In this document: positions 1-25,990 of the stretch, piece by piece | Numbering within the stretch: position 1 is the first letter of the stretch | Layout: every line of letters begins with the position of its first letter | DNA from: a virus | Lineage: Duplodnaviria; Heunggongvirae; Uroviricota; Caudoviricetes | Virus record (IMG/VR): IMGVR_UViG_648276652_000014 | Location: 1 to 25,990 of that record | Strand: one strand, 5' to 3' | Length of the DNA stretch: 25,990 nucleotides | Translations under genes and position numbers: made by a program | Notes under the pieces: model-generated | The model's input: only the letters and a program-made list of their open reading frames with translations | What the model was told of the DNA's origin: nothing | The model's database searches: none

Positions 1-2403
<2,403 letters not shown>

Positions 2404-2404
<1 letters not shown>

Positions 2405-2730
2405 TGACGACGTTAACTCAATGCCAGCAGCAGGTGCTGGATATGCTGATTTCTTACCAGAAAGAGCGTGGCTTTCCGCCAACCAATCAGGAGGTGGCAA
2501 CCATGCTGGGATACCGTTCAGTGAATGCAGCGGTGGAGCATCTTCGCGCACTGGAGAAAAAAGGCGTCATCACGATAAAGCGTGGCGTGGCCCGGGGGAT
2601 AACGCTTCATACCGCGGTGAAGGACGACGACAGCGAGGCGGTCGGGATTATCCGCTCACTGCTTGCCGGTGAGGAAAACGCCAGGCTGCGTGCAGCCCAC
2701 TGGTTACATGAGAGGGAGCTGAAAGTATGA
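2404..2730 (+). CDS. LexA-like winged-helix DNA-binding protein with no peptidase domain
   Basis: MTTLTQCQQQVLDMLISYQKERGFPPTNQEVATMLGYRSVNAAVEHLRALEKKGVI aligns by eye with the LexA N-terminal domain, including the recognition-helix residues (SPNAAEEHLKAL in LexA). It is only ~109 aa and has no S24 peptidase Ser/Lys region. Start taken at the ATG at 2404 inside track ORF 2371-2730. Confidence 0.7.
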
Positions 2731-3116
2731 AGCTAATACTGCCTTTTCCGCCCAGCGTGAACACGTACTGGCGACACCCCAACCAAGGGGCGTTTGCAGG
2801 TAAGAGCCTGATAAGCGCGGCGGGGCGCAAATTCCAGAGCGCGGCGTGTGCAGCAATAGTTGAGCAGTTACGTCGTCTGCCAAAACCAACGTCGGCACCT
2901 GCTTCAGTGGAGATCGTGTTGTTTCCTCCGGATAACCGGATCCGCGATCTGGACAACTATAACAAGGCGCTGTTTGACGCCCTGACCCACGCGGGTGTGT
3001 GGGAAGACGACAGTCAGGTGAAAAGAATGCTGGTGGAGTGGGGACCGGTTATCCCGGAAGGGAAGGTCGAGATCACTATCAGTAAGTACGAGAAAACGGC
3101 GGGTGCAGCCGCCTGA
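2727..3116 (+). CDS. rusA: Holliday-junction resolvase RusA
   Basis: 129 aa with PFPPSVNTYWRH near the N-terminus and the catalytic-region motif RDLDNYNKALFDALTHAGVWEDDSQV typical of RusA. The start overlaps the previous stop (ATGA). Confidence 0.85.
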   Translation: MKLILPFPPSVNTYWRHPNQGAFAGKSLISAAGRKFQSAACAAIVEQLRRLPKPTSAPASVEIVLFPPDNRIRDLDNYNKALFDALTHAGVWEDDSQVKRMLVEWGPVIPEGKVEITISKYEKTAGAAA

Positions 3117-3135
3117 TCAAGAGGAGAAACGAAGT

Positions 3136-3945
3136 ATGAATAATCTGATGGTCATTGATGGTATTGAAGTTCGTCGTGATGCTTATGGGCGTTACAGCCT
3201 GAACGATCTGCACAGGGCAGCCGGGGGAGAACAAAAAAACCGCCCGAAATACTGGCTCTCCAATAAGCAAACCTGTGAATTGATTGAACAACTTTTCACC
3301 GAGGGTGGAATTCCACCTCTGGAACAAAATCAACCAGTTAGCGTCATTAATGGCGGAAATAACCAGGGGACGTATGTCTGCAAAGAACTGGTGTATGCCT
3401 ATGCAATGTGGATCAGCCCGTCATTCCATCTGAAGGTGATCCGTACTTTCGATATGGTAACCAGCGCATCGGAAAAATTATCCGGGCAGGCTGCTGACAA
3501 GATGCAGGCTGGAGTGATTCTGCTGGACTTTATGCGCAGGGAGTTAAACCTGTCTAACTCTTCAGTGCTTGGTGCCTGTCAGAAACTCCAGGAGGCTGTT
3601 GGCTTACCGAATCTGGCACCGCGCTATGCCATTGATGCTCCTGCTGATGCACACGATGGCTCAAGTCGCCCGACACTGTCACTGAGTGCACTGCTGAAAC
3701 AGTATGGTATCCGCCTGACGGCTAATCAGGCATATCACCAGATGGTGAAACTGGGGATCGTCGAGCAGCGCGAACGATACAGCCGTACCGCGATTAACAA
3801 CATCAAAAAATTCTGGTCGCTGACAGCGAAAGGTTGCATGTTCGGCAAGAACATCACCAGTCCCGCAAATCCGCGCGAGACGCAGCCGCATTTCTTCGAA
3901 TCCCGATTCCCTGAGCTGTTAAAGCTGCTCGATACCGTTCATTGA
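3136..3945 (+). CDS. KilA-N domain protein (antirepressor/Bro-like)
   Basis: N-terminus VIDGIEVRRDAYGRYSLNDLHRAAGGEQKNRPKYWLSNKQTCELIEQL matches the KilA-N DNA-binding domain pattern. Start chosen at ATG 3136, which has an AGAGGAG ribosome-binding site at 3119-3125; the track ORF begins upstream at 3103. Confidence 0.75.
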   Translation: MNNLMVIDGIEVRRDAYGRYSLNDLHRAAGGEQKNRPKYWLSNKQTCELIEQLFTEGGIPPLEQNQPVSVINGGNNQGTYVCKELVYAYAMWISPSFHLKVIRTFDMVTSASEKLSGQAADKMQAGVILLDFMRRELNLSNSSVLGACQKLQEAVGLPNLAPRYAIDAPADAHDGSSRPTLSLSALLKQYGIRLTANQAYHQMVKLGIVEQRERYSRTAINNIKKFWSLTAKGCMFGKNITSPANPRETQPHFFESRFPELLKLLDTVH

Positions 3946-3946
3946 G

Positions 3947-4948
3947 GTGATCGTGAGAGCACTACTGACCCCTGAAATTGCCCCGCGTATGGGGATCGTA
4001 TTGTTCAGGCCAGGTTCAGAGCTGATGCCCCTGTTTATGCAGGGGCGTGTCCTGCTGGAGCCTGAGCCGGAGCGTTATTCATCTTTCGCCAGTGGTGCCG
4101 TTCCGGCGGCATCACAACCGCTGGCGGATGATCCTGCCGTTCGGGCCGTGTTCCGCAATGAGGCAGTGATCCGTCGTGCTGGTGGCGTGGAATGTCTTGA
4201 AAGCTGGTTACTTCGTGAAAAAGGCTGCCAGTGGCCTCATTCCGACTGGCACAGCGAGAACATGACCACAATGCGGCACGCGCCGGGCGCAATCCGTCTG
4301 TGCTGGCACTGCGATAACCAGTTGCGCGATCAGTTCACGGAACGGCTGGAATCAATGGCAACGGATAACTGTGCCCGCTGGGTGTTATCTGTTGTGCGCC
4401 GTGATCTCGGTTTTGATGATAGTCACGTTGTGACAATGCCGGAACTGTGCTGGTGGCTGGTTCGTAATGACCTGGCGGATGCCTTACCGGAAAGTGCAGC
4501 CCGTAAGGCACTGAGATTACCGAAGCCTGTTGTGCCGTCTGTTACCCGGGAAAGTGACCTTGTGCCTTCGGTTCCTGCCACCAGCATCATCCAGGATAAA
4601 GCGAAAAAGGTGCTGGCGCTGAAAGTGGATCCGGAGTCGCCGGAGTCTTTTATGTTACGCCCAAAACGTCGCCGCTGGGTTAATGAAAAGTACACGCGCT
4701 GGGTTAAGACACAGCCGTGTGCATGTTGTGGAAAGCCTGCTGATGATCCCCACCACCTGATAGGTCACGGTCAGGGTGGAATGGGAACAAAAGCGCATGA
4801 CCTCTTTGTGTTGCCTTTGTGCAGAAAGCATCACGACGAGCTGCATGCGGATACCGTGGCATTTGAAGAGATGTATGGCTCCCAGCTGGAGCTGATATTT
4901 CGTTTTATCGATCGTGCGCTGGCGATCGGCGTAATTGCGACAGCTTAA
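3947..4948 (+). CDS. DUF968-like phage protein with a C-terminal Cys/His-rich motif
   Basis: C-terminus CACCGKPADDPHHLIGHGQGGMGTKAHDLFVLPLCRKHHDELH matches my recollection of the DUF968 (YdfU-like) family found upstream of Q in lambdoid prophages. The start is uncertain: GTG at 3947 or 3953, or ATG at 3989. Confidence 0.55.
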   Translation: MIVRALLTPEIAPRMGIVLFRPGSELMPLFMQGRVLLEPEPERYSSFASGAVPAASQPLADDPAVRAVFRNEAVIRRAGGVECLESWLLREKGCQWPHSDWHSENMTTMRHAPGAIRLCWHCDNQLRDQFTERLESMATDNCARWVLSVVRRDLGFDDSHVVTMPELCWWLVRNDLADALPESAARKALRLPKPVVPSVTRESDLVPSVPATSIIQDKAKKVLALKVDPESPESFMLRPKRRRWVNEKYTRWVKTQPCACCGKPADDPHHLIGHGQGGMGTKAHDLFVLPLCRKHHDELHADTVAFEEMYGSQLELIFRFIDRALAIGVIATA

Positions 4949-5659
4949 GTGTATGGAGCGCTGAGAAGTATGAATCAACAAGACTTGAATTTTGTCAGAA
5001 TAGAACTACGTCGTGCGCTGTTTGACTTCTCTGGGGGGACAAAAGGGCAGCTTGAGGCTTTCACTGAACACCCACCAGCAGACAAAAATGCCACTCCACG
5101 CCGTGGAATTCATCTTGTCGAACTCGAAGGTGATAAGGGACCACGCTTTGTTAACTCGCTTTCCGCGCCATTGTACGTGCAAGAAACACGTAGCCGCCCC
5201 AGGCCAATGCCGCCGATAAAAGATGTAGAATTTGAGTCCGCGCCGTGGCGTAGGGCAGTGTCCGCGCTTAGTGGATACCAGCAGGCTTGGTTGCGGTACT
5301 GTTACGGTTTTGACCTTAACTATACGCACCAGGTGATGATGTGTGAATACGTCTGGAAGGCTTATCAGAAATGCTTGGGTGAAAACTCACTTCAGGAGCG
5401 CGTAGTAAAAAAACTAATAGGCCTAGTATGGCTTGCAGGACAGGAAATTGCTGCAACCCGAAACAATGAAACCTATAAAGACTACGCTGGTGCGGCGCTG
5501 GCCCGTATGGTTAGCGTTGACCGTTCGACATGGTTGCGCGTCTATTCAGGCCACTGGGCTGGGTTAAAGGCCGCTTTTACCCAGCTTGATGAGTCTGCGC
5601 TGGCCATGGCTCTTGAATACTATGAGGATGAAGAAGCTCTCAAAGTGGGAGAAATATGA
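4949..5659 (+). CDS. Late-gene antiterminator Q-like protein (assigned by position)
   Basis: 236-aa ORF placed between the DUF968-like gene and the AT-rich intergenic region that precedes the lysis cassette, which is the position of Q/quuQ in lambdoid and Qin-type prophages. I cannot confirm the family from sequence alone. Start is GTG 4949 or ATG 4970. Confidence 0.45.
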   Translation: MYGALRSMNQQDLNFVRIELRRALFDFSGGTKGQLEAFTEHPPADKNATPRRGIHLVELEGDKGPRFVNSLSAPLYVQETRSRPRPMPPIKDVEFESAPWRRAVSALSGYQQAWLRYCYGFDLNYTHQVMMCEYVWKAYQKCLGENSLQERVVKKLIGLVWLAGQEIAATRNNETYKDYAGAALARMVSVDRSTWLRVYSGHWAGLKAAFTQLDESALAMALEYYEDEEALKVGEI

Positions 5660-5816
5660 CGTAAATTTCACTATCTCCTTCAAACGCGCTTGCAAAATAC
5701 AACAAAATAAGCCATATTGGAAGCATATTTGATATGTTGCCAAAGTTTTATAAACCCGCCGACGAGCAGGTTTTTTGATATGCGACATAACCTATAACAT
5801 TTTTTATAAAATAAAA

Positions 5817-5822
5817 TATAAT
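5817..5822 (+). promoter_or_regulatory. Candidate -10 hexamer (TATAAT) upstream of the moron ORF, within the expected late-promoter/qut region
   Basis: A perfect TATAAT lies about 30 nt upstream of the ATG at 5853, but there is no convincing -35. A second candidate is TTGCAA, a 17-nt spacer, then CATATT at 5689-5717. AT-rich sequence produces such matches by chance. Confidence 0.2.
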
Positions 5823-5852
5823 TGCTTTACCATTATCCTGTGAGTTGAGCAA

Positions 5853-6638
5853 ATGTATATATTTGAATTGACCAAACCTGGCAACTGGCTTGAAAGTGAA
5901 GACAAAGAGTGGTCTTGGAAAATAGAACGGCTTTTGGACCATCTTGAATTTGCATTTTATGAGGCTAATGTTGCATTAAATTTATTTATGCAGCAGCAAA
6001 ACAATCAAATAGAACAACAAGGGGTTTCGCAATTGCAATGGGAAAAAGAAATGCAAGAACGAAGAACCATCGAAACACTAGTTCGTGAGGAGTTAGGTTT
6101 ATCCCCTTTTGAGAATCCTGAAAACATACAATTTGAGGTGGACGCGAGGTTTAAACGAGAAAAGTGGAGTTCTGGTGAAATTCCACGTAGCCACAAACAT
6201 TGTGTGATTTTTATTTATGCAAAATCTTTTCTTTATTCTCTTGATACTATTGATAAATTTATAAAGGTTATTTCGAATGAACCTTATGCTCCTGAGTCGA
6301 TAAAAGCCCTACACGATCAGATAGGTAAAGATTTTCCTGATCTCAGAGGGGTTAGGAATTCAACTCAACACCTCGAAGATAGGGCTCGAGGGCTTGGCGC
6401 AGGGAGAGAACCGAAGCCTTTGAATCTCCAGCCTATAAGTAATACCTTCATAAATGCACCGCAAGGTGCTTTGATATTAAATAATCTGAATGGCACCAAA
6501 TTCGGGTCAACTATGTCTGATGGTCACTATGGTGAAGTGGACATTTCACCTGAATCGTTATCAAAAATGCAAAGTATTGTTCAGGGCGTTCTTGACTCGT
6601 TTAAGTGGGTTGGTAATCAGCAACACTTACCAAGTTAA
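5853..6638 (+). CDS. Hypothetical moron protein, 261 aa, with an R-N-x3-H (HEPN-like) motif
   Basis: Long ORF in a visibly AT-rich island between the Q-like gene and the lysis genes, followed by an intrinsic terminator. It contains R168-N-S-T-Q-H173 (nt 6354-6371). I recognise no other family signature. Confidence 0.65.
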   Translation: MYIFELTKPGNWLESEDKEWSWKIERLLDHLEFAFYEANVALNLFMQQQNNQIEQQGVSQLQWEKEMQERRTIETLVREELGLSPFENPENIQFEVDARFKREKWSSGEIPRSHKHCVIFIYAKSFLYSLDTIDKFIKVISNEPYAPESIKALHDQIGKDFPDLRGVRNSTQHLEDRARGLGAGREPKPLNLQPISNTFINAPQGALILNNLNGTKFGSTMSDGHYGEVDISPESLSKMQSIVQGVLDSFKWVGNQQHLPS

Positions 6639-6660
6639 CTAAACTTAATTATTCATATTA

Positions 6661-6685
6661 AGGCTGCCATATGGCGGCCTTTTTA
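6661..6685 (+). terminator. Rho-independent terminator after the moron ORF
   Basis: Stem AGGCTGCC (6661-6668), loop ATAT, stem GGCGGCCT (6673-6680): 8 bp with one G-U pair, followed by TTTT. Confidence 0.6.
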
Positions 6686-6731
6686 TTCCCTTCACTTTTG
6701 AGAGGATTCACAGCAATTAAGAGGGGGCTAA

Positions 6732-6983
6732 ATGTCCGATCCGATTTCCGGCACAGGGTTAGCTGCTGGAGTCCTGACAGGCGCTAGTGTTTATGGACTG
6801 CTGACCGGAACTGATTACGGTGTTGTATTTGGCGCATTTGCAGGGGCTGTATTCTACATCGCAACAGCAGCAGATCTGAGTTTATCGCGTCGACTGGCAT
6901 TATTTTATCGTGTCGTATATTGCCGGAATCCTGTGCTCTGGGTTGGTTGGCTCCAAGCTGGCAAACTTGACCGGATACAGTGA
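6732..6983 (+). CDS. Holin-like membrane protein, ORF A (two predicted transmembrane segments); possibly the 5' part of a frameshifted gene
   Basis: Strong ribosome-binding site GAGGGGG before ATG 6732. The N-terminal 50 aa are Gly/Ala-rich and hydrophobic (GLAAGVLTGASVYGLLTG, GVVFGAFAGAVFYIATAA). The C-terminal 30 aa in this frame look non-native. Confidence 0.5.
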   Translation: MSDPISGTGLAAGVLTGASVYGLLTGTDYGVVFGAFAGAVFYIATAADLSLSRRLALFYRVVYCRNPVLWVGWLQAGKLDRIQ

Positions 6984-7119
6984 TAAACCTCTGGATGCTA
7001 TTGGTGCCGTAATCGTCTCTGCTTTAGCCGTTAAAATCCTGACGTTTCTGAATAACCAGGATATCGGTTCGCTGGTGGCGCTTATAACGCGCCGGGGAGG
7101 TTCAGGTGGAGCTAAATGA
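6910..7119 (+). CDS. Holin-like membrane protein, ORF B; possibly the 3' part of the same gene in another frame
   Basis: Reading frame is open from 6880. It has two hydrophobic segments and a charged tail, NQDIGSLVALITRRGGSGGAK, that resembles the lambda S C-terminus (DSIGSLIKRFAAKKAG). There is only a GTG start and no ribosome-binding site. Confidence 0.4.
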   Translation: MSYIAGILCSGLVGSKLANLTGYSDKPLDAIGAVIVSALAVKILTFLNNQDIGSLVALITRRGGSGGAK

Positions 7120-7387
7120 CCCGACAGCAACTATAAATGCGCTGTTATGTGCTTGTGTTGTTATTACTCTGATGTTTTATCGTCGTGGTGATTCGCGGCA
7201 TCGTCCTTGGGTTTCACGTTTAGCCTGGCTGATTACTGTTACATACAGTGCTGTTCCGTTGGCCTATCTCTGTGGGATTTATCCCCATTCCTCATGGCCC
7301 ATTATCGTGGCGAATACTATTTTTCTTTCCGTGCTGGTGGCCGTCAGAGGCAACGTTGCACGTCTGGTTGATCATCTGAGGCACTAA
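7106..7387 (+). CDS. Holin/antiholin-like membrane protein, ORF C (three predicted transmembrane segments)
   Basis: GTG start at 7106 preceded by GGGGAGG at 7094-7100. 93 aa with three hydrophobic helices. It ends exactly where the endolysin gene starts. Confidence 0.6.
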   Translation: MELNDPTATINALLCACVVITLMFYRRGDSRHRPWVSRLAWLITVTYSAVPLAYLCGIYPHSSWPIIVANTIFLSVLVAVRGNVARLVDHLRH

Positions 7388-8001
7388 TGAACCAACAATT
7401 ATTTCAAAAGGCGGCTGGTATTAGCGCCGGGCTGGCTGCGCGCTGGTTTCCGCACATTGATGCGGCGATGAAGGAATTCGGCATTACAGCACCAGCGGAT
7501 CAGGCAATGTTTATCGCTCAGGTAGGCCATGAGTCGATGGGGTTTAGCGCCGTAGTTGAAAATTTTAACTACACACCATCTGCGCTGGTGGCGTCGTTCG
7601 GAAAGAGGATTACACAGCAGCAGGCTGATGCCCTTGGCAGAACATCCGGACATGCAGCTCGTCAGGATGCTATTGCCAATCTTGTGTATAGCAACCGACT
7701 GGGTAACAAAGCACCAGGTGATGGCTGGAAATATCGTGGTAGAGGATTAATTCAAATCACTGGCCTCCATAATTATCGCATCTGTGGCGCGGCGCTGAAG
7801 TTAGATCTGGTGACTTCACCTGAACAACTGGAACAGGAGCTACAGGCCGCGCGCTCAGCTGCATGGTTCTACACCTCTAAAGGTTGCATGGTCTACGGTA
7901 CCGATATTAATCGTGTTACGCGCATCATTAACGGCGGTCTGAACGGTATTGAGGATCGTAAGGTTCGATACAACAAGGCGCGGGCGGCGCTGCTGGTATG
8001 A
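7387..8001 (+). CDS. Endolysin, glycoside hydrolase family 19 (chitinase-like lysozyme)
   Basis: Contains AQVGHESMGF and YRGRGLIQITGLHNY, which match the GH19 catalytic signatures (compare YGRGPIQLSWNYNY). Ribosome-binding site GAGG precedes the ATG. Confidence 0.85.
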   Translation: MNQQLFQKAAGISAGLAARWFPHIDAAMKEFGITAPADQAMFIAQVGHESMGFSAVVENFNYTPSALVASFGKRITQQQADALGRTSGHAARQDAIANLVYSNRLGNKAPGDGWKYRGRGLIQITGLHNYRICGAALKLDLVTSPEQLEQELQAARSAAWFYTSKGCMVYGTDINRVTRIINGGLNGIEDRKVRYNKARAALLV

Positions 8002-8390
8002 AGATGAGTTATTGGGCGCTCATTTTAACGTTTATTGCTTGTATTGCTGGTGGTCTTGTTTGGTCAGCGAATCACTATCATGGAAAGTTTCTGGAGGAGC
8101 AGAAGCGTGCTGACGCTGCGGAACAGCGAGCTGATTCTACTGAGGCTATCACCGCGAATGTTCTGCGTACTATGGCAATAACGAACATCATTCAGGAGGC
8201 GAATCAATATGCAAAACAGCAGATCGCACTGGAGTCACAGAGAACCCAGGAAGATATCAAAGTGGCTGTTGCGGATGATGATTGTGCTTCACGTCCTGTG
8301 CCTGCTGCCGCTGCTGACCGGTTGCGGAAGTACGCGAACAGTTTACGTGAGCATTCCGAAGACTCCACTACCAGTCAGCTTGACTTCTGA
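7998..8390 (+). CDS. Rz-like inner-membrane spanin (i-spanin)
   Basis: N-terminal transmembrane helix (WALILTFIACIAGGLVW) followed by a charged, coiled-coil-like periplasmic domain. The start overlaps the endolysin stop. Confidence 0.8.
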   Translation: MKMSYWALILTFIACIAGGLVWSANHYHGKFLEEQKRADAAEQRADSTEAITANVLRTMAITNIIQEANQYAKQQIALESQRTQEDIKVAVADDDCASRPVPAAAADRLRKYANSLREHSEDSTTSQLDF

Positions 8391-8523
8391 TACACCTGTA
8401 CCGTTTATACCCAACCCACTGACGTATGGTGCAAGTCTTGATTTGAATGTAAGTTTGTTATCCGCGTTGGCTCAATGTAATAGGGATAAGTCTGATATCA
8501 GAATCATTGATAATCAAAATTGA
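8275..8523 (+). CDS. Rz1-like outer-membrane lipoprotein spanin (o-spanin)
   Basis: Signal peptide with lipobox LLTGC and a proline-rich mature region. It starts in the +1 frame inside Rz and runs past the Rz stop (overlapped architecture). Start chosen at the internal ATG 8275 of track ORF 8209-8523. Confidence 0.75.
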   Translation: MMIVLHVLCLLPLLTGCGSTRTVYVSIPKTPLPVSLTSDTPVPFIPNPLTYGASLDLNVSLLSALAQCNRDKSDIRIIDNQN

Positions 8524-8627
8524 TGTATATTTTTATCGTCATGTAGATAACGAACAAGGTATTCCTCTGATACGTTTCGTTGAATACAGGTCATGGGTAG
8601 GCATTGCAATATCGCTTCGAAATTATC

Positions 8628-8636
8628 TGTGATAAT
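8628..8636 (+). promoter_or_regulatory. Candidate extended -10 promoter (TGTGATAAT) for the second moron
   Basis: TGnGATAAT lies about 90 nt upstream of ATG 8727 in an AT-rich intergenic region. Weak evidence on its own. Confidence 0.25.
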
Positions 8637-8726
8637 GCTCTTAATTTTGAATGTATGTATTTGGGAAAAGAGATAAAGTAATAGTCTAATTAATGGAGAT
8701 ATCCACAAAACACAAAAGGGACTATT

Positions 8727-9233
8727 ATGCGACCAGATCAATTTTTCTATCCAGATACTTTTACCTTTAATTCATCCACCTATTATGGTCAACGTGACTC
8801 ATCTAAAGGTCGATTGTATATTCCTATTGAAAGTGACTTATGTCCATTTAATATCGGCGATATCATTGTGCAAAAAATGGTCGACAGGGAAAGACTATTT
8901 GAAGTGCTTGATTACGAGGTGCAAATTAGTCTCGAGGCTGGTTGCCCTGGCTACTCACATTTGGCGGTATTGATAGTGAAGGCATTGGATGTAAAAGAGA
9001 AGCCGAAGCAGATTACGACCCATTTGACGTTTAACGGTGCTATTAATGCTGGTGGTGATTTTCAAGCCGGTAATGACAATTCGATCACAAAGAATATAAC
9101 CATTCAACAACTACATGATGCTATAGAGCATTGCAATGATCCAGAGGTTAAAAGCCTTTGGCAAAAGCTATTGGAAAATCCGACGTTTGCTTCAATTGCT
9201 TCAATATTGGCAAAAAGTGCTTTAGGACAGTAA
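8727..9233 (+). CDS. Hypothetical moron protein, 168 aa, no recognised family
   Basis: ORF in an AT-rich island between the spanins and the HNH/terminase genes. Ribosome-binding site AAGGGA 5 nt before the ATG. An intrinsic terminator follows. Confidence 0.65.
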   Translation: MRPDQFFYPDTFTFNSSTYYGQRDSSKGRLYIPIESDLCPFNIGDIIVQKMVDRERLFEVLDYEVQISLEAGCPGYSHLAVLIVKALDVKEKPKQITTHLTFNGAINAGGDFQAGNDNSITKNITIQQLHDAIEHCNDPEVKSLWQKLLENPTFASIASILAKSALGQ

Positions 9234-9242
9234 TTCATCAAG

Positions 9243-9264
9243 CCCCATTCAATATGGGGTTTTT
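9243..9264 (+). terminator. Rho-independent terminator after the second moron
   Basis: Stem CCCCAT (9243-9248), loop TCAAT, stem ATGGGG (9254-9259), then TTTTT. Confidence 0.6.
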
Positions 9265-9290
9265 ATGCTTATTACAAAGAGTTTTCTTCA

Positions 9291-9641
9291 ATGCCACCAC
9301 GAACTCCAAAAGCCTGCCGTGTTCGCGGGTGCCGCCGTACCACCACTGACCCGTCAGGTTATTGCGAAAGCCACAAAAGCGAAGGCTGGAAGCAATACAA
9401 GCCAGGACAATCCCGTCATCAGCGCGGCTACGGTTCGAAGTGGGACGTTATCCGCGCGCGTGTGCTGAAACGTGACAAAGGTTTATGTCAGTTATGTCTG
9501 CGCGCTGGTGTGGTGCGTGAGGCGAAAACTGTTGACCACATCATCCCTAAAGCGCATGGCGGCACTGATGCCGACTGTAATCTGCAGAGTCTGTGCTGGC
9601 CGTGTCATAAGGCGAAGACGGCCCGTGAACGGCTTAAGTGA
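9291..9641 (+). CDS. HNH endonuclease (terminase-associated)
   Basis: Cys-rich HNH core (CRVRGC...CESH...DHIIPKAHGGTD...NLQSLCWPCH) in a 116-aa protein immediately upstream of the terminase genes, as in HK97-like cos phages. Confidence 0.85.
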   Translation: MPPRTPKACRVRGCRRTTTDPSGYCESHKSEGWKQYKPGQSRHQRGYGSKWDVIRARVLKRDKGLCQLCLRAGVVREAKTVDHIIPKAHGGTDADCNLQSLCWPCHKAKTARERLK

Positions 9642-9667
9642 TAATAATTCTCAACTGTCTGAGGGGA

Positions 9668-9727
9668 GGGGCGGGTCAAATCTCTGCGGCCTGACGTCTT
9701 CCGGACTGCCCGCCCCATCGTTTTTTT
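9668..9727 (+). promoter_or_regulatory. GC-rich inverted repeat plus T-run between the HNH and terS genes (terminator or cos-proximal element)
   Basis: GGGGCGGG at 9668-9675 pairs with CCCGCCCC at 9709-9716, with TTTTTTT at 9721-9727. The loop is long (~33 nt), so this is not a canonical terminator. Confidence 0.3.
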
Positions 9728-9766
9728 ATACCCGCGAAAAATGAAATTTAACCAGGAGTGCCGCAT

Positions 9767-10261
9767 ATGGCTGGAACGGCGGGGCGTTCCGGGCGTCGCC
9801 CCAAGCCAACGGCGCGCAAGGCGCTGGCCGGAAACCCCGGCAAGCGAGCCCTGAACAAAGATGAACCTGTTTTTACGCCCATCAAAGGCGTTGAGCCACC
9901 GGAGTGGTTCGCAGAAGAAAATCTCCCTCTCGCCACGATCATGTGGCAACTGACAACCAAAGAACTCTGCGGTCAGGGCCTGCTGTGCGTGACTGACCTC
10001 GCGGTGCTTGAGCGGTGGTGCGTAGCCTATGAGTTCTGGCGACGTGCCGTGAAAAATATTGCCAGCCAGGGCAACACCATCACCGGTGCAATGGGCGGTA
10101 TGGTCAAAAATCCGGAGCTGACCGCCAAGAAAGAACAGGAGTCCGAGATGAGCAGCACGGGGGCAATGCTCGGACTCGACCCCAGCAGCCGCCAGCGTCT
10201 GATTGGCCTGGCGGGGCAGAAGAAAGCCACTAACCCGTTTCTGAAAATTATCGAATCATGA
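9767..10261 (+). CDS. Terminase small subunit (P27-like family)
   Basis: [27 protein letters not shown] is a typical N-terminus for P27-family small terminases. Ribosome-binding site AGGAG lies 8 nt before ATG 9767. The stop overlaps the terL start. Confidence 0.8.
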
Positions 10262-11991
10262 GCCGGAAATCTTACCCCAACGTAAATGCAGCCAATCAGT
10301 ATGCCCGTGATGTCGTGCGCGGAAAGATTGTGGCCTGCCAGTTTGTGATTCAGGCCTGCCAGCGCCATCTTGATGACCTGATGGCGGAAAAAAGTAAGTC
10401 GTTTCGTTACCGCTTCGACAAGGACCTGGCTGAACGGGCCGTGAAATTTATTCAGCTGTTGCCGCACACCAAGGGTGAGTGGGCATTCAAACGGATGCCC
10501 ATCACGCTGGAGCCGTGGCAGCTCTTTGTGATCTGCTGCGCGTTTGGCTGGGTCAATAAAGGCTCCCGGCTGCGCCGCTTCCGGGAGGTGTATACCGAAA
10601 TCCCCCGTAAGAACGGCAAATCGGCAATCTCTGCCGGTGTTGCCCTGTATTGTTTTGCCTGTGATAACGAGTTCGGCGCGGAAGTGTATTCCGGTGCCAC
10701 GACAGAGAAACAGGCATGGGAAGTCTTTCGCCCGGCGCGACTGATGTGTAAACGCACACCCATGCTGACGGAAGCGTTCGGGATTGAGGTTAACGCCTCA
10801 AACATGAACCGTCCGGAGGATGGTGCGCGGTTTGAACCGCTGATCGGTAACCCCGGTGATGGTTCATCACCCCACTGTGCCGTGGTGGATGAATATCACG
10901 AGCACGCCACAGATGCGCTTTACACCACGATGCTTACCGGGATGGGGGCGCGACGTCAGCCACTGATGTGGGCTATCACCACTGCCGGGTACAACATTGA
11001 GGGACCGTGCTACGACAAGCGGCGGGAAGTCATCGAGATGCTCAACGGCTCGGTGCCTAACGATGAACTGTTCGGGATCATCTATACCGTTGATGAAGGT
11101 GACGACTGGACCGACCCGCAGGTGCTGGAAAAAGCCAATCCAAATATTGGCGTGTCGGTTTATCGCGAATTTTTGTTAAGTCAGCAGCAGCGTGCGAAAA
11201 ATAACGCCCGTCTGGCAAACGTCTTTAAAACAAAACACCTCAATATCTGGGTGTCGGCGCGTTCGGCGTATTTCAACCTGGTGAGCTGGAAGAGCTGCGA
11301 GGATAAATCACTGACCCTTGAGCAGTTCGAGGGGCAGCCGTGCATTCTGGCCTTTGACCTGGCGCGTAAGCTGGATATGAACAGCATGGCGCGACTTTAT
11401 ACCCGCGAGATTGACGGTAAAACGCATTACTACAGTGTAGCCCCGCGTTTCTGGGTACCGTATGACACGGTGTACAGCGTCGAGAAAAATGAAGATCGAC
11501 GGACAGCCGAACGCTTTCAGAAATGGGTGGAAATGGGCGTTCTGACCGTTACCGATGGTGCGGAGGTGGATTATCGCTACATCCTCGAGGAGGCCAAAGC
11601 GGCGAACAAAATCAGCCCGGTCAGTGAGTCACCTATCGACCCCTTCGGGGCGACCGGGCTGTCGCATGACCTTGCTGATGAAGACCTGAACCCCATCACC
11701 ATCATTCAGAACTACACCAACATGTCCGATCCGATGAAAGAGCTGGAAGCGGCGATTGAATCGGGGCGCTTTCATCATGACGGCAATCCCATCATGACCT
11801 GGTGTATCGGCAACGTGGTCGGCAAAACCATTCCGGGTAACGATGATGTGGTGAAGCCTGTCAAGGAGCAGGCGGAAAACAAAATCGATGGTGCAGTTGC
11901 GCTGATTATGGCGGTTGGCAGAGCCATGCTGTACGAGAAAGAAGACACGCTGTCTGACCACATTGAGTCCTATGGGATCCGCTCGCTTTAA
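10258..11991 (+). CDS. Terminase large subunit
   Basis: 577 aa with an ATPase region (IPRKNGKS as Walker A-like, ILAFDLA) and a C-terminal nuclease region, in the canonical position after terS. Confidence 0.93.
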
Positions 11992-12002
11992 CTGAGGTAA
12001 TT

Positions 12003-12185
12003 ATGATCATGCTGATTCTCGCGCCTCTGGTGGGCGTGCTGGGGGCGCTTTTGCTGGCGTATGGTGCCTGGCTGATTTATCCCCCGGCGGGGTTTGTTGT
12101 TGCCGGGGCGTTGTGCCTGTTCTGGTCGTGGCTGGTGGCGCGATATCTCGACCGTACACAGTCGTCTGTCGGCGGAGGTAAATAG
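12003..12185 (+). CDS. Small hydrophobic membrane protein (hypothetical)
   Basis: 60-aa ORF with two hydrophobic helices and a GAGG ribosome-binding site at 11993-11996, packed tightly between terL and the portal gene. Confidence 0.4.
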
Positions 12186-13426
12186 TGTTCTTTTCGGGAT
12201 TATTTCAACGAAAAAGTGACGCACCGGTGACCACGCCAGCAGAGCTGGCGGATGCCATCGGGTTGTCCTACGACACCTATACCGGAAAGCAGATCAGCAG
12301 CCAGCGGGCCATGCGACTGACGGCGGTTTTTTCCTGTGTCAGGGTGCTGGCAGAGTCGGTCGGGATGTTGCCCTGCAATCTGTATCACCTGAACGGCAGC
12401 CTGAAACAGAGAGCCACCGGCGAGCGTCTGCATAAGCTGATCTCCACGCATCCCAATGGCTATATGACGCCGCAGGAGTTCTGGGAGCTGGTGGTCACCT
12501 GTCTGTGCCTGCGGGGAAACTTTTACGCCTACAAAGTGAAAGCATTTGGCGAAGTGGCTGAACTGCTGCCCGTCGATCCCGGCTGTGTGGTACCGAAGCT
12601 TAACAGTAGCTGGGAGCCGGTCTATCAGGTCACATTCCCGGACGGCTCCACGGATGTACTGAGCCAGGAAGATATCTGGCATGTGCGCACGCTGACGCTG
12701 GACGGTCTGGTGGGACTGAATCCCATCGCCTATGCCCGCGAGGCAATATCGCTGGCAGCTGCGACCGAAGAGCACGGGGCCAGACTGTTCAGCAATGGTG
12801 CGGTGACGTCCGGTGTGTTGCGTACAGAGCAGACGCTGTCGGATCAGGCTTATGAGCGCCTGAAGAAAGATTTTGAGGAGCGTCACACCGGGCTTGGCAA
12901 TGCTCACCGCCCGATGATCCTTGAGATGGGGCTGGACTGGAAGTCGATGGCGCTGAACGCCGAGGACAGCCAGTTCCTGGAAACCCGCAAGTTTCAGCTT
13001 GAAGAAATCTGTCGTCTGTTCCGGGTGCCATTGCACATGGTGCAGAACACCGATCGCGCCACCTTCAACAATATCGAAGAGCTGGGGCTGGGATTTATCA
13101 ACTATTCACTGGTGCCGTATCTGACCCGCATTGAGCAACGGATCAACACCGGACTGGTACGAAAAAGTAAGCAGGGCGTTTATTACGCCAAATTTAACGC
13201 CGGGGCGTTACTGCGCGGGGATATGAAGTCCCGTTTTGAAGCCTACGCCACCGGGATCAACTGGGGAATTTACTCTCCCAATGACTGCCGCGACCTGGAA
13301 GATATGAATCCGCGTCCCGGTGGTGATGTTTATCTCACACCGATGAACATGACCACGAAACCCTCCGATGGCAGTAAAGCCGGTAAGCAGAAGGATAACG
13401 CCAATGCAGACGAAACAACGTCTTGA
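12185..13426 (+). CDS. Portal protein (HK97 family)
   Basis: 413 aa in the position and of the size of an HK97-type portal. GTG start with GGAGG ribosome-binding site at 12174-12178. I judge the long antisense ORF across it to be a shadow. Confidence 0.88.
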   Translation: MFFSGLFQRKSDAPVTTPAELADAIGLSYDTYTGKQISSQRAMRLTAVFSCVRVLAESVGMLPCNLYHLNGSLKQRATGERLHKLISTHPNGYMTPQEFWELVVTCLCLRGNFYAYKVKAFGEVAELLPVDPGCVVPKLNSSWEPVYQVTFPDGSTDVLSQEDIWHVRTLTLDGLVGLNPIAYAREAISLAAATEEHGARLFSNGAVTSGVLRTEQTLSDQAYERLKKDFEERHTGLGNAHRPMILEMGLDWKSMALNAEDSQFLETRKFQLEEICRLFRVPLHMVQNTDRATFNNIEELGLGFINYSLVPYLTRIEQRINTGLVRKSKQGVYYAKFNAGALLRGDMKSRFEAYATGINWGIYSPNDCRDLEDMNPRPGGDVYLTPMNMTTKPSDGSKAGKQKDNANADETTS

Positions 13427-14054
13427 TGTACCGCTGAGTCTGAAATCTGTCAGTGACTCCGGTGAGTTTGAAGGGTATGGCTCCGTCTTTGGTGTAAAGG
13501 ACAGCCACGATGATGTGGTGATGTCCGGGGCATTTGCTGCTTCCCTGCGGGCGTGGAGTGACAGAAAAGCGTTACCTGCGCTGCTCTGGCAGCACCGCAT
13601 GGATGAGCCCATCGGTGTTTACACCGAAATGAAGGAAGACGATGTCGGGCTTTACGTCAGGGGGCGGTTGCTCATTGATGATGATCCCCTGGCAAAACGC
13701 GCACATGCACACATGAAGGCCGGTTCGTTAACCGGCCTTTCTATTGGGTACGTCCTGAAGGACTGGGAATACGACCGGACGAAAGAAGCCTTTCTGCTGA
13801 AAGAAATCGACCTCTGGGAAGTCAGTCTGGTGACATTCCCGTCTAACGACGAGGCGCGGATCAGCGACGTCAAGAACGCACTGGCCCGCGGGGAAATCCC
13901 CGAACAGAAAAAAATCGAAAGAGTCCTGCGTGATGTCGGACTCTCCCGTACCCAGGCCAAAGCATTCATGGCCGGGGGCTATGGCGCACTGTCCCTGCGC
14001 GACGCTGAGGATGTGGGCTCTGCACTGAATGCACTGAAAAATCTGAACTTCTAA
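13404..14054 (+). CDS. Prohead maturation protease (HK97 gp4-like)
   Basis: FEGYGSVFGVKDSHDDVVMSGAF matches the HK97-type prohead protease N-terminal signature. ATG 13404 has ribosome-binding site AAGGAT and overlaps the portal 3' end. Confidence 0.85.
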   Translation: MQTKQRLDVPLSLKSVSDSGEFEGYGSVFGVKDSHDDVVMSGAFAASLRAWSDRKALPALLWQHRMDEPIGVYTEMKEDDVGLYVRGRLLIDDDPLAKRAHAHMKAGSLTGLSIGYVLKDWEYDRTKEAFLLKEIDLWEVSLVTFPSNDEARISDVKNALARGEIPEQKKIERVLRDVGLSRTQAKAFMAGGYGALSLRDAEDVGSALNALKNLNF

Positions 14055-14068
14055 TCAGGAGAAATACG

Positions 14069-15274
14069 ATGGCGGTTGATATTAAAGATGTCGAACAGGT
14101 CGCGCAGGAGCTGCAGCAGAAGTTTGACGACTTCAAAGCAAAGAACGACAAGCGCGTGGATGCGATTGAGCAGGAAAAAGGCAAACTTGCCGGGCAGGTG
14201 GAAACCCTGAACGGGAAACTCAGCGAGCTGGAAAACCTCAAAAGCGATCTTGAAAAAGAGCTGCTTGAGCTGAAACGTCCGGCAGGTGGTGCGCAAAATA
14301 AACTGGCCACCGAGCATAAAGAGGCGTTTGTGGGCTTCCTGCGTAAAGGCCGTGAAGACGGTCTGCGCGATCTGGAGCGTAAGGCATTGCAGGTGGGCAC
14401 CGATGAAGACGGTGGCTACGCCGTGCCGGAAGAACTGGATCGCAACATTCTTAACCTGCTGAAAGATGAAGTGGTGATGCGTCAGGAAGCCACGGTGATC
14501 ACCGTTGGTGGTTCCGACTACAAAAAACTGGTGAATCTGGGCGGCACGGCTTCCGGATGGGTTGGCGAGACTGACGCGCGCTCCCAGACTGCCACCTCAA
14601 AACTGGGGCTGATTGAACCTTTCATGGGGGAAATCTACGGTAACCCGCAGGCCACCCAGAAAATGCTGGATGATGCCTTTTTCAACGTGGAGGCCTGGAT
14701 CAACAGCGAGCTGGCAACCGAATTTGCCGAACAGGAAGAAATTGCCTTTACCACCGGCGATGGTACCAAGAAGCCGAAAGGGTTCCTGGCGTATGAATCC
14801 ACGGATGAAACCGATAAGGTCCGGGCGTTCGGCAAACTTCAGCATATTGTATCCGGCGACGCGACTGCGGTGACCGCAGACGCCATTATCAAACTGATTT
14901 ACACGCTGCGAAAGGCACACCGCACTGGCGCGAAGTTCATGATGAACAACAACAGCCTGTTTGCCATCCGTCTGCTGAAAGACACCGAGGGTAACTATCT
15001 GTGGCGTCCGGGGCTGGAACTGGGGCAGCCGTCCTCTCTGGCGGGTTATGGTATCGCTGAAAACGAACAGATGCCGGATATCGCCGCTGATGCGAAAGCC
15101 ATTGCATTTGGTAACTTCAAACGGGGTTACACCATCGTTGACCGTATCGGCACCCGCATTCTGCGTGACCCGTACACCAATAAACCGTTTGTCGGTTTTT
15201 ATACCACCAAGCGCACCGGCGGGATGCTGGTCGATTCGCAGGCCATCAAACTGCTGAAGATTGCAGCGGCGTAA
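14069..15274 (+). CDS. Major capsid protein (HK97 fold) with an N-terminal coiled-coil delta domain
   Basis: 401 aa. The N-terminal ~100 aa are strongly coiled-coil (scaffold-like delta domain), followed by a capsid-type region. Ribosome-binding site CAGGAGA. Confidence 0.9.
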   Translation: MAVDIKDVEQVAQELQQKFDDFKAKNDKRVDAIEQEKGKLAGQVETLNGKLSELENLKSDLEKELLELKRPAGGAQNKLATEHKEAFVGFLRKGREDGLRDLERKALQVGTDEDGGYAVPEELDRNILNLLKDEVVMRQEATVITVGGSDYKKLVNLGGTASGWVGETDARSQTATSKLGLIEPFMGEIYGNPQATQKMLDDAFFNVEAWINSELATEFAEQEEIAFTTGDGTKKPKGFLAYESTDETDKVRAFGKLQHIVSGDATAVTADAIIKLIYTLRKAHRTGAKFMMNNNSLFAIRLLKDTEGNYLWRPGLELGQPSSLAGYGIAENEQMPDIAADAKAIAFGNFKRGYTIVDRIGTRILRDPYTNKPFVGFYTTKRTGGMLVDSQAIKLLKIAAA

Positions 15275-15281
15275 TCACTCA

Positions 15282-15301
15282 GGGGCGCGGAACCGCGCCC
15301 C
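15282..15301 (+). terminator. GC-rich hairpin directly after the major capsid gene (possible attenuator or partial terminator)
   Basis: Perfect inverted repeat GGGGCGCG / CGCGCCCC with loop GAAC. The downstream U-tract is poor (TGTTCT). Confidence 0.35.
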
Positions 15302-15323
15302 CTGTTCTGACGGGTGAAGAATC

Positions 15324-15524
15324 ATGATCCTGAAACAAGATCTGAAATGGTCACCGGACGGTATGCGTGTTGAGGTCATTCGGGCCGGTGAGTATGACGA
15401 CGGGGCGCTTCCTGCCCGGGTGCAGGAGATTGCACTTCAGGCCGGGTTAGCAGAGCGCGGAACCAGTGCAAAAAGCAGTAAAGCGGCAAAAGAGAAAAAA
15501 GCCACGACCAGTAAAGAGGGCTGA
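15324..15524 (+). CDS. Small hypothetical head-module protein, 66 aa
   Basis: ORF with ribosome-binding site GGGTGA and a Lys/Ala-rich C-terminus, between the capsid and connector genes. Confidence 0.45.
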   Translation: MILKQDLKWSPDGMRVEVIRAGEYDDGALPARVQEIALQAGLAERGTSAKSSKAAKEKKATTSKEG

Positions 15525-15526
15525 GT

Positions 15527-15850
15527 ATGCTTCTGACAATGGAAGAGATTAAAGCCCAACTCCGGCTGGATGAGGATTTCGATGCTGATGACCGCCATCT
15601 GCAACTGCTGGCCTGTGCGGCGCAAAAGCGGACGGAAACGTATCTGAACCGGAAGCTCTATGCACCGGATGAAACCATTCCGGACAGCGATCCGGACGGG
15701 CTGCACCTGTCGGATGATATTCGTCTGGGGATGCTGATGCTTATCAGCCATTTTTACGAAAACCGCTCTTCGGTTACGGAAGTGGAGAAACTCGACATGC
15801 CGCAGAGTTTTGGCTGGCTTGTCGGCCCGTACAGGTACTTTCCGCAATGA
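15527..15850 (+). CDS. Head-tail connector protein (gp6-like)
   Basis: 107 aa with MEEIKAQLRLDEDFDADDRHLQLL at the N-terminus, typical of gp6-like connector (DNA-packaging) proteins. Ribosome-binding site GAGGG. Confidence 0.65.
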   Translation: MLLTMEEIKAQLRLDEDFDADDRHLQLLACAAQKRTETYLNRKLYAPDETIPDSDPDGLHLSDDIRLGMLMLISHFYENRSSVTEVEKLDMPQSFGWLVGPYRYFPQ

Positions 15851-16257
15851 AAATTCGTCAGGCGCAGACCAGCGCAACCTACATTCTGCCGGACCCCGGC
15901 GAACTGAATAAACGCGTCCTGATCCGCCAGCGGGTGGATATGCCCGCGGATAACTTTGGCGTGGAGCCTCAATACCCGGTTGCGTTCCGGGCATGGGCGA
16001 AGGTTGTCCAGACCAGTGCCACCACCTGGCAGGAAACCGCGCAGACCGGAGACGCCATCACCCATTACATCACCATTCGCTACCGCCGGGGGATCACCGC
16101 TGATTATGAGGTGGTCTGCGGTGACAGTGTGTACCGGGTGAAACGTCAGCGCGATCTGAACGGGGCGCGGCGCTTTCTGCTGCTGGAGTGTACGGAACTG
16201 GGCGAATTTACGCAGAGTCACGGAGGCAGCAATGGCGACTCCCTTTTTTCACGTTGA
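15847..16257 (+). CDS. Head closure / head-tail joining protein
   Basis: Right size and position for a head-tail adaptor. Translationally coupled start (ATGA). Confidence 0.55.
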   Translation: MKIRQAQTSATYILPDPGELNKRVLIRQRVDMPADNFGVEPQYPVAFRAWAKVVQTSATTWQETAQTGDAITHYITIRYRRGITADYEVVCGDSVYRVKRQRDLNGARRFLLLECTELGEFTQSHGGSNGDSLFSR

Positions 16258-16738
16258 TGTTCAGCAGCCCGCGGAGATGCGCTTTAACCGCGCACGTGTC
16301 CGGCGGGCGTTTGTCACGATTGGGCAGCGTCATATGCGTGATGCCCGTCGGCTGGTGATGCGCCGTGCGCGGTCGGCACCGGGTGAAAACCCCGGTTATC
16401 AGACCGGACGCCTGGCTCGTTCGATTGGTTACATGGTGCCGAGAGCCAGTAAAAAGCGAGCCGGTTTTATGACACGCATTGCCCCTAACCAGCGCAACGG
16501 GAAGGGGAACCGGATGATCTCTGGTGACTTCTATCCGGCGTTTCTGTTTTTTGGTGTCCGGGGAGGAGCAAAACGTCGTCGTAGTCATCATCGTGGTGCA
16601 TCCGGTGGCAGCGGCTGGCGGCTGGCTCCACGTAATAACTTTATGGTGGAAACTCTTGAAAAGAACCGCAGCTGGACACGCTATTTTCTGGCGCGGGAAT
16701 TGCGTAAATCACTGAAGCCGGAGCGACGACACAGATGA
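16232..16738 (+). CDS. Virion morphogenesis protein (HK97 gp10-like or Mu gp36-like)
   Basis: 168-aa basic protein in the neck region of the structural operon. Assignment is by position and composition only. Confidence 0.45.
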   Translation: MATPFFHVDVQQPAEMRFNRARVRRAFVTIGQRHMRDARRLVMRRARSAPGENPGYQTGRLARSIGYMVPRASKKRAGFMTRIAPNQRNGKGNRMISGDFYPAFLFFGVRGGAKRRRSHHRGASGGSGWRLAPRNNFMVETLEKNRSWTRYFLARELRKSLKPERRHR

Positions 16739-17295
16739 AACTGACGCCTGTTATTGCTGCGCTGCGTGCCCGCTGCCCGTATTTTGAAAACCGGGTGGCA
16801 GGCGCGGCACAGTTCAAAAATCTGCCGGAGGTCGGAAAGCTGAGACTCCCGGCGGCGTATGTGGTACCGGGTGATGACTCTCCGGGAGAAAACAAAAGCC
16901 AGACCGACTACTGGCAGGAGCTGAAAGAGGGCTTCTCCGTGGTTGTCATACTGAGTAACTGGCGTGATGAGCGCGGTCAGTTTGCCTCGTATGATGTGGT
17001 GGACGATGTCCGGCAGATGCTCTTTAAGGCCCTGCTGGGCTGGAACCCGGAAGCGTGCGGTAACCCGATTACCTATGACGGCGGCACGCTGCTGGATCTG
17101 AATCGTCATGAGCTGATTTATCAGTTCGATTTTTCGGTCATCAGCGAGCTGACTGAAGACGATACCCGCCAGCAGGATGAGCTGAACAGTCTGGATGAAC
17201 TGCGAACGCTGGCGATTGATGTTGATTATCTCGATCCCGGTAACGGGCCTGACGGCGATATCGAACATCACACCGAAATAACCCTTCCTTCCTGA
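16735..17295 (+). CDS. Tail completion / sheath terminator candidate (Mu gp37-like)
   Basis: 186-aa acidic protein immediately upstream of the small DUF2635-like gene and the sheath gene. Assignment is by position. Confidence 0.45.
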   Translation: MKLTPVIAALRARCPYFENRVAGAAQFKNLPEVGKLRLPAAYVVPGDDSPGENKSQTDYWQELKEGFSVVVILSNWRDERGQFASYDVVDDVRQMLFKALLGWNPEACGNPITYDGGTLLDLNRHELIYQFDFSVISELTEDDTRQQDELNSLDELRTLAIDVDYLDPGNGPDGDIEHHTEITLPS

Positions 17296-17303
17296 GGATC
17301 ATC

Positions 17304-17474
17304 ATGTTTGTGAAACCTGTTAAAGGGCGGTCGGTACCTGACCCTGCCCGCGGCGACCTTTTGCCCGCCGAGGGGCGAAATGTTGATGAGAACAACTACT
17401 GGCTGCGCCGTGAAGCAGTGGGTGATATCCGGCGCGTGAATGAAAAGGTGAATACCGATGACGATAAGCTTTAA
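17304..17474 (+). CDS. Small conserved phage protein (DUF2635-like), 56 aa; absent from the ORF track because it is under 60 aa
   Basis: ATG 17304 preceded by GAGGA. Translation is MFVKPVKGRSVPDPARGDLLPAEGRNVDENNYWLRREAVGDIRRVNEKVNTDDDKL, which resembles the small proteins found upstream of Mu-type sheath genes. It overlaps the sheath start. Confidence 0.6.
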   Translation: MFVKPVKGRSVPDPARGDLLPAEGRNVDENNYWLRREAVGDIRRVNEKVNTDDDKL

Positions 17475-18954
17475 CACCATTCCGTCGAATACGCTGGTTC
17501 CGCTGTTTTATGCGGAAATGGATAACTCGGCGGCGAATACTGCACAGGACAGCGGAGCATCACTGCTGATTGGTCATGCCAATAACGGTGCAGAGATTGT
17601 TGCCAACAGTCTGGTGCTGATGCCGTCGGCAGACTATGCACGTCAGATTTGTGGTGCGGGAAGTCAGCTGGCGCGTATGGTCGAGGCTTATCGCCAGACC
17701 GACCCGTTTGGTGAGCTGTATGTGATTGCCGTTCCTGAATCCACGGGCGCGGCGGCAACGGTTACGCTGACGGTGACCGGGGCGGCAACCGAAACCGGCA
17801 CGGTAAATGTTTATGTGGGACGTACCCGCGTGCAGGCACCGGTGACCAACGGCGATAACGTCGCGACGATTGCCAGCAGTATCAAGGATGCCATCAATGC
17901 CGTTCCGGCTCTGCCGTTTACGGCCTCATCTTCGGCAGGCGTGGTCACGCTGACCGCGCGTCATAAGGGGCTTTGCGGGAATGAAATTCCTGTCAGCCTC
18001 AATTACTACGGCTTTGGTGGGGGCGAAGTGCTGCCAGCGGGCGTACAGATTGCCGTGGCGGCGGGGACCGCCGGAACGGGCGCTCCTGTTCTCACCGGCG
18101 CGGTGGCTGCAATGGCGGATGAGCCGTTTGATTATATCGGTCTGCCGTTCAACGACACTGCCTCCGTTAACACGCTGGTGACCGAGATGAACGATACCAG
18201 CGGTCGCTGGAGCTATGCGCGTCAGCTGTATGGTCATGTGTATACGGCAAAGATCGGCACGCTGTCAGAACTGGTGACCGCAGGTGATCAGTTTAACCAG
18301 CAGCACATTACCCTGGCGGGGTACGAAAAAGAGACCCAGACGCCTGCCGACGAGCTGGCGGCAAGCCGTACCGCCCGCGCAGCGGTGTTTATTCGCAACG
18401 ATCCGGCACGTCCCACGCAGACCGGTGAGCTGGTGGGTATGCTGCCTGCGCCGAAGGGGAAACGGTTCACGATGACCGAACAACAGACCCTGCTGTCTCA
18501 TGGCGTGGCAACGGCGTATGTCGAAAGCGGGGTACTACGCATTCAGCGTGATGTCACCACGTACAGGAAAAACGCTTACGGGGTTGCGGATAACAGCTAC
18601 CTCGACAGTGAGACGCTGCATACCAGCGCGTATGTACTGCGCAAACTGAAATCCGTCATTACCAGTAAGTACGGGCGTCACAAGCTTGCCAGTGACGGTA
18701 CCCGCTTTGGTCCCGGTCAGGCGATTGTCACCCCGGCGGTGATCAAAGGGGAACTGCTGGCAACCTACCGTCAGCTTGAGCGTGCGGGGATCGTGGAAAA
18801 CTACGAACTGTTTAAGCAGTACCTGGTTGTGGAGCGTGATGCCAGCGATCCGAACCGCCTGAACACGCTGTTCCCGCCTGACTATGTTAACCAGTTGCGT
18901 GTCTTTGCCGTGGTTAACCAGTTCCGTCTTCAGTATTCAGAGGAGTCTGCATAA
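17458..18954 (+). CDS. Contractile tail sheath protein (Mu gpL-like)
   Basis: 498 aa with N-terminus MTISFNTIPSNTLVPLFYAEMDNS, as in Mu-type sheath proteins. Followed directly by a tube gene. Confidence 0.85.
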   Translation: MTISFNTIPSNTLVPLFYAEMDNSAANTAQDSGASLLIGHANNGAEIVANSLVLMPSADYARQICGAGSQLARMVEAYRQTDPFGELYVIAVPESTGAAATVTLTVTGAATETGTVNVYVGRTRVQAPVTNGDNVATIASSIKDAINAVPALPFTASSSAGVVTLTARHKGLCGNEIPVSLNYYGFGGGEVLPAGVQIAVAAGTAGTGAPVLTGAVAAMADEPFDYIGLPFNDTASVNTLVTEMNDTSGRWSYARQLYGHVYTAKIGTLSELVTAGDQFNQQHITLAGYEKETQTPADELAASRTARAAVFIRNDPARPTQTGELVGMLPAPKGKRFTMTEQQTLLSHGVATAYVESGVLRIQRDVTTYRKNAYGVADNSYLDSETLHTSAYVLRKLKSVITSKYGRHKLASDGTRFGPGQAIVTPAVIKGELLATYRQLERAGIVENYELFKQYLVVERDASDPNRLNTLFPPDYVNQLRVFAVVNQFRLQYSEESA

Positions 18955-19310
18955 TGGCCCGTATCGGGGGAACCTGTTATTTCAAAATTGACGGTCAACA
19001 GCTATCGCTGACCGGCGGCATTGAGGTGCCCATGAACAGGACGGTCAATGATGACATCATCGGCCTGGACGGTTCAGTGGACCGCAAGGAAACTCACCGT
19101 GCGCCTTATGTCAAAGGGACTTTCAAGGTGCCGAAGAATTTTCCGGTGAACAAAATCACCTCGTCTGATGAGATGACTATCACTGCCGAGCTGGCGAACG
19201 GTCAGGTCTATGTACTGTCGTCTGCCTGGCTGCACGGCGAAGCGAACCATAATGCCGAAGAAGGTACGGTTGATCTTGAGTTCCACGGTGAAGAAGGGGA
19301 TTACCAGTAA
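18954..19310 (+). CDS. Tail tube protein (Mu gpM-like)
   Basis: 118 aa directly after the sheath gene (ATG overlaps the sheath stop). Confidence 0.8.
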   Translation: MARIGGTCYFKIDGQQLSLTGGIEVPMNRTVNDDIIGLDGSVDRKETHRAPYVKGTFKVPKNFPVNKITSSDEMTITAELANGQVYVLSSAWLHGEANHNAEEGTVDLEFHGEEGDYQ

Positions 19311-19579
19311 TGAAAGAGCTTGAGTTAAAGAAACCGATTACTGCTCATGGCGAGACACTCTCCGTACTGGAGTTTGATGAGCCTACCGGGAAGGATGTCC
19401 GCGAGCTGGGGTATCCCTACCAGATGAATCAGGATGAGTCAGTCAAACTTCTGGCGCATGTGGTGTCGAAATACATTGTGCGGCTGGCGAAAGTGCCGCA
19501 AAGCTCTGTCGACCAGATGTCTCCGGCAGACCTGAATGCAGCGGCGTGGCTTGTGGCTGGTTTTTTCCTCCAGGCCTGA
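19310..19579 (+). CDS. Tail assembly chaperone (short form)
   Basis: 89-aa ORF immediately upstream of the tape measure gene, ending just after a slippery heptamer. Confidence 0.75.
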   Translation: MKELELKKPITAHGETLSVLEFDEPTGKDVRELGYPYQMNQDESVKLLAHVVSKYIVRLAKVPQSSVDQMSPADLNAAAWLVAGFFLQA

Positions 19580-19728
19580 CGGCTGAATACCTCACTGATC
19601 GCTTCTTTGACTGCGCCAGCTACTGGCGCATTAATCCTTTCGAATTGCTGAATATGCCGATCAGTGAAATTCCCTTACTGGTCAGTCAGGCAAACAGGAT
19701 AGAGCAGGAGAAACGCACACATGGCTGA
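19546..19728 (+). CDS. -1 frame extension of the tail assembly chaperone (long form made by programmed frameshift)
   Basis: ORF in the -1 frame relative to 19310-19579, overlapping its 3' end and ending at the tape measure start. The slippery site T_TTT_TTC at 19561-19567 is in the correct zero-frame register (GGT TTT TTC). Confidence 0.65.
   Translation: MACGWFFPPGLTAEYLTDRFFDCASYWRINPFELLNMPISEIPLLVSQANRIEQEKRTHG
19561..19567 (+). other. Slippery heptamer for -1 ribosomal frameshifting (T TTT TTC)
   Basis: X_XXY_YYZ pattern in the chaperone zero frame. A -1 slip gives ...FFPPGLTAEY..., continuing to 19728. Confidence 0.6.
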
Positions 19729-21556
19729 ATTTGAGCTTAAGGCGTTGATCACCGGTGTCGACAGGCTTTCTCCCGCGCTGTCGAAAATGCAAAAGAAAAT
19801 CCGGGGATTTAAACGCCAGGCGGAAGAAGCGTCACAGGGTGGGCTGGCGCTTGGTGGCGGACTGGCAGCGGGTCTGACGCTTTCCCTGAAATCTTATGCC
19901 GATCAGGAAAACGCCGCCACCGGGCTGAAAGTCGCCATGATGGATGCGAACGGCGAAGTTGGAAAGAGCTTTCAGGACATCAATAAACTGGCTATTGGCC
20001 TGGGTAACCAGCTACCTGGTACAACGGCTGATTTCCAGAACATGATGCAGATGCTGGTGCGTCAGGGGATCCCGGCAGAAAACATTCTGGGTGGTGTGGG
20101 TAAAGCGACAGCTTATCTTGCGGTACAACTGAAAAAAACACCGGAAGCGGCTGCTGAGTTTGCAGCAAAGATGCAGGATGCTACCGGAACGGCGTCAGAA
20201 GACATGATGGGGCTGTTCGACACTATCCAGAAGGCGTTTTATCTGGGCGTTGACGATACCAACATGTTGTCCTTCTTCACTAAAACCAGTTCTGTTCTGA
20301 AGATGGTGAACAAGGATGGTCTTCAGGCTGCACAGAGCCTTGCCCCCATCAGCGTCATGATGGATCAGATGGGGATGAACGGGGAGTCGGCAGGTAATGC
20401 CCTGCGAAAAGTTATCCAGTCCGGATTAAGCGTTAAGAAAATCAGGGACGTTAATAAAGTTATGGCCCGCCAGAAACTCGGGGTACAGCTCGATTTTACT
20501 GACGGCAAAGGAAGTTTTGGCGGTCTTGATAACATGTTCAGGCAACTGGCAAAGCTGCGAAAACTGACCGACGTTAAGCGAACAGGTGTACTTAAGGCAA
20601 TATTTGGTGATGATGCCGAAACCCTTCAGGTGGTCAATGCACTAATCGATAAAGGAAAGGATGGCTACGATCAGATCCAGCAGAAGATGAATAAACAGGC
20701 CAGCCTGAATAAACGTGTTCAGGCACAGCTTGGTACGCTGTCCAACCTGTGGGAGGCAATGACAGGGACCGCAACTAACGGCCTTGCGGCTATTGGCGGC
20801 GCATTTTCTGGTGACGCTAAAAATATCACACAATGGCTGGGGGAGTTGGGGGAGAAATTCACGAAGTTTGCGGATGAAAATCCCCGGGTTATTCGCGGCG
20901 TCGTCGGGCTTGCTGCCGGTCTTGCGATTCTGAAACTGGGATTGATGGGCGTGGGCAGTGCCATCAGTATTGTCAGCAGGATCATGTCGATGACGCCGAT
21001 TGGCATGATTGCGACGGCGATTGCTCTGGCTGCGGGATTAATTATCACTAACTGGGATGTTGTCGGACCTTATTTCAAGAAGCTCTGGGAAACCATTGGT
21101 CCTTATTTTGAGGCTGGCCGGGAACTTCTGAAGAAGGTTTTTGCCTGGTCGCCGCTGGGGATGGTGATCAATAACTGGGGACCGGTTGTTAAGTGGTTTC
21201 AGGATATGTGGGATAAGCTGAAGCCGATTATTGAATGGTTTACCGACAGTTCCTGTGACACGGTCGATACCATTAACTCGGCGCAGTGGGGCGCGGGTGC
21301 TTATGATGCTTATGGGACGGGAATACCGGCACGGGGATACACACCTTATCAGGCGGTAGATCCGGCTCAGTCAAACAACGCCTCCGATGCCACAGGCCCG
21401 AATCCCTTCATGATTAACAAAGCTTCTGCGCCAAAAGTTGATGGTGAGATCAAGGTCTCTTTTGTGAATTCGCCTCCGGGTATGCGGGTTATGGAAACGC
21501 GATCCAGCGGTTTTGATGTCAGCCATGATGTTGGCTATACGCGCTTTGGCAGGTAA
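19721..21556 (+). CDS. Tail tape measure protein
   Basis: 611 aa, helical and Gly/Ala-rich with hydrophobic segments near the C-terminal third, in the position after the chaperone pair. Confidence 0.88.
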   Translation: MAEFELKALITGVDRLSPALSKMQKKIRGFKRQAEEASQGGLALGGGLAAGLTLSLKSYADQENAATGLKVAMMDANGEVGKSFQDINKLAIGLGNQLPGTTADFQNMMQMLVRQGIPAENILGGVGKATAYLAVQLKKTPEAAAEFAAKMQDATGTASEDMMGLFDTIQKAFYLGVDDTNMLSFFTKTSSVLKMVNKDGLQAAQSLAPISVMMDQMGMNGESAGNALRKVIQSGLSVKKIRDVNKVMARQKLGVQLDFTDGKGSFGGLDNMFRQLAKLRKLTDVKRTGVLKAIFGDDAETLQVVNALIDKGKDGYDQIQQKMNKQASLNKRVQAQLGTLSNLWEAMTGTATNGLAAIGGAFSGDAKNITQWLGELGEKFTKFADENPRVIRGVVGLAAGLAILKLGLMGVGSAISIVSRIMSMTPIGMIATAIALAAGLIITNWDVVGPYFKKLWETIGPYFEAGRELLKKVFAWSPLGMVINNWGPVVKWFQDMWDKLKPIIEWFTDSSCDTVDTINSAQWGAGAYDAYGTGIPARGYTPYQAVDPAQSNNASDATGPNPFMINKASAPKVDGEIKVSFVNSPPGMRVMETRSSGFDVSHDVGYTRFGR

Positions 21557-21579
21557 TGAAAAATTAATCTGTTAATGAG

Positions 21580-21601
21580 TCCCACTCCGGTGGGATTTTT
21601 T
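21580..21601 (+). terminator. Rho-independent terminator between the tape measure and baseplate genes
   Basis: Stem TCCCAC (21580-21585), loop TCCG, stem GTGGGA (21590-21595), then TTTTTT (21596-21601). Confidence 0.55.
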
Positions 21602-21616
21602 ATGTACGGAGTTTAT

Positions 21617-22945
21617 ATGACGTGGAAAGACAGACTTCAGGATGCGTCATTTCGCGGTGTGCCGTTTAAGGTTGAAGAAGAAAGTGCGGGAACCGGTCGT
21701 CGTGTGGAAACGCACGAATACCCGAACCGCGACAAACCCTATACCGAAGACCTGGGGAAAATCACTTTCCGCCCGGCCATCACAGCTTATGTGGTGGGAG
21801 ATGACTGCTTTGACCAGCGCGATCGCCTGATTGACGCGCTGAATAAACCCGGTCCCGGCACGCTTGTCCATCCGACTTACGGTGAGCTGAAAGTCTGTGT
21901 TGATGGGGAAGTTCGGGTCAGCACATCGAAGAGTGAAGGGCGTATTGTCCGCTTTGACCTGAAGTTTGTCGAAGCGGGAGAACTCTCTTACCCCACTTCA
22001 GGTGCGGCGACGGCGCAGACGCTGATGTCATCCTGTTCTGCACTGGATGACTGCATCAGTGACAGCTTCAGTGGTTTCAGTATCGATGGCGTGGCAGATT
22101 TTGTGCAGAACGACGTCGTCGGTAATGCCAGCACAATGCTTGGGTATGTTTCTGATGCGATGAAAGTGGTGGATTCTGCCGTATCGGATGCCGCCAGACT
22201 GTTGCAGGGGGATATCTCGGTACTTCTGCCGCCGCCATCGTCAGGCAAAAATTTCGTTGAGCAGGTGCAGAAAATGTGGCGTACCGGGAAACGCCTTTAT
22301 GGTAACGCCAGCGACCTGGTCACCATGATCAAAACGCTTTCCGGTGTCAGCCTCGGCAGCGATCTGCAACCGCGCGGCGTCTGGAAAACGGACAGTAAAA
22401 CTACCGCCACGGCGACGCAGCAGCGTAACGTGGTTGCCAGCACCCTTCGTACGACCGCAATCAGCGAAGCGGCGTATGCCGTCACACGATTGCCTGCGCC
22501 CACAACTTCCGCGGTGATGCAGAATGCCACAGTAGGGCAGTCAACAACACCCGCGCAGAGCACCGGCTGGCCTTCTGTCACGCATCCGGCACTGAACAAT
22601 GCACCGGCGGTGAAAAACACGGTTGACCTGCCAACGTGGGAAGAACTGACCGACATTCGCGACACACTGAATACGGCAATTGATAAGGAGTTGTCCCGTA
22701 CAACCAGTGATGCGCTGTTTCTGGCGCTGCGCCGGGTGAAAGCAGATCTGAATGCGGATATCAACACGCGCCTTGAACAGTCTGCACGGATCATTCAGCG
22801 CACGCCGGATGAGGTTTTACCCGCGCTGGTGCTGGCGGCGACCTGGTTTGATAACGCTGCGCGTGACGCGGACATTATCCGGCGTAATGCCATTACGCAT
22901 CCCGGCTTTGTGCCGGTGATCCCTCTGAAGGTGCCAGTGCAATGA
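21617..22945 (+). CDS. DNA circularization protein (Mu gp43-like)
   Basis: WKDRLQDASFRGVPFKVEEE...GRRVETHEYPNRDKPYTEDLG matches the N-terminal domain signature of this family. Start at ATG 21617 with GGAG ribosome-binding site; the track ORF start at 21575 lies inside the terminator. Confidence 0.75.
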   Translation: MTWKDRLQDASFRGVPFKVEEESAGTGRRVETHEYPNRDKPYTEDLGKITFRPAITAYVVGDDCFDQRDRLIDALNKPGPGTLVHPTYGELKVCVDGEVRVSTSKSEGRIVRFDLKFVEAGELSYPTSGAATAQTLMSSCSALDDCISDSFSGFSIDGVADFVQNDVVGNASTMLGYVSDAMKVVDSAVSDAARLLQGDISVLLPPPSSGKNFVEQVQKMWRTGKRLYGNASDLVTMIKTLSGVSLGSDLQPRGVWKTDSKTTATATQQRNVVASTLRTTAISEAAYAVTRLPAPTTSAVMQNATVGQSTTPAQSTGWPSVTHPALNNAPAVKNTVDLPTWEELTDIRDTLNTAIDKELSRTTSDALFLALRRVKADLNADINTRLEQSARIIQRTPDEVLPALVLAATWFDNAARDADIIRRNAITHPGFVPVIPLKVPVQ

Positions 22946-24021
22946 ACGACAATGTCACGCTACGGGTAAATGGCCGGGAGTGGAATGGCTGGACATCGGT
23001 GCGCATCGGTGCCGGTATTGAACGGCTGGCGCGGGATTTCAGTGTGGAGATCACTCGCCAGTGGCCGGGAGATGAGGGTATCACCACGCTTCAGCCGCGC
23101 ATTAAAAACGGTTCAAAAGTGGAAGTGCTGATTGGTGATGAGCTGGTGATCACCGGCTGGGTGGAGGCGACTCCCGTTCGTTACGATGCCCGTTCGGTCA
23201 GCACCGGTATTGCCGGACGTAGTCTGACGGCTGACCTGATTGACTGTGCAGCCGAACCGACACAGTTTAACGGACGCTCGCTGGTGCAGATTGCGCAGGC
23301 GCTTGCTGCGCCTTTCGGCATTGAGGTGGTGAACAGCGGTGCGCCGTCGGGTGTTATTCCTGATGTTCAGCCTGATCACGGTGAAACGGTGATTGAGGTA
23401 ATCAACAAAATACTCGGTCAGCAGCAGGCGCTGGCTTACGACGACCCGCACGGCAGGCTGGTGATTGGCGGTATTGGCTCAACGCGGGCACATACCGCGC
23501 TGGTACTTGGGGAAAACATCCTTTCCTGTGATACGGAGAAGAGTATCCGGGAGCGGTTTTCTGTTTACCAGGTGGCGGGGCAGCGTGCCGGAAACGACGA
23601 TGATTTCGGTGAGGCCACCACCACCGCGCTGCGGGCCCGCACAGAGGACGCATTTATTGCCCGTTACCGTCCGATGTATATCAGGCAGACAGGGCAGGCT
23701 ACGGGGGCAGGCTGTATTGCGCGTGCTGACTTTGAAGCCCGACAACGGGCGGCGCGGACGGATGAAACCACCTATGTGGTGCAGGGCTGGCGACAGGGTA
23801 ACGGTACGCTGTGGCAGCCCAACCAGCGGGTGATTGTCTTCGATCCGGTCTGTGGTTTCGACAATACCGAACTGCTTGTCTCGGAAGTCACGTTTACTCA
23901 GGACCAGAATGGCACCCTGACGGAAATCCGTGTCGGCCCACCTGATGCTTATCTGCCTGAACCCGAAGCCCCCGGCGCGCGGAAAAAGAAAAAAGCCAGA
24001 GTACAGGAGGACCCGTTCTGA
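22942..24021 (+). CDS. Baseplate hub protein (Mu gpP / gp44-like)
   Basis: 359 aa in conserved order after the DNA circularization gene. Translationally coupled start. Confidence 0.78.
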   Translation: MNDNVTLRVNGREWNGWTSVRIGAGIERLARDFSVEITRQWPGDEGITTLQPRIKNGSKVEVLIGDELVITGWVEATPVRYDARSVSTGIAGRSLTADLIDCAAEPTQFNGRSLVQIAQALAAPFGIEVVNSGAPSGVIPDVQPDHGETVIEVINKILGQQQALAYDDPHGRLVIGGIGSTRAHTALVLGENILSCDTEKSIRERFSVYQVAGQRAGNDDDFGEATTTALRARTEDAFIARYRPMYIRQTGQATGAGCIARADFEARQRAARTDETTYVVQGWRQGNGTLWQPNQRVIVFDPVCGFDNTELLVSEVTFTQDQNGTLTEIRVGPPDAYLPEPEAPGARKKKKARVQEDPF

Positions 24022-24569
24022 TGAAGGCGATTGAAACCATACAGCGACAACTCCTCGGCCTGATTGGGCGGGCGGTGGTGAAAAGCATCAGTGCCGCCAC
24101 GAAATGTCAGACCGTGGATGTGTCCCTGATTGCCGGTGAACCCAAAGCCGGGGTTGAACATCTTGAACCCTACGGTTTTACCGCAAGGGCAAACAGCGGT
24201 GCGGAAGCGGTGGTGTTGTTTCCGGATGGTGACCGTTCTCATGCGGTGGTTGTTACGGTGTCGGACCGGCGCTACCGCCTGAAAGGGCTGCAGACGGGTG
24301 AGGTGGCTGTCTATGACGATCAGGGGCAGTCCGTGACGCTGACCCGGGAGGGGATCGTGGTGGACGGTGCAGGTAAAACGATCACGTTTCGCAATTCACC
24401 TAAAGCACGTTTTGAAATGGACCTGGAAGTGACCGGACAGGTGAAAGACCTGTGCGACTCCAGCGGCACCACCATGTCAGCGATGCGGCTTGCCTATAAC
24501 GGGCATCGTCACAGAGAGAACGGTCAGGGCAGTAACACCGACAAACCTGATAAATCGATGGAGGCATGA
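24021..24569 (+). CDS. Baseplate assembly protein V / spike (Mu gp45-like)
   Basis: 182 aa in conserved position. Stop overlaps the next start. Confidence 0.72.
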   Translation: MKAIETIQRQLLGLIGRAVVKSISAATKCQTVDVSLIAGEPKAGVEHLEPYGFTARANSGAEAVVLFPDGDRSHAVVVTVSDRRYRLKGLQTGEVAVYDDQGQSVTLTREGIVVDGAGKTITFRNSPKARFEMDLEVTGQVKDLCDSSGTTMSAMRLAYNGHRHRENGQGSNTDKPDKSMEA

Positions 24570-24994
24570 TGGAACTGTGGCTGACGGTGAACGGTAAACG
24601 CACCTGCGCCAGCGCACCGCTGGATCCGCTGACCCGCGCCGTGGTGATTTCCCTGTTTACCTGGCGGCGGGCGGAGCCTGATGACAACGCCGACGTCCCG
24701 ATGGGATGGTGGGGGGATACCTGGCCTGCGGTACAGAATGACCGTTACGGCTCCCGACTGTGGCTGCTTCAGCGCAGCAAACTGACCAATCAGCTGGTGC
24801 TGACGGTAAGGGGGTATATCCGCGAATGCCTGCAATGGATGATTGATGACGGCGTGGTGTCCCGTATTGATCTGGATATCCGCCGCACCGGGATTAATGA
24901 ACTGGGTAACAGTATCACTCTCTGGCGTCGTGACGGACCGGTAATGATTTCTTTTGATGATCTGTGGAGTGCGATAACGCATGGCGGACAGTGA
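24566..24994 (+). CDS. Baseplate wedge protein (Mu gp46 / GPW-like)
   Basis: 142 aa in conserved position. Ribosome-binding site GGAGG. Confidence 0.7.
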   Translation: MMELWLTVNGKRTCASAPLDPLTRAVVISLFTWRRAEPDDNADVPMGWWGDTWPAVQNDRYGSRLWLLQRSKLTNQLVLTVRGYIRECLQWMIDDGVVSRIDLDIRRTGINELGNSITLWRRDGPVMISFDDLWSAITHGGQ

Positions 24995-25730
24995 ATTTCA
25001 GCGCCCGACGCTGGCAGAAAATATCAGTATGCTCCGTAACGATTTATTCGCCAGGCTGGACGTCAGCGACACGCTCCGGCGCATGGATGAAGACGTGCGG
25101 GCAAAGGTGTATGCGGCGGCGCTGCATACGGTTTACGGTTACATCGATTATCTGGCAATGAACATGCTGCCTGACCTGTGCGATGAGTCCTGGCTGGCGC
25201 GACATGCTGCGATGAAACGGTGTCCGCGCAAGGGGGCCACGGCTGCCAGCGGGTATATGCGCTGGGAAGGTGTCAGCGATGGCCTGAAGGTGACTGCCGG
25301 GAGTGTTATTCAGCGCGATGACCTGGTTCAGTACACGGCAACTGCCGATGCAACCAGCTCCGGTGGTGTCCTGCGCGTGCCGATCGCCTGCTCAAGTGCA
25401 GGTGCGGTCGGTAACGCTGACGACGGTACGGCATTAATCCTGGTCACGCCGGTGAATGGTCTGCCGTCTTCCGGTGTGGCAGATACCCTGACTGGCGGAT
25501 TCGATACTGAAGATCTGGAAACGTGGCGCGCCCGCGTCATTGAGCGGTATTACTGGACGCCTCAGGGCGGGGCTGACGGGGACTATGTTGTCTGGGCTAA
25601 AGAAGTGCCCGGCATTACCCGCGCATGGACATACCGTCACTGGATGGGAACGGGGACTGTCGGTGTAATGATTGCCGGCAGTGACCTGATTAATCCCATT
25701 CCGGAAGAATCAACGGAAACGGCGGCAAGA
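24981..25730 (+). pseudogene. Baseplate J-like protein (Mu gp47-like), C-terminus removed by IS insertion
   Basis: The first ~250 aa read like a baseplate J protein. From 25731 the frame continues into IS terminal sequence (CQRQDYWPFF...), so the native C-terminus is missing. Confidence 0.75.

Positions 25731-25990
<260 letters not shown>

Follow-up and report, generated by a model that had tools for sequence, protein, structure and literature searches.

The window analyzed here (the whole stretch of 25,990 nucleotides, from the caudoviricete record IMGVR_UViG_648276652_000014) contains a 261-aa ORF between the gene of the Q antiterminator and the lysis genes of an E. coli prophage, which raises the question of whether this ORF is an accessory gene acting on its own and, if so, what its protein does. 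Lambdoid morons consist of a promoter, a gene and a terminator inserted between phage genes, and the Q-to-holin slot classically holds conversion genes such as stx. A sequence-only reading of the locus had proposed a moron with a HEPN-like motif, encoding a single-gene abortive-infection or toxin RNase. Here we present the ORF as an autonomous one-gene accessory module (moron) that needs no partner. We give a probability of about 50% to the reading that it encodes a latent solo HEPN-like RNase which, by analogy with HepS, would be triggered by an infecting phage and abort the infection. The RNase, toxic and anti-phage activities discussed below are putative.

Position in the prophage

According to the ORF call on the window, the ORF starts with an ATG at position 5853, and its stop codon ends at 6638 on the + strand. 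The gap to Q measures 193 nt, close to the value of about 190 bp noted originally. A DUF968/HNH gene is located 5' of Q, and two holin genes, a GH19 endolysin gene and Rz/Rz1-type genes follow 3' of the ORF. The encoded protein has no transmembrane or hydrophobic segment and no signal peptide. The features of the region are as follows.

4949-5659, + strand: Q antiterminator gene (PF06323, 3.6e-37; phrog_304), which defines the slot
5752-5776, + strand: upstream terminator-like hairpin with T-run, matching a sequence conserved in 12 divergent copies
5794-5822, + strand: sigma-70-like putative promoter, ATAACA-17-TATAAT (10/12 matches)
5853-6638, + strand: ORF of the PHROG 5322 family, encoding a soluble, acidic protein of 261 aa (AlphaFold2 pLDDT 89.3)
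6660-6687, + strand: intrinsic terminator, consisting of a stem and a T-run
6732-7118, + strand: first holin gene (PF16931), frameshifted in the window

The locus had been described as an AT-rich island between GC-rich phage genes. The contrast is real (GC 0.34-0.42 over positions 5650-6700 vs approximately 0.50 on either side), but the flanks are of average composition rather than GC-rich. Among 36 non-identical phage-borne copies, 35 are likewise AT-richer than their flanks (gene GC 0.40 vs 0.52).

Other parts of the prophage show variation of their own. Near position 6800, the first holin gene carries a 1-nt insertion, an extra T (GGCATTATTTT vs GGCA-TATTTT in the otherwise identical loci L001 and L059), which shortens the product from 128 aa to 83 aa by frameshift and may be either a sequencing error or the first sign of decay of the lysis cassette; the second holin gene (7106-7387) is intact. 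A second AT-rich stretch (GC 0.32-0.38 over approximately 8350-8950) follows Rz/Rz1. A 168-aa ORF at 8727-9233, just 5' of the genes for an HNH endonuclease and the small terminase subunit, has no Pfam match, belongs to phrog_5789 (function unassigned) and may be another moron. In L001, the copy of the same prophage in E. coli MS 119-7, an IS100 element (IS21 family; istA and istB) at 8634-10435 interrupts a gene of the early region. Several annotated pseudogenes are also found in that copy; the element seems to be decaying, with its moron still intact.

Regulatory sequences and conservation of the slot

A Q antiterminator gene lies immediately upstream of the family gene in at least 38 of 47 viral-contig copies, and it belongs to PF03589 (21 copies), PF06323 (9) or PF06530 (8), with DUF1133 in 8 more. 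Downstream there is usually a holin gene, from one of at least four holin families, and four Klebsiella prophages show the same arrangement of Q, gene and holin. The distance from Q to the ATG is tightly clustered among the viral copies. In three Klebsiella prophages (L004, L005 and L007; approximately 5634-5895), gene callers report a minus-strand ORF of 51-86 aa in the longer gap between Q and the moron; neither the window nor L006 has it.

The 113 nt before the ATG were aligned for 13 divergent copies, whose proteins are about 55-60% identical. The -10 element, GTAATATAATT, is nearly invariant in these copies and is found approximately 45 nt after the upstream terminator and 30 nt before the ATG; in the window its TATAAT occupies positions 5817-5822. 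The upstream hairpin corresponds to the conserved sequence AAACCCGCC-N4-GAGCGGGTTTTTTT and occurs at a fixed offset in 21 of the 36 non-identical copies. Its free energy is -5.8 kcal/mol in the window vs -11.6 and -11.9 kcal/mol in L071 and L077, respectively, the window's hairpin being weakened by a G-to-A change in the right arm; transcription from the late promoter could thereby reach the gene more often.

The clean terminator reported earlier behind the ORF was recovered, with a stem of 9 bp (6 of them GC) at 6660-6681, a T-run and a free energy of -17.0 kcal/mol. A terminator is found 16-21 nt past the stop codon in 28 of 36 non-identical copies vs 87 of 595 control ORFs, and it probably closes the module and insulates the lysis genes.

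With a predicted promoter, a terminator, an odd base composition and presence or absence between conserved phage genes, the assignment as a moron in the Q-to-holin slot, with Q upstream and holins downstream, is upheld. Like classical lambdoid morons, the gene is AT-rich relative to its flanks, has a putative promoter and a terminator of its own, and occupies the slot between Q and the lysis genes. Unlike them, its regulatory DNA, including the upstream terminator, is conserved together with the gene across three Q families, and the same gene also travels on integrons and plasmids.

Family size, distribution and selection

The sequence-only reading recognised no named family for the protein, and Pfam, NCBIfam and PADLOC indeed gave no match. 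The sole library match was PHROG 5322 (function unassigned), with an E-value of 1.4e-124 and an alignment of residues 1-260 of 261 to profile positions 1-258 of 259. A word-indexed search gave 416 homologs, with 'hypothetical protein' as the source name throughout the matches listed, and an exhaustive profile search yielded at least 968 cluster representatives at 50% identity, 436 of them with E≤1e-30. Nearly all representatives are standalone proteins of 250-280 aa without fused domains.

The hosts include Enterobacteriaceae, Vibrio, Acinetobacter, Psychrobacter, Limnobacter, Chromobacterium and Desulfuromonadales, as well as Campylobacterales, Syntrophales, an acidobacterium and a distant Deinococcus branch, and members occur in soil, marine and groundwater bacteria. 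A relative from Deinococcus used as a new query returned only four close homologs and no link to an annotated family. The gene is under purifying selection, with a dN/dS of 0.22 for closely related copies and of 0.08-0.18 for more diverged ones. Few E. coli genomes have the full module (25 of 5,426 complete genomes; 25 of the 200 genomes matching the region). Among predicted prophages the family is frequent (49 IMG/VR contigs); it has no match among the 50,697 deposited genomes of isolated phages (INPHARED) or in BFVD.

No name for the family was found in the literature or the libraries searched. The family may be identical with Esos or with cassettes tested by Getz et al. (2025). The accession WP_000275196 is missing from the DefensePredictor tables searched.

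Genomic contexts and single-gene character

Clustering of 344 neighbouring ORFs from 42 genomic loci gave no neighbour family present in more than 4 of the 42, and the few that recur come from syntenic Acinetobacter genomes. Four vehicles of the gene were found: the late-operon slot of prophages, integron cassettes, mini-plasmids and genomic islands. In Vibrio parahaemolyticus (L003), the gene forms one integron cassette, flanked by attC-type repeats at 5861-5982 and 6790-6911 and starting 19 nt after attC. In the Psychrobacter plasmid pA53P1 (4,168 bp), rep, mobA and mobC are accompanied by this gene alone, which starts 9-66 nt after rep; other small plasmids carry it too. A Desulfuromonadales genome has it in a defence island, together with a 991-aa AAA_21 ATPase, an Xre-RES pair, a type I restriction-modification system and a PDDEXK nuclease, and Chromobacterium has it inserted on its own between housekeeping operons. 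Regarding the other neighbourhoods, summary counts show methylases, integrases and transposases mixed with housekeeping genes, and no quantitative enrichment in defence genes is claimed from them.

Another cassette of the same V. parahaemolyticus array, five cassettes upstream of the family member, encodes a HEPN_AbiV protein (1763-2389). Two different one-gene cassettes of HEPN type thus occur in one array, one AbiV and the other HEPN-like by its motif.

These loci bear out the single-gene character claimed at the outset: no partner recurs in the 42 loci, and the gene stands as a lone integron cassette and as the sole cargo of pA53P1. A HEPN/MNT (HepT-MntA) type II system would have an adjacent MNT nucleotidyltransferase antitoxin gene, and no such conserved neighbour occurs in these loci. 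No partner is seen even at loci too tight to hold one, which speaks against a classical toxin-antitoxin pair and implies that the protein is harmless until activated. The prophage, integron-cassette, defence-island and small-plasmid contexts fit a one-gene defence or toxin.

Conserved residues

The following features of the protein are used below.

6243-6257, + strand: D131-x3-K135, on helix 112-141, corresponding to the 'acidic-x3-[KR]' of helix 2 in HEPN domains
6354-6389, + strand: candidate catalytic block R168-N-x3-H173-x-E175-D176-R177-x-R179, near-invariant in 261 homologs
6387-6548, + strand: beta-rich insert (residues 179-232; strands in 211-230) that separates the motif from the last helix of the bundle

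The motif R168-N-S-T-Q-H173 was confirmed at nt 6354-6371 (AGG AAT TCA ACT CAA CAC). It had been presented with the caution that six residues alone are weak evidence, which remains valid for the bare hexamer, since a lone RNxxxH may occur by chance in a protein of 261 aa; its conservation in 261 diverse homologs, with identities down to approximately 30%, shows that it is not a chance occurrence. In the alignment of these homologs, R168 and H173 are each present in 259 sequences, and 260 have N (226) or D (34) at position 169. The residues that follow are similarly constrained: E/D at position 175 (260/261), D/E at 176 (254/261) and R177 (256/261), with E175, D176 and R177 each conserved to at least 93% and R179 to about 90%. 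As judged from this alignment, the R-N-x3-H motif is the most conserved feature of the family and under strong selection.

Further upstream, D131 is present in 249 of the 261 homologs and K or R at position 135 in 243, and residues neighbouring D131-x3-K135 covary with residues 165-174. A Deinococcus plasmid protein with 25% identity has kept R-S-x3-H-x-E-D-R and lost D131 and K135; loss of this feature is also seen in some HEPN families.

Predicted fold

An AlphaFold2 model computed from a 40-sequence alignment (pLDDT 89.3, pTM 0.82) is mostly helical, with a small beta region (211-230) besides helices at residues 18-81, 89-106, 112-141, 149-160, 171-178 and 233-248. Its confidence is lowest around the motif (pLDDT 67-79). 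Contacts were also derived by mean-field direct coupling analysis (DCA) from 261 sequences (Neff 184), which indicated a bundle of the helices 18-50, 112-141, 149-160 and 233-248: residues 28-44 run antiparallel to 114-133, 149-161 pair with 235-245, and residue 133 is in contact with 239 and 243. A hairpin of its own is made up of helices 69-80 and 99-103. Couplings also link 128-139 to 165-181 (Y128-T171/Q172, D134/K135-R165, F136-L174), and the hairpin 211-230 is coupled to the motif (V167-V229, V167-M221, T171-F217). In these models the R-[N/D]-x3-H...E-D-R block would fall at the distorted end of helix 3 in a four-helix bundle, adjoining the D-x3-[K/R] helix. Within the beta-rich insert, T215-D230 and G218-Y226 are coupled and G224 is present in 260 of 261 sequences; speculatively, the insert may act as a lid or sensor.

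Foldseek returned nothing significant from PDB or BFVD. As to the HEPN-like helical bundle that was to be looked for, a helical bundle with a HEPN-like placement of the motif is predicted by AlphaFold2 and DCA, and these searches gave no match to a known structure.

Relationship to HEPN domains

HEPN domains are defined by an Rx4-6H motif in which a polar residue, mostly N, D or H, follows the R (Anantharaman et al. 2013, PMC3710099). The motif lies at the often distorted end of helix 3, close to a second acidic residue on helix 2, usually as Ex3[KR]; inserts occur, and domains without catalytic function usually lose Rx4-6H (PMC3710099). The 261-aa family shows the first of these features almost without exception (R168 and H173 in 259/261 each, N/D in 260/261). 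It also has an upstream acidic residue followed by K/R (D131 in 249/261, K/R135 in 243/261), with D rather than E as the acid and with residues 128-139 coupled to the motif region 165-181. Its inserts are found between helices 1 and 2 and after the motif, whereas the usual HEPN insert is between helices 2 and 3.

A link through profile similarity was not obtained. The Pfam HEPN models had no hit among 108 family members at E≤10, and PADLOC, NCBIfam and two PDB profile searches gave no link to any HEPN family. An hhalign comparison with an AbiV cassette yielded a probability of 6.9%, which is uninformative because AbiV is an atypical HEPN protein. The predicted fold is compatible with HEPN, and the geometry of the motif in the models speaks for it; membership in HEPN is plausible but unproven. 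The sequence-only reading is partly supported: what it said of the motif, of the slot, of an autonomous gene and of the absence of any named family stands, and the HEPN RNase is a candidate.

Two other matches were discarded. A choline/aminoglycoside kinase (PDB 4r77, E 0.004) was rejected because the Brenner loop HxDxxxxN needs an invariant Asp where the aligned position 191 is N, D, K, E or A, and also because the predicted fold is helical. TALE repeats, the sole PDB matches of a profile of the core region, are an artefact in which approximately 15 repeats are summed at about 3 bits each.

Comparison with known systems

HepS from the Gifsy-1 prophage of Salmonella is a solo HEPN abortive-infection protein that is partner-free, non-toxic at rest and tetrameric; it is switched on by siphophage tail-tip proteins and cleaves tRNA anticodon loops (PMC13043305). 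Like HepS, the 261-aa protein is a single prophage-encoded protein with an Rx4H motif and without partner or antitoxin, and by this analogy it may be constitutively present but latent, awaiting a phage protein as trigger. It falls outside the HepS family as delimited by homology to STM14_3211, a standalone length of less than 250 aa and a motif near residue 100. (Note that the Gifsy-1 record NC_010392, the LT2 prophage, contained no ORF with R100-x4-H105, and that HepS is compared here by its published description.)

The integron-cassette HEPN protein 3jrt (Vpc_cass2) has 166 aa and Rx5H vs 261 aa and Rx4H here, and has neither the N-terminal helical hairpin nor the beta-rich insert of 54 residues. 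The PDB profile searches detected no sequence similarity between them; the spacing from the acid to the Arg is 37 residues in both (E66 to R103 in 3jrt). Integron cassettes are rich in one-gene defences, among which Esos (HEPN-like), AbiV and AbiU2 are HEPN defences. More generally, the solo Abi proteins of lactococcal type (AbiD/F, AbiU2, AbiV, the C-terminal domain of AbiJ) and the recently described integron defences Esos and BrcN are HEPN effectors of abortive infection or growth arrest, and the 261-aa protein resembles them in being a single protein on mobile elements. It is matched by none of the Pfam or PADLOC models of these families (the AbiV comparison being the one by hhalign given above, and Esos being compared by description only). 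The family is best filed among the solo HEPN-type abortive-infection candidates on mobile elements.

Proposed mechanism

The reading to which we give even odds would work as follows. The Q-specific late promoter would be located just after Q, with the first terminator halting its basal transcripts, and in the lysogen the gene would be transcribed from its own moron promoter, the second terminator shielding the lysis genes from this transcription. After induction, Q-modified polymerase would pass both terminators. The product would be a cytoplasmic, HEPN-like, metal-independent RNase, in which dimers or higher oligomers bring two R...H motifs together. Since no antitoxin exists, the protein would be inactive at rest, and the beta-rich insert packed on the motif may keep it closed. 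A cue from an infecting phage would open the protein, which would then cut tRNA, mRNA or rRNA, and the cleavage would stop translation and phage growth, as HepS of Gifsy-1 does.

A bolder variant is possible, if on the doubtful side: a one-protein immune sensor-effector of a new kind, spread by the four vehicles along with its own promoter and terminators, in which the conserved insert 179-232 would be a phage sensor or lid over the R/H/E/D/R site, and in which this site may merely mimic HEPN and may use a chemistry unseen in defence.

Alternative explanations

The R/H/E/D/R cluster might instead sit on a novel helical-plus-beta fold and serve a different chemistry, acting on DNA, nucleotides or NAD+, or bind a ligand; the protein would then still be a conflict or defence effector, but not a HEPN RNase, a reading that we regard as unlikely. 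It is improbable that the gene is a late product serving the phage's own lytic cycle through degradation of host RNA, timing of lysis or regulation of late genes. In at least 38 of the 47 viral contigs the gene follows Q directly within the late operon, where Q-antiterminated transcription must read through it, and the clustered spacing from Q to the ATG points the same way. Against this, the same protein occurs away from phages: it is found as an integron cassette, as cargo of small plasmids, within a defence island and singly on a chromosome; the gene has a putative promoter of its own and terminators that insulate it; and the family is absent from the 50,697 genomes of isolated phages. There is likewise only a slim chance that the protein has an accessory role without enzymatic activity, as a regulator, nucleic-acid binder or lysogenic-conversion factor, with the charged block as a binding surface. 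Its location in a slot that classically houses conversion genes such as stx would suit this role, but neither a signal peptide nor a transmembrane segment is present, and a host-specific virulence function sits poorly with a family that is found in bacteria of soil, sea and groundwater. Some domains of the HEPN clan are indeed non-catalytic binding subunits, but such domains usually lose Rx4-6H (PMC3710099), which is kept here in 259 of 261 homologs.

It is very improbable that the protein is the toxin of a toxin-antitoxin or addiction module with an overlooked small RNA or peptide as antitoxin. The idea draws on HEPN toxins being often paired with antitoxins such as MNT and on the RNA-based regulation of a phage-encoded AbiF system (PMC12373285); the small minus-strand ORF between Q and the gene in some Klebsiella prophages could be taken as a candidate. 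This ORF is absent from the window and from L006, however, no neighbour is conserved in the 42 loci, and the starts 9-66 nt after rep in pA53P1 and 19 nt after attC in the Vibrio cassette leave no room for a second gene or a conserved RNA. The latent solo RNase remains our preferred reading.

Implications

If this reading is true, the family would be a widespread, compact (261 aa) and partner-free defence family, with at least 968 clusters at 50% identity in several proteobacterial classes and beyond, that has gone unrecognised by the annotation and defence libraries searched (Pfam, NCBIfam and PADLOC). It offers a clear catalytic hypothesis in R168 and H173, and its presence in E. coli and Klebsiella prophages provides a natural experimental host. 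The 261-aa protein would be the second case, after HepS, of a prophage carrying a latent suicide RNase without an antitoxin, and would show how such a gene is wired into the Q-to-lysis slot so that the lysogen expresses it while the lysis genes stay insulated.

What the first reader, a model, noticed from the sequence alone, without database searches (positions are those of the whole stretch)
8524..9265. Second AT-rich moron (168-aa ORF) with its own candidate promoter and terminator, between the spanins and the HNH/terminase genes
Seen in sequence: a ~200-bp AT-rich intergenic region carrying a TGnGATAAT extended -10 candidate at 8628-8636, then an ORF at 8727-9233 with a good ribosome-binding site, then an intrinsic terminator at 9243-9264. 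Composition is much more AT-rich than the flanking lysis and packaging genes. I see no recognisable family motif in the protein. Inference: an independently transcribed cargo gene, possibly a defense, anti-defense or conversion function. Together with the first moron it makes two orphan cargo genes bracketing the lysis cassette.
Basis: partly seen in the sequence, partly recalled or inferred. Interest (0 to 1): 0.6.

Follow-up and report, generated by a model that had tools for sequence, protein, structure and literature searches.

The report
Prophage cargo gene with amyloid-like motif
The finding is a real, self-contained accessory gene dropped into a variable slot of an E. coli prophage, and its protein belongs to an unstudied phage and satellite family built around a short motif resembling the amyloid "RHIM" switches of cell-death and antiviral signalling.

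Summary
Observation confirmed. Window 8483-9290 is an AT-rich cassette (GC 0.37, against 0.49 and 0.55 in the flanks). It holds a TGTGATAAT extended -10 candidate, a 168-aa ORF (8727-9233) and an intrinsic terminator. It lies between the spanin genes and the HNH/terminase genes of an SfV-like prophage.

The slot is variable. 1099 of 5426 E. coli genomes carry the HNH-TerS module, but only 28 carry this gene. Eight related prophages were examined: two had an empty slot and six held different genes.

Homologues (phrog_5789, function unknown) travel as promoter-gene-terminator units in unrelated phages and capsid-forming PICI satellites, often on the opposite strand to their neighbours.

New result: the protein has three parts.
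- An N-terminal beta-barrel.
- A central Gly/Asn/Gln motif, strongly conserved yet unfolded in the monomer model.
- A helical C-terminus with a hydrophobic or amphipathic tail.

A family-wide profile of the motif, searched blind against all PDB sequences, hit only RHIM amyloid cores (RIPK1, RIPK3, M45). In relatives, adjacent gene pairs share the motif, as in known amyloid-signalling systems.

Caveats: the window's own variant (FQAG) does not match RHIM on its own, and the window holds no partner gene.

Best reading, inferred and untested: an amyloid-switched abortive-infection or exclusion effector.

The parts
8483..9290 (+). Whole variable cassette (moron): new 3' end of the o-spanin gene, AT-rich spacer, ORF and terminator
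   Evidence: Homology to the empty-slot prophage L018 ends at 8482 and resumes at 9291. GC is 0.365, against 0.49 and 0.55 in the flanks.
8524..8726 (+). AT-rich intergenic/promoter region (GC 0.325)
8622..8636 (+). Perfect palindrome ATTATC-TGT-GATAAT. It contains the extended -10 candidate TGTGATAAT (8628-8636).
   Evidence: No -35 element. Function not shown.
8683..8694 (+). AGTCTAATTAAT: aligns by position with the TGn extended -10-like elements found 41-45 nt upstream of the homologues. It is degenerate here (no TG).
   Evidence: Upstream alignment and pattern scan.
8716..8721 (+). Ribosome-binding site AAGGGA, 5 nt before the ATG
8727..9233 (+). 168-aa ORF (WP_001247186.1, phrog_5789)
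8727..8996 (+). N-terminal domain (aa 1-90): six-stranded beta-barrel, pLDDT about 85-92
9024..9101 (+). Central motif (aa 100-125, LTFNGAINAGGDFQAGNDNSITKNIT; core FQAGNDN at 9060-9080). RHIM/BASS-like at family level.
   Evidence: pLDDT below 50 for aa 91-120, yet strongly conserved. Family profile hits only RHIM cores in the PDB. Pfam RHIM is the top recurrent sub-threshold family.
9102..9230 (+). C-terminal helical region (aa 126-168) ending in the amphipathic tail NPTFASIASILAKSALGQ. In most relatives the tail is a hydrophobic Gly-rich helix, TVASIVGAGASALLGLL.
9240..9266 (+). Intrinsic terminator (AAGCCCCAT-loop-ATGGGGTTT plus T-run)
   Evidence: Equivalent hairpin plus T-run follows the gene in most homologue loci.

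Best explanation
Window 8483-9290 is an autonomous accessory-gene cassette (a 'moron'). It sits in a variable cargo slot between the lysis and packaging modules of an SfV-like E. coli prophage. It can be read from its own extended -10 promoter in the lysogen, and probably also by Q-dependent late read-through.

Its product is a cytoplasmic three-part protein of a small family carried by temperate phages and capsid-forming PICI satellites:
- (i) a variable N-terminal beta-barrel, which I take to be the sensing or binding part;
- (ii) a conserved segment of about 26 residues of the RHIM/BASS type, which is unfolded in the monomer;
- (iii) short helices ending in a membrane-seeking tail.

Proposed mechanism (inferred, not shown). 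A trigger concentrates or releases the protein. The trigger could be an invading phage component bound by the barrel, or a partner protein with the same motif. The central motif then stacks into a cross-beta (amyloid-like) polymer. This clusters the C-terminal tails at the inner membrane, and the resulting membrane damage aborts infection or excludes the superinfecting phage.

Shown here: the cassette structure, slot variability, mobility of the cassette, domain layout, motif conservation and its family-level similarity to RHIM, and motif-sharing gene pairs in relatives.

Inferred: promoter use, amyloid formation, membrane action and the defence role.
For: Cassette and slot:
- Empty-site comparators exist, with exact boundaries.
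- All eight examined relatives differ in slot content: two are empty and six hold different cargo.
- Only 28 of the 1099 E. coli genomes carrying this HNH-TerS module have the gene.

Mobility as a unit:
- Homologues lie after three different lysis cassettes.
- Others lie on the opposite strand: between TerL and portal, between injection proteins and primase in Serratia, beside the Abi gene BstA at a prophage end, and between primase and capsid of cfPICIs in Klebsiella and E. coli 042.
- Among enterobacterial and satellite homologue loci the gene has GC 0.39-0.43, usually well below its flanks; most have a terminator and several a TGn extended -10-like element.

Motif:
- Across 42 members (mean identity 35%) the only positions at 90% or more are G115, N118 and K142.
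- The motif core is among the most conserved stretches, yet AF2 leaves aa 91-120 below pLDDT 50.
- A 28-column family motif profile against 177,635 PDB sequences gave six hits at E<=10. All are RHIM amyloid cores: RIPK1 (E 0.05), M45 (0.5), RIPK3 (1-1.5).
- A column-shuffled control gave one unrelated hit.
- Pfam RHIM is the most recurrent family among members: 5 of 42, best E 0.0015. One member also hits the HET-S motif model in the same residues.

Pair signature:
- E. coli D8 cfPICI and Winslowiella have two adjacent genes with different N-domains and the same motif. In D8 only the second gene has the hydrophobic tail.
- A tandem pair occurs in L015.
- An actinobacterial pair has the same motif at the C-end of one ORF and the N-start of the next. 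This is the arrangement described for BASS systems (10.1101/2020.01.06.895854).

Precedent: Bab/Agp, an amyloid-signalling Abi system in E. coli prophage hotspots (10.1101/2024.11.07.622273).

Tail: a 17-residue C-terminal segment with Kyte-Doolittle mean 1.6-2.1 in most members.
Against: - The window's own subfamily has FQAG in place of (I/V)Q(I/V)G. A profile of that subfamily alone does not hit RHIM in the PDB, and the window protein has no Pfam hit.
- Its tail is only weakly hydrophobic (Kyte-Doolittle about 0.7-1.2).
- All RHIM matches are below Pfam's threshold (13-14 bits against 20) and individually marginal.
- No second motif-bearing ORF exists in the 26-kb window.
- The motif is internal, not terminal as in described BASS proteins.
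- There is no match to any PADLOC defence model.
- There are no expression, fibril or phenotype data.
- The Bab/Agp sequences could not be obtained, so identity with BASS11 is untested.
Confidence: 0.42

Rival explanations
1. Anti-defence decoy. The phage protein uses its RHIM/BASS-like motif to co-assemble with host amyloid-signalling defence proteins (for example Bab/Agp-type) and block them, as MCMV M45 and HSV ICP6 block RIPK3 signalling.
For: - The gene is virus-borne and single, with no partner in the window.
- It lies at the end of the late operon, where Q read-through would express it during lytic growth.
- The divergent FQAG core could act as a capping variant.
- Viral M45 is among the blind PDB hits.
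- Host amyloid-signalling defence exists in E. coli (10.1101/2024.11.07.622273).
Against: - The moron layout and opposite-strand placement in prophages and satellites suggest expression in the lysogen rather than early in infection.
- The conserved membrane-seeking tail and the variable N-domains joined to a constant C-module look like a sensor-effector design.
- The gene neighbours BstA and sits in the cfPICI accessory slot.
- Two-gene operons of family members occur.
Confidence: 0.12
2. Cargo gene of another, unknown function. The central segment is an ordinary Gly/Asn-rich linker or oligomerisation strand, and its likeness to RHIM is convergent or coincidental. The product could be, for example, a tail-anchored exclusion protein or a regulator.
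For: - All RHIM scores are sub-threshold.
- The window's subfamily alone shows no RHIM match.
- The motif is internal.
- There are no hits to any defence model.
Against: - The blind PDB search is specific: six of six hits are RHIM, against none for the shuffled control.
- The family's near-invariant residues coincide with the RHIM Q, G and N positions.
- Strong conservation is combined with lack of monomer structure.
- Adjacent gene pairs share the motif.
Confidence: 0.3
3. Not independent: a lysis or morphogenesis accessory gene of the late operon, for example a head-closure-like neck protein or a lysis regulator.
For: - It is co-oriented with the late genes, and the scan found no terminator between Rz1 and the ORF.
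- Three homologues also follow lysis cassettes.
Against: - It is absent from more than 97% of prophages with the same packaging module, and from a prophage with the same lysis cassette.
- Homologues sit in unrelated positions and on the opposite strand.
- It shows no sequence similarity to the window's own head-closure protein.
- It has no Phage_HCP Pfam hit.
Confidence: 0.05

Closest known systems
Bab/Agp amyloid-signalling Abi system of E. coli (BASS11 motif; Ibarlosa et al. 2024, bioRxiv 10.1101/2024.11.07.622273)
   Same: - E. coli host, with location in prophage or defence hotspots.
- A short Gly/Asn-rich motif that is disordered in the monomer.
- A small protein combining the motif with a helical part that has a hydrophobic, membrane-directed helix.
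- The residues the paper names (I87-G88-S89-V90, D99-N100, four glycines) are compatible with the family consensus NIGSvSGxxVQvG(N/D)xN. This is a lead only.
   Different: - Bab is a Bell-type helical domain with an N-terminal hydrophobic helix and a C-terminal motif. Here a beta-barrel comes first, the motif is internal and the hydrophobic helix is C-terminal.
- No TPR-GreAB-PIN (Agp) or NLR partner was found.
- The window gene stands alone.
- Sequence identity with BASS11 could not be tested.
RHIM (Pfam PF12721) and bacterial BASS3 / fungal PP motifs (Dyrka et al. 2020, bioRxiv 10.1101/2020.01.06.895854)
   Same: - The family consensus phi-Q-phi-G-(N/D)-x-N aligns with IQIGNHN (RIPK1, M45) and VQVGDNN (RIPK3).
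- In relatives, adjacent genes share the motif.
   Different: - Scores lie below the Pfam threshold.
- The window variant is FQAG.
- The upstream Gly is offset by one or two residues from the G-phi-Q-phi-G signature.
- Hosts are unicellular Gammaproteobacteria and their phages and satellites, not filamentous bacteria.
- No Bell or NLR domains are present.
Viral RHIM proteins (MCMV M45, HSV ICP6; review PMC13506858)
   Same: A virus-encoded protein carrying a RHIM-like motif. M45 is one of the blind PDB hits.
   Different: Those are eukaryotic-virus inhibitors of necroptosis with large RNR-like domains. Here there is a bacterial temperate phage, a small protein and a membrane-seeking tail.
Classical lambdoid/HK97 'morons' such as lambda bor and lom (own knowledge: Juhala, Hendrix and colleagues 2000)
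   Same: An extra gene between genes that are adjacent in relatives, with its own promoter and terminator and a deviant base composition. It lies next to the lysis genes, as bor does.
   Different: The protein family is unrelated. It has no lipoprotein or outer-membrane signal.
HET-S/NWD2 amyloid-controlled pore-former of Podospora (as described in 10.1101/2024.11.07.622273)
   Same: The logic of an amyloid motif coupled to a membrane-targeting helix. One family member gives a sub-threshold hit to Pfam HET-S (PF17108) in the motif region.
   Different: No HeLo domain. The domain order differs. It is a single sub-threshold hit.

Membership tests
Moron (autonomous phage accessory cassette) | Extra gene between two genes that are adjacent in related phages | tested here: met
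   Strain 998 has the same lysis cassette with Rz1 and HNH 26 nt apart. SfIV has a 291-nt gap. Boundaries are 8482/9291.
Moron (autonomous phage accessory cassette) | Own promoter | tested here: inconclusive
   TGTGATAAT at 8628-8636 is rare in the window. Several homologues have TGn extended -10-like elements, and some lie on the opposite strand to their neighbours. No transcript data.
Moron (autonomous phage accessory cassette) | Own terminator | tested here: met
   Hairpin plus T-run at 9240-9266. Equivalent structures occur in most homologue loci. This is sequence evidence only.
Moron (autonomous phage accessory cassette) | Base composition unlike the flanks | tested here: met
   GC 0.365 against 0.49 and 0.55.
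RHIM (PF12721) | Core tetrad (I/V)-Q-(I/V/L/C)-G followed by x-x-N | tested here: not met
   The window protein has F-Q-A-G-N-D-N. Most of the wider family does have V/I-Q-V/I-G-x-x-N.
RHIM (PF12721) | Score at or above Pfam's gathering threshold (20 bits) | tested here: not met
   No hit for the window protein. Relatives score 13-14 bits. 5 of 42 members hit at E<=10, best E 0.0015.
RHIM (PF12721) | Forms cross-beta fibrils or hetero-amyloid | not testable with these tools
   Needs peptide and cell assays.
BASS-type amyloid signalling pair (Bell/NLR; Bab/Agp) | Same motif in the products of adjacent genes | tested here: not met
   For the window, this ORF is the only motif-bearing ORF in six frames. 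The feature is met in relatives: L070, L057, L015 and the actinobacterial pair L047.
BASS-type amyloid signalling pair (Bell/NLR; Bab/Agp) | Motif at the C-terminus of the effector and the N-terminus of the sensor | tested here: not met
   The motif is internal (aa 100-125 of 168).
BASS-type amyloid signalling pair (Bell/NLR; Bab/Agp) | Bell/HeLo-type helical effector domain; NLR or TPR-GreAB-PIN sensor | tested here: not met
   No such Pfam domains in the protein or its neighbours. The effector-like part is a roughly 45-aa C-terminal helical region with a tail.
BASS-type amyloid signalling pair (Bell/NLR; Bab/Agp) | Sequence match to BASS11 of Bab/Agp | not testable with these tools
   The Bab and Agp sequences are not in the held text. 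The large-database search is limited to proteins up to twice the query length.
Phage head-closure/stopper proteins (Phage_HCP) | Sequence homology or Pfam match; position in the head-tail gene block | tested here: not met
PilZ (c-di-GMP receptor) | RxxxR and (D/N)xSxxG motifs | tested here: not met
Catalogued anti-phage defence systems (PADLOC-DB 2.0) | Match to a defence-protein model | tested here: not met
   No hits for the window protein, canonical members or partner proteins.

The most novel reading that the evidence does not exclude
phrog_5789 and its partners form a previously undescribed class of amyloid-switched immunity modules carried by temperate phages and capsid-forming PICI satellites of unicellular Gammaproteobacteria, including the reference strain E. 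coli 042. A RHIM-like motif sits between a swappable sensor domain and a membrane-seeking tail. The module acts as a single gene or as a motif-sharing two-gene operon. The window's FQAG variant would be either a self-contained version or a capping/decoy variant that tunes or blocks such signalling.
Probability: 0.35. Interest if true: 0.85.

Novelty: new variant of a known kind. Interest (0 to 1): 0.66.

Why it matters
Amyloid (RHIM-type) signalling controls necroptosis in animals and cell death in fungi. In bacteria it was predicted only for filamentous species and has one experimental case, Bab/Agp. A second, structurally different family carried by phages and satellites would have three consequences.
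- It would show that such switches are common currency in the conflicts between phages, satellites and their hosts.
- It would give a compact 168-aa single-gene model, with natural two-gene versions, for studying how amyloid nucleation is coupled to a trigger.
- It would allow a direct test of whether bacterial viruses use RHIM-like motifs for defence or for counter-defence, as herpesviruses do.

It also assigns a testable hypothesis to a gene found in about 2% of complete E. coli genomes: 28 with this variant and 76 with the canonical one.

Tried and rejected
- Direct family searches found nothing: Pfam, NCBIfam and PADLOC for the window protein, PDB sequence search and Foldseek against viral models.
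- Head-closure homology is rejected. The similarity is at fold level only, there is no sequence similarity to the window's own head-closure protein, and 2kz4 is not that protein's homologue.
- PilZ is rejected because its motifs are absent.
- The 4708-aa 'hit' P0025 is an artefact of summing 35 weak matches to cadherin-like repeats.
- N-terminally extended relatives gave no informative Pfam domains. One carries a C-terminal GNAT, probably a fusion.
- Fur box: a 13/19 match at 8631-8649, but 15 equally good or better matches occur in the window, so it is unconvincing.
At 45 aa it returned only fragments of 90 aa or less, so it could not reach Bab or Agp.
- IMG/VR scans: the family alignment was too diverse for the tool. 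The close-relative scan gave mostly near-identical prophages. The degenerate DNA motif gave only chance hits.
- The first moron as a motif partner is rejected (hhalign probability 0.4%).
- Co-occurrence of the window type and the canonical type in the same E. coli genome: none among the 60 of 76 genomes listed.
Full report
**1. Observation**

The ORF at 8727-9233 (+, 168 aa) is real. It is preceded by AAGGGA 5 nt upstream of the ATG.

The 203-bp spacer 8524-8726 has GC 0.325 and the ORF 0.391. The lysis genes have 0.492, HNH to TerL 0.554 and the whole window 0.532.

TGTGATAAT lies at 8628-8636. It has no -35 partner, so the sigma-70 scan did not report it. The pattern TGNKATAAT occurs only twice on both strands of the window, against about one expected. 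It is embedded in a perfect palindrome, ATTATC-TGT-GATAAT.

A 9-bp G+C-containing hairpin with a T-run follows the stop codon at 9240-9262.

**2. Setting**

The window is an SfV/SfIV-like E. coli prophage. Its gene order is Q, cargo, two holins, GH19 endolysin, Rz/Rz1, this gene, HNH, P27-type TerS, TerL, portal, HK97-type head genes and a contractile tail.

The 1-kb stretch around the gene is 100% identical in five complete E. coli genomes. It is 98.4% identical in phage vB_EcoM-689R6. The window as a whole is about 98% identical to the strain SCU-482 prophage.

**3. It is cargo in a variable slot**

- The HNH-TerS module occurs in 1099 of 5426 complete E. coli genomes. The full cassette occurs in only 28.
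- In strain 998, which has the same holin-holin-GH19-LysC cassette, Rz1 and HNH are 26 nt apart.
- Homology to the window stops at 8482, inside the 3' end of Rz1. It resumes exactly at the HNH start codon, 9291. The inserted unit is therefore 8483-9290.
- SfIV also has an empty slot.
- Six other relatives hold different cargo:
  - six small genes, including DUF2560 and DUF2513 proteins;
  - an 83-aa ORF;
  - a DUF2441 protein;
  - a trypsin-like peptidase on the opposite strand;
  - a DUF6173 protein on the opposite strand;
  - a homologue of this gene plus a 119-aa ORF, in a viral contig.
- The Q-holin slot is likewise variable.

**4. The cassette moves as a unit**

The family is small. It has 22 clusters at 90% identity among 5.8 billion proteins. 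It has 78 representatives at 50% identity among 1.84 billion proteins. All fall in phrog_5789, function unknown.

Homologues are found in several positions:
- after three different lysis cassettes;
- on the opposite strand between TerL and portal of a podovirus-like prophage;
- on the opposite strand between injection proteins and primase in Serratia;
- beside the abortive-infection gene BstA at a prophage end;
- on the opposite strand between the primase and capsid genes of capsid-forming PICI satellites in Klebsiella and in E. coli 042 and D8. These elements fit the cfPICI description in PMC10085698.

Among the enterobacterial and satellite homologue loci the gene has GC 0.39-0.43, usually well below its flanks. 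Most are followed by a hairpin plus T-run. Several are preceded by a TGn extended -10-like element about 41-45 nt upstream. In the window that position-equivalent element (8683-8694) is degenerate, and the better candidate is at -99.

Genes on the opposite strand to all their neighbours must have their own promoter. This supports, but does not prove, autonomous transcription here. Read-through from the Q-dependent late promoter is also likely, because the scan found no terminator between Rz1 and the ORF.

**5. The protein**

AlphaFold2 with a 21-sequence alignment gave the following:
- a confident six-stranded beta-barrel (aa 10-86, pLDDT about 85-92);
- an unstructured stretch (aa 91-120, pLDDT below 50);
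- three helices (aa 126-165, pLDDT about 65-77).

**6. The central motif**

The unstructured stretch is among the most conserved parts of the protein. Within the close subfamily, column identity is 0.87 for aa 110-120 against 0.66 for the barrel. Across 42 diverse members the only positions at 90% or more are G115, N118 and K142.

The family consensus is NIGSvSGxxVQvG(N/D)xN(t)Q..NIt(i). I tested its resemblance to RHIM in four blind ways.

- (a) A 28-column profile was searched against all 177,635 distinct PDB sequences. It returned six hits at E<=10, and every one is a RHIM amyloid core. They are RIPK1 (E 0.047 and 0.053), MCMV M45 (0.48) and RIPK3 (1.0-1.5), aligning phi-Q-phi-G-N/D-x-N.
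- (b) The same profile with its columns permuted returned one unrelated hit.
- (c) Scanning the 42 members against all of Pfam at E<=10, the most recurrent family was RHIM (5 members, best E 0.0015). Individual scores are 13-14 bits against a threshold of 20. One member also hits the HET-S motif model in the same residues.
- (d) A degenerate DNA pattern for IGS(I/V)xGxx(I/V)Q(I/V)GxxN, scanned over one genome per species, gave 27 hits against roughly 7 expected (my estimate). About 21 are family members in Gammaproteobacteria. One is a Streptosporangiaceae locus. There, one ORF ends ...VITVGSVSGSGIQLGSGNVQ... and the next ORF begins MSGHINIGSVSGQGIQIGSGNQQ.... This is the adjacent-gene arrangement that defines bacterial amyloid signalling sequences (10.1101/2020.01.06.895854).

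**7. Important caveats**

- The window's subfamily has FQAG, not (I/V)Q(I/V)G.
- A profile of that subfamily alone finds no RHIM in the PDB.
- The window protein has no Pfam hit.
- Its RHIM-likeness therefore rests on homology to the wider family, that is, on aligned and conserved Q113, G115 and N118. It does not rest on a direct match.

**8. C-terminal module and partners**

Most members end in a hydrophobic Gly-rich helix, TVASIVGAGASALLGLL (17-residue Kyte-Doolittle mean 1.6-2.1). The window subfamily has a weaker, amphipathic version, NPTFASIASILAKSALGQ.

The motif-plus-helices module is combined with different N-terminal domains.

In several loci two such genes occur together:
- In E. coli D8 a cfPICI carries a 254-aa protein with the motif but no hydrophobic tail. 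A 169-aa barrel-type protein with the tail follows immediately.
- Winslowiella has the same pair 4 nt apart.
- L015 has tandem paralogues.
- L066 has two genes 1.5 kb apart.
- A viral contig of the same phage type as the window has a VQVG-type member in the Q-holin slot and an FQAG-type member in the Rz-HNH slot.

The window has only one motif-bearing ORF in all six frames. Its first moron (5853-6638) is unrelated.

**9. Interpretation**

The cassette and cargo status are well supported.

For function, several observations point to an amyloid-switched abortive-infection or exclusion effector. This is analogous in logic to Bab/Agp (10.1101/2024.11.07.622273) and HET-S, but with a different architecture. 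The observations are:
- a swappable N-domain;
- a conserved RHIM/BASS-like segment that is unfolded in the monomer;
- a membrane-seeking tail;
- motif-sharing gene pairs in relatives;
- residence in accessory slots of prophages and satellites, once beside BstA;
- the published precedent of Bab/Agp.

I put this at about 0.4. A viral decoy that blocks host amyloid signalling is a live alternative (about 0.1). A non-amyloid accessory function with a coincidental motif remains plausible (about 0.3).

**10. Novelty**

I found no paper mentioning these accessions or phrog_5789. I found no description of phage- or satellite-borne RHIM-like proteins in bacteria in the held library. PADLOC has no model for them.

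Canonical members occur in 76 complete E. coli genomes, including strains 042 and SMS-3-5. I rate this as a new variant of a known kind (amyloid-signalling immunity). That rating depends on experimental confirmation that the motif forms amyloid and that the gene has a phage phenotype.

Noticed in passing
window 5853-6638 (+): The 'first moron': a 261-aa ORF (phrog_5322, function unknown; no Pfam, NCBIfam or PADLOC hit) in an AT-rich stretch (GC about 0.38) between Q and the holins. In related prophages this Q-holin slot holds other cargo: an ATP-dependent nuclease, an ATP-binding protein or a nucleoid-associated protein. It is unrelated to the 168-aa family (hhalign probability 0.4%).
   Followed up: partly
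window 8622-8649: A perfect palindrome, ATTATC-TGT-GATAAT, overlaps the -10 candidate. A 13/19 match to the Fur-box consensus lies at 8631-8649. This could be an operator (iron control?), but 15 matches that good or better occur in the window.
   Followed up: partly
L069 6707-7213 (E. coli 042, NC_017626.1 2242542-2243048): The reference EAEC strain 042 carries a capsid-forming PICI whose only opposite-strand gene, between the replication module and the capsid gene, is a canonical family member (WP_001053661.1, motif NIGSISGNQVQIGEHNHM). It is a convenient strain for experiments.
   Followed up: partly
L070 4910-6213 (E. coli D8, NZ_CP010151.1): The same cfPICI slot holds a two-gene operon. 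The first product is 254 aa, with the motif but no hydrophobic tail. The second is 169 aa, with barrel, motif and tail. This looks like a sensor/effector pair sharing an amyloid-like motif. Winslowiella (L057 3649-4932) has the same arrangement.
   Followed up: partly
L047 377-3442 (Streptosporangiaceae MAG, JBOHCO010001806.1): An adjacent gene pair. The first is a large protein with a zinc ribbon and transmembrane segments, ending in ...VITVGSVSGSGIQLGSGNVQ. The second is 249 aa and starts MSGHINIGSVSGQGIQIGSGNQQ. Neither has a Pfam domain. This is a BASS-type pair with the same motif as the phage family.
   Followed up: partly
L038 3623-4114 (-) and 6001-6504 (+) (IMGVR_UViG_3300031151_000034): In a phage of the same type as the window, both slots bracketing the lysis cassette hold members of this superfamily. 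A VQVG-type gene (phrog_16834) lies between Q and the holin. An FQAG-type gene, 57% identical to the window protein, lies between Rz1 and HNH.
   Followed up: partly
L001 2783-6009 (SCU-482 prophage; the part from 3922 on corresponds to window about 320-2408): RefSeq marks five consecutive early genes as frameshifted pseudogenes: Cro/CI, ymfL, an HTH protein, PerC/yfdN and an adenine methyltransferase. An IS5 lies just upstream. Either this is a decaying prophage or these are assembly errors. The window itself differs from SCU-482 upstream of about 2398.
   Followed up: no
L015 2050-2514 (-): Next to a tandem pair of family genes lies the C-terminal fragment of a protein. From memory, its sequence (...RTLTNLYNERPTWL...AYGW...) resembles the C-termini of MmeI/BREX-type DNA methyltransferases, which would suggest a defence-island setting. 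This was not tested.
   Followed up: no
window 5892-5960 versus 9129-9197: Residues 14-36 of the first moron (ESEDKEWSWKIERLLDHLEFAFY) superficially resemble residues 135-157 of the second (HCNDPEVKSLWQKLLENPTFASI). Identity is 26% over 23 aligned residues, which is not significant.
   Followed up: yes
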